Shown here: positions 1-64,000 of the stretch, piece after piece | How the letters are laid out: each line of letters opens with the position of its first letter | How positions within the stretch are numbered: position 1 is the stretch's first letter | Assembly (NCBI GenBank): GCA_048937405.1 | Contig: JBHLNF010000002.1 | Span: 352,001-416,000 of the forward strand | From: Promethearchaeota archaeon | GTDB taxonomy: Archaea; Asgardarchaeota; Lokiarchaeia; Sigyniarchaeales; SOKP01 | DNA length: 64,000 bases | Direction: 5' to 3' | The notes under the pieces: model-generated | The model's input: only the letters and a program-made list of their open reading frames with translations | The model's database searches: none | What the model was told of the DNA's origin: nothing | Translations under genes and position numbers: made by a program

Positions 1-111
1 AATGATGCGGGATTAACTCAATTAGCTCCAGGAACAACAACAGCGATTGGTATTGGTCCTGTATTATCAACAGAAATTGATAAAATAACAGGAGATTTAA
101 AATTATTATAA
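1..111 (+). CDS. pth2: Peptidyl-tRNA hydrolase Pth2, C-terminal fragment (5' truncated by window)
   Basis: Manual translation ...[36 protein letters not shown], matching the Pth2 C-terminal signature (DAGxTq..pgt.T..giGP...iDkiTg.LkLL). Confidence 0.93.
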
Positions 112-134
112 TAGTAAAACTATAGGCTACTAAT

Positions 135-1520
135 GTGTCTGAGTTAGAAGCAGCTTCTTATTCTTTTAAGGAAAATAATGAAAGAGAAGTAGAGAAATTT
201 GTAGGAATTCACGCATATGCAACTCAAAAGATGAGTTCTATAGGAGGAGAATATAAAAAAATCTATAAGGATTTTATTGTAAAAGAAGTTGGTGCTTATG
301 GTAAAATCCTCGACCTTAAAGAGGATTCTAAAAGTCATAAATATTCCGAAGAATTGAAAGACAAGTATACAACCTTTAACTTAGTAAAAATAAATAAAGA
401 TACATTTGAAGCATTAAGAAATATTAGTAGAGATTTAAATGTTCCTTATGATCTTTTTAGTTATTCTGGATTAAAAGATAAATTTTCAATTTCAGTTCAA
501 AAAATTTCCATTAAAGGAGATTTTGTGGAAAAATTAAAAAAAGTAAAGATTCAAGATATTTTCATTAGAAATATTACTCCTACTAAAAAACCTGTTAAAG
601 TAGGAAGTCATTGGGGCAATCATTTTACAATTGTTTTACGAAATATAGAGAATAATAAGAACTTAAAAAACAAATTAGAGAACTATGTAAATTACTTGAC
701 TGATTTTGGTTTTCCAAACTATTTTGGGCTTCAAAGATTTGGTAGTTATAGACCAAACTCACACATTGTTGGACGTTTTCTTTTAGAGGGTAAATTCAAG
801 AATACATTTGAAGAATTAGTCACTAAAACATACTCAACGGAATCTATAGAATCAAGACAAGCGAGGAAACATTTAGAAAAAACAGGAAATCTAAAAAAAG
901 CATTCAAAGAATTTCCTAATAATCTAAATTATGAGAAAAAAATGATTAAATATTTGCTTGACAATCCTGAAGATTATGAAGGAAGTGTTAATACACTCTC
1001 AACTGATTTGAAAAAGCTCTTAATTAGTTCTTTTCAATCATATCTATTTAACAGGATGCTTTCAAAAAGAATTGAAGAAGGTTTTTCTTTATTTAAACCA
1101 ATAAAAGGGGACGTTATCAGTATTTTAGACGATTTCAATGGAAATATTACACAGGTAAAATATATATATGGTAATGATTATGATAAATACTTAAATAAAG
1201 CAATAAGCTTGAATAGAGCTGTAATAATTTTACCTATCATTGGTACGAATACGAATTTAGATGAGTTCCCATTAATGAAATCACTTTACGAGAAAGTTCT
1301 AAATCAAGAAAATATTAACAAGAATATTTTTATTAATGCTATAATTCATGAACTGGAATTTAAAGGTTCAATTAGACCTATAACAATAAAACCAACTGGT
1401 TTAAAATTATTAGATTTCGATGATGATGATCTTTATCCTGGAAAGAAAAAGGTCAAGTTTGAGTTTTCTCTTCAAAAGGGAAGTTATGCTACAATGCTAA
1501 TCAGAGAAATTATTAAATAA
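135..1520 (+). CDS. truD: tRNA pseudouridine(13) synthase TruD
   Basis: DFIVKE, SGLKDK (catalytic Asp), GNHFTIVLR, GFPNYFGLQRFG, FSLQKGSYAT motifs; pth2-truD order is typical of archaea. Confidence 0.95.
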   Translation: MSELEAASYSFKENNEREVEKFVGIHAYATQKMSSIGGEYKKIYKDFIVKEVGAYGKILDLKEDSKSHKYSEELKDKYTTFNLVKINKDTFEALRNISRDLNVPYDLFSYSGLKDKFSISVQKISIKGDFVEKLKKVKIQDIFIRNITPTKKPVKVGSHWGNHFTIVLRNIENNKNLKNKLENYVNYLTDFGFPNYFGLQRFGSYRPNSHIVGRFLLEGKFKNTFEELVTKTYSTESIESRQARKHLEKTGNLKKAFKEFPNNLNYEKKMIKYLLDNPEDYEGSVNTLSTDLKKLLISSFQSYLFNRMLSKRIEEGFSLFKPIKGDVISILDDFNGNITQVKYIYGNDYDKYLNKAISLNRAVIILPIIGTNTNLDEFPLMKSLYEKVLNQENINKNIFINAIIHELEFKGSIRPITIKPTGLKLLDFDDDDLYPGKKKVKFEFSLQKGSYATMLIREIIK

Positions 1521-3000
1521 CACTGATAATAGATGATTTTATAGTTTCAATTCCAAAAATATCAATCATTTTGACTGAGATTTCATATTTCCCAGGTTCA
1601 GAATAATTATATATATTGGATACTAAAGAAATTTTTCTTTTTTTTGGAGTTCTATAAGTAAACCACATATTTTTAAAAATTTCATTTTGATAATTAAAAT
1701 CAATTGCCCAAAAGTCAATCCAGTCTGAATAAGATCCAATGTTTTCTTTTATTTTTTCTGATATAAAACCTTCGTAAGGAACTTTATAGTCAAGTAATTC
1801 CACTTTGATTTGTTTATCAATTTGATGTATTTTGTAGATGACATCAGGATATTTTTTCAATTCTATATTTTCTTCGACTTTGGCATCTTTATCTAATAAT
1901 ACCCTAGGAATAAATTGTCTTATTTCCTTTTTCTTGGTACTTAAAATTTTAAAGGAATTAGGATCTTTATTATAACTCTTTTTCCAATCTAATATATTAT
2001 TACTTTTAGCCAAATTAAGGATTCTTTTTCTTATCATATGAATAGCGTGCTTGTTTAAATCACATCCAATCCATCTTCTACCAAGCTTTTCTGCTACTGT
2101 GAGAGTTGTTCCTGAACCGCAGAAAAAATCAGCTACAAGATCATCCTTGTCTGAGGAGGCTAAAATAATTCTTCTTAAAAGACGTTCGGGTTTTTGAGTT
2201 GAAAAACCTTGATATTCCACAGTATTTGCTCTAACATAAGGAATATCATTCCATACATCTCTAGGAAAAATTCCTTCATTTTCAATATATACTTTTCTAG
2301 ATAACTTCTTTCCATTATGGCTCCCCCCTCTATAGTAAAATACACCCTTGGCATCTTTTTTCAGTGCATTCTTTACACGATCAGAAAATTCCTGATATAT
2401 TTTAGGATTATCATTAAAAATATAATTATTACTTTTGGAATAGAATAAAATAGTATCATAGGATCTAATAAAAAATCGTCTTGTTTTAACTGAGGCAGCT
2501 GGATAAGCCCAAATTATCTCATTCCGAAAATTCTCACTTCCGAAAATTTCATCCATTATTAATTTAACATAATGTGAAATGTGCCAATCTAAATGTAAAT
2601 ATATAGAACCTTTATCAGATAACAAATTTTTCATTACATAAAGTCTTTCATATAAGAAGGATAGATATGAAGTAATTCCCTCTTTCCACTTATCTTTATA
2701 GGCGACATTGTCAACAAAATTACCTTCTTCTCCTATTTGAATTTTAAGATTAAATTCTCCTCCTGTTGCAAAAGGAGGATCAATGTAGATAAGATTAATT
2801 TTATTTCCAAATGATTTCAACAGTGAATTCATAACTAATTTGTTGTTTCCCCAAATAAGCAGATTTTTCCACTCATCATCTAATTTGAATTCAGATTTGC
2901 TAGATGAATAAACATCAAGAACTTGAAATGGACTGGTATTTTGCATTTCTAATAGAATATCTTCTTCCTTTTTTTTTCCATTCCATTTCAAAACTACCAT
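1513..3000 (-). CDS. Site-specific DNA methyltransferase (N6-A/N4-C, beta class, type III Mod-like); no cognate Res gene nearby
   Basis: IYIDPPF catalytic motif precedes TQKPERLL and DFFCGSGTT (SAM-binding); ATG at 3000 preferred over the TTG at 3021. Confidence 0.9.
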   Translation of the reverse strand: MVVLKWNGKKKEEDILLEMQNTSPFQVLDVYSSSKSEFKLDDEWKNLLIWGNNKLVMNSLLKSFGNKINLIYIDPPFATGGEFNLKIQIGEEGNFVDNVAYKDKWKEGITSYLSFLYERLYVMKNLLSDKGSIYLHLDWHISHYVKLIMDEIFGSENFRNEIIWAYPAASVKTRRFFIRSYDTILFYSKSNNYIFNDNPKIYQEFSDRVKNALKKDAKGVFYYRGGSHNGKKLSRKVYIENEGIFPRDVWNDIPYVRANTVEYQGFSTQKPERLLRRIILASSDKDDLVADFFCGSGTTLTVAEKLGRRWIGCDLNKHAIHMIRKRILNLAKSNNILDWKKSYNKDPNSFKILSTKKKEIRQFIPRVLLDKDAKVEENIELKKYPDVIYKIHQIDKQIKVELLDYKVPYEGFISEKIKENIGSYSDWIDFWAIDFNYQNEIFKNMWFTYRTPKKRKISLVSNIYNYSEPGKYEISVKMIDIFGIETIKSSIISVI

Positions 3001-3055
3001 GAATAATAGATAAGAAGGCAAAAATTTTATTGTTAATTTAATTTTTTAAAATTAT
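2968..3055. repeat. Diverged direct repeat, copy 1 (MTase start codon region plus upstream DNA)
   Basis: ttttttcc(a/t)ttccatttcaaaacta(c/t)catgaat(a/t)atagataagaag..aaaaattttatt shared with 3882-3967. Confidence 0.85.
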
Positions 3056-3220
3056 TCTATAATATATAAAGAAGTGGAGCACTATTTTTAGTAATTAAAG
3101 CTTTTTTTTACTTAATATCCTAATCTGAAAGTTTTTGATATAAATTTATATATATGTTCTTATAAAGAATTCTTATTAGAAATCTAAAAAAATAAAACAA
3201 AAAAAAAGGAATGTTAAATA

Positions 3221-3832
3221 ATGGGTAATAATGGAGCAGCCTTAGGCATAATAGCTATAATTTTATGTGTAGGTGTTGGCGTATTTGTATTTTTCATATG
3301 GAATGGTCAAAATACAACTAATTCAGATGTAGATGATTTACAAGAACAAATTAATAATCTGGAATCAGATTTTAATAATTCGATAACAACTAAGTTTGTA
3401 GGGATATGGGATGATCTTGCAAGAAATATGGATTATTCTCCCCATAATTCATCCACGGATTGGCTTATAGAATTCCAAGATAATAATTTAACTAATCCTG
3501 AATATATATCTGTTTCAAATAATAATACTCGTGTTACCTTATTACAATCTGGTTGGTATCGAATACATCTCACTATTGCATTGACTAATCATTTTGGTGG
3601 TAGCTTTTACTGGATACATCTTTTGAAAGATGGTGTAGAAGATGAAAATTTCGATGCTTATTCAACATCAACATATACTCCTCCACTTCGTCATATTGAT
3701 TCATCAGTATTTATTTACAGTAATGGTACAAATTATATAGAAGTCAATCCAGTGACTACTGCTGTGGGTGGTTTATTAATTTGGTATTATGAAGTGATTC
3801 ATCAATTCATAATTGAATATGTAGCGAGTTAA
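3221..3832 (+). CDS. Type II membrane protein: N-terminal TM, short coiled coil, C-terminal beta-rich domain (C1q/TNF/BclA-like candidate)
   Basis: Hydrophobic aa 6-27; DVDDLQEQINNLESD heptads; NTRVTLLQSGWYRIHLTIAL resembles the G-x-Y-x-h strand of C1q/TNF folds. Confidence 0.55.
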   Translation: MGNNGAALGIIAIILCVGVGVFVFFIWNGQNTTNSDVDDLQEQINNLESDFNNSITTKFVGIWDDLARNMDYSPHNSSTDWLIEFQDNNLTNPEYISVSNNNTRVTLLQSGWYRIHLTIALTNHFGGSFYWIHLLKDGVEDENFDAYSTSTYTPPLRHIDSSVFIYSNGTNYIEVNPVTTAVGGLLIWYYEVIHQFIIEYVAS

Positions 3833-3881
3833 CCATTCATGATTAAAAATTAACAATATTAGATTTTTAATCATTAAATCT

Positions 3882-3967
3882 CTTTTTTTTCCTTTCCATT
3901 TCAAAACTATCATGAATTATAGATAAGAAGATAAAAATTTTATTATTATTTTTATTTTTAAAATTAT
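3882..3967. repeat. Diverged direct repeat, copy 2 (relic MTase 5' end, reading MIVLKWKGKK on the minus strand)
   Basis: Aligns to 2968-3055 with scattered substitutions. Confidence 0.85.
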
Positions 3968-4004
3968 ATTTTTTTTATAATATATTACATTATGTTGCGA
4001 GGAT

Positions 4005-5324
4005 ATGTTAGATAAACTAGGAGATTGGAGAAAAACACACTATACTAAAGATCTTACCTCAGATATGGTAGATAAAGAAGTTATTTTAGGAGGATGGGTC
4101 AGAAATTATAGAAATCTCGGGGGATTAAAATTTATCTCTTTACAAGATAAATATGGAGAACGCCAAATAACCTTAAAAAAGGGAGTTGTTTCTGATGAAT
4201 TATTTGAAAATACAAAAATCGGATATCAATACTGTTTGATGGTAAAAGGAATTGTAAAAGCATTTAAGGAAGCTCCAGGGGGTATTGAAATAATACCATC
4301 TGAAATTAAGCTATTAAATGCAACACCAGAGAAACTCCCTATAGATATGACTGGAGAAACTGTTTCTGAGTTGGATCTCAGATTAAACAATAGAGCATTA
4401 GATCTCAGATCCCTTAAAAATCAAGCTGTTTTTAGGATTAGGGGAGAAATGCTTAGATCGATTCGAGCATTTTTGTTTGAAAAAGATTTTACTGAGATTG
4501 CAACCCCCAAAATTATAGGATCTGCAACAGAGGGAGGTACAGAATTGTTTCCTATAATATATTTTGACAAAGAGGCATTTCTTACGCAATCTGCCCAATT
4601 ATACAAAGAACAATTAAGTGGAGTATATGAGAGAGTATTTGAAATAAGTGACTGTTTTAGAGCTGAAAAAAGTCGCACCAGAAGACATATTTGTGAGATC
4701 TTTACGTTAGATGTAGAAATGGCATTCTCCAAAATGGAAGATATTCTGAAAATATTGGAAGAAATAGTTCATAACGCTATTAGAGATATACGAAAGAATC
4801 AAATGACAGCTTTGGAATATTTAGAAATGGATGATAAGACGATTGTGCCAGAAATACCATTTCCAAGATATAAATATGAAGAAATTATTGAGTTACTAAA
4901 CACCAAATTTGAGATTGATATCGAATTTGGTGAAGATATTTCTACAGATGCATACCGAAAATTGGGGCAGGAATTAACAAGTTATTATTATATTACTCAT
5001 TGGCCAATGGAGATAAAACCATTTTATATTATGCCTTCAGAGAATCCAAAATACAGTGAATCTTTTGATTTGCAAAAAGGAATGCTAGAATTAACGTCTG
5101 GAGGAACCAGAGTTCATAATAAACAACAACTTATTAACGCTTTGGAAAAACAAGGGCTCAATCCAGCATCTTTTAAAACACATTTACAAGCATTTGATTA
5201 TGGGATGCCTCCGCATGCTGGTTTTGGATTAGGTATAGATAGATGGCTTACTATCATATGTGGACTAGATGATATTAGAGAAGCGGTTATGTATCCTCGA
5301 ACTCCAGATAGATTAACACCTTGA
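4005..5324 (+). CDS. aspS: Aspartate--tRNA ligase (archaeal type, probably non-discriminating)
   Basis: OB-fold N-terminus, ATEGGTELF, motif 2 FRAEKSRTRRH, motif 3 YGMPPHAGFGLGIDR, C-terminal YPRTPDRLTP. Confidence 0.95.
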   Translation: MLDKLGDWRKTHYTKDLTSDMVDKEVILGGWVRNYRNLGGLKFISLQDKYGERQITLKKGVVSDELFENTKIGYQYCLMVKGIVKAFKEAPGGIEIIPSEIKLLNATPEKLPIDMTGETVSELDLRLNNRALDLRSLKNQAVFRIRGEMLRSIRAFLFEKDFTEIATPKIIGSATEGGTELFPIIYFDKEAFLTQSAQLYKEQLSGVYERVFEISDCFRAEKSRTRRHICEIFTLDVEMAFSKMEDILKILEEIVHNAIRDIRKNQMTALEYLEMDDKTIVPEIPFPRYKYEEIIELLNTKFEIDIEFGEDISTDAYRKLGQELTSYYYITHWPMEIKPFYIMPSENPKYSESFDLQKGMLELTSGGTRVHNKQQLINALEKQGLNPASFKTHLQAFDYGMPPHAGFGLGIDRWLTIICGLDDIREAVMYPRTPDRLTP

Positions 5325-5354
5325 ACTATTTATTAAATTTAAAATTCTTAAATC

Positions 5355-6275
5355 ATGACTGAAAATAATTATATTCAAGATTATATAAAAGCGGGAAAAG
5401 GTGTAATTGCTGCTAAAAAGATGGCAAGGAAGATAACTAAGCCTGGGACCTCTTTTTTGGAAATTGCAAATAAATGTGAAGCTGAAATAATCAAAACTGG
5501 ATGTAATCTTTCTTTTCCCATTAATATGTCATTAAATGAAATTGCAGCCCATTACAGTCCTCCAATTGATGATCAAACAATAGTCCCAGATAAAGGATTA
5601 TTAAAAATCGATATCGGAGCACATTTTAATGGGTATATAGCAGATTCAGCATTCACCATCAATATAGATGAAGATCCTAAACTTCAGAACTATATTGAAG
5701 CCGCAAAAGAAGCTCTTGAAGCAGCAATTGAATTATTTAGACCTGGAACTAAATTATATGAACTAGGTGAAGTAATTGAGCGAAAAATTACAAGTCGAGG
5801 TTTAAAACCAATAAAAAATTTAGGTGGTCATGAATTAAAACGATACAATTTGCATGCTGGTCCGTTTATTCCAAACTATGAAGAAAAAGTTCATAACCAG
5901 GAACTCAAATTAGGAGATGCATATGCTTGTGAGCCTTTCACGACTTCTGGAGCAGGAAGAGTTGTTAATGGGGACCATGCTTATATATATCGTTTTTTAA
6001 AGAAGGTTAAGAAAAACATGTCTTATGAGCATTTAGGATATATGAACAATGTTGAAAATAGTTTTGGAAAGCTTCCTTTTTCACCACGATGGATTGAAAA
6101 GAATAATATAATCCCAAAAAGTAAAATTCAAAGAACACTTGAATTTTTTATAGGAAAAAAAATTTTAAGTAAATATCCTATTTTAGTTGAAGCTTTAAAA
6201 GAACCTGTAGCTCAAGAAGAGCATACCATTATTTTGGATTTAGAAGGGAACAAGATTGTCACAACTAAAAAATAA
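5355..6275 (+). CDS. map: Methionine aminopeptidase type II
   Basis: FPINMS..IAAHYSP, KIDIGAH.NGYIADSAFT, NLGGH, LHAG, EPF, AQEEHT metal-ligand motifs. Confidence 0.95.
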   Translation: MTENNYIQDYIKAGKGVIAAKKMARKITKPGTSFLEIANKCEAEIIKTGCNLSFPINMSLNEIAAHYSPPIDDQTIVPDKGLLKIDIGAHFNGYIADSAFTINIDEDPKLQNYIEAAKEALEAAIELFRPGTKLYELGEVIERKITSRGLKPIKNLGGHELKRYNLHAGPFIPNYEEKVHNQELKLGDAYACEPFTTSGAGRVVNGDHAYIYRFLKKVKKNMSYEHLGYMNNVENSFGKLPFSPRWIEKNNIIPKSKIQRTLEFFIGKKILSKYPILVEALKEPVAQEEHTIILDLEGNKIVTTKK

Positions 6276-7131
6276 TCTTAAAGAAAAACTAAGTGTTGTT
6301 ATTTTATGTGCGGGAGAGGGAAAAAGGCTTAAAAAAGTAACGAAAAGAAATCCTAAACCTTTATTAAAACTGGAAATTTTAGGACATAAAAGTATACTTC
6401 AAGATACTATTTTTAAATTTGAAAAATTAGGAATTGAGCAAATTGTAATTATCATTGGCCATTTAGGGTCAACTATCGTGGATTTTATTTCAAAATTATC
6501 AAAAAATAATGTTTCATTTCAAAATAAATTAATAGTAATTGATTCTAAAAATCGATATAAATTTGGACCATTATTTTCTTTTTTATCCATTACTAAGAAT
6601 AAAACAGTTTACAACGAAAAAAACAGTTATTTATTAATTCCTGGAGATACTATTTTTGATTTTAATTTATTAAAGTCAATTTTGAGTATAATTTCAGAAA
6701 ATACAAATTTACTTCATAAATATCCATTTGTTTTTTATCAAACTACAACTTTAAAGAGATTAAGAGAAATTCAACCTAAAAAAAAGATAATCTCTAATGC
6801 TGAACTTGACATTGAGGGTTCAGAAATTATATTAAAAAGGATTTCTCAAATAAAAATAAGAAGTAGTCATTTACAAGCGGAATTAAAGGAAACAATCCCT
6901 GTTTTTTACTTAAATTACGAAACTATAAATGAAATCTTAAATTTAAAGAAAGATCTTCCAATCACTACTGTATGGGAAGCATTGAATTATTTAATATCAA
7001 ACAAAAAGAGAGTTAATGCATATAAAGTTGAGAACAAATATCCTTATTTTGATATTGATACTAAATATGATTTGAAACTATTAAAAAAAGAAGAGGACAA
7101 TAGGTGCTCCGATTATTCAATGAATAATTGA
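6256..7131 (+). CDS. NTP transferase / nucleotidyltransferase family protein
   Basis: VILCAGEGKRL...PKPLL, PGDT and FDIDT motifs. Confidence 0.8.
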   Translation: MSQLKNNLKEKLSVVILCAGEGKRLKKVTKRNPKPLLKLEILGHKSILQDTIFKFEKLGIEQIVIIIGHLGSTIVDFISKLSKNNVSFQNKLIVIDSKNRYKFGPLFSFLSITKNKTVYNEKNSYLLIPGDTIFDFNLLKSILSIISENTNLLHKYPFVFYQTTTLKRLREIQPKKKIISNAELDIEGSEIILKRISQIKIRSSHLQAELKETIPVFYLNYETINEILNLKKDLPITTVWEALNYLISNKKRVNAYKVENKYPYFDIDTKYDLKLLKKEEDNRCSDYSMNN

Positions 7132-7546
7132 TTCAGTGGAAATAACCAATAATCCTCCATTGAAGCAATTTAGTAATCAAAGCTCCTATTAAATTATTTA
7201 TTCTTTGTTTCGATTTATTGGTATTATGCTTAAAAGTCTCTTGTATCAACTAAATCTAACAAATATTCAACAAGAATTCTGTTTTTCTCATTTGATCATA
7301 TACCAAAATCGCAATAACGAATAGTACCATAAAATAATGCCCCAAAGTGCTGGATCAGAAATCATCTGGATATTACTCAATGTTTATAGCACTACAGGAA
7401 CAGGTGATTATAATGAATTAATTTTTTAAAGCTTTTACAGAATTTAATTTCTCATCAGAGTCTAAAAAAAAAAATATACCAGAAATTAATCGGTGTAAGA
7501 ACCGTAATTTAGTTTCTTTATCCAATGCAAAATATACCTATTGTCC
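7095..7546 (-). ncRNA. Candidate ~450-nt structured non-coding RNA of unknown family (alternative: MITE-like element)
   Basis: 11-bp terminal helix GGACAATAGGT/ACCTATTGTCC, several nested internal helices, TTTAAATA at -24..-31 and a T-tract just past the 3' end on the minus strand; no long ORF apart from the last ~12 codons of the upstream CDS. Confidence 0.55.
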
Positions 7547-7569
7547 AGATAAACATATAACAATTTGAC

Positions 7570-7583
7570 TATTTAAATTTTGT
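7570..7583 (-). promoter_or_regulatory. Putative BRE/TATA box (ACAAAA-TTTAAATA) for the 7546-7095 transcript
   Basis: TTTAAATA lies 24-31 nt upstream of G7546, the canonical archaeal spacing. Confidence 0.45.
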
Positions 7584-7689
7584 TATTAAGACAAATAATC
7601 AGATCTTTGGATTTTTTGACAAAAATTGTATAGATTTAAGAAATAGATTAATATAATATAAATATCAGAAATTACATTATTTATAAAAT

Positions 7690-8064
7690 ATGTCTGTAGC
7701 TATAAAGATCAATTTATTTGGTATAGGTATTATTGAAGCGGATATTATTCGTCATATGGCACCTCTTACAGCAGATGCGGTTATTGATAAATTACCCTTT
7801 GTGCTAAGAGGGAGATTTAGTTTTGGTTCAAAGAAATATTGGACCTTACCAGGAATAGAAATATTTAAAGGAGCTAATTCAAAATCAACAGAAATAGTAG
7901 AAAAAGGTGATATTATATATAATCCTAAAACAGACGAATTTATAATTTCATTGGAAGATCAAGAAATACCAAATAAAGTAAATAAAATTGGGAAGGTTAC
8001 AGCTAACCTTGAAATATTGTTGCAAGCGAGAAATGGATTAAATACAAAAATAGTTAAAAAATAG
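7690..8064 (+). CDS. Cyclophilin-like fold protein (DUF369/TM1367-like)
   Basis: APLTADAVIDKLP, VEKGDIIYNP and VNKIGKV pattern typical of the archaeal cyclophilin-like family. Confidence 0.7.
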   Translation: MSVAIKINLFGIGIIEADIIRHMAPLTADAVIDKLPFVLRGRFSFGSKKYWTLPGIEIFKGANSKSTEIVEKGDIIYNPKTDEFIISLEDQEIPNKVNKIGKVTANLEILLQARNGLNTKIVKK

Positions 8065-8071
8065 TAGGAAT

Positions 8072-8905
8072 ATGGCAATTTCGAAAAATTTAACGATTGT
8101 TTTTGCAATAATTTATTTAATAGTTATTATTTACATATTTCTTTTTCTTTTTGTTCCTGATTTTCAAAATTTGGTTATAACTTCAAGACAAAATCTAATA
8201 GGAATCACTCAGGGATCTAATTTTTTTTGGGCTCTATTGATTTCTTTTGGAATTTGCTTTTTAGGATCAGCATCGATTGGATTTCCTGTACCTTTTCCGT
8301 TTGTATTATTTTCACTCTCAAATTCTGTATTTCTAAAATATGTTGATATGGGGTTAAGTATTAACCAAATTTTACAAACGGGTCCATTTTGGCTGGAAAT
8401 TCTTGCTCTTTCTCTAATAGGGGGATTAGGTAGTGTTTTGGGTGAATTCACTGGTTATGCTGTTGGTTATGGGGCAAAAAAAATCACAGATGAACGAAAT
8501 TCAGATTTATTAAATAATGTTAATGGATTTGGAAAATTAATTTTAAAAAATGAAAGAAGAACTCCACTATACATTTTTTTTTTTGCTTTAACACCCCTCC
8601 CTGATGATATTTTGTTTTTACCATTAGGTATGATTAAATATCCTTTTTGGAAATGCATTATTCCTGGATGGTTGGGCAAGAATTTTACTACCTTATTTTA
8701 TTGTATCTGGCCCATTTTTGTAGCAATTGGATTTATGTCTCAGGGGATTCAATCAAATGATAATTCCAGTATAATAACTGAAGCTATTTTATTACTAGTC
8801 ACAATTACTGTTATGTTTTTTATCATGTCTTTTAATTGGACCAAATTTCTTGAAAAGAGGAGCCAAAAAAGACTTAATAAAGAACAGGACTATAAAGTGA
8901 TGTGA
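8072..8905 (+). CDS. VTT/DedA (SNARE-associated Golgi protein family) membrane protein
   Basis: GLGSVLGEFTGYAVGYG and FALTPLPDDILFLPLG motifs; multiple TM segments. Confidence 0.8.
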   Translation: MAISKNLTIVFAIIYLIVIIYIFLFLFVPDFQNLVITSRQNLIGITQGSNFFWALLISFGICFLGSASIGFPVPFPFVLFSLSNSVFLKYVDMGLSINQILQTGPFWLEILALSLIGGLGSVLGEFTGYAVGYGAKKITDERNSDLLNNVNGFGKLILKNERRTPLYIFFFALTPLPDDILFLPLGMIKYPFWKCIIPGWLGKNFTTLFYCIWPIFVAIGFMSQGIQSNDNSSIITEAILLLVTITVMFFIMSFNWTKFLEKRSQKRLNKEQDYKVM

Positions 8906-8913
8906 AACAAATC

Positions 8914-9084
8914 TTAACTTCCGTTTTCTAAGCAATTTTTGCAAACAAAAATGGTCTTTTCTTTTTTAGCCGATCGCTCATCATAATAAATTTGCTTATA
9001 TATGAAATTATTACAGATTTCACAAACCGCTGTAGTTCGAGTTTCATTCAACAAAGGACCCAAATGGTTAAATTTAGCTTTCAT
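8914..9084 (-). CDS. Small zinc-finger protein (56 aa), absent from the ORF track
   Basis: MKAKFNHLGPLLNETRTTAVCEICNNFIYKQIYYDERSAKKEKTIFVCKNCLENGS*; two CxxC pairs; ATG 3 nt after the Alba-like stop. Confidence 0.75.
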   Translation of the reverse strand: MKAKFNHLGPLLNETRTTAVCEICNNFIYKQIYYDERSAKKEKTIFVCKNCLENGS

Positions 9085-9087
9085 GAC

Positions 9088-9414
9088 TTATGTTGTTGAT
9101 TTTGTTTGAAGCGTAATTTCAATATTGGAAATAATATCTTTTTTTTTATTGTTACCCTTATTATTTTTACTGTAGTATCCCCGTTGTCTATTATCAATAT
9201 AGGGGCGACTTCCTAAAGAAACATTTGCAATTTCTATTCTAGGATACATTCGACTTTTTAAAATTTCAGCCACTTCTACTGCTGTACTGATTTCTTGACC
9301 TTCACCTTTTATCAATAACGATTTACTACCTCCTGAAAATGCAAAGATTGCGTCTTTAATTGACTTATCTTTATCATTTCTGTTTCTTATAATAATTTTA
9401 GTTTCATTGACCAT
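9088..9414 (-). CDS. Alba-family DNA/RNA-binding protein
   Basis: LLIKGEGQEISTAVEVAEILK...VSLGS...ISNIEITL matches the Alba fold signature. Confidence 0.8.
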   Translation of the reverse strand: MVNETKIIIRNRNDKDKSIKDAIFAFSGGSKSLLIKGEGQEISTAVEVAEILKSRMYPRIEIANVSLGSRPYIDNRQRGYYSKNNKGNNKKKDIISNIEITLQTKSTT

Positions 9415-9574
9415 GAAAATCTCATTTGCAATAGAAATTTTTTACTTTATTAAAAAGAAGCTCAGTTTAATTCTTAATAATATAGTATCAAAATAAAACT
9501 TTACTATAGTTCTTAAATTGATTATATTTTTTTATGTTTTTAAAGTTTGATAAATACTGAATAAAATATTTTTA

Positions 9575-10702
9575 TTAATCTATACTCAAATTCAATTCTG
9601 AACGTTCATTTAATTCATCTAAAATTTTACAATATTCAGATCTTTTCTCTTCCAGATACTCAATAACTTTTCTTTCATCAGTATCCAAATAAGAATAATA
9701 AGGGAAAATAGTTTCGATTCTTTTAGAAAGATCATTAATTAATTTGTCATACCATTCGTTTGGTGTTTTTAGCATATTTTGAATTTTCTTTTTTAGTTTT
9801 TCTCTTTTCTTTTCATATACTTCATTATTATTTTCTTCACTTAGCTTATCTAATTCATCATAAGCAGTAACTATAGCATTTTCAATTTTTTCTCTAAATT
9901 TTGGAATACGATATGTCTTTTTAAAAAAGTCTGGATCCCATTCATAAAGATATTTTTCATCATCTTCAGCTAATTCTTTATTATCAGTAATAACTATATC
10001 TTCTTTAGGTACCATTATCAGCCCATAATTTCTCTGTAATTGCGCTAAAGCTTTTTTACGAAGTACTTCCTCAACATATTCTATCTCTTTTAATGCTTTT
10101 TCCATATTTTTATTAATATTTTTAATTACTTTTTCAACTTTTTCTACCATTTCCTCTTTTTCTAACTCATATTTTAATTCTATTAGGTCATAAGTAGAAG
10201 AAATCCCTAATTCTGGATCTTTTAATCTTAATCCCGCAATTCCTAAAAAATGGGATTCAGATTTCTTTTCACGATGGTCAAATATTAGCCCCACAGCATA
10301 AGGATTAGGGATTTGGTATCCAAGTTGTGTCATACAATCGATAGGACTGTAGAAAAAACCAAAGCCAGGATGTGTGTGGAACCATCCTATAATAAAATCA
10401 GTTTTATCATCTTGGATCGATCTTTCAAAGACAGATGCATCAATTTGAGCCATATCAACATATTGCTTATTTTCATATTTCACACCTGCTCTATCTCCAA
10501 CCACCATTGGGATTGCGTCTTTTACAATGACCTCAGAGTTATTATTGATCGAACCAATTAGAATGCCATAAACTTCTCGCCATTTTTCAGAGTTTAGATC
10601 ATCATTTGCATATCGAATTCCATAACCCACTATTCTCTCATATGCTTTAAGAGTTAGTAGCACTGGTGTCTTAACCGGATCAATTTTTTTACTTTTTGGC
10701 AT
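9575..10702 (-). CDS. MPN+/JAMM metalloisopeptidase, Rpn11/CSN5-like, with long helical C-terminal extension
   Basis: EVYGILIG ... IIGWFHTHPGFGFFYSPIDCMTQ (E, HxH, S, D intact). Confidence 0.85.
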   Translation of the reverse strand: MPKSKKIDPVKTPVLLTLKAYERIVGYGIRYANDDLNSEKWREVYGILIGSINNNSEVIVKDAIPMVVGDRAGVKYENKQYVDMAQIDASVFERSIQDDKTDFIIGWFHTHPGFGFFYSPIDCMTQLGYQIPNPYAVGLIFDHREKKSESHFLGIAGLRLKDPELGISSTYDLIELKYELEKEEMVEKVEKVIKNINKNMEKALKEIEYVEEVLRKKALAQLQRNYGLIMVPKEDIVITDNKELAEDDEKYLYEWDPDFFKKTYRIPKFREKIENAIVTAYDELDKLSEENNNEVYEKKREKLKKKIQNMLKTPNEWYDKLINDLSKRIETIFPYYSYLDTDERKVIEYLEEKRSEYCKILDELNERSELNLSID

Positions 10703-10821
10703 AAATAATGAAAATTTTACTTTTGATTTGATATACTTTAAAATTTTTAAGTCTTATTCTATATAGAATTTAAATAAAATCTAAATATAAAAATTATATT
10801 CAACAAAATTCTCCATTAAAT

Positions 10822-11364
10822 ATGAAAGTAATTGCAATTTGCGGACTTCCAGGATCAGGAAAAACAACAGCCATAAAAGCAATAGAAGATTTAGGTATTG
10901 TTGTATCAATGGGAGATGTTGTTCGGAATGAAGCGAGAAAAATGCATTTGGAACCCTCTGGATTTATCATTGGGGAGATAGCGAAGGAATTGCGCGAAAA
11001 AGGGGGCCCTGCAATAATAGCTGAGAAATGTGTGGAATTAATTAAAAACTTGGATACCGAAGTTGTTTTTGTCGATGGAGTAAGATCCTTCTATGAAGTT
11101 AATGTATTTAGAGAATTTTGGAAATTTCCGATTGTAGCTATTATTACTGATGAACAAAAAAGAATCAATCGTCTATTTGAGCGAGGTCGAAGTGATGATC
11201 CAAAACATATTGAAGAATTAAAAGAGAGAGACAAAAGAGAAAGAGAATTTGGGCAGGAGGAAGTTTTGGAAAAAGCCAATTACACCATTTTAAATAATTC
11301 TACTATTGATGCTCTAAAGAAAAATTCAAGAAAAATAATTATAGAAATAATTAATAACTACTAA
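10822..11364 (+). CDS. P-loop kinase, UPF0200 / dephospho-CoA kinase-like
   Basis: GLPGSGKTT, SMGDVVR, VDGVRS, RGRSDD motifs. Confidence 0.8.
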   Translation: MKVIAICGLPGSGKTTAIKAIEDLGIVVSMGDVVRNEARKMHLEPSGFIIGEIAKELREKGGPAIIAEKCVELIKNLDTEVVFVDGVRSFYEVNVFREFWKFPIVAIITDEQKRINRLFERGRSDDPKHIEELKERDKREREFGQEEVLEKANYTILNNSTIDALKKNSRKIIIEIINNY

Positions 11365-11377
11365 TCTTTTAAAATTA

Positions 11378-12280
11378 TTATTTTAAGTAATCCGCTATTA
11401 TTTTTGCTAATGACGCCTTACTAGCTTCATTATCAATTGAGTCAGTACCAATTATTTCATCGACTCCAGCATTTAAAATCCTAAATCTAGCTTGGTCTAA
11501 TAATAGTGTGTGGGTAGCAACTGCAAAAATTGTTCTTGCTCCACTCTCATTTGCAATTTTTATTGCTGTTGCCATTGTACCTCCTGTAGCAATAATATCA
11601 TCGGCAATAACCACATCTTTTTCTTTTAGGTTTAATACACCACTCATTTCTATTTCTCCTGTTTTGACATTTCTTTTTTTTTCTAATATCTCTACTGGAG
11701 TATTTTCTCCGAAGTGTTTAGCAAATGCGGTAGATCTTTCAATAGCTCCTTTATCAGGGGATACAACCACAATATCTTTAGCTCCTTTTGCTTTAATAGA
11801 ATCCGCTAATAATTTCATAGAATCAATATTTATAACTTTACATGCACATTCTTCCATTATTAAAGTAGAATGGATATCTACAACATAAAATTCGTCTATT
11901 CCTAAAGTATTTATAAAGCGAAAAATTACATTACCAAATTGACTTTCTCCTGGTCTAAATATTTTATCTTGACGAGCGTAAGCTAGATAGGGTACAACAA
12001 CGATGATTTTTTTTGCTCCCATACGCTTAACGGAGTCAATCATCATGAAGAGTTCTAATAATCTAGCATTTTGATCTGAACTAGCGCTTGGCCCCGTTGT
12101 TTGTACAATAATTACTTCTTTTTCAGAAATTATTGTTTCATCTTCAATATTTATTCTTAAATAATTTTCTCCATCCGGAAATCTTTTAATCTCTGTGTTT
12201 ATCGCCTCAATATCCAATTCTTTAGCAATTTTTACTCCAAGAATTTGTGAAGCAGGTCCTGCTATTAATATTCTTTTCAT
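11378..12280 (-). CDS. prs: Ribose-phosphate pyrophosphokinase
   Basis: RFPDGE, VPYLAYARQD, SPDKGA, DDIIATGGT motifs. Confidence 0.95.
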   Translation of the reverse strand: MKRILIAGPASQILGVKIAKELDIEAINTEIKRFPDGENYLRINIEDETIISEKEVIIVQTTGPSASSDQNARLLELFMMIDSVKRMGAKKIIVVVPYLAYARQDKIFRPGESQFGNVIFRFINTLGIDEFYVVDIHSTLIMEECACKVINIDSMKLLADSIKAKGAKDIVVVSPDKGAIERSTAFAKHFGENTPVEILEKKRNVKTGEIEMSGVLNLKEKDVVIADDIIATGGTMATAIKIANESGARTIFAVATHTLLLDQARFRILNAGVDEIIGTDSIDNEASKASLAKIIADYLK

Positions 12281-12335
12281 TCTTTTTCAACCTCTTGATT
12301 ATAAATCATAGAAATTCAAATTTTAATTTTCTTTC

Positions 12336-13055
12336 TTATAACTTTTTTAAGAATTCGAGAAAATATTTAAAAATTTCTTCTCTACGTCCTTTAAATGAAT
12401 GTCCACCATTATCAAATTTAATTACATTATTTTCATTTAATTCAAGAAGTTCTTGTATTTGTATTAGATTATGAAATGGAACTCTATTATCATCTTTACA
12501 ATGTGCAATGAGTATTCTATCATGGTTATTTTGATGTTTTCGTAAAAAATTATGCGGACTAAATTTTCTAATAGCTTCTTCTTGAAATTTAACTTGAGTT
12601 GTATGATAATCATATCTGGGAGCAAGAGCAATTAAGATTTTGGCTCTATCATCAATAAAACCATGAGATAATACTATTCCTCCTCCTAAACTTCTTCCGA
12701 CAAGAGCAATCTTATCATTTAACAGTCTTTCTGATTGATGTTCAAGTATCCAATCTAAAACTATATGAATATCTGAAAATATTAATGGAAATATAATATT
12801 CCATTTTGATCTATGATTAGTTTTTGTTTCACCATGAGCTCTATAATCATACGATAAAACATAATAACCATTTTCGGCAAATTTCCTGGAAAAGAATTTT
12901 ACAAAACTACTTTCTCTATCTTCTTGAAATCCTGGTAAAATTATTATAAAGGGTGCTTTAGGATTGGTTTTAGCCGAATAATATATTGACCCTTTTAGTA
13001 TTATATCATCTGGTTCTGTAGGAATTTCAATATCTTCGATTATTATATCTATCAT
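12336..13055 (-). CDS. Alpha/beta hydrolase
   Basis: YDYRAHGE, GRSLGG nucleophile elbow, D..VP, GGH. Confidence 0.85.
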   Translation of the reverse strand: MIDIIIEDIEIPTEPDDIILKGSIYYSAKTNPKAPFIIILPGFQEDRESSFVKFFSRKFAENGYYVLSYDYRAHGETKTNHRSKWNIIFPLIFSDIHIVLDWILEHQSERLLNDKIALVGRSLGGGIVLSHGFIDDRAKILIALAPRYDYHTTQVKFQEEAIRKFSPHNFLRKHQNNHDRILIAHCKDDNRVPFHNLIQIQELLELNENNVIKFDNGGHSFKGRREEIFKYFLEFLKKL

Positions 13056-13056
13056 T

Positions 13057-13506
13057 TTATATTTCTTTTAATTCTTTTAGTTTATATTTTTTGATTAAAT
13101 CTTTAAGTATGTCTATGGCAAAATAAGTACAATATTGTTCTTCTTTTGGTAACCCCAATAGTGCATCATTGATGTCTTCTGCTTTCAAATTTTCAGCAAA
13201 ATCAATAGATTTATTCTTAATTAAAATTGTAAGTTGACTTCCAGTTGCAACCATTACACCACATCCATCTGTTATAAAATTAGCTTCAATTATGTTCTTG
13301 TTTTCTATTTTTAAATACAAACCTAATAGGTACTTTTTTGGACCTCCTCTTCTTTCCTCGAAGACAGTGATATCTTTTTCTGGAAGTTTTCCCCAATTTT
13401 TTGGATTATAAAACAAATTCACAATTTTTTCATTATGTTCTATAATAGCTTCCTTTTTAATTCTCTTTTGAAGTTTTTCTACATATTCTTCAAAATTATT
13501 TGTCAT
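13057..13506 (-). CDS. NifU/IscU-like Fe-S scaffold protein (divergent)
   Basis: FYNPKNWG, FITDGCG, LGLP..E.YC; the first Cys-Gly-Asp motif is absent. Confidence 0.75.
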   Translation of the reverse strand: MTNNFEEYVEKLQKRIKKEAIIEHNEKIVNLFYNPKNWGKLPEKDITVFEERRGGPKKYLLGLYLKIENKNIIEANFITDGCGVMVATGSQLTILIKNKSIDFAENLKAEDINDALLGLPKEEQYCTYFAIDILKDLIKKYKLKELKEI

Positions 13507-13525
13507 ATTTTCGCAAATTTTTTGT

Positions 13526-13792
13526 TTATTCTAAATGCTTTAAAACATGTTTTTCTAATCCTACAATATCTTCAGGTTTTCTTTGATATTTTTTAAGAAT
13601 ATCTATAATTCTGTGATTTAAATCTTGATGTTCTTCCAAACAACTTGATTTTTCTAGTAAATGTTCTCCTCGTCGGATAGCAGCAGTATTTTCTGTAACT
13701 TTTATAAGTTCTGTAGCAATAATTCCATTGATATAAATTAAATCTGCTAACATATTTTTAATATATAAAAGAATTGAAGTTTGTTCAGACAT
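13526..13792 (-). CDS. Hypothetical helical protein
   Basis: 88-aa ORF co-oriented in a minus-strand gene run. Confidence 0.7.
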   Translation of the reverse strand: MSEQTSILLYIKNMLADLIYINGIIATELIKVTENTAAIRRGEHLLEKSSCLEEHQDLNHRIIDILKKYQRKPEDIVGLEKHVLKHLE

Positions 13793-13909
13793 AACTAGAA
13801 AAAGTTTACTTAGAATAAAAAGTGTAATTTTTACAACAATTTTAATACCAATAAGAAAATCTAATTCGGGAAATTTATAAAATTAAAACTAAATATATGA
13901 TTTTGTTAA

Positions 13910-14395
13910 ATGGATTTAAAAGACTTTAAGGATGGATTAACTAGCCTTGCATTATTGTTATTTTTTTTTTCCTTCACTCTCTTAATAGATTATTTTGTCT
14001 TAGAATCTTATATCGGATTGGGTGTTCAAGAAAGAAATTGCATTGTTATTTTATGTTTAATAAATATTATAATTACGTTCTATTATTTATTGAATGCTAC
14101 AAGATTAGAAAAAGTATTCAAATTAGAGAATAAAAACATAATAAAATTTGCAAAAAAGATAGGAATCATAACCTTGATTTATATTATCCATCCTTTTTTA
14201 TTTTCATCTCTTTTTTTAAGAGACTTATATAGCCTTGGATATACTCTAATCTTTCTTATATTTCTTGTAGAAATAATATTAATTGGTCTAGTTTTTAAGG
14301 AAGTATATGATTTATTGTTTGTAGAAGAAGTTAAAACGGATTTTGAATTAGAAGCAAACCGTAAAAAATATTTGGAAAAGAAACCAAATTTTTAA
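13910..14395 (+). CDS. Hypothetical membrane protein (about 4 TM)
   Basis: Four hydrophobic segments. Confidence 0.7.
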   Translation: MDLKDFKDGLTSLALLLFFFSFTLLIDYFVLESYIGLGVQERNCIVILCLINIIITFYYLLNATRLEKVFKLENKNIIKFAKKIGIITLIYIIHPFLFSSLFLRDLYSLGYTLIFLIFLVEIILIGLVFKEVYDLLFVEEVKTDFELEANRKKYLEKKPNF

Positions 14396-14428
14396 CTGGA
14401 GAAATATTTTAGTTTTTGTAAAAGAAAT

Positions 14429-15661
14429 TTATGATTTTTTTGCTAATTTTTGTATTGCAGAGTCAATCATTTTTAGTTTTACTGAATATTTTTCCATAAG
14501 AGCAGCAAATTTTTCGATCTCGATATCATTATTATCCTTTAAAAGTTTTAATTCATTGATAGTTCTTACAACACCCGCTTTCTTATCAATTAATCTTTCC
14601 TTTTTGCTGTAGGGAATCTTTTCTTCTAATTTCTTCTTCTGATATGATTTAAATCGTTTAATATTAAGATCTTTTGGTACAAATTTAGTTAAGTATATTA
14701 TACTTTTTGGAACAAAAGGAGCAAGATTTTCTGGAATGATGATAATTGGTTCTGGGTCTTGAATCTTTTTTATATCTTCATATTCTAATTGATCAGCATT
14801 ATTTTCACTTAAATTTTCCTTTACTATCGATAAATTCATTTCAATATTAGTTTTTTCATCATTCGAAACTGAAAGAGTACTAAGCATATCTTCCCAAATA
14901 TCTCGTGCTTTTAAAAAATACCATTTAGCTTTTTGCTGTAATTTTGTAATTTTGTCATGATTAATTGATGTTATTGAAGATTCTACAGAGGCACGTGCTT
15001 TAAGAGAACAAGCTTTTCCCATATCATAATGAAATTGTGCTCTTATTTGTTGTTTCTTTTTCTCGTCATGTTTTTTAAGATAAAATAATCTTTTTGATAA
15101 AAGACTCAAACCAGCATACAATTTTGAAGAAAAATAAAGATTATTGTTATTCTCCTCTCGTAAAGCAGCAATACTTTGAGCAATAGTTCTCGAATCTTCT
15201 GAGTTCAACTCTAAATTCTCTGGATTTAGAGTTATCCCCAAATCGTCTTGATTTATAGCAGCAACAATAAAATAAGCGGCACTTTTATAAATCTTACTAC
15301 TTTCCGTCATAGCAATAATTGCATTTTCCCATTCCTCTTCCTCTTCATATAGATCAGATAATTCAGAATAAGCTTTAGCCATGACCCATAAGACTCGACC
15401 ACATTCAAACATAATGTCTTGAACTTCTATCTCCTTCTTGGCTTGAGGATCATAAAAATTTGGAGTTAATTCTAATTCTTTTAATATTTCTAGATGATTT
15501 CTATTTGTATAGTTTATATTCAAAATCTTTGTATATTCCATTATAAGATTTAAATCATCTAAACTGAAGTGTTCTTCTTCTTTCTCTAAAGCTACTTCAA
15601 TTTTTTTTATAGAGAAGTGTAAATATCTTATCCTTCTCATTGTTTCTTCGTCAAAAAACAT
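14429..15661 (-). CDS. Hypothetical all-alpha (TPR-like) protein
   Basis: 410-aa ORF with Ala/aromatic helical repeat pattern (AKAYSELSDLY, FHYDMGKA). Confidence 0.65.
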   Translation of the reverse strand: MFFDEETMRRIRYLHFSIKKIEVALEKEEEHFSLDDLNLIMEYTKILNINYTNRNHLEILKELELTPNFYDPQAKKEIEVQDIMFECGRVLWVMAKAYSELSDLYEEEEEWENAIIAMTESSKIYKSAAYFIVAAINQDDLGITLNPENLELNSEDSRTIAQSIAALREENNNNLYFSSKLYAGLSLLSKRLFYLKKHDEKKKQQIRAQFHYDMGKACSLKARASVESSITSINHDKITKLQQKAKWYFLKARDIWEDMLSTLSVSNDEKTNIEMNLSIVKENLSENNADQLEYEDIKKIQDPEPIIIIPENLAPFVPKSIIYLTKFVPKDLNIKRFKSYQKKKLEEKIPYSKKERLIDKKAGVVRTINELKLLKDNNDIEIEKFAALMEKYSVKLKMIDSAIQKLAKKS

Positions 15662-15892
15662 GTAAAAATCAGCATTTTTTTATAGATTCAAGTTATATAA
15701 CAATATTTAATATTTCCTTTAAAATCTTTTGATGGAAATGTAAAAATTTTTTAATAAAATCAGATCTTTCCCTTTTTTTCTTAAATTTGAGTTAATTAAG
15801 ATATTTTTATCATCATTTTAAAACTAATCTATCAAAATGTTTTTATGAATGTATATTTTAGAGAACTCTGTAAATTAAGAATTTTTTTAAAA

Positions 15893-17200
15893 ATGAGAAA
15901 AAAAATTATTTTTATCTTTGAATTTGTTTCGGGAGGTGGTTTTAATTTAGAAAAGATTCCCATATCACTTTTTTGTGAAGGATTTGGGATGTTAAGATCT
16001 ATCATAGCAGATTTCAAAGCATTAGATTTTGAGGTATATACAATTTTAGATTATAGAATTTTCTTTTTATCAAGTTTTTTACAAGCTGATATTATTAAAA
16101 TAGTAGAAAAAAATGATGAATATATCAAACTTTTCAAAGAGATGGTAAATAAATCTAATTATAGTTTTATCATCGCTCCTGAAACATCAATGACTCTTTA
16201 TAATTTAACGAAAATTGTTAAAAAATGTAAAAAAATAGTATTGAGTACCAATCTAAAAGGTATAATGCATGGTACATCAAAATTACTAACTTATCAGTTT
16301 TTTAAAAAAAGTGATATATTGACACCAAGAACATTTTTGATACTTAAGAAGAAAAACTACTTCAATGCAGATTTTTTAATTCAAAAATTTAAAGAATTTA
16401 AAAATTCGATTGTAATCAAACCTGATGATGGTGTAGGTGCGGAAAATATATTTCATTTTGAAGAGGAATCTCAAATCTTCAATTTCTTAACAAATATTAA
16501 TAATCATATAGACAAAAATAGGAGTTATATAATTCAGGAATTCATTGAAGGGAAAAATTTAAGTGCATCATTGATCGGTGCACCGAATAATGAAGAAAGT
16601 CCAAAAATCTTGAGTATAAATTCACAAAATATTAATCTTAAGAATTTTATGCCGGAATATCTTGGAGGGTATACTCCGCTGAGTAATTATGAAGAATTAA
16701 TAGAGAAATTATCATCAATTTTAAGAAAGATAAGTAATCTAAAAATTGAAGGCTATTTTGGTATTGATTTCATAGAACAGAATAATGGTTTATTAAATAT
16801 GATAGAAATTAATCCAAGATTAACCACATCTTATATAGGACTTAGAAATGCAATTAATTTGAATTGCGCAGAGTTAATTTTTAATTCAAGGTTAAATCTT
16901 CTGAGAATTCCTGAAGTAAAATTGCTAAATCATTCTATTTTTACGCGAATTGATTTTTATTCTAATGAACATCAAAGTGTAGAAGAGTTCTATGAATATA
17001 TAATGCCCAAATTAATAAAACTAATCCCCGAATTTGTTACTCCTCCAATAGCACTTGATAATTCAAATCTTTATTCAAGTTTTATTGCAACAAAAACAAA
17101 AGATTCAAATTCTTCAAAAATTAGAATGGGTAAAATTCTTGAGTCTTTAGAAAGTCTAAATTTAAGAGTTATTAGACCAGTAAAAAAAGAATTATTGTGA
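15893..17200 (+). CDS. ATP-grasp ligase, tyramine--L-glutamate ligase (MfnD)-like
   Basis: FEFVSGGG, EGFGML, IIAPE, IKPDDGVGA, IQEFIEG, GYFGIDF, IEINPRLTTSYIG; ATG at 15893 preferred. Confidence 0.8.
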   Translation: MRKKIIFIFEFVSGGGFNLEKIPISLFCEGFGMLRSIIADFKALDFEVYTILDYRIFFLSSFLQADIIKIVEKNDEYIKLFKEMVNKSNYSFIIAPETSMTLYNLTKIVKKCKKIVLSTNLKGIMHGTSKLLTYQFFKKSDILTPRTFLILKKKNYFNADFLIQKFKEFKNSIVIKPDDGVGAENIFHFEEESQIFNFLTNINNHIDKNRSYIIQEFIEGKNLSASLIGAPNNEESPKILSINSQNINLKNFMPEYLGGYTPLSNYEELIEKLSSILRKISNLKIEGYFGIDFIEQNNGLLNMIEINPRLTTSYIGLRNAINLNCAELIFNSRLNLLRIPEVKLLNHSIFTRIDFYSNEHQSVEEFYEYIMPKLIKLIPEFVTPPIALDNSNLYSSFIATKTKDSNSSKIRMGKILESLESLNLRVIRPVKKELL

Positions 17201-18062
17201 AAGACCCATAATGAAGTAATAGCGAAAAAATTAAACTTGTTTCAATTTTTAGTTCTTTATTCATACATAGGCTATATGATAATAACCATAATGACCACAC
17301 TTGAAAAATAATTAGTAATATTTTATCAAGAAGATTGAATATACTAATACTCAAAAGATCGAAGAATTTAAATCCTAGATGAGCTATAAGATAAATTATC
17401 ATTGGAAATTGTATGAATGGAAAAGAAATTAAAAATCTCATTGAATTCTCTTTTTTCTTAAACAAGATTCGTGCAATTCCTTCGATTATAATGAAAAAAA
17501 AAATTGAATTTAAGAAAAAACTCAGGGTTATTAATATTCTCAACGTAGTATCTATATTTAATTGTTCAAAATCAATAAAAAATAATGAGAATGAATAGAA
17601 GTTATTTAATCCACATAAAATTGAACCTATTATCAATATACCTAAAGATAATATAATTGTGATAAGTTTATCGTCATTCCCAAAACAGATAAATCTTTTA
17701 GAGGTTAATTTCATAAATTTTCGTAATATTGGTGATTTTAATTTTTGATGAGAGGAATTTGGAGTTTTAATTAATTCAATATTATCTTTTAGAGAATTAT
17801 ATGCATATTGTCCTAATTCTTTCAAGTAATATTTTTTATCTTTTTTTTGTTGAATTAATTCTGATAAACTTTCTAAATGATGATAAATTGTACCAGTACT
17901 CACTCCAAGCACCTTTTTAAGATGAGTAAAAGATGTAAACTCATTATCACCAATAATAGTAATGATTTTTCTTCGTATTTCATGACCTAATGCATAATAA
18001 TAACGTGATTCCGCATCCTGTCCATTAGGTTCTTTATCTATTTCATCAACTCTATTGGAAAT
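17172..18062 (-). CDS. ArsR-like winged-HTH protein fused to a multi-pass membrane domain; probable non-canonical ATT start
   Basis: Frame is open 50 codons upstream of the GTG at 17912 and encodes YYALGHEIRRKIITIIGDNEFTSFTHLKKVLGVSTGTIYHHL; about 5-6 TM segments follow. Confidence 0.75.
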   Translation of the reverse strand: MSNRVDEIDKEPNGQDAESRYYYALGHEIRRKIITIIGDNEFTSFTHLKKVLGVSTGTIYHHLESLSELIQQKKDKKYYLKELGQYAYNSLKDNIELIKTPNSSHQKLKSPILRKFMKLTSKRFICFGNDDKLITIILSLGILIIGSILCGLNNFYSFSLFFIDFEQLNIDTTLRILITLSFFLNSIFFFIIIEGIARILFKKKENSMRFLISFPFIQFPMIIYLIAHLGFKFFDLLSISIFNLLDKILLIIFQVWSLWLLSYSLCMNKELKIETSLIFSLLLHYGSFTIILFLLV

Positions 18063-18064
18063 TC

Positions 18065-18487
18065 TTAATTAGCCTCCGTATGTTTTTCTAATGTGAAAAG
18101 TATATTTAAAACATTAAAGAAAATAATGAGAAAACCCATAACTCCTAAAAAGAAACCAATACCTGCGCTATAAAAATATTCAATTTCTTGAGAGATATAA
18201 TCAATAAAAAAAATTATTAGAAATCCTAAACCAACAAAATATACAATAACAGATTTTATTTTTAGCTCGATTTTATAAATCACTAAAAGACTTGCAAATA
18301 AGCATATAATTCCACTCATTAATGGAAATAAAAATAAAAATGAATCTTCTATATTTACAGATGTGGTAATTATATAAATTTCAATTAAAGTATAATTAGA
18401 AAACCATGAAAAGAATTCAGATATTATTAATATTATTGAACCAATTATACCTAAAATATAACTATTTATATATTTTTTAAGGTTCAT
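18065..18487 (-). CDS. Hypothetical membrane protein (about 4 TM)
   Basis: Hydrophobic 140-aa ORF. Confidence 0.7.
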   Translation of the reverse strand: MNLKKYINSYILGIIGSIILIISEFFSWFSNYTLIEIYIITTSVNIEDSFLFLFPLMSGIICLFASLLVIYKIELKIKSVIVYFVGLGFLIIFFIDYISQEIEYFYSAGIGFFLGVMGFLIIFFNVLNILFTLEKHTEAN

Positions 18488-18624
18488 CCAAAATCATCCA
18501 AATTTTACCATGAAAATTACAAAATTATAAAAATTCAGAAAGAATAATATTAAAATAAATTTTGAAAATATTAATTTTTCTTAGATTTTTGGTAAGAAAT
18601 CAATTAATAAAAGATTGAGATAAA

Positions 18625-20037
18625 ATGTCTTCCCAATCATTAACGGAAATAGAAACAGAATCCCCTCCATTATTCAATTATTTAAAACAAGAGATACCTC
18701 TAGAAGACCTAAAAGATTATGCGTCACCTAAACGAATAACATCTATAGATTTTCTTAAGGGTTTTGCGATTGTTTTTGTAATGTTAGCTCACACTGCTCA
18801 AGGATGGCTTGCTCCGGATTCAGATTATTTGTATGGATTAATGTTTGCGTTATTAGACATTTTAGGTCCCTCTTTATTTGTTTTTCTTTCCGCTCTGAGT
18901 GTTATTTTTAGTATAAAAAGAAAAGAAGGAATTGTTCATCCCAAAATTATCAGAAATCGGATTTTTACCCGTGGTCTTGTAATGATAATTATAGGAATGA
19001 TAACTAATATCGTTGTTATTCAGGATGGAGTTGTAACTGTTGCCATTTATGGTTGGAATATTATAACTTTCATTGGATTTGCTCAAATTTTCTCATATTA
19101 TATCTTGAAATTAAGAAAGTCAAGACGCATTTTAATTGGATTATTGATAATATTTTTATCTCCTGCGTTAAGAGCTATACTTTATATAGGAAAAGAAGAT
19201 GGAAACATAATACTGAGTTTATTTTGGTATATTATTACATCTCCAACACCACATTTAACACTTTTGCCATGGGTGTCTATTTGCTTTATTTCAACGATTT
19301 TTGGAGAATACATATATGAAGCCATGAATAAAGGAACAACAGATGCTTATATCGGGTTATTTCGGATATTTTTTGTGTGGGGAATAATATTTGTACTTAT
19401 TGGGATTTTTTCTTATTATCCTAACGGATTTAATTTTGCAGATTGGCAACCTGGTTGGTTTTTACAAACACCCACATCAATGGAGGAAATTGGGGGAATA
19501 TCAGAATATCCACAATTACACTTACTTGCGATTGCGAATAAACAGGATTTTTTTGAAATTCCTGGAATGCCAAGTTTTTTAATAAGGGGAACAAGTGCAA
19601 ATATGTTTTATAATCAAGGCATGGCATTATTAATTATTTCGATATTCTTCTATTATATCGATATTAAGAAAAATTCCAATAATTTCACCAATATGTTAAT
19701 ATACTATGGAAAAACATCACTCAGTTTATTTCTTATTCACTTTTTATTTATCCCGTTATTTTTCAATCAATATAGTGTTGTTATTTTCTTGATAGTAAGC
19801 TTATCATATATTGGATTTCTTGGTATTTTTATGTACATATGGATGGAATATGCTAATGGCGTAGGTTCCCCTGAGTGGTTAATGATACAAATTGGTAGGA
19901 TTGGTCAAAAATCTGGTGAAGCTGTCAAGAAAACAAGCAAAAAAGTATATAACAGACTTATAAAAGAAAGGGTTAAAAAGATGGAAGATTTCATGAAAAA
20001 ACTATCAAAAGATGATAGTAATAAAAATAATTCTTAA
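18625..20037 (+). CDS. HGSNAT/DUF1624-family transmembrane acyltransferase (paralog 1)
   Basis: RITSIDFLKGFAIVFVMLAH N-terminal motif, PSLFVFLS, YGKTSLSLFLIH; more than 10 TM. Confidence 0.8.
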   Translation: MSSQSLTEIETESPPLFNYLKQEIPLEDLKDYASPKRITSIDFLKGFAIVFVMLAHTAQGWLAPDSDYLYGLMFALLDILGPSLFVFLSALSVIFSIKRKEGIVHPKIIRNRIFTRGLVMIIIGMITNIVVIQDGVVTVAIYGWNIITFIGFAQIFSYYILKLRKSRRILIGLLIIFLSPALRAILYIGKEDGNIILSLFWYIITSPTPHLTLLPWVSICFISTIFGEYIYEAMNKGTTDAYIGLFRIFFVWGIIFVLIGIFSYYPNGFNFADWQPGWFLQTPTSMEEIGGISEYPQLHLLAIANKQDFFEIPGMPSFLIRGTSANMFYNQGMALLIISIFFYYIDIKKNSNNFTNMLIYYGKTSLSLFLIHFLFIPLFFNQYSVVIFLIVSLSYIGFLGIFMYIWMEYANGVGSPEWLMIQIGRIGQKSGEAVKKTSKKVYNRLIKERVKKMEDFMKKLSKDDSNKNNS

Positions 20038-20120
20038 GATTTTTTAATCTAAAATTATTATTAAAGACCTAATTATTAATAATATTTTCATAAATTATTG
20101 ACTTAATTTGAAGATAATAA

Positions 20121-21425
20121 ATGAATAAAACACAAATTTTATTTATTTTTGCTGTTTTAATTAATGCTGTTTATATAATAATAACATTTATATTCTTCTT
20201 TTATTTAGACAGTCCTTTGATAAGTAGTAAGAATTCAGATTATTTAACTTTCTATAATGCTGGTTTAATCATTCTAGAAAATCCCTCAGATTTGTATAAT
20301 TCATTATTATATCTCTTTCCCTTTAGATATCTACCAATTTCTGCTTATTATTTTACTCCTTTTTCATTGATGGGGCTAAAATGGGGATTTTTTTTTTACC
20401 AAATATGTAATTTTACATTAAATTTTTTTATTATCTTTTTAATGTTTAAGATAATTCAAATTATAAAGAACTCAGGTAAAAGCATGAATATAAATTATAA
20501 ATTGGATAGATTCAAAGATATTTTTCAAGATCCAGATAATGAATCGATACTTCATTACTCTGCCTTTTTTTTAATAATACTTCCGCAATTTATGAATTAT
20601 TTCTTAGGGCAGATAAATAGTGTAGTCTCGTTTTTCATTCTTATTTCACTCTTCTTCTTTTTAAAAAATACTTCAAAATATGACCTATTTGGTGGTTTTT
20701 TTTTAGGTTTAGGGATCTCTTTCAAGCCCTCCCTGATTTTGCTTATACCTTTTATATTTCTCTTAAATTTTAATAGACAAACTAATAAATTTTACTTTCA
20801 ATTTAAAAGAACGATTATAAGATTATTTGGAATATTTTTGCCAAGTATCTTCTCAGGATTATTTTTCCTAATCTATCCTGAAATGATTAAAGGATTCATT
20901 GAAGTTAATCTCACGGGGGATTTTACATATATTGTTGGAGGAGATTTAAAGATCAACCCTTCATATAGTCTAACAAGGATTATATTAATTATTTTTCAAC
21001 TTATTGAAATTAACGTCAATTCTTTCATAGTTTTCATTCTAATTACATTACTTTTTTATATGCCTATATTTATTATGTATATTATTTCTGAAGCTTCGCA
21101 AGAAAAGTTAATTTATGGGTATTTTGCGAGTATTACTATCATGATATTAGTCTATTTTGATTCATGGCCTCATCATATAATTGTTTTAGCACCATTATTA
21201 ATTTTATTTATATTAATAGAGAGAGATTTTAAGCAGAATATCTTTATTAAAACAGTTTATTATTTAATTGGTTTTTTAATAGTTATATTCTGGATTATAT
21301 TTTATTTAACCTATGAAATTTTTCCTTTAAACCTAGGTGGATTAATTTTGATAATTCTAATATACTATTCCTTAGTTGTTTATTATCTTAACCAAATCAA
21401 GAAATATTCGAAAAATTTCACATAA
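20121..21425 (+). CDS. GT-C glycosyltransferase, family 87-like
   Basis: SDYLTFY after TM1, FRYLP, GQINS, ISFKP, WPHH motifs. Confidence 0.75.
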   Translation: MNKTQILFIFAVLINAVYIIITFIFFFYLDSPLISSKNSDYLTFYNAGLIILENPSDLYNSLLYLFPFRYLPISAYYFTPFSLMGLKWGFFFYQICNFTLNFFIIFLMFKIIQIIKNSGKSMNINYKLDRFKDIFQDPDNESILHYSAFFLIILPQFMNYFLGQINSVVSFFILISLFFFLKNTSKYDLFGGFFLGLGISFKPSLILLIPFIFLLNFNRQTNKFYFQFKRTIIRLFGIFLPSIFSGLFFLIYPEMIKGFIEVNLTGDFTYIVGGDLKINPSYSLTRIILIIFQLIEINVNSFIVFILITLLFYMPIFIMYIISEASQEKLIYGYFASITIMILVYFDSWPHHIIVLAPLLILFILIERDFKQNIFIKTVYYLIGFLIVIFWIIFYLTYEIFPLNLGGLILIILIYYSLVVYYLNQIKKYSKNFT

Positions 21426-21654
21426 AGACCCTAAAAAATAAAGACACTTATCAGAAAGTCCAATTTAAAAAAATATCAGATAAAATCAATATTAGAAAGG
21501 AAGAAATGGTTAAAACTATAGAATAAATTTACTTTTTTTTTTTAGTGTCATTAAAAAAGAACAAAAGATTTAAATCTTCAATAAAAATTGATAAATATTT
21601 TAATTGGGAACTTGTATTTTTCATCATTTTAAACAATTAATAGAATGATCTATA

Positions 21655-22941
21655 ATGTCTATAACAATTGAAGATGATCTAACTAATGATGTCATAATTG
21701 ACAGCACAAAAAGAATTGCTTCTATAGATTTTGTTAAAGGATTTGCCATTGTTTGGATAATATTAGCTCATTCGGCATTAAGTTGGTTTGATAAAGACTG
21801 GAGGTATATTTATGGACTCGTATTTGCATTTATGGATGTTATGGGACCTTCATTATTTGTATTTCTTTCCGCTTTAAGTGTAGTATTTAGTGTTAGAAGA
21901 AAAAAAGGTAAATTACCAGAAAAAGTAATTCGTAATGGAATCTTGATGAGAGGAATGGTAATTATTATAATAGGAGTACTCTTCAATCCACTCTCCTTAC
22001 AAACTGCTGGGGAAACAGTTCCCTTCCCTACAAATTTATGGGGGTGGAATATATTAATGTTTATTGGATTTTCACAGATAATTTCTTATTACGTATTAAA
22101 ATTAAAAAGAAACATACGTGCTATACTTGGAGTATTAATTATTTACTTTTCCCCTTGGTTTAGAGACTTTCTTTATGTGGGAAAAAGCGCAGAAAATGTC
22201 TTTCCTTTTTTTCGCTTAATATTAAGTTTTCTACATTTTATTATAGTCTCACCTCTCCCTCAAGTGCCAATTTTACCATACGTAGCAGTATGCTTCATAT
22301 GTACGATTTTTGGTGAGTATTTATATGATGCAATGGTTCAAGGAACTAGTAAAGCATATTATGATCTAGTTAAAAAATTTCTGATTTATGGATTTATCTT
22401 AGTATTCGTAGGAATATTTGCATTTGCTCCGAGAGGTGTAAGATTTGACATATGGGAAGCTGGGTGGGCATTACAGGTTCCAGCGGATACTATCTCACCA
22501 GGCACCATAATAAAATCAGAATATTTACATATAGACCTATTAAGAATTGCAAATCAACAGGATTATTATCAGTTTCCAGGAATGCCACTTTTCATGATAA
22601 GATGTACGGCACATAATATGTTTTATAATCTAGGAATTGGGTTTTTATTTGTAGCATTATGTTTTTATTTAATTGATATAAAAAAAAAAATCAATGATGT
22701 TTCAAAATTAGTGATCTTCTACGGAAAAACAAGTCTTTCAATGTTTTTAATTCAATATTTATTTCTTCCATTGTATTTAGGGCAATTCTCAATAATTTTT
22801 ATGCCTATTCTTTATGTTGCATATTGTGGGTTTCTAGGACTACTAATGTATATTTGGTTGAAATTTTTTGATGGTGTAGGAACTCCTGAATGGATAATGA
22901 GCAAAGTTGGAAGTAGTGGAAAAACAAAGAAAAACTATTAA
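21655..22941 (+). CDS. HGSNAT/DUF1624-family transmembrane acyltransferase (paralog 2)
   Basis: RIASIDFVKGFAIVWIILAH; colinear similarity with 18625-20037. Confidence 0.8.
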   Translation: MSITIEDDLTNDVIIDSTKRIASIDFVKGFAIVWIILAHSALSWFDKDWRYIYGLVFAFMDVMGPSLFVFLSALSVVFSVRRKKGKLPEKVIRNGILMRGMVIIIIGVLFNPLSLQTAGETVPFPTNLWGWNILMFIGFSQIISYYVLKLKRNIRAILGVLIIYFSPWFRDFLYVGKSAENVFPFFRLILSFLHFIIVSPLPQVPILPYVAVCFICTIFGEYLYDAMVQGTSKAYYDLVKKFLIYGFILVFVGIFAFAPRGVRFDIWEAGWALQVPADTISPGTIIKSEYLHIDLLRIANQQDYYQFPGMPLFMIRCTAHNMFYNLGIGFLFVALCFYLIDIKKKINDVSKLVIFYGKTSLSMFLIQYLFLPLYLGQFSIIFMPILYVAYCGFLGLLMYIWLKFFDGVGTPEWIMSKVGSSGKTKKNY

Positions 22942-23143
22942 ACAGTATTTCATCAAGAGGATTTTTAAAAATAATTAAGCTTTTTTATAAACATATAAAT
23001 ATCTTTAAATGATAATATGAAATAATAAGCAATGAATTAATTAATATTATAATATGTTTAAGTTGATTAAATTCATATAATAAATAATATATTTATTTTT
23101 ATATAGAGACACTAATTGTTTATTTCTTACGAGGAAAATAAAA

Positions 23144-23668
23144 ATGAATCCAAATTCTCAATTTAAATTTAAGATAACTCTCTTCGGTCCAGGTGGAGTG
23201 GGTAAAACTTCTCTATTATTACGATATATAAAAGATTATTTTGCTGATGATTTAAAAAAAACTATTGGAAGCAATTTTTTAATCAAAGACGTAGATCTTG
23301 AAGGAAAATCCGTCCGTCTTCTTCTCTGGGATATAGGAGGACAACCACAATTCCATAAGTTACGCACTATTTATTTTAAAGGGAGTAATGCAGCACTGGG
23401 TGTTTTTGATTTATCGTCTAGTCAAACACTTCTAAAAATTCCAGGATGGATTAGTTCTATAAAAAAAACAGTAAAGAGGGCAATACCTATGGTCCTCATA
23501 GGAAACAAGGTTGATTTAGAAAGAGAGGTTGATCGATTAGAAGCAGAAGATTTAGCTAAGAGGTTAAATTGCGAATATTTGGAGACATCAGCTAAAACAG
23601 GGGAAAATGTAGAATTAGCATTTGAGAAAATAGCAAAAGCTTGTCTTGAAGATATAAGTGAATTATAA
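23144..23668 (+). CDS. Rab-like small GTPase (Ras superfamily)
   Basis: G1 GPGGVGKT, G2 TIG, G3 WDIGGQ, G4 NKVD, G5 SAK; no C-terminal prenylation motif. Confidence 0.93.
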   Translation: MNPNSQFKFKITLFGPGGVGKTSLLLRYIKDYFADDLKKTIGSNFLIKDVDLEGKSVRLLLWDIGGQPQFHKLRTIYFKGSNAALGVFDLSSSQTLLKIPGWISSIKKTVKRAIPMVLIGNKVDLEREVDRLEAEDLAKRLNCEYLETSAKTGENVELAFEKIAKACLEDISEL

Positions 23669-23687
23669 AAAATTTAAAATTACTTTT

Positions 23688-24305
23688 TTATAAAACTCCC
23701 AAATTCTTTAATTCTTCAATTAGATCATTTTCATTTGTAAATTTAATGCCTATAATTCCTAAACCCATTGCTGAACGTACATTATTTATACCATCGTCAA
23801 TAAAAACAATCTGTTTTGGTTTAAAACCAGCCTTTTTAATTGTATAATTAAATATCCTAGGATCGGGTTTAACTAAATGAATTTCATGAGAAAGAATTAG
23901 TTCATCAAAATATTTTATAAATTCCCATTTTTTATTTAAAACATACGCCCAATGACTAGCATTTACATTCGATAAAGCTAAAAGTTTATATCGATTCTTT
24001 TCTCTAATTTTTTTAATAATTTCTACTACTTCTGGATTAAAACCAGAAATAATAGAATTAAATGCATTAAAAAACTCAGATTGACTTAACATACAAACTT
24101 GAAGGAGTTCACATGCCAGTTGATAAAATTCATCATCAGACATGTTTCCTTGATGATAAATGTCTGATTGTCTAAAAAATTCCAACATAATTGGTGTTTG
24201 AGGTTTATTTAATGGTGACTGAGTGATTATTTTGTTATAAAAATTAGAAAAATCTAAATCGACTACTACACCTCCTAAATCAAATACAATAGCTTTAATT
24301 GTCAT
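23688..24305 (-). CDS. HAD-family phosphatase
   Basis: FDLGGV, LSN, KPD, FIDD motifs; ATG of MTIK preferred. Confidence 0.9.
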   Translation of the reverse strand: MTIKAIVFDLGGVVVDLDFSNFYNKIITQSPLNKPQTPIMLEFFRQSDIYHQGNMSDDEFYQLACELLQVCMLSQSEFFNAFNSIISGFNPEVVEIIKKIREKNRYKLLALSNVNASHWAYVLNKKWEFIKYFDELILSHEIHLVKPDPRIFNYTIKKAGFKPKQIVFIDDGINNVRSAMGLGIIGIKFTNENDLIEELKNLGVL

Positions 24306-24323
24306 TATAAACAAAATAAGTTT

Positions 24324-26384
24324 TTATTTACGGAAATAAATTCTAGTACTAAATTTCCTAAATGGTATTGGTAATTTATACTTTGGAAAATTTCTAGTAT
24401 CATCCTCTAGCAATTCTAATAGTTTATCCAACTTAATATCATTTAGTTGTTCGGAGGTTTGTTTTTTTGGACCAAATGGTTCACCAATAAGTCTTTTTCT
24501 GATAGAAATAGTTTGGTTCTGTTGTTCTTTTTTTCCAATAATTATTGTATATGGAATCCACTCAATTTCAGATTGTCTAATTTTCTTTCCTATAGTTTCC
24601 TCTCGATCATCAAAATCTGCTCTAAAATCTTCGCCATTAATGATATTAAGTAATTTCTCCCCATATTCGTTTTGTTCTTCACTCACGGTAATAATTCGGA
24701 CTTGGATTGGAGATATCCAAGTTTTGAATCCTGGTATAAGTTTATCTTTATTTCGAATAGCTGATTCAATTAATCCCCATAATACTCTCTCTATAGCACC
24801 AGTTGGAGAATTATGAAGAATTATTGGATGTTTTGGTTGACCATCAGAGTCTATAAAGGATATATTATATTTCTGTCTTTTTATTCCATCATTATCAGTC
24901 ATAAATTCTAAAGAGCTCTCTACATCTATTTGATTAGTTGCTAATGTAGCGCTTTTACCTTGTGCTGAAAGAACATTTCTTTCAAATTTAAGGATATAAT
25001 AATAGTATCTATCTTCCCATAGTTCTAAAAGTGCGGGATCTTTTTCTGATTTGATTAAATCAATGATCCATTCTTTATTTTCCTTATAAAATTCCTGGGT
25101 AGCTCTAAATATAACATATGTTTTTATTCCTAAATCAATTTCCAATCTTTTAATTAAATCGTATTGCTTTTTGAATTCATCAATAGAAGAATTAATGTCT
25201 TTACACATAGTATGCATATCTGGCATTGTAAAAGCGCGTAATCTTCTTAAACCACTTAATTCTCCTTCTAATTCTCGTCTAAATGCATATTGCTCATATT
25301 CATATGCTCTTAAAGGAAAATAATGTGGTTTTAAATTCATTTGAGAGAATAAGTCGAAAAGTAGGAAATCACTAGCATATCTTAGGAGATATCTGTCACT
25401 TCCAGATTCAACCCAATAGCTCCTTGCTGGAAACCTAGCAGTTTGAGCGGTTAATTTTTTATTTTTGACAGTATACATCACGGGAGTATCAATAAGAATC
25501 GCCCCATAATCAATTAATCTATCTTCAATATAGTTTTTTATAAGATTTTTCATAATTATTCCTTTTGTATACCATCTAAAGTTCCCAGCATCTGTATTAG
25601 GATCAAAATCTATTAACTCAAACTCCTTAATCACTTTTAAATGAGCTGGTTCTATTGCTTTTTCAGTCAATCTTGATCCTAATTCAGATTTTAAAAAGTC
25701 ATGAAAATCTTCTTCATTAATATCCTTTGGTGGTACGAACTTCAGATCTTCATCAAAATTTAATTCAATTTCTTTTCCAGAATTTGTAATTACTTTGAAT
25801 ATAGAATTTTTAACCTGTTCCTCTGGTTTAATTGCTAATTTAACATCTCTATACATTTCAGCTAACTCATGACCTAAACAATTTATTTTGAATGATTTAT
25901 ACCATCCAAAAGGGGAAAATCTTGACTCTATACCCCTTTCTTTTAGATTTTCAACAATTTTTGGACATACTTCCATAGCATTTGCTTCCTTACTAAGGAA
26001 TTTACTTAAATGTGCCCAAGGATAAACTAAAACTCTGTCAACACGATACATCTCGCGTTTCTTTATAAGTTCTAATAATTTCCTTTGTTTTCCTTTTTTT
26101 TTTCCTATTTCAATTTTTCTATTTAATTCTCTTATTTCCTCATTTTTTTCTCTGATATATTCTGGAAAACCTGTGATTTGTAATATAGCAGCTTCTATTT
26201 CATCAGCTCCTTGTTTAGCAATCAAATCTGTATCATAAGTATCTTGATCTTCAACAGATACAAAACAAACAAGAACTAAACCTTCCATTTTTATAAAATC
26301 ATCAGTAAAGTCTTGCGGATTGCTTGTTGCTTCTTTATTTTTAATTACTTCTACATTCTCCGAATGAATTAATAAGATTTTCAT
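24324..26384 (-). CDS. thrS: Threonine--tRNA ligase (archaeal type with N-terminal DTD-like editing domain)
   Basis: MKILLIH, YPWAHLS, PFGWYKSF, GELSGLRRLRAFTMPDMH, ILHNSPTGAIER, anticodon-binding domain. Confidence 0.95.
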   Translation of the reverse strand: MKILLIHSENVEVIKNKEATSNPQDFTDDFIKMEGLVLVCFVSVEDQDTYDTDLIAKQGADEIEAAILQITGFPEYIREKNEEIRELNRKIEIGKKKGKQRKLLELIKKREMYRVDRVLVYPWAHLSKFLSKEANAMEVCPKIVENLKERGIESRFSPFGWYKSFKINCLGHELAEMYRDVKLAIKPEEQVKNSIFKVITNSGKEIELNFDEDLKFVPPKDINEEDFHDFLKSELGSRLTEKAIEPAHLKVIKEFELIDFDPNTDAGNFRWYTKGIIMKNLIKNYIEDRLIDYGAILIDTPVMYTVKNKKLTAQTARFPARSYWVESGSDRYLLRYASDFLLFDLFSQMNLKPHYFPLRAYEYEQYAFRRELEGELSGLRRLRAFTMPDMHTMCKDINSSIDEFKKQYDLIKRLEIDLGIKTYVIFRATQEFYKENKEWIIDLIKSEKDPALLELWEDRYYYYILKFERNVLSAQGKSATLATNQIDVESSLEFMTDNDGIKRQKYNISFIDSDGQPKHPIILHNSPTGAIERVLWGLIESAIRNKDKLIPGFKTWISPIQVRIITVSEEQNEYGEKLLNIINGEDFRADFDDREETIGKKIRQSEIEWIPYTIIIGKKEQQNQTISIRKRLIGEPFGPKKQTSEQLNDIKLDKLLELLEDDTRNFPKYKLPIPFRKFSTRIYFRK

Positions 26385-26506
26385 GATAGATCTCTTTAAT
26401 AGTATGTTAAGTTATACTATATGATAAATTCTAAATATTTTACATAATTTTGATATATTATTATATTCAAAATTCAAAATAATTATTACTAAAATTTGGT
26501 TCTGTT

Positions 26507-27121
26507 ATGATGAATCTTAAAAAAGCTATCTCAGAAATATCAGAGACACTTGAGATACTATATCAAGATAGAGAAGAAATTCTGAAATTGTCTCGTACAA
26601 TAATTAGAGATTGTAGTATAGCAATAAAAAATATTCATAGAAAAGAATTTAATAAGTTTCAAGATAAAATTGATATCATTAAAATTAATCATTTAAATTT
26701 AGTACAATTAGTTAATAAAAATCCTGGTGTTTTTTTTAAATATTTAAAGACTCCTGAGCAAGAATACACTGAATCAATAATATTTTATTCAATAATCTCA
26801 AGAACTGATATTCCGACACCTTTGGATTTAAAAGTTCATCCTTTAAATTATGTTTTGGGTTTATCAGATGTAATTGGAGAATTACGAAGATTTGCATTAG
26901 ATAACATTAGAAATTCCCATGTTGAAAATTTAAACGAAATTTTAGAGAGAATGGATGAGATCTATACTTATCTATTTGCTATTGATTATCCTTCAGCAGT
27001 AGCACAAGATTTAAGGCATAAAGTAGATATAGCAAGAAGTTTAATTGAAAAAACAAGAGGAGATATCTCTCTAGCAATACAAATGGATGATTTGAAAAGT
27101 TGTTTTGAAAAAAATACATAA
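26507..27121 (+). CDS. Translin/TRAX (C3PO)-family protein
   Basis: REEILKLSR, EQEYTES, YVLGLSDVIGELRR, LRHKVD motifs with acidic catalytic residues. Confidence 0.85.
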   Translation: MMNLKKAISEISETLEILYQDREEILKLSRTIIRDCSIAIKNIHRKEFNKFQDKIDIIKINHLNLVQLVNKNPGVFFKYLKTPEQEYTESIIFYSIISRTDIPTPLDLKVHPLNYVLGLSDVIGELRRFALDNIRNSHVENLNEILERMDEIYTYLFAIDYPSAVAQDLRHKVDIARSLIEKTRGDISLAIQMDDLKSCFEKNT

Positions 27122-27162
27122 TTCTGACTTAAAAAAATGTTATTTTCAGAAGAGGATATTAT

Positions 27163-27627
27163 ATGAATAAAGAAAAGAAAATTGTTTTAGTAGCAGGAAC
27201 ATTTGATCTCATTCACGCAGGTCATACTTTTTTAATCAATGAAGCGTCAAAGTTGGGTGATGTATATGTAGTTGTTGCTACTGATGAAAATCGTAAACTA
27301 TTTTCAGGTCAACTTCCAATTATCCCCCAAGAACAAAGATTAGAAGTAATAAAAAACCTGAAAAATGTAAAAGATGCTAGATTAGGAAGAAGCGATAATG
27401 ATACTTTAAAAACTGTTGAAGAAATCAATCCAGATATTATTCTTTTAGGTCCAGATCAGAAATATAGTATTGACATTTTAAAGGAAGAACTTAAAAAAAA
27501 GGGATTGAATCATATAGAGGTAAGGAGACTGGAGATCTATTATGATAAATATAAGTTGCATAGTTCCAGATTGATTAAACAAAAAATAATTGAAAGATAT
27601 AAGAATAATAACTTTGAAAAACCTTAA
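27163..27627 (+). CDS. ribL: FAD synthase (cytidylyltransferase family)
   Basis: AGTFDLIHAGH, QEQR, PDIILLGPDQ, SSRLIK; adjacent to riboflavin kinase. Confidence 0.85.
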   Translation: MNKEKKIVLVAGTFDLIHAGHTFLINEASKLGDVYVVVATDENRKLFSGQLPIIPQEQRLEVIKNLKNVKDARLGRSDNDTLKTVEEINPDIILLGPDQKYSIDILKEELKKKGLNHIEVRRLEIYYDKYKLHSSRLIKQKIIERYKNNNFEKP

Positions 27628-27628
27628 A

Positions 27629-28339
27629 ATGGAAAACAATACTGAAGTTTCTCCGGAAAACTATTCAAATTGGTTTGCTCTTTATCATCTATGTCAAAAT
27701 ATTGGTAGTCAAAAAGCTATTCATATAAGCAGCGTTGAATTCAGTAAGATATTACATTTATCACAACAAACAGCATCAAGGAGAATTAAAGATTTAGAGG
27801 ATCAAGGTTGGATTGAGAGGAAGATCAAAGGGAAAGTACAAGTAATTAGAATTACGAAGTTAGGAGCAGATATGATGCTCTTAATGTATAAAAAATTAAA
27901 ACAAATTCTTCAGGATATATTGATTGTAGGTGAAGTATCTAAAGGAATTGGAGAAGGTGGGTATTATGTCAGAATTCCAGAGTATCTATCTCAATTTAAA
28001 GAAAAATTGGGTTATAAACCTTATTTCGGTACTTTAAACCTTCAATTAAGCGACCTTAATAATGATCTATTAGAAGAAAATCAAAAAAATCGAATACCTG
28101 TAAAAATAGAAGGATTTAAGAAAGAAGGTCGTACTTATGGATCTGTGGAATGTTATAACTGCTTAATTTCTAGATTAGATAATCAAGATAAAAAATTGAA
28201 TGCTGCAATTTTAAAGATAAAAAGAACTCATCATAAAAAAAATATTGTAGAAATATTAGCTGAACCATACGTAAGGGATTTTTTTAAATTGAAAGATGGT
28301 GATCGGATTAGAATAGAATTTTACAAGAGAGATGAATAA
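27629..28339 (+). CDS. ribK: CTP-dependent riboflavin kinase with N-terminal wHTH (RbkR type)
   Basis: LSQQTASRRI HTH; GIGEGGYYV, PYFGTLNL, RTHH, EILA; ATG at 27629. Confidence 0.9.
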   Translation: MENNTEVSPENYSNWFALYHLCQNIGSQKAIHISSVEFSKILHLSQQTASRRIKDLEDQGWIERKIKGKVQVIRITKLGADMMLLMYKKLKQILQDILIVGEVSKGIGEGGYYVRIPEYLSQFKEKLGYKPYFGTLNLQLSDLNNDLLEENQKNRIPVKIEGFKKEGRTYGSVECYNCLISRLDNQDKKLNAAILKIKRTHHKKNIVEILAEPYVRDFFKLKDGDRIRIEFYKRDE

Positions 28340-28349
28340 TTTAATTTAT

Positions 28350-28967
28350 TTATTTATCCTTATTTTCAATTTGAATGAATATTTTAATAATCCTATAAAT
28401 ATAAGTACCAAGAACTAACCACATAAATACAAAAATAAGCACAGCAGTAAGATCATAAAAAAATCCAATCAAAGACATGATAAAAATATAAAATAGTCTT
28501 TCAGATCTAGCCATTAGCCCTAAATCAAAATCTCCTTTGAAAAATATTTCTGCTCTTACTCTACAATAACTTATCATGAAAGAAACTAAATAAGTTATGA
28601 ATAATATTAATTTCACGTCAATCAAGTTCCATAAATAAGCATTCCAACTATAAATTATCAATCCAAGGAATATAAAAAATTCTGATATTCTATCCATTAC
28701 AGAATCAAAAAATCCTCCAAATTTGGTTGATTTTTGGGTTAATCGAGCAATAGCACCATCACATCCATCCATAATCCCTGTTAAAAAAACTAAAAAGGAA
28801 AAAATTATTAAGTTTTGAAAAACAGACAACCAAATAAAGCTTAGGAATGAAAAGCAAAGCATCAATATTGTCGCTAGATTTGGAGTAACTCTAATTCTAA
28901 TTAATCCTTTAGCCAATAACTGGATTAAGGGTTTGAAAATCTTTCTTAACCGATATTTAGAGGGCAT
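28350..28967 (-). CDS. CDP-alcohol phosphatidyltransferase (archaetidylinositol phosphate synthase-like)
   Basis: TPN, DGCDGAIAR, GGFFDSVMDR, SYCRVRAE, RSER. Confidence 0.88.
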   Translation of the reverse strand: MPSKYRLRKIFKPLIQLLAKGLIRIRVTPNLATILMLCFSFLSFIWLSVFQNLIIFSFLVFLTGIMDGCDGAIARLTQKSTKFGGFFDSVMDRISEFFIFLGLIIYSWNAYLWNLIDVKLILFITYLVSFMISYCRVRAEIFFKGDFDLGLMARSERLFYIFIMSLIGFFYDLTAVLIFVFMWLVLGTYIYRIIKIFIQIENKDK

Positions 28968-29063
28968 AAATAATATATAATTTAATACTTTTAAAAATTT
29001 AATAATGAATAATATTTTACATATATAATTAACTCATTTATACAAAATAGGGTTTGAAACCTC

Positions 29064-29369
29064 TTGAAATTACGTTTGATTTTAAAAACAACTACAAAAA
29101 AGAATAAAGATATTCACCTTAAATTTAATATTGCTCCAAGTAAACATATTGGGTTTATAAACTTTATAAACTTGGCCTTAAACCAAGAATTACCAATAGA
29201 ACTATCTTTTGAGAAAGTATCTAAAACAGGAGAGAGAGAAGAAAGTAAGATTTTTGGACAATTTAAACTTCAGGGTAAAGTTAATTCACAAGTTTATGAA
29301 TTAGAAGAAGAGATTAAGAATGAAGATCGAAAGAGAAAGAAAATTCAACAAAAAAGGAAACAGCATTAA
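29064..29369 (+). CDS. Hypothetical protein
   Basis: 101-aa basic ORF with TTG start. Confidence 0.65.
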   Translation: MKLRLILKTTTKKNKDIHLKFNIAPSKHIGFINFINLALNQELPIELSFEKVSKTGEREESKIFGQFKLQGKVNSQVYELEEEIKNEDRKRKKIQQKRKQH

Positions 29370-29380
29370 AAATATCTTTA

Positions 29381-31462
29381 CTAAGAAATAACACGATACT
29401 CAAATTCCCAGATTTTTTTGACCTGAAGATTATCATTTATAGTATCATAAATTATTGCTCTTTCACTTAATCCTCCTAAATCTTCAGCAATAACTTCGAT
29501 TCCCCAGGTGTCTAATTCTTTTTTTATGGCATCTATGTTTTCTTGATAAGTCATGTCATAATCTAAAAACAATTTTGCTCCACCTACTATAAGAGCCGTG
29601 ATATTAGTATTGTTAGCACCATTATATATCAAATTATTGTATAAATCTTTAACCGAAGTATCTGCAAAGGTATGTGGGAAAAGTAAATGATAACCTTGTT
29701 TTGAAGCGGATGAAGAGGGCAAAGATATATGTGACATTGCGAAAATATTATTAACAGGATCTTTAAGGATAAGAGCAATCCCTGATCCTAATCCATGTAT
29801 AACAAATTTTGTTGCGGTTTCATTTTTATCGAATGAATTTATCAAACCATAATATCCCATTGGAATTATTAATTCTTTACTATTATTTGAATTATAAATA
29901 CGATCTAAACGTTCTTTTCCATATTTTTCAATATCAGTTTTACCAGAAGTAATACTTTTTGATGATCCACCTGCTTGAATTTCTTGAGTTGCTGCTTGTA
30001 TTGTATATTCTCCTACTTGTTTAACACGACGATTCAGTTGATTTTCTTTTTGTTTTACTAATTTTTCTCTTTGCTCTACCTGTTTTGTAAGGCGTTCCAA
30101 AATTTCTACACGGTTTTTGATCTCCGATTCTTTCTTTTTAATTATTTTAGTTAACTTTTTTACTTCATTTCTTTTTTCAATTATGTTATTATATTTTTCA
30201 TCTAAAAAAGCAATCCTTTCTTCAATTATTTTTTCTTGTTCCTCTAGGATTTGCTCTCGTTTTGAAATTTCTTCTTCACGCTTTTTTAATAAAGAATCTA
30301 TTTTTGGTTCTATTGAATGACTGGTCTTAGTTCTCGTCGATTTTTTACTAAATGCATTATGAACTTCAATACCAGTTATTTTAACTTCAGTTTCTATTTT
30401 TTGAGGTTCAATCTGATCTTGATTCTCTTTTTCTGGTTCAATTAGATTTTTTCTTGGTTCTTCTTTTAAAGTCGCTTTACTACTTGGAGTTTTTTTAAGT
30501 TTTTCACTTATATTTGATTTCTCCTGAACCCTTTTTGATTTAATTTCGACAGGCTTAGACGTATCCTTAAATGGATGGATTTTCCTCTCATGTTTTTTTC
30601 TTATAGATTCGCTAAATAGAGTACAAACCTGATTTTTATAGAGATTTTTAAGAGAAGCTATGTTTTTAATATAAAAACGTTCTCTCATATTGATTGGTTG
30701 AAAAATATTAGTTTTATGAGGTAATGTTTCTGATCCACCCAAAATTAATAAGCCCCCATCATAGAGATGTGATTCTAAAGTAGTTAAGAGTTTTTCTCTG
30801 GCAAATTGATTAATATATATGAAAAAATTTCTACAGAAAATAACATCATATTTATAATTCTTTTTATGACCTTTGATTATATCCTCTTGGATAAATTCTA
30901 CATTATCTTTAATTTCTTGACTTAAAATATATTTAGGTCCAAGTTCAGTATCTTTTTTTGTAAAATAAGTATCTAGATAAAATTTTGGCATTTCATGTAC
31001 AGGATATTCTCCATATATTCCTTTAACTGCTACTCTGAGAGCAGCAGGATCAATATCAGAACCAATAATCTCAAAATCAGGAAAATATTTATCCTTTTTT
31101 TTTAATTTATCTAAAATCATTGCAATTGAATAAGGTTCATCTCCAGTAGCACAAGGAGCTGACCAAATACACAGTTTTTTTTTACTACGATTAACATAAA
31201 TATTAATAAATTTCTCAAAATTCTTATAAACACTGTTATTTCTAAAAAAATAGGTGTAATTGATAGTGAATTTGTCTAAAAATAAGTCAATCTCAACTGG
31301 ATGTCTACGAATGTAGCTAACATAATCTTGATAATAGTCAAGATTTAGATTTTTCATTCTAAAATTAATTCGTTTCTCAAGGAATTTTCGTTGGTAATGA
31401 TCAAATTTCATTCCTGTGGCATTTTTTAACTCTTCTATTAATGCTTCTATTGATGATGCTAT
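29381..31462 (-). CDS. CheR methyltransferase - coiled coil - CheD-like fusion protein (CheD catalytic Cys replaced by Gly); probable ATA start
   Basis: CheR: TINYTYFFRN, IWSAPCATGDEPYSIAM, GSDID, YDVIFCRN, LILGGSE. CheD: GLGSGIALIL, SHISLP, FADT, IVGGAKLF, IAEDLGG. Confidence 0.85.
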   Translation of the reverse strand: MASSIEALIEELKNATGMKFDHYQRKFLEKRINFRMKNLNLDYYQDYVSYIRRHPVEIDLFLDKFTINYTYFFRNNSVYKNFEKFINIYVNRSKKKLCIWSAPCATGDEPYSIAMILDKLKKKDKYFPDFEIIGSDIDPAALRVAVKGIYGEYPVHEMPKFYLDTYFTKKDTELGPKYILSQEIKDNVEFIQEDIIKGHKKNYKYDVIFCRNFFIYINQFAREKLLTTLESHLYDGGLLILGGSETLPHKTNIFQPINMRERFYIKNIASLKNLYKNQVCTLFSESIRKKHERKIHPFKDTSKPVEIKSKRVQEKSNISEKLKKTPSSKATLKEEPRKNLIEPEKENQDQIEPQKIETEVKITGIEVHNAFSKKSTRTKTSHSIEPKIDSLLKKREEEISKREQILEEQEKIIEERIAFLDEKYNNIIEKRNEVKKLTKIIKKKESEIKNRVEILERLTKQVEQREKLVKQKENQLNRRVKQVGEYTIQAATQEIQAGGSSKSITSGKTDIEKYGKERLDRIYNSNNSKELIIPMGYYGLINSFDKNETATKFVIHGLGSGIALILKDPVNNIFAMSHISLPSSSASKQGYHLLFPHTFADTSVKDLYNNLIYNGANNTNITALIVGGAKLFLDYDMTYQENIDAIKKELDTWGIEVIAEDLGGLSERAIIYDTINDNLQVKKIWEFEYRVIS

Positions 31463-31618
31463 TTTCTACACCAAAACTCCTATTATTATGATTTTTTACA
31501 CTAATATATATAGAAAATTACTATATTAATATTCATATCCTTTATTTTATAATGTGATTGATAACCACACATAATATATTGTAGTAAAAATGCACATAAA
31601 TTAGCTAAATCAGTTGAA

Positions 31619-32368
31619 TCAGTTCAATCTGATGAAGCCCATTTTAATGAGATTTTTACAGACATTATACACTTGATTTTGATTTAGATTTAAATTATTT
31701 GCAATTTGATCAATAGTTTTTTCTCCATTTATTTGATTATATACTTTACAAGAACTATCTCCTGTCAAGTAATACTTGGGATTAATTTTTTTGGAGGTTG
31801 TGAAGATTGGAATGAATTTATAATAATCTGGATTTTCTTCTGTATCTTTTATTTCTTTTTTTGGTTCTGAAGGTTTTATATCATCTTCTATAAAACTATT
31901 AAAAAATTCTAAAATTCTATCATTCTCCTTATCTTGATTCTTTTTATCTTCATTTTTGAGGATCAATTTTAAAATTTCTTCGAAATTCTTAAAAGAGTTT
32001 AATTTGCCATTCCAATTGATAATTTGCTCAATGCGATATTCTTTTAGAAAACTGCGAGAAATTTTTTTTAAAAATGCTTGTACCTCTAATAATTCTGATT
32101 TATTGTCATAAGTAGCAAGATAAATTAAATCTGGAATGTTCAAATCCTTTAAAAAAGATAGTTTAAGATTGTTATTTGATAATTTTAACTCAGTTATAGT
32201 TCCCATATCTTCAAACGAATCTGAAAAGGAATTTAATGCGGAAAAAAACCCGGATATCATAATTAGATTGTCTTCTTGAGATAAAAGATGTTTAATATTT
32301 GAAGAATTAGAAAAACTTTTAGAAAATAAGGGTAATCCATCTTTTATTATTATAACATCGCAAATCAT
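31619..32368 (-). CDS. Longin-like domain protein with C-terminal winged HTH
   Basis: VIIIKDGLPLFSKSF...LIMISGFFSALNSF...ITELKL...FLKKISRSFLKEY is an Asgard longin/roadblock-like pattern; INGEKTIDQIANNL...KNLIKMGFI wHTH. Confidence 0.7.
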   Translation of the reverse strand: MICDVIIIKDGLPLFSKSFSNSSNIKHLLSQEDNLIMISGFFSALNSFSDSFEDMGTITELKLSNNNLKLSFLKDLNIPDLIYLATYDNKSELLEVQAFLKKISRSFLKEYRIEQIINWNGKLNSFKNFEEILKLILKNEDKKNQDKENDRILEFFNSFIEDDIKPSEPKKEIKDTEENPDYYKFIPIFTTSKKINPKYYLTGDSSCKVYNQINGEKTIDQIANNLNLNQNQVYNVCKNLIKMGFIRLN

Positions 32369-32687
32369 GAATCTCAGTAATCAGTTTCAAATATTTTTAA
32401 AAATATTGATGTCTTACTTAATAAATCAATAATACCTACGTAATTTGAAAAAAAAAAGAATTATAATACATCTGTGATATCTGTGTAATATAAATTTTCT
32501 TTATATCATGACTACCATATGCTTTTCTGATTGGATCCTTTTAAATAATGTGTATCAAGATGATTTAAACTTTGTCCCTGATTCGAAGGCCACAATGGAT
32601 TATAGATATTTTCTTGTTAGTTAAAATAATTAAAAAAGTTGAAAATTTAGTATATAATGTTATCAATCCTAATAGAGATGAGATTAA

Positions 32688-33440
32688 GTGAAAGCGGTCA
32701 TACTATGTGCAGGCTATGGAAAGCGTTTAAGACCATATACAAACACAATCCAAAAATCTATGATACCTATTCTTGGCAAACCACTATTAGAATATATCCT
32801 CAATGAATTAATCTACGCAGGATTTAAAGATATTGTAATTGTTGTTGGCTACAGAAAAGAACAAGTTATTGAATATTTTAACAATGGAGATAAATGGGGG
32901 ATAAAAATTGAATATGTTAAACAAAAGCAACTTGATGGTACAGGTGGAGCTGTATTATCTTGTGAAAGTACCATTAAAGATTCTCATTTCTTCTTAACTT
33001 GGGGAGATATTTTAGTACCATATGAGATATATAAGAAAGTTATTAGTCTATTTAGGGAAGAAAAACATGACTTTATCTTAGTTGCTAATTATACAGAAGA
33101 TCCTTATAAAGGAAGTGCTCTTTATTGCAGGGATAATTTCTTAATTAATATATTAGAAAAACCATCAAAAGGTAAATCTCAAACTAATCTAAATAATTGT
33201 GGAATCTTTATCCTTTCGACCGAAATTTTTGAAACTTTAAAAACTCTTAAGCCCTCTAAACGAGGAGAAATCGAATTAACTGACGCACTAAATTTTGGAA
33301 TTTTAGAAAGAAAATGGAAAGTTCGAGTAATAAAAATGGAAAAAAATCAATTTAGAGGAGATTTCGGTGACATTAAAGTGTATGAGCAATTGAATAAGGA
33401 TTCAAGTTGGTTAAAGGAGTTGAATAAGCCTCGACTATAA
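32688..33440 (+). CDS. Sugar-phosphate nucleotidyltransferase
   Basis: ILCAGYGKRLRPYT, DGTGGAV, WGD, EKP, RGEIELTD. Confidence 0.9.
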   Translation: MKAVILCAGYGKRLRPYTNTIQKSMIPILGKPLLEYILNELIYAGFKDIVIVVGYRKEQVIEYFNNGDKWGIKIEYVKQKQLDGTGGAVLSCESTIKDSHFFLTWGDILVPYEIYKKVISLFREEKHDFILVANYTEDPYKGSALYCRDNFLINILEKPSKGKSQTNLNNCGIFILSTEIFETLKTLKPSKRGEIELTDALNFGILERKWKVRVIKMEKNQFRGDFGDIKVYEQLNKDSSWLKELNKPRL

Positions 33441-33710
33441 CTTATGATTATCGAATAAGTATATCCTCTTTTAAATGTGGTTTATTACAGATAATACCAT
33501 ATTTCAAGCATTTTAAATTTTTTATTAAACAAATATATAGGATTATTCTATTTTTTAATGAAATTTCATGTTTTAATTATGAAGTTTTTAAAAAAATGAA
33601 AAAAAAATAAATTTTTTGGTATTATAGGCTTTCTAATATCATTTTCAGAGTTTGTTTTTCGTATACTTGACAGAAAGTTTTAAATAGAAAGGATCAAAAT
33701 TCTTGTATTG

Positions 33711-33738
33711 AATACTTATACATTTATGTAAAAGTATT
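33711..33738. promoter_or_regulatory. Inverted repeat (operator or 5'UTR hairpin) upstream of the large secreted protein
   Basis: AATACTT-A-TACAT-tt-ATGTA-A-AAGTATT; TTTAAATA at 33679-33686, about 25 nt upstream. Confidence 0.45.
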
Positions 33739-33789
33739 TAGAGAAATCAATAACAATTTAGAAAGAGAATCATAAATTTAAAAAAAAAG

Positions 33790-36519
33790 ATGATTATAAT
33801 GAGGAAAAAATACTTTAGGACTTTAATCTTAATTACATGCCTACTATTTAGTATGTTTGGATTCATCACTCCAATTATTGGAGATCCTCTAGTTACTTCT
33901 CGCACTTATACTCTTGATGCCGATTTCGATGATGGTGTTCTAGTTGGTGTTGAACATGATACAATCCATGATCAATTACAACTCTCTGAAGAATATGTTA
34001 CATTACCCTTTATTTGGGTACCAAATAATGAAGGTACAGTTTCTAAGATCAATACAGAAACAGGTAAAGAAATAGGACGATATTGGGTTTCCCCTGATCC
34101 AACTCATATTTATTATCCAGGGATTTCGGGAAGTCCTTCAAGGACCACAGTCGATCTCCAAGGTAATTGCTGGGTAGGGTGTAGAGATGCGGGTACCGTT
34201 GTTAAAATAGGACTTTATGAGGCTGGGCAATATATTGATAGAAATAATGACGGAATTATTCAAACTTCAAGAGATTTAAACGATGATGGGGTAATTACTG
34301 GTGGAGAACTTTTACCATGGGGACAAGATGAATGTGTTCTTTTCGAGGTTGTATTATATGAACATCCAATGGTAACTAAAGGTCCTTATGCGCCAGGAAC
34401 ATTTCCTGGACCTTATGATACTAGTCATTGGAGAACTTCCCCCAGAGGATTAGCAATTGATTCAGAAAATAATCTCTGGGCAGGTACCTGCCCAACAAAC
34501 TATCAATCTACTATGAATTGCGTGTACCATTATATTGATGGTGTTACAGGAGAAATTTTAAATGAAGTAGAGATAATAGGACATTATGCATATGGTGCTG
34601 TAATAGATGAAAATGGGATTCTATGGTCAGCAAATCGTCCAACTGCTGCTGGAACGCCGCATCTTTTGAGATTTAATCCAGAAAATTTTGCATATACAAA
34701 ATTATTTAACAACAAAATGACTTATGGAATGGGATTGGACCATATTGGAAACTTGTTTTTTTCAGGATGGACACAATATAATCTCAATAAAGTAGATGTC
34801 AATTCTAATAGTCTAATATGGACAGTCACTGATTCAAGTCGTCTTTATCAGACTAGAGGTGTAACGTGTACCAGTGATAATGATGTTTGGGTTGCAAGTA
34901 CGTACTGGAGTACAGTAAGTAGGTATAATAACAATGGTGGTTTGATCGCAACAATCCCTGTCGGTCCAAATCCCTCTGGAGTCTCTGTTGATGCATCTGG
35001 GAAAGTCTGGGTTTGTAGTATGGCGGATGATACAATCCATAGAATTAATCCCCTCACTAATACGGTAGATAAAGTAGTGCACATTAGTGGAAGTGGTGGT
35101 CATTATAGTTATAGTGATATGACTGGTCTTATGGCAAGGACAATCACAACAAAGATAGGTACATGGACAGTTAATTTTGATAGTGAAGAATCTGATACGC
35201 CTTGGGGAACAATTTCTTGGAACAGTTTAGAACCTGATGAAACTTCTATAGTAATAAAAGTCAGGAGTTCAAATGATGAAACAACCTGGTCTAGTTGGGA
35301 AGAAGCTTTCAATGGTAATGCACTAAGTTCAACTCCAAATGGTCAATATCTTCAAATTGAAGTGACCTTTCAGACAGATGAAGATGAAATATCACCAATA
35401 CTTTATGATCTTACCGTTGAAGTAGGAAATTTACCTCCTGTAGCTGAAGTTGGAGGTCCTTATATAGGATATGAAGGTTCTGAAATAATTTTCGATGCTT
35501 CTGAATCATTCGATCCAGATGGAACAATAGTTTTATATGAATGGGATTTTAATGAGGATGGTATCTACGAGGAAAGTTCTATCTCACCTATAATAGGGTA
35601 TACATGGAATGATGATTATACTGGTGTAGTTAATTTGAGGGTTACTGATGACCAAGGAGAAATTAGTACAGATACAGCCGATGTTATAGTAAATAATGTT
35701 GCTCCGATAGTAACTATTGATACTATTGAACAGATGCAAAAATTTGACCTTGAAGAATCAACTTTTATAATTCGGGATTTTGTTAAATTTACAGGTATAG
35801 CTTATGATCCTGGGTGTGATGATCTCATATTTAATTGGGATTGGGGTGATGGTACAGACCCAACTGTAACCACATATAACAATGATGGATTAACTTATCC
35901 AGTAGAGATTGAAGAAACAGTAGATCATATTTATAATGAACCTGGAGTATATACAATCACACTCACCGTTGAGGATGATGATGGCGGTATTGGAACTGAT
36001 GATGCAGAAATTAAAATCTGGGGTCCACAAGATCTAAAAAAAGCGGTACTATTTGAACTAGAATCGGTTAAAACCGATTCTCGTTGTATAGATTTCAAAA
36101 TATATCTAGCCATTAAATTAATAGAAAAAAGTCTTAATGAGAAATTTTGGAATGATGCAACTCATTTGGAATCAAAATGTGGGATTATGGTATTTATTTA
36201 TGAACAATTAGCTGCTGCTAGCCTGAAAAAAGACTTGGATTTATCTCAATTTGAAACATTGATATTGAAACTAATTAAAGCTGATGAATTGCTTGCTGAA
36301 ATAGCATTAGAGGATGCTGAGGCTACTCCCGTGAAAGAACCAATATTCCAGAAAATAGTAGATTTTTACTTAGCGAGAGTTAACGATCAGATGATTAAAG
36401 CAACTGAAAGTATTGAAAGTGGTTTATATATATCAGCAATAGTACATTATAAGCTTGCCTGGACATATTCTCAGTTTGCTATAAGTTGGGCAAATAGAGA
36501 ATGTAAGTGTACTAATTAG
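33790..36519 (+). CDS. Large secreted/surface protein: beta-propeller (NHL/Vgb-like), two PKD domains, helical C-terminus
   Basis: Signal peptide; repeated G-h-a-h-D-x-x-G-N-h-W blades; FDASESFDPDG/YEWDF and WDWGDG/HIYNEPGVYTITLTVEDDDGG PKD motifs. Confidence 0.85.
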   Translation: MIIMRKKYFRTLILITCLLFSMFGFITPIIGDPLVTSRTYTLDADFDDGVLVGVEHDTIHDQLQLSEEYVTLPFIWVPNNEGTVSKINTETGKEIGRYWVSPDPTHIYYPGISGSPSRTTVDLQGNCWVGCRDAGTVVKIGLYEAGQYIDRNNDGIIQTSRDLNDDGVITGGELLPWGQDECVLFEVVLYEHPMVTKGPYAPGTFPGPYDTSHWRTSPRGLAIDSENNLWAGTCPTNYQSTMNCVYHYIDGVTGEILNEVEIIGHYAYGAVIDENGILWSANRPTAAGTPHLLRFNPENFAYTKLFNNKMTYGMGLDHIGNLFFSGWTQYNLNKVDVNSNSLIWTVTDSSRLYQTRGVTCTSDNDVWVASTYWSTVSRYNNNGGLIATIPVGPNPSGVSVDASGKVWVCSMADDTIHRINPLTNTVDKVVHISGSGGHYSYSDMTGLMARTITTKIGTWTVNFDSEESDTPWGTISWNSLEPDETSIVIKVRSSNDETTWSSWEEAFNGNALSSTPNGQYLQIEVTFQTDEDEISPILYDLTVEVGNLPPVAEVGGPYIGYEGSEIIFDASESFDPDGTIVLYEWDFNEDGIYEESSISPIIGYTWNDDYTGVVNLRVTDDQGEISTDTADVIVNNVAPIVTIDTIEQMQKFDLEESTFIIRDFVKFTGIAYDPGCDDLIFNWDWGDGTDPTVTTYNNDGLTYPVEIEETVDHIYNEPGVYTITLTVEDDDGGIGTDDAEIKIWGPQDLKKAVLFELESVKTDSRCIDFKIYLAIKLIEKSLNEKFWNDATHLESKCGIMVFIYEQLAAASLKKDLDLSQFETLILKLIKADELLAEIALEDAEATPVKEPIFQKIVDFYLARVNDQMIKATESIESGLYISAIVHYKLAWTYSQFAISWANRECKCTN

Positions 36520-36772
36520 GTAAAACTGCAAAAATAGTAAGCAAGTATAACTAAAATTAATAAAAAATAAATTTTTTACTTTTTTTTTTTTCTTATACGA
36601 ATTAACTAGTAATATTTAAATATTTAATGTTTTTTATAGAGGGAAAGGGATTTTATATCTTTTGCTAAAATAAGATAGATTATTTTTGCAATATCAAGAA
36701 CTGGACTATTGAAAAATTATTACCTAAATATTTTTATTCTCAAGTATAATAAATTACTCAAAAACATTTTGA

Positions 36773-37348
36773 TTGATAGAAATGAGCGAAGATAAATACA
36801 GAAATAGATATGTTTATAAGGAAACCTATGAAGCTGCTGTTGGAACCTTTGCAGTAGCAATAGTTTTTCTGTTTGTCGCAATTTTATCTTTATTTTTCAT
36901 ACATTTTGATATTAAATTCATAGGACTTGCAAGTTGGGGGTATTGGCTTTTCATTCCTGCATTTTTCATATTTCTTGGAGGATTTTCACAACTTTATCGG
37001 AATTATAAATATAAACAAGTTGTTAAGAGTGCCCTTGCCCAACGGAACTTTCAAGGTACTTATAAACTCGAACATATCGCTTTAGAAATAGGGATGAAAC
37101 CTAAAATTTTACTCAGTGTCTTGTTAGATTTAAGAACTAAAGGAATAATTCAATATAGTTTTGACCCAGATTCAGGTAAAATCATCTTAGGTCAACCCAT
37201 CCAATATACTCCTGCAAATGAATATATTCCTCCCCCTAAAAGATTAGAAGCGCCATTACCAACAGAAGGAAAAAGATTTTGTGTCTATTGTGGTCATAAA
37301 CTGGAATCTGATGGAAATTTTTGCCCTAATTGTGGATCTAACCTCTAA
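36773..37348 (+). CDS. Membrane protein: 2 TM, PCI-like winged helix, C-terminal zinc ribbon
   Basis: KLEHIALEIGM...LLDLRTKGIIQYSFDPDSGKI; FCVYCG...FCPNCG. Confidence 0.7.
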   Translation: MIEMSEDKYRNRYVYKETYEAAVGTFAVAIVFLFVAILSLFFIHFDIKFIGLASWGYWLFIPAFFIFLGGFSQLYRNYKYKQVVKSALAQRNFQGTYKLEHIALEIGMKPKILLSVLLDLRTKGIIQYSFDPDSGKIILGQPIQYTPANEYIPPPKRLEAPLPTEGKRFCVYCGHKLESDGNFCPNCGSNL

Positions 37349-37557
37349 CTTAATATAAAATCTATTACACTTTTTTTTGTACCTATATTATTATTAGACC
37401 AAACTTAATTTGACTTAAATTTACAATTTGGATTTAGTATTCCAAGTAGCTATTCAAATTTCCACTAAATCCAGAGAGGCTTTTTTTTTAAATAATAAGT
37501 TGATTTTAAGTAGAATAAATTGAATTTTTTTCGAGATGATAGATAATTTCAAAAGGC

Positions 37558-38019
37558 TTGATTGACAAAGAGTATTCTAATCCTTTACCTGAAAAAAATT
37601 CTAAATTGGAGAATTCTAATCAATTTAATCATATTAATTCTCAAACCTTAAATAATAGAATGATTTCTAATCTTGTTTCGGAGTTATTCAGTAACATCAA
37701 TTCAAGTGAATCATTAAATTATATTTCTAATCTATTATTCACTTTACTTGATGAGTATAAAAAGAAATTTCTTTATGAAAGTTGTATAGAAAGTAAGCAA
37801 TCTTCTTCTAATAATACAACTAATTATGATATTGAAAATGTACAAAAAATGTTAAAGGATTCATATGAAGAATACCTTGCAATTTCGAATGACATTCACT
37901 TAATTTTATCTAAAGGATCAGAATTAACAAACACACAGAAGCTTGATTTTTGTAATAACCAAAGATTCTTTATGAAGTTATATTTAAAAGAATTGGTAAT
38001 TAGAATAAATAAAACCTGA
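37558..38019 (+). CDS. Hypothetical protein
   Basis: 153-aa ORF, Asn/Ser-rich; start uncertain. Confidence 0.55.
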   Translation: MIDKEYSNPLPEKNSKLENSNQFNHINSQTLNNRMISNLVSELFSNINSSESLNYISNLLFTLLDEYKKKFLYESCIESKQSSSNNTTNYDIENVQKMLKDSYEEYLAISNDIHLILSKGSELTNTQKLDFCNNQRFFMKLYLKELVIRINKT

Positions 38020-38108
38020 GTTCAGAGAAATTTCTTTAATATTTGAATTAATTTAAGCGTTTTTTTAAAAATGAAAAAAAAAAAAAGAAAAAATTTAATT
38101 TAGGTTTT

Positions 38109-38822
38109 TTAGGTTTTTAAACCTAGATACATCCAGATGGCATAGGTAGTCATTGCGATTCTAATAATACCAACAATTGGAGTTACTGTAAAAATGACTT
38201 CTAACATACTAACTACTACAAATATTATATAACCAATCGACAAATAAAGGAACTTTTTCCTTAATAAACCTGTTGCTTGTTTTGCTTTTACTGCACACCC
38301 TATTCCCATGAAAACTAATATAACTATTAGAAATATCATTAACAAAATAAATGTTGGATAAATCATATTAAAACCCGCTTGAATGAGACCATCTTCTTCT
38401 CTAACTTCTATGAACTTAAAAGAATCAAAAGGTTGATACCATACAAGAACTCCAAAGATTGTTCCTAAGACAATAAAAATTACGACAAGCAACCATTTAT
38501 ACTTGGGTATCAAAAGTTCACCTCCTATATACGCAGAAAACAACAGAGCTGGTGCAAACCATGTATATTTTAAAAAAACATAAGTTTCTACTGGACTAAG
38601 ATTTGTATCTGAGTTTAATTTCACCAAAAAATCAAAAGTTGGTCCAAGCCATATAAATCCGATAAAAACTACATTTATACCAGCGATACAAAGTAATTTA
38701 GCTTTCAATTTTATTGATTTGTAGATAAAAAATAATCCAAAAATCAATCCGAATAAAACGATGAGGGAGGCAGTTATTCCATCTAACCAACCATCTAAAG
38801 CAATTGCCATTTGTTTTTTCAC
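38109..38822 (-). CDS. Hypothetical ~7-TM membrane protein
   Basis: Seven hydrophobic segments, no soluble output domain. Confidence 0.7.
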   Translation of the reverse strand: MKKQMAIALDGWLDGITASLIVLFGLIFGLFFIYKSIKLKAKLLCIAGINVVFIGFIWLGPTFDFLVKLNSDTNLSPVETYVFLKYTWFAPALLFSAYIGGELLIPKYKWLLVVIFIVLGTIFGVLVWYQPFDSFKFIEVREEDGLIQAGFNMIYPTFILLMIFLIVILVFMGIGCAVKAKQATGLLRKKFLYLSIGYIIFVVVSMLEVIFTVTPIVGIIRIAMTTYAIWMYLGLKT

Positions 38823-38839
38823 ACCTTAAAAATACAAAT

Positions 38840-38861
38840 TTAATAGATGCATATCTATTAA
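38840..38861. promoter_or_regulatory. Palindrome TTAATAGAT-gcat-ATCTATTAA, candidate operator upstream of the 7-TM gene
   Basis: 9-bp perfect arms, 4-nt spacer, 18 nt upstream of the start codon. Confidence 0.4.
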
Positions 38862-38960
38862 TATTAATTTTATTTATAGTTATTTTTTTTTTGCTAATAA
38901 ATTAAGGTAAATTTTATTAGACAATTATAATAGGATTTTAATCGAAATTGATTACTTATT

Positions 38961-39518
38961 TTAGGTAAATTTTCTGTAATAAAAAGTAAAGATCTCTTGT
39001 TTTTCATACTTATGTTTTAAGCGGTACTCCTCTTTTAAAATAGTATTAAAATTTTCAAGGTGATATTTATGAGATATAATAATAACTCCCTTTTTTGCCT
39101 TATAAAAGATATGTTTTAGAGATCTGTGAATAATAGGCAATGAATAAATATAGATAAAATCATAATTCCTTAGATTAATAAAAAAAAGATCTCCTAGTCT
39201 AATCTTTATTTTTTTGAATAATATCTTAGGATATTTTTCTTCTTTTTTCAATGATATAATACGGCTTTTAGCTTCTTCTATTAAGCTTTGATCAATCTCA
39301 ATTCCTTCAGATTTAATATTATAATTTAATGCCATAAAAATTACTAAGCTACCATTCCCTGCTCCTAAGTCAATGAACTTTTGTCTTGAATTTCTTTTTA
39401 ATCCAAACTTTTGTTCAAGAGTTTGAAATATCTCCCTAATAGACTTAATATTAGTCTCAGAAAAAGGTAAATCTAATTGTGAATAAAATTTATCAAAATT
39501 TAGCAGTTTGTGTTTCAA
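38961..39518 (-). CDS. Class I SAM-dependent methyltransferase
   Basis: FIDLGAGNG, GIEID, GDLF, DFIYIY. Confidence 0.85.
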   Translation of the reverse strand: MKHKLLNFDKFYSQLDLPFSETNIKSIREIFQTLEQKFGLKRNSRQKFIDLGAGNGSLVIFMALNYNIKSEGIEIDQSLIEEAKSRIISLKKEEKYPKILFKKIKIRLGDLFFINLRNYDFIYIYSLPIIHRSLKHIFYKAKKGVIIISHKYHLENFNTILKEEYRLKHKYEKQEIFTFYYRKFT

Positions 39519-39654
39519 ATGAGATTCTCTAATTTATTAATTAATAATTTGGAGGATCATTAATCTAATAATTTTAATTCTTTAATAAATACATTCTAAT
39601 TTTATTAAGAAAACCTAATAAAAGTTATTCTAAGGACTTTTAATATTAAATGAT

Positions 39655-39744
39655 ATGCTATATGATGATCTTCTCGTTCTTCAAGTTTCTAAAGCGTTTC
39701 AGGATGTAGCACCTTGGCAAGATAAAAAACCAGAGTTTAGATGA
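39655..39744 (+). pseudogene. Relic 3' end of an amidase gene
   Basis: [27 protein letters not shown] versus the C-terminus of the intact amidase LDELIVLQVSRMFEELSPWQDKKPNFKP*. Confidence 0.8.
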
Positions 39745-39762
39745 TTTATACAAATAATATTT

Positions 39763-40506
39763 TTATTTCCATTTTGTCAAGATCTCTTCACGTTGAAATA
39801 CAGCTCGACTGAGAAAAAACAAGCAAACAACAATTACAGCAACAATTCCTGCGATGATAAGCAAGGTATTAGTAGCAAGCGTAAATATCTTAGTTTCAGT
39901 CAGTATGTATATTGCAAAAAATGGAATAATTGCTAGTATAGATAATTGTTGAGCGGCTCTGACGTCATTTACACGAGAAGAAATAATGATACTTAATTCT
40001 ACAGTCATAATGGCTGCGAGCGGAGCGATTAAAAGAATTTTAATTGCAAATTCCCAATTTGGGAAATAAAAATAACCGACTTTATCTGTTGTAAAAAAAT
40101 CCATAAGAAACATGAAGATAGTTGCGCTAATGAATAGTATACACAATGTGGGCAAAAAAGCAGCCAAACTCTTGCCGAGTAAAATTTCGCTATCAGTAGT
40201 TGGAGTCGCTAATAATGGTTCTAGTGATTTCTCCTTTTTTTCACCAACAAAACTGTATGATGCGATAAAGGATGGAATTATTGCCGCAAGGATAATAAAA
40301 AATAAGCCAAATGCATCAAAAAGTGGAAATAAGGTTTGAATTGGCGGATTTTTATTGTTTATAACATACCAAATTATGGTAGGTAATCCGATTGAAAAAA
40401 TAAACGGTAAAGCAAATGCTGTATAAAGAATCGATTTTTTTTTGACAAAAAGTCCGAGATCTTTTGTAGTAATCGTCCACACGTTTTTAATATTCAATTT
40501 ACTCAT
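39763..40506 (-). CDS. ABC-2 type transporter permease
   Basis: SFVGEKKEKSLEPLLATP...EILLGK motif; 6 TM. Confidence 0.9.
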   Translation of the reverse strand: MSKLNIKNVWTITTKDLGLFVKKKSILYTAFALPFIFSIGLPTIIWYVINNKNPPIQTLFPLFDAFGLFFIILAAIIPSFIASYSFVGEKKEKSLEPLLATPTTDSEILLGKSLAAFLPTLCILFISATIFMFLMDFFTTDKVGYFYFPNWEFAIKILLIAPLAAIMTVELSIIISSRVNDVRAAQQLSILAIIPFFAIYILTETKIFTLATNTLLIIAGIVAVIVVCLFFLSRAVFQREEILTKWK

Positions 40507-41419
40507 TCCTCCGAATTTTTTTTAAATAAATATCTTCCAGGCTTGGAACAAGCTCCGAAACAAATTGAACTTGGCCTCCAGCATCTTGAATTGCTCGAAT
40601 GATGGAAGGATTATCATGGTGGGGATCATTTACGTCAATCGTCATTTTGTTATTATCTATCGTAATAGTTCCAAAACCCAGTGATTTTATATTTTCAAGA
40701 ATTTTGTCGGTGACAGCATCCACCTCAACAATAGATTTCTTTCCCCATAACGATTGACGTAATTCAGTGGTGGTACCAATATCTATTAATTGTGTTTTCA
40801 ATATTCCTACACGATCACAGATCCTTTCTGCCTCATCGAGCATATGGGTATTTAAAAAAATCGTGCGATTTTCTTTTTTTAACTCAAGAATAAAATCTCT
40901 TACCATTTTAGATGCTTCCGGATCTAAATTTGCAGTGGGTTCATCTAAAAATAATATTTTTGGTTCATGAATCAATGCTCGAGCAATAGCTAATTTTTGT
41001 TTCATTCCTTTGGAAAAGGTACCGGCAACCTTATCTTTTCTATCCCATAAATCTAACATTTTCAAATAATATTCAATTCGCTCCTTCCGTTTATTTTCTG
41101 GATATTGATAGAGTTTAGCAATGAAATTTAAATTTTTATATGCGGTCATGTCTTCATAAAGACCCACATTTTCAGGTAGTATTCCGATTATTTTACGAAT
41201 TGCAAGATGATCTTTTTTATTATCAAGGGATAAATCATCTATAATCGCATTACCGCTGGTTTTTGATATGAGGCAACAAAGCATCCTAATAATTGTCGTT
41301 TTACCTGCTCCATTAGGACCGAGTAAACCAAAAACCTCACCTTCTTTGATTTCCAATGAAATATTATCAACCGCAAGTAAATTGCCATATTTCTTGGTTA
41401 AATTTTCAATCTTAATCAT
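40499..41419 (-). CDS. ABC transporter ATP-binding protein
   Basis: GPNGAGKTT, FSKGMKQK, LFLDEPT, H-loop. Confidence 0.95.
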   Translation of the reverse strand: MIKIENLTKKYGNLLAVDNISLEIKEGEVFGLLGPNGAGKTTIIRMLCCLISKTSGNAIIDDLSLDNKKDHLAIRKIIGILPENVGLYEDMTAYKNLNFIAKLYQYPENKRKERIEYYLKMLDLWDRKDKVAGTFSKGMKQKLAIARALIHEPKILFLDEPTANLDPEASKMVRDFILELKKENRTIFLNTHMLDEAERICDRVGILKTQLIDIGTTTELRQSLWGKKSIVEVDAVTDKILENIKSLGFGTITIDNNKMTIDVNDPHHDNPSIIRAIQDAGGQVQFVSELVPSLEDIYLKKIRRNE

Positions 41420-41509
41420 GATTTCATAACTCTTAGATTTTTATTTTCCTTTTTTTACTTTTAAGAAATAATTAATATAAATGGAATTTTCCGTGAAAAC
41501 TTCTTTCGA

Positions 41510-41707
41510 TTAATGTAATTCCGTATCTTTGGGATTCTTATCTCGTTTCACCTTTAGTTCCCAAATTATCCCAATCACTACCAATACTATTCCTATTATA
41601 GGTAATACAAGAAAAATTGGTAAATAGCCTTTGATAATAATCAGGATTATGCTTATCAAGATTATGATACATCCCGCTATTATTAGCCTTAATTTTATAG
41701 CATACAT
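41510..41707 (-). CDS. Small 2-TM membrane protein
   Basis: 65 aa, two hydrophobic helices, co-oriented with the ABC genes. Confidence 0.6.
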   Translation of the reverse strand: MYAIKLRLIIAGCIIILISIILIIIKGYLPIFLVLPIIGIVLVVIGIIWELKVKRDKNPKDTELH

Positions 41708-41895
41708 TTTTTTTCACATCCCATTTGGAATTTTAATAAAAGTTTTTTATTTATAATTATGTTTTTTCATATAATATTTTAGCAGAACATCTAAAATATA
41801 AATCATATAATTAAAAATTATAAATTATTACGATTTAGACTTGCTATAGTTAAACAAAAGAGTATTAAAATATTTAAAAAAGTTAGATATCAATC

Positions 41896-43320
41896 ATGAA
41901 TAAAGAAGATATTTGTTTCATGTCGGCTTATGACATGGCAGAAACGATAAAAAGACAAGAATTAACATCTTTAGAAATAACAGAAACTATCATTGAGAGA
42001 ATAGAAAAAATAAATCCAATTATTAACGCCTATTGTACCACTACTTTTGATATTGCAAGGGAAAATGCTAAAAAAGCCGATGAGGCCGTAAAAAAAGGGG
42101 AAAAATTAGGATTATTACATGGAATTCCTACATCTATTAAAGATTTAGAAAACACAGACGGAATAAGAACAACAATGGGATGTAAAATTTATGAACATAA
42201 TATCCCAAAAAAAGATGCTATCCCTGTTAAAAGAATAAAAGATGCTGGTGCAATAATTTTAGGCAAAACTAATACCCCTTCCTTAGGATATAAAGGGGTT
42301 ACAGATAATTTAATTTTTGGTGCAACAAAAAATCCTTGGAACTTAGAAAAAACATGTGGAGGATCTAGTGGTGGTGCTGCCGCTGCTGTTGCATCTGGAT
42401 TGGGCCCATTAGCACTGGGTTCTGATGGTGGAGGTTCAATTAGAATACCTAGTAGCTTCTGTGGAGTATATGGATTTAAACCCAATTATGGTCGGATCCC
42501 GCATGATTATATGAAATTTATGGGCTATTTAGGAACTTTAACTCATAAAGGTCCTATTGTGAGATATGTAAAGGATGCCGCATTAATGTTAGATGCAATG
42601 GTTGGAGAAGATATAGTAGATAGATATTCATTACCGAAACCAAATTTTAGTTATTTGGAAGAATTTGAGAATGAGCCTAATAATATACGGATAGGTTATT
42701 CACTTGATCTTGGATTTGCTAAGGCTCTCGATTCAGGAGTTAAAAAAGTAATGCTAGACGCAATTTATAAATTTGAGAATTTAAATTGGTCAATTGAAGA
42801 AAGTAGTATTAAACTGCCGAGTCCAGCAATGGCACATTGGATTATTTGGACTACGGGATTTTATTATAATTTAAAGCCATATATAAAACAATGGGGAGAT
42901 AAAATAGATCCTCAGTTGGTTGAAATAGTAAAAATAGGATCTCAATTTACAATTGATGATATTAAATGGGCAGAAATTCGAAGAGAAATGGTTTATGAAG
43001 AGATCTGCCGAAATTTTAATAATTTTGATATTCTAATTACTCCCACTTTAGCTTGTCCTGCTTTTAATTTAGATAATCAATTTCCGGAAACAATTGATGG
43101 AAAAAAGGTAGATGCAGGAGCATGGTTACCATTTACATATCCTTTTAACTTGAGTGGACATCCCGCTGCCTCAATATCATGTGGTTGGTCTAGTAATGGA
43201 TTACCAATAGGTATGCAAATTGTTGGTCCTCGTTTAGATGAGTTAATAGTACTTCAAGTTTCAAGAATGTTTGAGGAATTATCTCCATGGCAAGATAAAA
43301 AACCAAATTTTAAACCATAA
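41896..43320 (+). CDS. Amidase (amidase-signature family)
   Basis: GIPTSIKD, GKTNTP, GGSSGG, GSDGGGSIRIPSS (Lys-cisSer-Ser triad). Confidence 0.93.
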   Translation: MNKEDICFMSAYDMAETIKRQELTSLEITETIIERIEKINPIINAYCTTTFDIARENAKKADEAVKKGEKLGLLHGIPTSIKDLENTDGIRTTMGCKIYEHNIPKKDAIPVKRIKDAGAIILGKTNTPSLGYKGVTDNLIFGATKNPWNLEKTCGGSSGGAAAAVASGLGPLALGSDGGGSIRIPSSFCGVYGFKPNYGRIPHDYMKFMGYLGTLTHKGPIVRYVKDAALMLDAMVGEDIVDRYSLPKPNFSYLEEFENEPNNIRIGYSLDLGFAKALDSGVKKVMLDAIYKFENLNWSIEESSIKLPSPAMAHWIIWTTGFYYNLKPYIKQWGDKIDPQLVEIVKIGSQFTIDDIKWAEIRREMVYEEICRNFNNFDILITPTLACPAFNLDNQFPETIDGKKVDAGAWLPFTYPFNLSGHPAASISCGWSSNGLPIGMQIVGPRLDELIVLQVSRMFEELSPWQDKKPNFKP

Positions 43321-43356
43321 TTTATTTTTTCATTTGCTAATTTTGTCTTTAAAAGA

Positions 43357-44436
43357 TTATATATTAGAAGTGGTAATATAAGAGGAATCTCCAATAGTAA
43401 TACTTTTCTTAATTAAGTCTTCTAAAATTGTATAATCTCCAACAATACTTTTGGATGAAATAATTTTTCTTAAGTTAGCTCCATCACCAATTACAGAATC
43501 AGATATAATACATTTTTCTAAAACTACATTATCTCCAATTGATACATTTGGTCCGATAACAGAGTCAATTATTTTAATATTTTCACCAATGAAAATGGGA
43601 GGAACTATTTTTGAATCTATTATATTACCAGACTGATATAGTTTTTCATATGTAGGATCTTGTATTTTAACTTCAGCTAATAATAGACGATTCCCTGCTA
43701 TTAAACTTTCAGGACGTCCAAAATCTAAAATCTCTTTTTTCATTTCATTAATTTTTAATTTAAATCCTTCTTCAATTAATTGCTGAATAATTGGCGTAAT
43801 AGTATGCTCTTGACCATTTTCTAATGGGATCTTACTTTGATTTTCTAACAATTCAAATAATCGTGGTATCATATTCATTCCAAATAAGTATACCCCAGAT
43901 ACTGCGAGATTTGATTTTGGTTTAATTGGTTTCTCTTGTATCTTCTTTACTGTTCCATTTTCATCTAATTCAATCACACCATAAAATTGAGGATTTTCGA
44001 CTTGTTTAACATTTATTACACCATCACAAATATCTTGATGAAAGTTTAATATAATTTGTGAATAGTCTTCTAAGGGTAATCTATCACTTAAAAATATAAA
44101 AAGATCATCATTTTCAACAAAACTTTTAGCTAATAATATAGCATCTCCAAGACCACTAAAATATGGAGTGTCTGCTTCGAATCCTAAAGGTTTCTGCTCA
44201 ATAAAATAGAGATTAAAATAATCTGAATGATTCAATTTAAGATATTCTGTTATTTGTCTTTTTTTATATCCAACTATAAAACAGATATTTGTTCCCTTTG
44301 GAAAGGAATTTTTGAGTTTTATAAGAATATGATCAATTAATCTTCTCCCTGCTACTTTTAAAAAAGCTTTTGGCTTAGAATATGTAAATGGCTGTAATCT
44401 TTTACCTACACCAGCAATAGGACAAATAAGCCACAT
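43357..44436 (-). CDS. Sugar-phosphate nucleotidyltransferase with hexapeptide repeats (glucose-1-phosphate thymidylyltransferase-like)
   Basis: AGVGKRLQPFTYSKPK, GLGDA, EKP, DFGRPE, left-handed beta-helix C-terminus. Confidence 0.88.
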   Translation of the reverse strand: MWLICPIAGVGKRLQPFTYSKPKAFLKVAGRRLIDHILIKLKNSFPKGTNICFIVGYKKRQITEYLKLNHSDYFNLYFIEQKPLGFEADTPYFSGLGDAILLAKSFVENDDLFIFLSDRLPLEDYSQIILNFHQDICDGVINVKQVENPQFYGVIELDENGTVKKIQEKPIKPKSNLAVSGVYLFGMNMIPRLFELLENQSKIPLENGQEHTITPIIQQLIEEGFKLKINEMKKEILDFGRPESLIAGNRLLLAEVKIQDPTYEKLYQSGNIIDSKIVPPIFIGENIKIIDSVIGPNVSIGDNVVLEKCIISDSVIGDGANLRKIISSKSIVGDYTILEDLIKKSITIGDSSYITTSNI

Positions 44437-44522
44437 TTATTATCCGAAGTTGCATCTAATTTTAAATATAGAAATTATAAACTTCTATTAAATAAAAAGT
44501 ATATTGAAATGTCTTTATCAAT

Positions 44523-45056
44523 CTATATTATTCCAACTAATTTATCCAAGATTTGATAATATTCTGCTTCTTTAAGTTTCTCTTTGAGATTACTTTTCAA
44601 TTTTCTCAAATAATAATTATCTGAATTTGTTCTTGGTGTATTATAAATTAGTTTATTTAATGCAACTCTAGTTTTCTCATCAAGGAATTTTGGTGGAATT
44701 TCTTTGTATCTTTCAATTATTTTCCTTTTTTGATTATAATTAGCAGATTTCTCTCCAAAATCAGAACTAAAATTAACAAGTGAATATAAATTTCTTATCC
44801 ACATTTCAATTTTTGCAATATCTCCCTTTAAATATGTCCGTTGATTTAACCAATCTCTAAACTCTATAATATTATCTAAAAAAATATCTTCTTTGGATAA
44901 ATCCATAGATTTTTGCGCTTCTTTTTGAGTCATATCTCGAATCTTCTTTTTCTTTAGATTCTGAACTTCTTGCTTAGATAGTTTTTTAAAAGCTTTCTCT
45001 CTTCTCAATCGTTCTTCTTTAGAGGCTTTTTCATTAAGCCATTTATCAATTGACAT
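44523..45056 (-). CDS. Hypothetical protein
   Basis: 177-aa basic ORF with AGGTGA SD upstream. Confidence 0.7.
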   Translation of the reverse strand: MSIDKWLNEKASKEERLRREKAFKKLSKQEVQNLKKKKIRDMTQKEAQKSMDLSKEDIFLDNIIEFRDWLNQRTYLKGDIAKIEMWIRNLYSLVNFSSDFGEKSANYNQKRKIIERYKEIPPKFLDEKTRVALNKLIYNTPRTNSDNYYLRKLKSNLKEKLKEAEYYQILDKLVGII

Positions 45057-45195
45057 ATTGTTTCACCTATTTATTAAACTAAAACATTAATATTTTGTTT
45101 TTTATGATGTACTTAACAGAAATGATAGAATACATATTTACATTTTATTTCAGATAAGTTAAAATTAAGTTTTACTCTTTATAATTATTAACACG

Positions 45196-45966
45196 ATGAT
45201 GATTAAAGGAATTATTTTTGATTTTGGGTTTACATTGTTTCACTTTATTAATCCTTCTGTTGAAAGATATTATGAATGTTATAAAAATGGGTTATTAAAA
45301 TCTATTAAAATTCTAAGGGAAAAAAAAATTTGGAATGAAAAATTGTCACATGAATCATTTTTTGAGGAATTTATCAAAAGAAGACAAAATTTTTTCAGAG
45401 AAAGTATTAAGACAAAAACAGAATTTCCCACTTCACTGATTTTTAAAAGTGTTTTAGAATCTCTTAGAGAGGAAGAAATTATTTCTAATCTCGAGCATAT
45501 TGATGATAATACCTATGATAAATTAGCTGAATTATATCATTCTTGTGAAGAAGAAGAATGGGAACCCTTTGAAAACACAAGGGAAACTTTAGAAACGTTG
45601 ACAGAAATGAAATTAAAATTAGCTTTAATTTCCAACCATCCAAATCATCGAACTATAAAAAATATGTTAAAAAGGTATGATCTAGCGAAATTTTTTAATC
45701 CAATAATGACCTCTGCCAAATATGGGAAAAGAAAACCAGATCCTAGCATATTTTTACATACAATTGAGAAAATGGGTTTAAAGGATCAAAATAATTCAAT
45801 AATTATGTGTGGAGATGAATATGCAGATATTATTGGTGCTCAAAGAGCAAACATTCAGTCAATTTTACTTGAAAGAAAATATAAATTTCCTTTTGAAAAA
45901 GAAATAAATATAGAAAATCTGAGAAAAATAAGCATTATTTCAGAAATTTTTGATTATATTAAATAA
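45196..45966 (+). CDS. HAD-family hydrolase
   Basis: FDFGFTL, ISN, RKPD, GDEYADI. Confidence 0.88.
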   Translation: MMIKGIIFDFGFTLFHFINPSVERYYECYKNGLLKSIKILREKKIWNEKLSHESFFEEFIKRRQNFFRESIKTKTEFPTSLIFKSVLESLREEEIISNLEHIDDNTYDKLAELYHSCEEEEWEPFENTRETLETLTEMKLKLALISNHPNHRTIKNMLKRYDLAKFFNPIMTSAKYGKRKPDPSIFLHTIEKMGLKDQNNSIIMCGDEYADIIGAQRANIQSILLERKYKFPFEKEINIENLRKISIISEIFDYIK

Positions 45967-46003
45967 TTTTAATAAATAGTTTATTAAAGACTTAAGATAA
46001 TAG

Positions 46004-46135
46004 TGGCCTGGGGGGGATTTGAACCCTCGATTTCCAGTGTAAAATGTTTTTTTTCCATATCTGGCTCCGCAAGCCAGCGCCCTATCCATTCCATATCTCA
46101 GAAAATTTTCTAGAGATATACTAGACTACCAGGCC
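46004..46135 (-). tRNA. tRNA-Arg(GCG) with two non-canonical introns (16/17, 32 nt, 46088-46119; 45/46, 27 nt, 46032-46058)
   Basis: Acceptor GGCCTGG/CCAGGCC, anticodon arm CTGGC-TTGCGGA-GCCAG, TTCAAAT T-loop; removing both BHB-like inserts gives a 73-nt cloverleaf. Confidence 0.9.
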
Positions 46136-46199
46136 TAAATAAATTATGAGTTTTAATTTTATTAAGATTTAATTACGATTATATTTTATTGAATTTCTT

Positions 46200-46463
46200 T
46201 AGCTTTTTAGTTTTTTTTGCTTTAATTAATAGTTAAATCCTACTCTAATTAAAGTGCTTGAATTAATTAGATTATGACTGTATTGATTAATGTAATAATT
46301 ACTTCCTCTATTAATATAAGTATATTAATGGAATGTTCCTCTTATGAGTTCTATAAGGAAAACCATTTTTCTGCACTATAATAATCTATGTATTCCCTAC
46401 TATAATTAGAGGATGTTTCTATTTAAAGGAAATAAAACTTATCATTTTTGAAAATAGAAGCTA
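46200..46463. ncRNA. Candidate ~260-nt rod-shaped structured RNA or long imperfect inverted repeat
   Basis: Colinear nested helices from 46220/46428 inward to 46282/46372, capped by two similar hairpins; no ORF. Confidence 0.45.
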
Positions 46464-46604
46464 TTGTTTTTATTTGAAAAAGAGCAACAAACAAATTTTA
46501 TTAAAATTTTATTATAAATAATAATATTTTTATCATTATTTAGGATGTTAATTATAAACGAGGATTATAAATCCTTAAAATAATTTGTCAGAAGTAAATT
46601 TTCA

Positions 46605-48365
46605 ATGAACGTTGAAGAGATAAGAAAGATCTTATGGTTAAGTGGATTGAAAAATTCAGTTAAATTCAATGGAAAACCAAACAAAAAAGCAATAATGGGA
46701 AAACTCATGGCTACGAGATCTGACTTAAGATCAGAAACTAAAATAATTTTACCATTATTAGAGCAAATTATTGGAGAAATTTTGAAATTAACTATAGATC
46801 AACAGACGGAACAGTTATTAAAATTGGATCCACATGCTTTGGATAAAGAAGTAAAAAGGAAAGAAACAAAAGAATTACCAGAATTACCAAATATTTCAAA
46901 TTACAAAAAAGTAATTATGCGTTTAGCACCTTATCCTAGTGGTGCATTGCATATTGGAAATGCTAGAATGATTGTATTAAATGATGAATATGTGAAAAAA
47001 TATAATGGAGAACTTATTTTATTTTATGATGATACAATTGGAAGCCCAAAATCATTGCGTGATAGTCCCAAAGCTAAATATGTATTACCTCAAGCTTACG
47101 ATTTAATTAAGGAAGGTTTAGATTGGCTAGGAGTAAAGTATAGTAAAATATATTATAAAAGTGAACGTTTAGAAATATTTTATGAGTATTGTGAAAAACT
47201 AATTAAGGACAGTATCGCTTATGTTTGTTTTTGTCCTGCAGATAAATTTAGGGAAGAATTCAAAAAAAATAAGAAAGCTTGCCCACATAGAACCAATTCG
47301 ATTGAAACGAACTTAGAACAATGGCAAAACATGCTTAATGGGGTATATCATGAGGGTGAAGCAGTTGTGAGATTAAAAACTGGAATGGATCAAAAAAATC
47401 CAGCCCTACGAGACCAAATAATTATGAGAATTTCTGAAGCAGAACATCCAAGAGTAGGGAGTAAGTATGTAGTATGGCCTATGCTAGAGTATAGTTGGGC
47501 TATTGATGATTTCCTTATTGGGGCTTCTCATATATTGAGAGGAATAGATTTAGTAAAGGAAGGTCTTATTGAAGAGTTTATTTGGGATCATTTTGGTTGG
47601 AAAAAAGCGGAATTACTTTATTATGGAAGAATAAATTTTTCTGATATGAAATTAAGTAAAACAAAATCAAGAAATAATATCCAAAGTGGAAAATATGAAG
47701 GATGGGATGATCCAAGAACATGGAGCTTGCAATCTCTAAAAAAACGGGGAATTAGGCCGGAAGCATTGCGAGAAACGCTATTAGATCTTGGTATGTCTCA
47801 ATCTGGAATAAGATTCTCTGTAAATTGGCTATATTCAAAAAATCAGGAAATAATAGATGAAATATCTAACCGTTATTTTTATGTAGAAGATCCAGTCATG
47901 CTAGTAATTGATAAAGTACCAGAAAAGAAATATATTGCCGAACCATTATTGCTTCCAACAGAGCCAAAAAAAGGAAAAAGGAAGATTAAATGTATAACAA
48001 ATCAAAATCAATTAATTTTACTAATTTCTTTAGTGGATGCTAAAACATTAGAAAAAGATGTAATTATACGGTTAAAGGATCTGATAAATGTCAAAGTGAA
48101 CTCTATTAGCTTAAAAAGTGAAAAAATATATGCTACTTATGAAAGTAAAGAGTTAAACCGAGAATTTCAAATTATTCATTGGGTTCCTCAAGATGAAAAT
48201 ATAAAAGTCTCAATCCTAAAACCTAATGGGACATTATCAAAAGGCTTTGGAGAGATTGAGCTAATAAAAATACCCTTGGAAAAAACAATTCAGTTTGAAC
48301 GCTATGGATTTGTAAATCCTGTTGAAAGGGAAAAAAATCATCTTTACTGTTATTTTACTCACTAA
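46605..48365 (+). CDS. gltX: Glutamate--tRNA ligase (archaeal type)
   Basis: RLAPYPSGALHIGN, HILRGID, KLSKT, GWDDPR, QFERYGF. Confidence 0.95.
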   Translation: MNVEEIRKILWLSGLKNSVKFNGKPNKKAIMGKLMATRSDLRSETKIILPLLEQIIGEILKLTIDQQTEQLLKLDPHALDKEVKRKETKELPELPNISNYKKVIMRLAPYPSGALHIGNARMIVLNDEYVKKYNGELILFYDDTIGSPKSLRDSPKAKYVLPQAYDLIKEGLDWLGVKYSKIYYKSERLEIFYEYCEKLIKDSIAYVCFCPADKFREEFKKNKKACPHRTNSIETNLEQWQNMLNGVYHEGEAVVRLKTGMDQKNPALRDQIIMRISEAEHPRVGSKYVVWPMLEYSWAIDDFLIGASHILRGIDLVKEGLIEEFIWDHFGWKKAELLYYGRINFSDMKLSKTKSRNNIQSGKYEGWDDPRTWSLQSLKKRGIRPEALRETLLDLGMSQSGIRFSVNWLYSKNQEIIDEISNRYFYVEDPVMLVIDKVPEKKYIAEPLLLPTEPKKGKRKIKCITNQNQLILLISLVDAKTLEKDVIIRLKDLINVKVNSISLKSEKIYATYESKELNREFQIIHWVPQDENIKVSILKPNGTLSKGFGEIELIKIPLEKTIQFERYGFVNPVEREKNHLYCYFTH

Positions 48366-48554
48366 TCAACTTTTAAGTATATCTTAAAATAATTTTTCTT
48401 CTATTTAGCCTGTAAATCTTTCGATTATTTTCTAAAGATAATAAATCAAAATATTCTAAAAATATAAAGAATAAGGATAAAATTTTAATAATTATCTATA
48501 AATTTGTAACTCTGTAAGATACATGATAAATTAATTTCAATAAGAACATACCTA

Positions 48555-50471
48555 ATGCTCTCTTATCTTCCTTGTAAAAATTGTGGTTCTGGATTGCCTC
48601 TTGTAAAGGGATCAGATGCTAAGTGTCCTTATTGTGGGGCAAAATCTTCGTATATGGAATCCAAATTATCCTTAAAATATTATTTAAATGAAATTTTACA
48701 TATTGAATCAATTAAAAAAAAAAAAATTATTAAAGATTCAGAAATCGAAAGAAGAAAGGCTTTAATAAATTCTTTTTTTTCTAAGTTGAAATCTGATTTC
48801 AATGAATATAGACATTTAATTTTGACTAAATTGGATAAGATTAGTATTGATCCTATAAAACTATATATTTTAATTCGGTCTTCTGGTAATTTTGAAATTA
48901 TAATTGAAAAATATCTTTTAACTTATCTAAGAGATGAAGTTATAAGAAAAAAATATCGAGAATTTCGAGATATTGTTTATATAATCAATAAGTCTTCTTT
49001 AGGATTATATTTTAGTTATTTAGCTAGGAACTCATCATGCTTTGAAATTAGTTTTAAATATTATCAGTTTGTTGAAAAAAATTACAGAAATATTGTTGAT
49101 TTTTATAATATAACACAATTTGAGAATGATAATCCTAAAGTTAACGAAAAAAGAGTATTGTATGAGATTTTAACCGAATTTGCCATAATATTACGAGGAA
49201 TTCTAAACAAAAATCCTAAATATTATTCAAAAAAATTAGAGGATTTATTATTTAAACTAAATAGAATTAAAGCTAAGGGTTTTCATAAATATATTTTATA
49301 TTCTCAAATTGAAAGTATATACAAATTGGAACATAACACAAGTGTTTTATTAGAAAAAGTTAAACTTAGTAATCCATTTTTATTTACTTATTTTTTTGAG
49401 GAAAATTTTATTTATAATACAGAAGAAAATCTTAAGAAAATAAATAGTGTAAGAAATTGGATAAAAAATTTATCTGATAATTATCGATTATTTCAAGCAA
49501 ATCTTTTAAAATTACATTCTGGAAGACTAATTAATTATCTTGAATCATACAATACAGAATTTGCAAATTATGAATATTTCTATATTAAAAAATTCAATAG
49601 GTTACTTGAGGAAATGATTATGAGAGCTTTTGAGGTTTATAACTCTGAAGCTGTTGAAATTATAAAATTCGCTGGTGATCTTTTGTATGAAGATATATTC
49701 AATGAGGAAATTATTAAGAAGTTTGAAATTAAATATAATTATTTGATCAATTTAGATGAATCATTAAAAAAGTTTATTACAAATATTTTTCAAAAACCTC
49801 TTCTTCGAAAATTTACATCAGAATATTATAAAAAATTAACATCACTTATTTCAGTCAAACATTCAGAATTTGATCAACATATCTTAAAGTTTATCAATAG
49901 AATATTCCAATATTTCGAAGATTTTAGAAGTAAAAATATTCTCTCTTTAGAAGAACAAAAATATCAGTTTAAAAATAAAATTCAACCTACACTTCAAAAA
50001 CTTCTTAATCTTAGTTTCAATTTAAATGAGAGTATATTATCCTATCCTCTTTTCATTGATATCAAAGTACAAAATAAAACCTTAAAACAAAATAATCCCG
50101 AAACTATTAACCTTATTATTGAAAATCCTAATTTAACTGCTATTAAAGATATCAAGATTTATTTTTTCATGCCTACTTCTTTTCAATCTAAATTGAAATC
50201 TACTAGTATAAAAAGACTTAGAGTAAATGAAAGAAGAAAAATCAAGATTAAAATTACACCTAGAGATTATGGGACCTCTTTTTTTATGGTGATGGCAGAA
50301 TATCAACATACAAATAAAACTTTTTGGATGCCATCAATTAGACTTAAATTTAAAGTAGAAAGGGTCGAACAAATTGTTAAACATTATTACTATCGATACC
50401 CCAATTCGGGATTTTTTCAAAATGAAATAGATTTTTATAGGATCAATAGATTTGTAAAAAATTATGTTTAA
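48555..50471 (+). CDS. Hypothetical protein: N-terminal zinc ribbon, long helical region, C-terminal Ig-like domain
   Basis: CKNCG...CPYCG; INLIIENPN...IKDIKIYF...KIKITP..YG beta-sandwich pattern. Confidence 0.7.
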   Translation: MLSYLPCKNCGSGLPLVKGSDAKCPYCGAKSSYMESKLSLKYYLNEILHIESIKKKKIIKDSEIERRKALINSFFSKLKSDFNEYRHLILTKLDKISIDPIKLYILIRSSGNFEIIIEKYLLTYLRDEVIRKKYREFRDIVYIINKSSLGLYFSYLARNSSCFEISFKYYQFVEKNYRNIVDFYNITQFENDNPKVNEKRVLYEILTEFAIILRGILNKNPKYYSKKLEDLLFKLNRIKAKGFHKYILYSQIESIYKLEHNTSVLLEKVKLSNPFLFTYFFEENFIYNTEENLKKINSVRNWIKNLSDNYRLFQANLLKLHSGRLINYLESYNTEFANYEYFYIKKFNRLLEEMIMRAFEVYNSEAVEIIKFAGDLLYEDIFNEEIIKKFEIKYNYLINLDESLKKFITNIFQKPLLRKFTSEYYKKLTSLISVKHSEFDQHILKFINRIFQYFEDFRSKNILSLEEQKYQFKNKIQPTLQKLLNLSFNLNESILSYPLFIDIKVQNKTLKQNNPETINLIIENPNLTAIKDIKIYFFMPTSFQSKLKSTSIKRLRVNERRKIKIKITPRDYGTSFFMVMAEYQHTNKTFWMPSIRLKFKVERVEQIVKHYYYRYPNSGFFQNEIDFYRINRFVKNYV

Positions 50472-50534
50472 AACTTTAATTGAACTTTATTATAGAAATA
50501 AAAATCTTTTTGTAATTTAATTAACTTTTGTATT

Positions 50535-51647
50535 TTGAAAATGAATGATAGAGAAATTCAAGAATCTGAAAATCCTAATAAAAATACGACTATTAGGGAT
50601 AAAAATTGGTCCTTCTGTCCTGTTTGTGGAAATAAACTTCCAGAAGTCCAAAATCTTAGGTTCTGTATAAAATGTGGGATAAATCTTCAATATCTTAAGG
50701 AATATAAACAAATTAAGGCAAAAAGAAATGTAAATCCTTATATTATACCCACATTATCTCCCCAATCTCGCATACCTCAAATTAAGCATGAACCTAGAAA
50801 AATTTCAGATGAAGATATATTAAATACAAAAGAATCTGAATTATGGGGAACTTGGCCTTCAATTGGAATTCCTTTAGGAGCATTTTTATTAATGAATGTT
50901 TTAACAATCGTAATTCTTATTCCGCTTATCTTTATCTATTCTTTTAATTTGGATAGAATAATGGATTTTATGTTAAATCCTTATTTCATAATAGGTAGTA
51001 CATTTTTAGAACTTGTCTTTATTCTAGTACCTGTATTATATATTGGGCAATATCTTCAAAGACCTACTTTGAACAATAGACTTGGACTATTAGGATTTAC
51101 TAGAAGAAATTTTGATAGAGTTGGATTAATTAAAGAAATCTTAATTGGACTAGGACTTGCTTTAGTAGGGATCGGTTTAGTAATAGGAGTATCAATTTTG
51201 ACTGAGATCTTATTAGAAACTGTTTTTAATGTCACTTTTACTGATAGTTCAACTGAAACAGATATTATATTCACCTCCGCAGATGTTCTTAGTATTATCC
51301 TCTTTTCCATTGTGATGATTCTTATTGTTGGAACCTCTGAAGAGATATTATTTAGGGGATTTATGCAAAAAGGTTTAACTCGAAATTTAGGAAATTGGGG
51401 AGGAATATTACTTACGGCGTTGATTTTTGCAATGATTCATGTTATAGGAGTTTTTGTCTACCTAGATACTCCATTCTTGTTACTTATATCATTTCTTTAT
51501 TTGTTTATTCCATATTTTTCAATCTCACTTTTTTTGGGACTCATTTATTTTTGGCGAAATGAAAATCTGATAGCAGTTTCTATTACTCATGGGGTATATG
51601 ATGCATTAACAATTATCTTAGTGTTCATTTTTCCTAATTTTTTCTAA
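50535..51647 (+). CDS. CPBP (Abi/CAAX protease Rce1-like) intramembrane metalloprotease with N-terminal zinc ribbon
   Basis: FCPVCG..FCIKCG; EEILFRG, FAMIH, HGVYD motifs. Confidence 0.88.
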   Translation: MKMNDREIQESENPNKNTTIRDKNWSFCPVCGNKLPEVQNLRFCIKCGINLQYLKEYKQIKAKRNVNPYIIPTLSPQSRIPQIKHEPRKISDEDILNTKESELWGTWPSIGIPLGAFLLMNVLTIVILIPLIFIYSFNLDRIMDFMLNPYFIIGSTFLELVFILVPVLYIGQYLQRPTLNNRLGLLGFTRRNFDRVGLIKEILIGLGLALVGIGLVIGVSILTEILLETVFNVTFTDSSTETDIIFTSADVLSIILFSIVMILIVGTSEEILFRGFMQKGLTRNLGNWGGILLTALIFAMIHVIGVFVYLDTPFLLLISFLYLFIPYFSISLFLGLIYFWRNENLIAVSITHGVYDALTIILVFIFPNFF

Positions 51648-51669
51648 TTATTATATTAAGTTAGAAATT

Positions 51670-52524
51670 ATGATACAGAAATTCAAAGAAGCAGCAAAAG
51701 GAAAAAATTCTAATATTGGAATTGGGTTAGGCATATCTGAAGATCAAAATCAAAAAATCTTGCAAGCTAGTTTGAATTTTGTAAGGTCCAATAAAGCGAA
51801 TGTTTATCTTTTTGGTAATTCGAGTCATATAAATTCTCTTCGTGAGCAAACTCCAGAAAATTACTTAAATTCTCGAGTTAAATTTATTGAATGTCAAAAC
51901 CCTGAATTTACGATTTTATCTTCTTTAATTGACGATAGAATTCAATCTATTGTAAGAGGTTCTATGAGCTCAAATAAATTCTTAACTAATCTTAAAGATG
52001 AATTAAAAGTTAAAAAAATTAATAGATTAGCATTATTGGAAACATATTTTGGTCAAGAATTCTTCTTTGGACCAGTAGGGATTGATGAATGTAATAACCT
52101 TAAAAATAAAACCCATTTTTTAAATCTTGCAATACATATTTTGCACGAATTTGAAATAAATCCAAGAATAAGCATTTTAAGCGGGGGTAGAAAAAGTGAT
52201 ATCGGTAGGGACCGCAAAGTTGATAAATTAATTCAAGATGCTGATAAAATAGTTCACATTTTTAAAGAAAAAAATAAAAAACTGGAAATCTCTCATAATG
52301 AAATATTAATTGAACAAGCAATAGAAAGTAACTCAAATTTAATAATCGCCCCTGATGGTATCTCTGGAAATCTGATTTATCGTACATTGGTTCATTTAGG
52401 TGGAGGAAAAGCATATGGAGCAATATATATGGGATTAAAAAATATAATTGTCGATACCTCTAGAGTTGGAGATATTTCTGAAATACAAGGTGCTTTATTA
52501 TTAGCCCTTGCTTTATCAAAATAA
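51670..52524 (+). CDS. MtxX / methanogenesis marker 4 family protein (phosphotransacetylase-like)
   Basis: IVRGSMSS, RLALLE, GPVGIDE, LSGGR.SD.GR, APDGISGNLIYRTL, VDTSR. Confidence 0.85.
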   Translation: MIQKFKEAAKGKNSNIGIGLGISEDQNQKILQASLNFVRSNKANVYLFGNSSHINSLREQTPENYLNSRVKFIECQNPEFTILSSLIDDRIQSIVRGSMSSNKFLTNLKDELKVKKINRLALLETYFGQEFFFGPVGIDECNNLKNKTHFLNLAIHILHEFEINPRISILSGGRKSDIGRDRKVDKLIQDADKIVHIFKEKNKKLEISHNEILIEQAIESNSNLIIAPDGISGNLIYRTLVHLGGGKAYGAIYMGLKNIIVDTSRVGDISEIQGALLLALALSK

Positions 52525-52639
52525 TAATTATATTTTTTGTTCAATTTGATGAAATAAAAAGATCTATTAAAGAAAGAATCAAGATTATCAGAAAAACATA
52601 ATTAAAGTTTATAATAATAAAAAGGAAAAAAAAGTATAT

Positions 52640-52951
52640 TTAGCTTAAGGCTCCTATAAGTGTCGCAATAAGTACAACAATTCCACCAATCCAACTCCCA
52701 AATATAATTAGAAAAAGACCTAGTACCCCTAAAATAGTGGGTGTATAATGTATTGGTTTTATTCCTAATAGAATAACAATAATAGCAAGAGCAATAGCGA
52801 CGATATCGACATATAACCCAAAACTCCAAAATTCAAAAATGTCAATCAAATGTAGGATTGATTCGATCAGAGAAATTACTCCCCCAATTATAGCTACAAC
52901 ACACATAAACTTATCTGATGCTTGTAACTTACTCCATACCATTTTATTCAA
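52640..52951 (-). CDS. Small membrane protein
   Basis: Hydrophobic 103-aa ORF. Confidence 0.65.
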   Translation of the reverse strand: MNKMVWSKLQASDKFMCVVAIIGGVISLIESILHLIDIFEFWSFGLYVDIVAIALAIIVILLGIKPIHYTPTILGVLGLFLIIFGSWIGGIVVLIATLIGALS

Positions 52952-53077
52952 CTTTCTTATTTTTATTATTTTTTTATCAGAAAATAGATTAGAACAATTT
53001 ATAAATGTTAACTAAAAAGATGTAAGTAACATTAATAAGTAAAAAAATGGATTAATTTTTTTTTTAATAAAAACAAA

Positions 53078-53278
53078 TTAAGAGTATTTTTCAATAATAT
53101 AATTTTGTAAGGAACAAACATACTTCTCAAGATTTAATATTAGAATCCTCTGTTCTACTTCACGAAGATATGATACATCTAAATAATTAAACAATTCTTT
53201 TAATCTGCTTATATTATTGAATAATTCTGTGATTATTTTCCAATCATTAGCCCATTCGTGATCTTGAAATTCTTCCAT
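53078..53278 (-). CDS. Small hypothetical protein
   Basis: 66 aa, GGAGTGA SD-like sequence upstream. Confidence 0.6.
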   Translation of the reverse strand: MEEFQDHEWANDWKIITELFNNISRLKELFNYLDVSYLREVEQRILILNLEKYVCSLQNYIIEKYS

Positions 53279-53416
53279 CTGTATAATTTTTAATCACTCC
53301 CTTTAAGGGTTTTTTTTAAATATTATACAACAATTTGGTTTATAAAATGTTAAGATACTCGAAGAAAAGTAATTTACATTAGCATTAATTTAGAAAAGAA
53401 AAATTAAAATAATATG

Positions 53417-53450
53417 ATGAGAGAGGGGGGATTTAAAATTCTGACCATTT
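53417..53450 (-). repeat. Degenerate copy of the tRNA-Pro 3' end (candidate relic att site)
   Basis: 26/34 ungapped identity to 55206-55239. Confidence 0.55.
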
Positions 53451-53627
53451 ACTTTATATTGAGAGATTAAACAAACATAGGGATCTTCTTAAAAAGTGGA
53501 TCAATACAGTTTGAAAACTTATAAGAATTATGTGATATTTATTTTAATCAAATTAAACATTATTCATCAATAATGCTTATAAAATTATTTTATTCATTAT
53601 CTTCAATCATTAAGTCATTGTTTTAAT

Positions 53628-55091
53628 ATGCATTCAACACAATTTCAGTCTCTTATAAACACATTAAAATCAGGAAATATCTCAGATTTTATAAGTTTAG
53701 TCAAAAAACTTACTGAAAATAGCCTTTCTTATATTACAGATTCACAAAATTATGATAAATTCAGAACTAGTCTCAAAAAAGCTTATTATAATGCGCTCTC
53801 AAGATGCTTGTATACCATGCGATTTGATGAGTTTAGCCAATTATTTAACAATTCTGATAAGATTGGAATCTTTATTGATATCTCTAATATTGATGCTGTA
53901 AGAATTATTAGTCAATTACATGTAGATGGCATTAAAATTGGAGATACAGGTAGAATTATTAAACTTGTTAGCTTTTTTAATAAATACAATTTATTTGAGA
54001 GAAAGTTCACTGCTGAAGAATATAAAATAATTCAAGAAATAAAAGAGACTGATAAACTACTTATCAACACCTTAAAAGATTTATTTGGAAATGTTACTGA
54101 TTCATTAATATATTATGTCTGTAAAATAATGCCACAAGATTATATAGTATGGCTACGTGAACGAGAATTTGTAGTTGATCCCAATTTTTTAAAAAATTGG
54201 ACTGATAATTTTTCCATATATGGGTTAAGTGTTAGAAATTTAGGGAGAGTAGAAGATTTTATAAAAAAGGTTGAAACTAAACAAAGCTCCGAAAATTCAG
54301 ATAAGGATTTCATAACTTTAGAGTTTAATCCTCGCTACATAATTAGTTACAACGGACAACGTATTTTACGGGAATATCATGAAATACATCTTGTTTACCC
54401 AGAGAATATAATGAAAAACAAAGAAAAAATCTTAGATAAAGAAAATTATAATTTTTATAGTCTCTCAATGGTTATTTTTGGTGGATTAGGTCCAGAAGGG
54501 TTTGGTTTTACTTATTCTACTCCTAAAGGAGAAGTTATAGAAATTTGTTCTGATCAAAGGGAAACTGAAGCTATCATCATAAAATTCAAACAGTACCTAA
54601 AGAGAAAATTTTTAGATAAACTTGAAGAAGAAATGGTCAGTTTAAAAATAAATGTCGACATTAGAAGAAAAGTTATTAAATATTTATCAGATATTATTAA
54701 TCCCAAAGATCTAATTAGCTATCATGATAAAAATTCAATTTTAAAAAAAATAAGAAACTTCCTCTTTCAGTTTGATGAATTTCAGAAGATAAGAGAATCA
54801 GAACTTGAAGAGATCCTCCTAAATATTTCTATAGCAATTTCAATCATACTTAAAAATGTAAAACTTAAAGACCAATTCATGACTCGAATGGAATTAATAG
54901 TAAGTAATAAATTAAAATCTGAAGATTTAGCAAAACTCACGAGCTTAAAAGGAAAATCCCATTATGATGTATTGAGAGAAAGGATTTTTCTCCAAAATAA
55001 ACCAAAATGGTTTTTCAAAGATTATCCTGAAGAAATAAAAGAATTTGAAAAGGAATATAATAATGCAGTTAGAAGAACATGGAGATGGTAA
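53628..55091 (+). CDS. Hypothetical protein (487 aa) on a candidate tRNA-linked islet
   Basis: Long ORF with a conserved-looking core GGLGPEGFGFTYSTPKGEVIEICSD; family not recognised. Confidence 0.75.
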   Translation: MHSTQFQSLINTLKSGNISDFISLVKKLTENSLSYITDSQNYDKFRTSLKKAYYNALSRCLYTMRFDEFSQLFNNSDKIGIFIDISNIDAVRIISQLHVDGIKIGDTGRIIKLVSFFNKYNLFERKFTAEEYKIIQEIKETDKLLINTLKDLFGNVTDSLIYYVCKIMPQDYIVWLREREFVVDPNFLKNWTDNFSIYGLSVRNLGRVEDFIKKVETKQSSENSDKDFITLEFNPRYIISYNGQRILREYHEIHLVYPENIMKNKEKILDKENYNFYSLSMVIFGGLGPEGFGFTYSTPKGEVIEICSDQRETEAIIIKFKQYLKRKFLDKLEEEMVSLKINVDIRRKVIKYLSDIINPKDLISYHDKNSILKKIRNFLFQFDEFQKIRESELEEILLNISIAISIILKNVKLKDQFMTRMELIVSNKLKSEDLAKLTSLKGKSHYDVLRERIFLQNKPKWFFKDYPEEIKEFEKEYNNAVRRTWRW

Positions 55092-55206
55092 ATTAGGATT
55101 TTTAATATTACTTTTCAACTAATTGATTTTTTTTAAAATTGTTCCAATCAAGTGAAAGAACTTGGAATGAAATTTTTGAATTATTAAAACAAAAGTGTTG
55201 ATTTAA

Positions 55207-55340
55207 TGGGAGAGGAGGGATTTGAACCCCCGACCACTTGGCATCTGGAAACTATGCCAAAGCATTAATTTTCCCCAGCCAAATTAACTTGATTGGTTAA
55301 ATACCAATTAATGTATCATACCAATCTAGACTACCCTCCC
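55207..55340 (-). tRNA. tRNA-Pro(GGG) with two introns (27/28, 30 nt, 55283-55312; canonical 37/38, 30 nt, 55243-55272)
   Basis: Acceptor GGGAGGG/CTCTCCC, spliced anticodon arm CTTGG-CTGGGGG-CCAAG, T arm GGGGG-TTCAAAT-CCCTC; 74 nt after splicing. Confidence 0.88.
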
Positions 55341-55499
55341 ACTTAAGCAAGGGGTCAATATATTATGTAAAGAATAGTGAAAACTGTTAATTAAATCTTT
55401 TTTGTTTCAATTCCTTAAATTTAAACCAATAATTTTTAAATTCTTTTAAGAGTTTTCTATATTAAATTTTATATTATTTTTCTATTTATTTCTAAAAAC

Positions 55500-55796
55500 A
55501 TGCGTTCTAGAAAACCCTTTATTATCTTTTGGCCTCAATATTTTGATATAAAAAGAAGTCGTAGTGATGGCAGACGACTTCCTAAAAAATTTGCATGTGA
55601 AAAAGTTAGTTTAGAAGATATTGCTAAATCAGCAGAAAAGTTAGGTTATAAAACACAGATTGAAAGAGGATATAGATATTCAAGAACATGGTGGGATGAT
55701 GCAGGAAGAGTACTAATAGATGTAAAAGGTAAAAAAAAAAGTAAAGTAATGCTGGAAGTTGCGAAAGAAATTAGAAAGCTACATACAAAAGGTTAG
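55500..55796 (+). CDS. srp19: Signal recognition particle protein SRP19
   Basis: WPQYFD..RSRSDGRRLPK, YSRTWW..GRV, KSKVM motifs. Confidence 0.93.
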   Translation: MRSRKPFIIFWPQYFDIKRSRSDGRRLPKKFACEKVSLEDIAKSAEKLGYKTQIERGYRYSRTWWDDAGRVLIDVKGKKKSKVMLEVAKEIRKLHTKG

Positions 55797-55806
55797 TATC
55801 CTTATT

Positions 55807-56178
55807 ATGCATGAATTTTCCTTTGCTTATGACATTTTTAAGATTGCTGAAGCTACGGCACTTAAATATAATGCCAAACGAATAACTGAAGTTTTACTTG
55901 AAATAGGAGAGTTAACACTTATTGTACCCGAACTTCTTCAACGATCCTTTGAAATGGCTACAAAAGGGTCAATAGCTGAGGGTGCTAAATTAACGGTTAC
56001 AATAACGCCTGGAAAAGTTAAATGTCGAGAGTGTAATAAAGTCTCAGAAGTATCTATAACTCGAGAAGCACAATTAACCGGACTTCAGCTTTTTAAATGC
56101 TCTCATTGTGATAGTAATAATACGGAAATTATTGAAGGAAAAAAAGCTAATGTAAAGAATATTAAAATCCAAGAATAA
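55807..56178 (+). CDS. hypA: Hydrogenase nickel metallochaperone HypA
   Basis: MHE N-terminus (ATG at 55807), IGELT, CREC...CSHC. Confidence 0.93.
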   Translation: MHEFSFAYDIFKIAEATALKYNAKRITEVLLEIGELTLIVPELLQRSFEMATKGSIAEGAKLTVTITPGKVKCRECNKVSEVSITREAQLTGLQLFKCSHCDSNNTEIIEGKKANVKNIKIQE

Positions 56179-56241
56179 TCAACTTATAGATTTTGAAATC
56201 TTGGAAGTTAATCAAACCTATAAACAAATTATTTCTAAAAA

Positions 56242-56619
56242 TTAGACTAAAATACCATTAAGTAATCCATGTTGCCCTGGTCTGCTAGTTATTTTTGCAT
56301 TCCCTAATTCTGTCTCAACAATTGCTCCTTTTGTTAGTATGTGTCTTCGATTCAGATCCTTTGAAGCTTCATTACTTTCGAAACGTAGAATTCTAACTTT
56401 TTTTGTTTTATTCGTATTTGGATCTGTAACATTAATAAATTGTGTCGCAAATAATTTAACTTTATAATTCCCTCCCATCGTACGTTGTTTCTTATTTTTC
56501 TCTGGACCTATTTCAGTATCAATTCTAGGACGTTCTAATTCTCTTTTTCTTTTCTTTCTAAAGTGTTTATATTTCTTACCTGTGTATTTTCGCTTACTTC
56601 TTGCTTGAGACCTGGCCAT
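56242..56619 (-). CDS. rps8e: 30S ribosomal protein S8e
   Basis: RSKRKYTG, RTMGGNYK, LTKGAIVET, TSRPGQHG. Confidence 0.96.
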   Translation of the reverse strand: MARSQARSKRKYTGKKYKHFRKKRKRELERPRIDTEIGPEKNKKQRTMGGNYKVKLFATQFINVTDPNTNKTKKVRILRFESNEASKDLNRRHILTKGAIVETELGNAKITSRPGQHGLLNGILV

Positions 56620-56806
56620 GAAACATTTACCAACTTTTAGCTAGTATAATACTTGAAATAAGAAACGATATCTTTAAAATTTTTTTAAAAAACCCTCTTC
56701 CTTATAATTATGATTTATTAAAGTAAAATAAATATAGAACAAATTTTTATTTATTATATATCATTACTCTAACTATTCAATAAAACCGTATCTAATTTTT
56801 AGGAAA

Positions 56807-57448
56807 ATGATGGAAAATAACTTTCATAAAAAACAATTGGACTATGAACAATATGAGAAGATGCTCCAAACTGGGACAACAACCGTAGGTATTATGATAA
56901 AAGAAGGAGTTATTATCGCTACAGATTCACAAGCAACCGCTGGAACTTTCATAGCATCTAAACAAGCTCAAAAGTTATTTGAAATTAATAAATATACTGC
57001 AGCAACCATTGCAGGGGGAGTTGCGGACTGTCAATATGTCATAAATCAAATACGGGCTTTATCTCGGTTAAAGGAAATAGAAGAAGGAAAAGTTCCTGAG
57101 CCAAAATATGTAGCTAGTATTTGTCGTAATATCTTATTCGGTGGTAGAAGCTACTTTTTAAGTTTGATGATTGTGGGGGGTTATTCATTGAAAGAAAAAA
57201 TCGGCATACTATATGGGATCGATCTTCTAGGCACTCTATATGAAGAGAATAGTTATTTATCTTTTGGAAGTGGTAGTCCATTTAGTCTTGGAGTTTTAGA
57301 ATCTGAATGGAAACCCAACTTACCTAAAACAAAAGGTATTGATCTTGTTAAAACAGCTATAAACAGTTCAAAAGAAAGAGATTCGGGTTCTGGTTATGAA
57401 CTGCAAATCTGTACTATTGATAAGGACGGTTTTACAAAAGTTCAATAA
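56807..57448 (+). CDS. psmB: Proteasome subunit beta
   Basis: Propeptide then G/TTTVG, ATDSQAT, AGGVAD, GSGS, RDSGSG. Confidence 0.93.
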   Translation: MMENNFHKKQLDYEQYEKMLQTGTTTVGIMIKEGVIIATDSQATAGTFIASKQAQKLFEINKYTAATIAGGVADCQYVINQIRALSRLKEIEEGKVPEPKYVASICRNILFGGRSYFLSLMIVGGYSLKEKIGILYGIDLLGTLYEENSYLSFGSGSPFSLGVLESEWKPNLPKTKGIDLVKTAINSSKERDSGSGYELQICTIDKDGFTKVQ

Positions 57449-57464
57449 TCTATCTTATTTTAAG

Positions 57465-57956
57465 TTAAAAGTCTTTTAACTTTACTGAAATTTGTCTAAG
57501 TTCATTAAAAATATATATAAAACCATTTAATTTATCATTAATAGCATTCATAATTGTCCAGATTAAATGTTTAAACTTTGATATTCCGCTCTTGTAATAT
57601 CCTTCTATATATGGAATATCTATTCCACTTGGATAAGCATTTCCTGGATGAGAATGAAAAATACTGATTAATTGATAATTATACTCATTTAAATATGTAT
57701 TAGATATTTCTATAAGTTTAGTATAATCATCCATCAAAAAAGCAATTGGACTTTTATGTGTCGATTCAATACACTTAAATTTATATCCAAAATACTGATA
57801 TGAATAATCATCTTCACGGGAATTTTTTCTTTTTTCAACAATTGAACCAAAAATTAACCCACAAGCCTCATTGGGATTAGCTTTCTTTACACACTTTTTA
57901 ATTTCGTTAAAAACTTCAAGATCAATAATTAGAATTATATCTTCTTCAACTTTCAA
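57465..57956 (-). CDS. JAMM/Mov34 metalloprotease (short prokaryotic type)
   Basis: PNEACGLIFG ... IFHSHP...YPSGID. Confidence 0.88.
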   Translation of the reverse strand: MKVEEDIILIIDLEVFNEIKKCVKKANPNEACGLIFGSIVEKRKNSREDDYSYQYFGYKFKCIESTHKSPIAFLMDDYTKLIEISNTYLNEYNYQLISIFHSHPGNAYPSGIDIPYIEGYYKSGISKFKHLIWTIMNAINDKLNGFIYIFNELRQISVKLKDF

Positions 57957-57979
57957 TTGATAAATATCTAACCTCTTTA

Positions 57980-58654
57980 TTAAATTATTGTTAAAGCAGC
58001 ATTCAGAGCAGCTAGCCTTGCTTTTTCAGGATTTTCGCCAAGTCCTATAATAACAACGTCATTTTTTTCTAATTGAGATTTTTTACTAATGAATAGAGAG
58101 TTGATATATTTGAATGTCTCAGAATCAACTCTCATTTGTTCATCTTCATTTTCAGAACTTATATATGAAGGAAAAATTAAATCTTTTCCATTATATAGAA
58201 GACATGTTGCTCCTACACCTCCAATCTTAATAGCAGCATCTCTTTGTTCAATCCCCTTAGATATTTTGTCAGAAGCTTTTCTTACTAGACAGAAGTATGG
58301 ATTGCTACCATCAGATTTAATAACAATATCTCTTAATTCAGTTGGATCTCCTGCTACCATCAAAGGGATTTTTTGTTTAATTTTTTTTAGAAAATTCAAC
58401 CCTTCTCTGGTAAGAATATGACCCTTTCTCTTGTTTTCATCAGTTAAAACTATAATAAAGTTAGTATTTTCATTTAACTTCTTAATTAGAGATCTAGCGG
58501 TTCCAGAACCAATTAATAGTTCTTTTCGTAATCGATACCTTCCAATACCATCTTGATTTTCCTCAAATAAATATAATGCTAAAATAACATGCACTTTCTC
58601 AAATGAAGGCTTTATTGTAGGACTCTGAAATAAAGTATCTAATTCTTCAAGCAT
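57980..58654 (-). CDS. wHTH-containing DUF4443-like protein
   Basis: IGRYRL..EL.IGSGTARSL, GIEQRDAAIKIGGVGAT motifs. Confidence 0.7.
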   Translation of the reverse strand: MLEELDTLFQSPTIKPSFEKVHVILALYLFEENQDGIGRYRLRKELLIGSGTARSLIKKLNENTNFIIVLTDENKRKGHILTREGLNFLKKIKQKIPLMVAGDPTELRDIVIKSDGSNPYFCLVRKASDKISKGIEQRDAAIKIGGVGATCLLYNGKDLIFPSYISSENEDEQMRVDSETFKYINSLFISKKSQLEKNDVVIIGLGENPEKARLAALNAALTII

Positions 58655-58787
58655 TAATGCATTCCAATATAAATAATTAATATAAATAAGTTAAAAATAA
58701 ATTTAAATCAAAATGTAATTTTATTAAATATCTAGATTTCAAAAATTCTACTTTGCTAACCTTAATTACAAATAATTTTTCAATAAT

Positions 58788-59777
58788 ATGCCTAAAAAAG
58801 AAAAGGAAATTGATCATCAACATACACAAAATTTAGTTATCTTTAAAGAAAAAGAAGAACTTAAGAAGAAACCAAGAGATAAATACACTTTTGAGAAAGT
58901 TGATCAAGAATATAGAATTAAATGTAAATGTAGCTTTTCTCCTTTTGGTAGTCATTTTAGATATTCAATTCTTATAGATAATCAGAGTTTGGCTCCAATC
59001 ACAGAAATGAAAATAAAGATTAGATATCCCAATTTTTTAACCCTTATTAGAGCCTTTCCGCCTACAATTAGAATACATCAAATAACTGCTGAAGAAGAAA
59101 CTAATCAGATAAATTTTGAATTTGATGAATTAAAAGAAAATAGTAATAAACAAATTCATCTTCATTTTTCTCCCAATCTCCTGGAAAAGAAAGGGGATAT
59201 AAGAACTATTGTCACTTATGTAAATAATAAGGATATTGTCAGAGTTATAGATTCAAGACCTGCAGAAATTACAGTTGATAAAATAGTATTGGAGCCAAAA
59301 GTAGTTCCTTCAAGTTTTGTAAGAGATTTTTCGAAACAGCCCGGCATTAAGAAAGTAATTAAGAGTATGGGTATTGCAATTGAGCATCAAGTGCATTCTG
59401 AAATAATATTCGATATTTTAGAACAGCTTTTTTTACTACATAATTTTCAATTAATTGCTAAGGATGTAGAAAAAAGAATTTTATGGTACATTGGAACAGA
59501 ATCCTTTAGTAAAGAAGATATTTTGGCAATTGGGCAAATCGTGTCAAATAAGATAGAAATAATCGCATCTTCGCTAGATCATTATCTCTTAATCTCCTTT
59601 TTAACACAAATTTCAAATGATTTTAAACAATTTTTAATATTAAATGGAATTATAAATTCCAAGGATAAAGTCCATGATTTAGAATGCAAAAATTGTGGAG
59701 CTATTCTAGATTATTTTCCTAAAAAAAATGAACATATCGAATGTAAAACATGCAATTACGAACAGACTGTTTGGTAA
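58788..59777 (+). CDS. Hypothetical protein: Ig-like sandwich + alpha/beta platform (adaptin/COP appendage-like) + C-terminal zinc ribbon
   Basis: Alternating beta strands (YSILIDNQS..ITEMKIKIRYP..IHLHFSP..IRTIVTYVN) followed by an alpha/beta segment; CKNC...CKTC. Confidence 0.6.
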   Translation: MPKKEKEIDHQHTQNLVIFKEKEELKKKPRDKYTFEKVDQEYRIKCKCSFSPFGSHFRYSILIDNQSLAPITEMKIKIRYPNFLTLIRAFPPTIRIHQITAEEETNQINFEFDELKENSNKQIHLHFSPNLLEKKGDIRTIVTYVNNKDIVRVIDSRPAEITVDKIVLEPKVVPSSFVRDFSKQPGIKKVIKSMGIAIEHQVHSEIIFDILEQLFLLHNFQLIAKDVEKRILWYIGTESFSKEDILAIGQIVSNKIEIIASSLDHYLLISFLTQISNDFKQFLILNGIINSKDKVHDLECKNCGAILDYFPKKNEHIECKTCNYEQTVW

Positions 59778-59812
59778 TAATCTAGAAACATAGTTGTTTA
59801 TTTATAACTGAA

Positions 59813-59842
59813 AATTTTCCAAAAAAAATTTTTTGGAAAATT
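59813..59842. repeat. 14-bp-arm inverted repeat AATTTTCCAAAAAA-aa-TTTTTTGGAAAATT (terminator or protein-binding site)
   Basis: Perfect arms about 35 nt after the 58788-59777 stop. Confidence 0.5.
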
Positions 59843-60346
59843 CCAAGAAAAAGTTCAATAAAATATTTTTTCTTAATGAGAATAATTTATATATATTTCA
59901 ATAAATTTCCTCTTATTTTTTCTTGATAAACTCTACATTTTTAATCTATTAGGTTCTAAATGTTCATTTTTTAAAAATAAATCATATTGTATAATATCAA
60001 AAATATACTTATATAGCATTTCACATCTTAACAATTTTTGCGTTATCTTTTTTAGATTCGACTATTCCAATGATCATACGCATTTTATAATGGTAATTAA
60101 TTATAAAGTACATAGATTTTAATAAAAAACGAGTTACCATGAGATAATCTTAACTTCAACGAGATTGATCATCTTCATAAGTTTGAATTTTGTCTTTCAA
60201 TTTTTTTTATTTTTTTCTCCATAAATCTAAGTTTTGATAAAAATCTTTAAATATATAAAAGATATATATCTATATAACAAACTCTTAAAAAATAACAAAT
60301 TTCGATAATAATTATAAAAAATTACATTATAGTGGAGGAATAAAAA

Positions 60347-60556
60347 ATGTCCGAATATATTAGTTGGAGTCCTATTAGAAGATTAATGAAACACAACGGG
60401 GCTATTATTGTCGCTCGTGATGCAGTTGATGAATTAGTTGATTGGATGGGTCAATCAGCTGAAAAAATCACAAAAACAGCCTTAACACTCACGAAACACT
60501 CAAAAAGAAAGAAAGTAACAAGGGATGACATTCTTTTAGCAATAAAATACTTTTAA
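60347..60556 (+). CDS. Archaeal histone (HMf-like)
   Basis: PIRRLMK, VARDA, HSKRKKV, DI histone-fold motifs; GGAGG SD. Confidence 0.92.
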   Translation: MSEYISWSPIRRLMKHNGAIIVARDAVDELVDWMGQSAEKITKTALTLTKHSKRKKVTRDDILLAIKYF

Positions 60557-60611
60557 ATTTATCTAAAAGGATGAGAAACTTTTCCTATCATCTACTTTTT
60601 TTTTCCTTATT

Positions 60612-61133
60612 TTAATCTTCAATTTTTAATTTAGGAAATTCAATATCTGAATTCCTTAGATTACATTTTGATATTAAAATCTTATTTTTTTTTTTTCTAA
60701 TTATAATTATCAAATAACCAGCGGGAATTGCTATGATAAATCCCCATAATGGAGATTTGAATATTAATAAAATACTTCCAATTGGATATAGAAAACGACA
60801 AACAAATTTGACTGTTCGATTTTTAAGTGGTTTCTTTTCTGTAATCTGAATTGCATATTGTAATATTGATGGAATCCAGCAAATTAAAAATATAATCAGA
60901 AATAAAGGTAAGTCAATATAATTTACAATAAAATAATAAAAAATATTTGCTACTATTAACGTGAAAGCAGCACCTAAAGCAAATGCAAAACATCCTATAC
61001 AAACAGCATAATTGAATATATAAAATACATGTTCATTGAAGTCCTCACGTTTAGGATTATGATGAGCTAACCAATGAATTATTTTTATATCTCTTTGAGA
61101 TACATCTTTTTGATGGTGCATTTTTTTATTCAA
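60612..61133 (-). CDS. Membrane protein, DUF2085-like
   Basis: HH.P...H......AVCIGC followed by about 4 TM. Confidence 0.6.
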   Translation of the reverse strand: MNKKMHHQKDVSQRDIKIIHWLAHHNPKREDFNEHVFYIFNYAVCIGCFAFALGAAFTLIVANIFYYFIVNYIDLPLFLIIFLICWIPSILQYAIQITEKKPLKNRTVKFVCRFLYPIGSILLIFKSPLWGFIIAIPAGYLIIIIRKKKNKILISKCNLRNSDIEFPKLKIED

Positions 61134-61218
61134 ATTATATAATCTATAACTATATGTTTATCTGATGTTATATCAAAATTTTGTCTATTGAAATTTAAAA
61201 ATTGTATGAAAAGAGATT

Positions 61219-61665
61219 TTAACAATCGCATCCACTGCAATCACAATCACAGCCACTACAATCACTACAATCACAACCACTACAATCTCCACCACCCGCA
61301 TATACAACTCCGCGGCGTCGTCTACGACCACACCCACCACATGCTATGCATAAAATTATAATAGCCCCTATTACAAGTAAAGTTATTCCTATACTACTAC
61401 TAGACCCAACTATCAATGAGGTCGCTCCAAAAGACAAAAATACAAATCCAATGATAAAAACAGCACAGATGGCAGCAACTATACCACCACCTGCACTTGC
61501 TGATTTTGGCTTAGATTCCGAAGGTATAGGGGTTGGTGTTGGTGTTGGTTGTGTTTGTTGAGCTCTTGGAATTTGACGGCTAGGTGAGTAATCGGTAGTT
61601 GCTCCACAAAAAGTACAAAATTTTGCATCATCTGGTATTTCTGAACCGCATTGAGTACAATACAT
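61219..61665 (-). CDS. Zinc ribbon + Pro/Thr linker + 2 TM + Cys-rich (DCSGC)n tail protein
   Basis: CTQC..CTFC; QPTPTPTPIP; two TM; RRRRR; GDCSGCDCSDCSGCDCDCSGCDC. Confidence 0.8.
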   Translation of the reverse strand: MYCTQCGSEIPDDAKFCTFCGATTDYSPSRQIPRAQQTQPTPTPTPIPSESKPKSASAGGGIVAAICAVFIIGFVFLSFGATSLIVGSSSSIGITLLVIGAIIILCIACGGCGRRRRRGVVYAGGGDCSGCDCSDCSGCDCDCSGCDC

Positions 61666-61848
61666 TTAAATCAATATTTGTTATATTGAAATTTATTTAA
61701 TCCTTTACTATAGAATTAATGAAGCAACTTTATAATATAAATATAGAAGTACAATATAGAAATTTAATAATCTAACATCCATTATTTATTTTTTAACTAT
61801 ATTTTAAACATAAATTTTTTTTTTTTCCAATATTTTTGAATCTCGTTT

Positions 61849-62862
61849 ATGAATGAAGTTTATCCTGATATTTTCTTAATAAAGGAAAAAGGAAATTTTG
61901 GAGTAATAAAACCTCCAGAAAATATATATGTCTTAGCTGGTTCTGACGGTATAATATATGATGCAGGTTATGGTACAAAACGAGCTGTAAATCACCTAAT
62001 TAAGGAGATAAAAGCAATAAAGAAAAATTATGAAGAACAAAATAAAAATTTTCATCTTAGCAGAATTATTATATCTCATTGTCATCCTGATCATTTCAGT
62101 GGTCTAAAAAGAATAAGAGATGCTTTAGGAGTAAAGATAATTCTCACAAATAAGAGTGCTGAAATTATAAAAAATAAGGAAAATTTTAAAAAAAGTTTTG
62201 AAGCTGATGAATACAAAGATTATCTAACAATAAGGAATAAAATTTCAAGAAGAATTGTAAATACCTTAAGATATATTAGTTCAAATTTTTTTTATCAAAA
62301 ATTTTATGGTGTGTCATATATAGATGATCCAGATGAAATTATCGAAGAAAACATAAAAATTTCAATTAATGGTGAGTTATGGAATATTTTTTCTTCTCCG
62401 GGACATGCAATTGACCATATATCTCTTTATAATGAGGAAAAAGGGATCTTATTTTCTGGAGATAATATATTAAGATCTATAACTACTTGGCTTGGACCTC
62501 CAAATTGTAATGTTGCTGAATATATAAATACTATAAAAGAAATTCAGAACCTATCTAATCTTCGATTAATTCTCGCAGCTCATGGAAGTCCTATAGAAGA
62601 TCCTAAAGAAAGAATAGTAGAGATATTAGAGCATAGAAAAGAAAGAACAAAACAAGTTTTAAATATAATTCATGATAATTTTGAATATGGAATTGCTCCA
62701 AAAGATATTATTAAATCAATCTATTCTAATACTGGTAGAGTACATCATCAAATTGCTCGTGGGTGGGTTGTACTAACTCTAAAAATGTTAGAAGAAAAAA
62801 ATTTGATAAAAAGAAAAGTTGCACAAAAAAAGATACTATTTTTCCCTGTAGAAAAGGATTAG
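61849..62862 (+). CDS. MBL-fold metallo-hydrolase with C-terminal wHTH
   Basis: YDAG, SHCHPDH, PGHA.DH, FSGD, AHG. Confidence 0.9.
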   Translation: MNEVYPDIFLIKEKGNFGVIKPPENIYVLAGSDGIIYDAGYGTKRAVNHLIKEIKAIKKNYEEQNKNFHLSRIIISHCHPDHFSGLKRIRDALGVKIILTNKSAEIIKNKENFKKSFEADEYKDYLTIRNKISRRIVNTLRYISSNFFYQKFYGVSYIDDPDEIIEENIKISINGELWNIFSSPGHAIDHISLYNEEKGILFSGDNILRSITTWLGPPNCNVAEYINTIKEIQNLSNLRLILAAHGSPIEDPKERIVEILEHRKERTKQVLNIIHDNFEYGIAPKDIIKSIYSNTGRVHHQIARGWVVLTLKMLEEKNLIKRKVAQKKILFFPVEKD

Positions 62863-63009
62863 AATCTTCGCAAACGTGATATAATACAAGTTTTAATAAT
62901 TATTTCTTAGTTAATAATTAGATTCTATTAGTAAAAGTATATTATAATATTATAAAAATTTGACAGCGATGTTATTTTTAAATGTAATTTAGTTGCAATA
63001 ATTCTTAAT

Positions 63010-64000
63010 ATGCAAAAAGAGTTAAAACACTATTTTAATGGGCCTTTCCTAAAAAAAAATCAAGTTATTCAGAGAAGTTATCAAAAAAATATTGTTAATA
63101 GCTGTAAAAATAAGAATTCCTTGGTAGTTTTACCAACAGGTTTAGGAAAAACAATAATTGGTATCTTATTAATATCTAAATGTTTATATAAATACCCAAA
63201 AGCAAAGATTATCATTCTTGCTCCTACACGACCACTAGTTTCACAACATCGAGATTCCTGTGAGAGATTTCTTGATATTGATTTAGAAGAAATTACTACA
63301 TTCACAGGAAAAATTCCACCAGAAAAAAGAATTTTGTCATTTAGAACCTCAAAAATTATAATATCTACACCTCAAGTGATCAAAAATGATCTATTGAGAG
63401 ATAGATACAATTTAAAACAGGTTTCATTAATTATTTTCGATGAAGCTCATAAAACTAAGGGTAACTATGCATATAATTTTATTTCAGAGGAATATATTAA
63501 TACATGTTCAGATCCTTTAATATTGGGATTAACAGCATCTCCAGGAAAGGATTATGATCGAATTCAACAAATATGTGATAACTTATATATTGAAAATATA
63601 ATCTTTAAAAAATATCAAGATAAAGATGTAAAGGACTATATTTATGATATTGATACGTATATTAATTTGGTAGATTTGCCAATTAAACTGAGGGAAATTA
63701 GTGCTGTTTGGTATAATTTATTTGAAAAATTTTTAAGATTTTTTATTAAAAGTAATTTGCTACCTCCGAATAAACCCTATTACTCAAAATTAGATTTTTT
63801 AGGAATATCTCGTGATTTAACATTATCTTTGTATTTTGAAAAAGAAAATACGCTTGAAATGCCAGAAGAAGAATATTTGGAGGCACTATACTATAAATCA
63901 CCTAAAATTATTGATATAGTTCAAGAAAATCAGCTTGACATCCCTTCTGTATATTCTTACTGTTCGAGTTGTATATCGATCCTTCATGCTAAAAATTTAT
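63010..64000 (+). CDS. Hef/FANCM-like DEAH helicase, N-terminal part (runs off the window; absent from the ORF track)
   Basis: Manual translation MQKELKH...RSYQ...VVLPTGLGKT...LAPTRPLVSQH...STPQV...IFDEAHK..GNYAY...GLTASPG. Confidence 0.9.
   Translation, partial: MQKELKHYFNGPFLKKNQVIQRSYQKNIVNSCKNKNSLVVLPTGLGKTIIGILLISKCLYKYPKAKIIILAPTRPLVSQHRDSCERFLDIDLEEITTFTGKIPPEKRILSFRTSKIIISTPQVIKNDLLRDRYNLKQVSLIIFDEAHKTKGNYAYNFISEEYINTCSDPLILGLTASPGKDYDRIQQICDNLYIENIIFKKYQDKDVKDYIYDIDTYINLVDLPIKLREISAVWYNLFEKFLRFFIKSNLLPPNKPYYSKLDFLGISRDLTLSLYFEKENTLEMPEEEYLEALYYKSPKIIDIVQENQLDIPSVYSYCSSCISILHAKNL

Follow-up and report, generated by a model that had tools for sequence, protein, structure and literature searches.

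What occupies the gap between the NTP-transferase and cyclophilin-like genes at this locus, where the minus strand carries a TATA box and a T-tract just outside two complementary sequences? We addressed this question in a 64,000-nt stretch of archaeal genomic DNA (the window) and, by comparison, in related genomes. A preliminary description had proposed an independently transcribed, possibly new large noncoding RNA (ncRNA), and this proposal is supported by conservation, by the geometry of promoter and terminator, by covariation and by strand-specific wobble pairing. The best overall explanation is that the gap probably holds the gene for an undescribed ncRNA of about 450 nt on the minus strand, with a gene body at 7095-7546, a predicted 5' end at or near G7546 and a 3' end just past C7095, within a U-tract. 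On the strength of the comparative sequence evidence, we regard the feature as real and as a new RNA family.

A noncoding gap with complementary ends

Re-reading the sequence, we found the 11-bp end-to-end helix, the TATA box and the T-tract at the positions originally given for them. The sequence GGACAATAGGT at 7095-7105 has its exact reverse complement at 7536-7546; for a search for its complement with at most one mismatch, about 0.6 chance matches are expected within the window. In this genome, the element is flanked by AGA on both sides. No open frame of at least 40 codons is present on either strand in 7132-7689, where stops occur throughout all six frames, and indels among the homologues are not multiples of three. 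A small-protein gene was considered as a candidate and dropped.

Both neighbouring genes are on the plus strand. The NTP-transferase ORF (6256-7131), convergent with the ncRNA gene, overlaps the 3' end of the latter by about 37 nt, and the tail of the ORF within that gene, DNR[CS]SD[YF], is conserved because the ncRNA is conserved. On the plus side, the initial ~37 nt thus double as the C-terminal tail of the NTP-transferase, and conservation there could be partly shared. On the other side, the cyclophilin-like gene lies back-to-back with the ncRNA promoter, and the common promoter region of about 110 nt is kept in several genera. By our reading of the sequence, the cyclophilin-like gene has a TATA-like box of its own, nearer to it than that of the ncRNA.

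Distribution and synteny

A copy-number check across the 4.47-Mb genome, suggested in the preliminary description, returned one full-length copy, all other matches being at most 60 nt long and AT-rich, with E >0.03. With the 452 nt of this copy as query, BLAST identified a single locus in each of 22 genomes out of 24 sampled from the same genus, and searches with the 5'-most 106 nt (plus sense) gave matches in 38 of 53 other genomes of that genus. As seen by BLAST, both ends of the ncRNA are conserved and the middle is variable. From these searches 38 full-length copies of 356-514 nt were extracted; across all relatives, the length ranges from 356 to 630 nt, compared with about 452 nt in this genome.

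We extended the survey to 130 genomes of the family, which belongs to the Loki-type Asgard archaea, with two models. The first, R1, is a covariance model built from alignment A2 for the 3' domain; it detected one full-length match per genome in 85 of the 130, distributed over four genera (47/52, 32/42, 5/8 and 1/1). The second, R2, built on sequence alone from alignment A4 and covering the promoter and the initial 48 nt, detected one copy in 114 of the 130 family genomes (Promethearchaeia MAGs), or about 88%, in 13 genera. At the syntenic site of genus g13, R1 run with filters off gave nothing convincing; the homologue there was spotted by eye and then by R2. Beyond the family, R2 yielded one weak match when applied to 14 sister-family genomes and no match in five genomes of two other families, and R1 found nothing, even at E <=1, in five near-complete genomes of sister families. 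A sister-family genome has no room for the ncRNA gene at the syntenic place, and in the sister family the cyclophilin-like gene is present but the ncRNA is not.

The gene order AspRS-like, M24 peptidase, NTP transferase, ncRNA, cyclophilin-like, VTT, Alba and JAB is kept in three genera. In a fourth genus, a 630-nt version occupies the same site, with the same 5' end, the motif CAUUGG, a complementary 3' end and a U-tail. A metagenome scan contributed 99 stretches, none of them a transcript-like contig: all were genomic contigs of at least 1 kb. Copies now within reach of these searches number about 190 in genomes and about 80 in metagenomes. Bacterial matches to a 17-base pattern, searched in 596 Gb, were consistent with the estimated chance number.

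Promoter, terminator and strand

The TATA box TTTAAATA lies on the minus strand at 7571-7578, 25-32 nt before G7546, and an A-rich BRE-like stretch (TAATAACAAAA in the RNA sense) is located just upstream of it, at 7579-7590. No other part of the locus is as well conserved as these two elements together. An alignment of 78 promoters from five genera shows a near-invariant TATA box 30-31 nt before the GGAYAAU start or, in one subgroup, before the extended start, a spacing that recurs in eight further genera (13 in all). The RNase P RNA gene of this genome carries a similar box, AAGATTTATAAA.

At the opposite end, an oligo-U tract on the minus strand, UCUUCUUUUUUU (7083-7094; also read as TCTTCTTTTTTT), follows directly past the last paired base, and a U-rich run after the 3' arm is found in all relatives examined. 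Oligo-U is an established terminator signal in archaea, where U6-12 tracts terminate transcription efficiently. In one subgroup, the start position reads GAAAAGGACAAU and the 3' end reads AUUGUCCUUUUC, so that the helix joining the two ends still begins at the predicted first transcribed base.

For the minus-strand reading, the RNAalifold pairs of 77 sequences contain 382 G-U cells and 128 A-C cells, a ratio of about 3:1 in favour of this strand. The same asymmetry is seen in the terminal helix (16 G-U cells versus 4 A-C cells) and in stem H1 of the 3' domain, where nearly all one-sided changes yield G-U or U-G and two U-G pairs are near-invariant; a plus-strand reading would turn these two into C-A mismatches. 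The wobble asymmetry, combined with the geometry of promoter and terminator, places the ncRNA on the minus strand, an assignment that, on these sequence features, is very probably correct.

Terminal helix and 3' domain

The terminal helix, P1, is formed on the minus strand by the 5' arm GGACAAUAGGU (7536-7546) and its exact complement, the 3' arm ACCUAUUGUCC (7095-7105). Across relatives, P1 is a helix of 10-13 bp with several independent compensatory changes. Among 62 distinct end pairs, positions 1-10 are paired in 91-100%; position 4 reads CG48/UG9/UA3/GC2 and position 10 reads GC24/UA24/AU7/GU3/UG2, and position 2 is A-U once. In a subgroup with ...GCAAAUUGUCC, the inner P1 pairs are lost and the helix is lengthened outward by GAAAA/UUUUC. 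The first 10-13 nt thus pair with the last 10-13 nt, implying a mature RNA that this helix closes up to its very ends. The ends of the gene are placed by this helix together with the spacing from the promoter.

The inner part of the 3' strand of P1, CCUAU, can pair either with the 5' end or with an internal AUAGG of H1. At position 10 of P1, the covariation is with the 5' end, and in the GAAAA subgroup the two helices, P1 and H1, simply stack. Judging from the sequence, a conformational switch through the alternative pairing of CCUAU is possible.

The 3' domain (7100-7189, minus strand) is the best-conserved part of the ncRNA body. It consists of stem H1, in which 7175-7189 (AUAGGAGCUUUGAUU) pairs with 7100-7114 (AAUCGGAGCACCUAU) according to the covariance model R1 and alignment A3, and of the enclosed hairpin H2/H3 (7124-7172), the upper part of which reads UUCA-UGGA...UCCA-UGAA. 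In A3, which comprises 81 matches to R1, 90.9% of the cells are paired, and double changes occur in 10 of the 28 pairs, amounting to 63 such cells; A3 is a model-fitted alignment that leans towards the model, and it includes two reverse-strand rows. The values for pairing and double changes were attained in 0-2 of 500 shuffles, and slid controls were 34-53% paired. The TTCAGTGGA/TCCATTGAA helix first noticed in this copy corresponds to the hairpin of the 3' domain and is supported in relatives. The proposed ATTATTCA/TGAATAAT hairpin (7112-7128) did not hold up: the segment is variable and is deleted in several relatives.

A variable interior with conserved landmarks

The most conserved internal sequence is CAUUGG (7522-7527, minus strand), in or beside the loop of the first hairpin after P1; in each of the 13 genera, it lies at a distance of 14-23 nt from the 5' end. 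It is followed by a small hairpin, CGGU...ACCG (7491-7504, minus strand, with arms at 7491-7494 and 7501-7504), lengthened by AAAUU/AAUUU in this copy. The CGGU/ACCG pairing, already noted in this copy, holds in relatives, being conserved in genus g1 with a U-G variant. At the same place, genus g14 shows, by our reading, a different and longer hairpin, AACAAC/GUUGUU.

Further downstream, an internal tract of 11 U (7464-7474, minus strand; RNA positions 73-83) is enclosed by a stem, 7481-7489 with 7444-7452. In most homologues of most genera, a run of U6-12 is located in a hairpin loop 80-110 nt from the 5' end, and the closing stems vary yet stay complementary (UCUGG/CCAGA, UGUGA/UCACA, UCCGA/UCGGG, GCCAA/UUGGU). 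The stem that had been described at 7444/7489 is thus the local form of a covarying U-loop hairpin. The tract is absent from a small number of variants with deletions (G019, G110). In the RNase P and SRP RNAs of this genome, U runs within the molecule are all shorter than five, which makes the U-loop unusual for a stable archaeal RNA. A tract of this kind would be expected to terminate many archaeal transcripts, which is odd for a 450-nt product.

The central stem P5 (7336-7402, minus strand) pairs UGUUCC with GGAGCA (GGGGCA here) and AGUGC with GCACU around a variable hairpin. In 36 sequences from genera g1 and g14, its pairs change along the series G-C/G-U/A-U and C-G/U-G/U-A, with one U-G invariant, and the AGTGC/GCACT pairing proposed for this copy survives as part of P5; in more distant genera P5 is unrecognisable. 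Short invariant blocks in the molecule include CAUUGG, UAC..GAGACA and GGAGC.

Apart from these landmarks, the interior evolves fast in both sequence and length. We aligned the homologues with MAFFT E-INS-i and derived consensus folds with RNAalifold, which recovered only 49 pairs for the whole molecule (77 sequences); in folds computed per subgroup, the long-range pairings were inconsistent. The middle interior helices beyond P5 and the U-loop were not better than chance, and the interior is unrecognisable between distant genera. In the long nested arm proposed for this region, TCTTGT/ACAAGA loses its pairing in relatives, by our reading of the aligned sequences. The remainder of that arm, CGATTT/AAATCG and TTGGTAT/ATACCAA, recurs with changed sequence in some subgroups, but its complementarity was 8.5 bp, compared with 8.1 bp in shuffles, in an alignment-free and crude test. 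Relative to dinucleotide shuffles, the folding energies of this copy give z-scores of -2.15 (minus strand) and -4.37 (plus strand), and the means of 11 homologues are -2.8 (RNA strand) and -2.4 (other strand), that is, modestly below shuffles but similar on both strands. Support for the RNA as multi-domain and structured thus extends to both ends and the 3' domain, together with P5 and the hairpin of the U-loop, but not to the rest of the middle.

Known RNA families and element classes

Could this be a known RNA in disguise? The preliminary description had allowed for a highly divergent RNase P or SRP RNA, while reporting that the signatures of neither could be found. This failure agrees with our covariance-model searches. 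The archaeal RNase P model RF00373, which encodes CR-I/CR-V and the P4 pseudoknot, has no match in 6900-7800 at E <=10, none at gathering score within the window and none in 19 homologues at E <=1; the SRP model RF01857, with helix 8 and the Alu domain, matches neither this copy nor any of the 19 homologues. The genuine RNAs were both recovered at full length elsewhere in the genome: RNase P RNA on G000 contig C9:4676-4998 (135 bits, above cut-off) and SRP RNA on contig C21:47670-47986 (E 8e-17). The reading as a divergent RNase P or SRP RNA is thereby refuted.

The wider Rfam check likewise returned no strong match to a known family. Rfam 15 at its curated thresholds has no match for this copy, and for 19 diverse homologues it gave zero matches at E <=1, including to OLE, ROOL, GOLLD, raiA, 6S, tmRNA and Y RNA. 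At E <=10, the only matches in 6900-7800 were two sub-threshold chance ones to microRNAs, of which one falls in the flanking ORF.

Several other classes were considered and rejected. A box C/D guide was set aside, as UGAUGA is confined to G000 and G023 and is unconserved in aligned relatives; an H/ACA guide, as the 3' end ...UAUUGUCC has no ACA; a BHB-flanked circular RNA, as the terminal helix has no bulges; and an omega- or bridge-type guide RNA, as there is no transposase or nuclease gene nearby. A replication origin was likewise rejected, with no Orc1/Cdc6 among ten neighbouring proteins and an unconserved ORB-like word. For a MITE, dispersed copies would be expected, whereas one copy was found in 4.47 Mb and, in relatives, one locus per genome.

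Proposed nature and alternatives

A near-consensus promoter, a single syntenic copy and ends that co-evolve over hundreds of nucleotides imply a housekeeping-type role. In the model that we favour, the strong BRE/TATA promoter would set the start at or next to G7546, transcription would end at the oligo-U tract past C7095, and the closed ends would protect the RNA from exonucleases. Proteins may dock at the CAUUGG hairpin, at the 3' domain and at the U-rich loop. The likeliest reading is a stable, abundant scaffold RNA that binds proteins in an RNP, a proposal that we put forward tentatively.

Archaeal SmAPs bind oligo-U, which makes the U-loop a candidate site for an Sm-like protein, and the loop could bind such a protein here. 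With regard to a possible Sm/Lsm site, the U6-12 tract is conserved in the loop, and the fit of its flanks to the consensus RAU(4-6)GR is inconsistent. In a more specific and rather improbable form of the proposal, the ncRNA would be the core of an RNP particle specific to one Lokiarchaeia-type family, its U-loop occupied by Sm-like proteins and its CAUUGG hairpin and 3' domain by others. If true, such an RNP core would be, by analogy, an archaeal counterpart of small nuclear and nucleolar RNP organisation.

The U-tract also gives rise to the main alternative, namely that the working product is an RNA of about 80-110 nt ending at this tract, the downstream 350 nt being read-through or having a second function. 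Because the same 5' arm would be present in both the long and the short form, either could trap the other. The efficiency of U6-12 tracts as archaeal terminators, the conserved position of the tract in most genera and its unusual character next to the RNase P and SRP RNAs of the genome are all in keeping with this alternative. However, two observations require the long RNA: covariation links the 5' end to a partner 350-600 nt downstream, and conservation is highest in the 3' domain; moreover, the tract lies inside a covarying hairpin rather than after one and is wholly absent in some genomes. We consider a short working product unlikely.

A cis-acting antisense or regulatory RNA for the neighbouring genes appears less probable still. 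The overlap with ORF 6256-7131 and the ~110-nt promoter region kept in several genera would fit such a role, but the overlap amounts to only about 37 nt, over which the ORF appears to run into the RNA gene until the first stop, and cis regulation has no need for a 450-nt conserved fold. Furthermore, the eight-gene block is syntenic as a whole, so that adjacency may be inertia, and the sister family keeps the cyclophilin-like gene without the RNA.

The size of the RNA, its closed ends, its presence as a single copy throughout the family and its short invariant blocks would also suit a catalytic RNA of a new class, that is, a large ribozyme. Unlike the cores of known large ribozymes, however, the interior is mostly poorly conserved across genera, and no pseudoknot or conserved junction was identified, so that we assign this possibility a low probability.

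An element acting at the DNA level, with inverted protein-binding repeats around an AT-rich stretch, as in a replication origin, would account for the terminal inverted repeats 440 bp apart, for a third related copy inside and for the AT-rich interior; in addition, G000 contains TTCAGTGGAAA, which we take to resemble an ORB core. Such an element is highly improbable: no Orc1/Cdc6 is encoded within 8 kb, the ORB-like word is unconserved, and promoter and terminator are located exactly at the ends of the arms. The changes in the arms are compensatory via G-U and strand-asymmetric, which a DNA site does not predict.

A plus-strand element, either a 3' UTR of the NTP-transferase gene or a leader of the cyclophilin-like gene, would agree with the orientation of both neighbours and with the better z-score of this copy's plus strand (-4.37), but the z-scores of the homologues do not favour that strand. 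The wobble asymmetry, the near-invariant U-G pairs that would become mismatches, the TATA box facing the minus-strand start at a fixed distance and the nearer TATA-like box of the cyclophilin-like gene make this alternative extremely unlikely.

Finally, the suggestion of a MITE or a mobile-element relic with 11-bp terminal inverted repeats and an AGA duplication, prompted by the TIR-like ends and by AGA on both sides in this genome, retains next to no credibility given a single copy in 4.47 Mb, the same site and neighbours across genera, and no conserved flanking duplication. The AGA flanks are no target-site duplication because the flanks differ in relatives: AGA/AGA is found in some genomes only, and the flanks AAAA/TTTTC or GAGA/TCC of others are complementary to each other instead of being direct repeats, some of them extending the inverted complementarity.

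Significance and comparison with known systems

Few large archaeal ncRNAs are known besides rRNA, RNase P RNA and SRP RNA, and we found no description of an RNA such as this one in Rfam 15 or in the full text of the literature searched, Asgard archaea included. Across the family, roughly nine out of every ten genomes keep the RNA as a single syntenic copy, and this RNA family merits an Rfam entry even if its role is modest; the gap would otherwise be read as empty or as a mobile element. Asgard archaea are the nearest known relatives of eukaryotes, and a new stable RNP, if confirmed, would bear on the diversification of RNA machines before eukaryogenesis.

Among stable RNAs, the ncRNA resembles archaeal RNase P RNA (RF00373) and eukaryotic RNase MRP RNA in its size, its P1-like end helix, its strong promoter and its single copy, but differs from them in having neither a covariance-model match nor the CR-I/CR-V blocks. 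With archaeal SRP (7S) RNA (RF01857) it shares the character of a stable RNA, paired ends and a single copy, again with no match to the model. With Sm/Lsm-bound RNAs, that is, snRNAs and SmAP ligands, it has in common a conserved, putatively single-stranded U-rich tract flanked by helices; the tract here is in a hairpin loop and snRNA folds are absent, so this is a resemblance only.

The closer parallels are with OLE, ROOL, GOLLD and raiA, which are likewise several hundred nucleotides long, independently transcribed and lineage-restricted, were of unknown function when found, and were discovered, as here, through conservation and structure. Those RNAs are bacterial and have many covarying helices, whereas in the archaeal ncRNA described here conservation is limited to a central stem, the 3' domain and the two ends; it occurs strictly as a single syntenic copy and matches no sequence or structure in Rfam 15. 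By this comparison, OLE, ROOL, GOLLD and raiA are its closest analogues, in kind rather than in sequence or fold.

Length variants of the RNA and its overlap with a coding sequence

The longest form of the RNA was encountered in g13, a genus of the same family, where a 630-nt version occupies the syntenic site (L326:771-1403, minus strand). This version carries the family 5' end, the CAUUGG motif, a complementary 3' end and the U-tail, and is devoid of the AUCGGAGC 3' domain, so that R1, the covariance model of the 3' domain, misses it. Two natural deletion variants, of 372 nt (L053, in genome G019) and 410 nt (L117, in genome G110), retain both ends and the 3' domain, with the whole region of the U-tract hairpin absent. 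Given this architecture, the U-tract hairpin region would be dispensable, or else the metagenome-assembled (MAG) contigs that carry the two variants would be mis-assembled.

On the opposite strand, the tail of the NTP-transferase ORF (window 6256-7131, plus strand) overlaps the RNA gene by ~37 nt (window 7095-7131). The C-terminal tail encoded there, DNRCSDY (coding sequence GGACAATAGGTGCTCCGAT), takes the form DNRSSDF in another genus. Conservation of this tail seems to be a by-product, with the RNA itself as its source.

Copy number and taxon labels

Searches with R1 and R2, the latter a model of the promoter plus 5' end, yielded two matches per genome in three genomes, G144 (contigs C57 and C117), G138 and G127. 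Because contamination of these genomes is 5-9%, strain mixtures, rather than true duplication, may lie behind the double matches. Submitters label several contigs carrying this family-specific RNA (L146, L149, L167, L173, L214, L221 and others) as Hermod-, Thor- or Hodarchaeota, and other contigs bearing it as Promethearchaeota; such labels could be tidied with this RNA as the marker.

Other structural RNA genes

A tRNA match in the window (55207-55340, minus strand; 34.3 bits) covers 134 nt versus 71 model positions, and therefore probably represents a tRNA gene with an intron. The SRP RNA of the window's own genome (contig C21:47670-47986, L047) is a full-length match to RF01857. Its score, 75.6 bits, is below the Rfam gathering score of 96.5, implying that standard annotation would overlook SRP RNA in this lineage.
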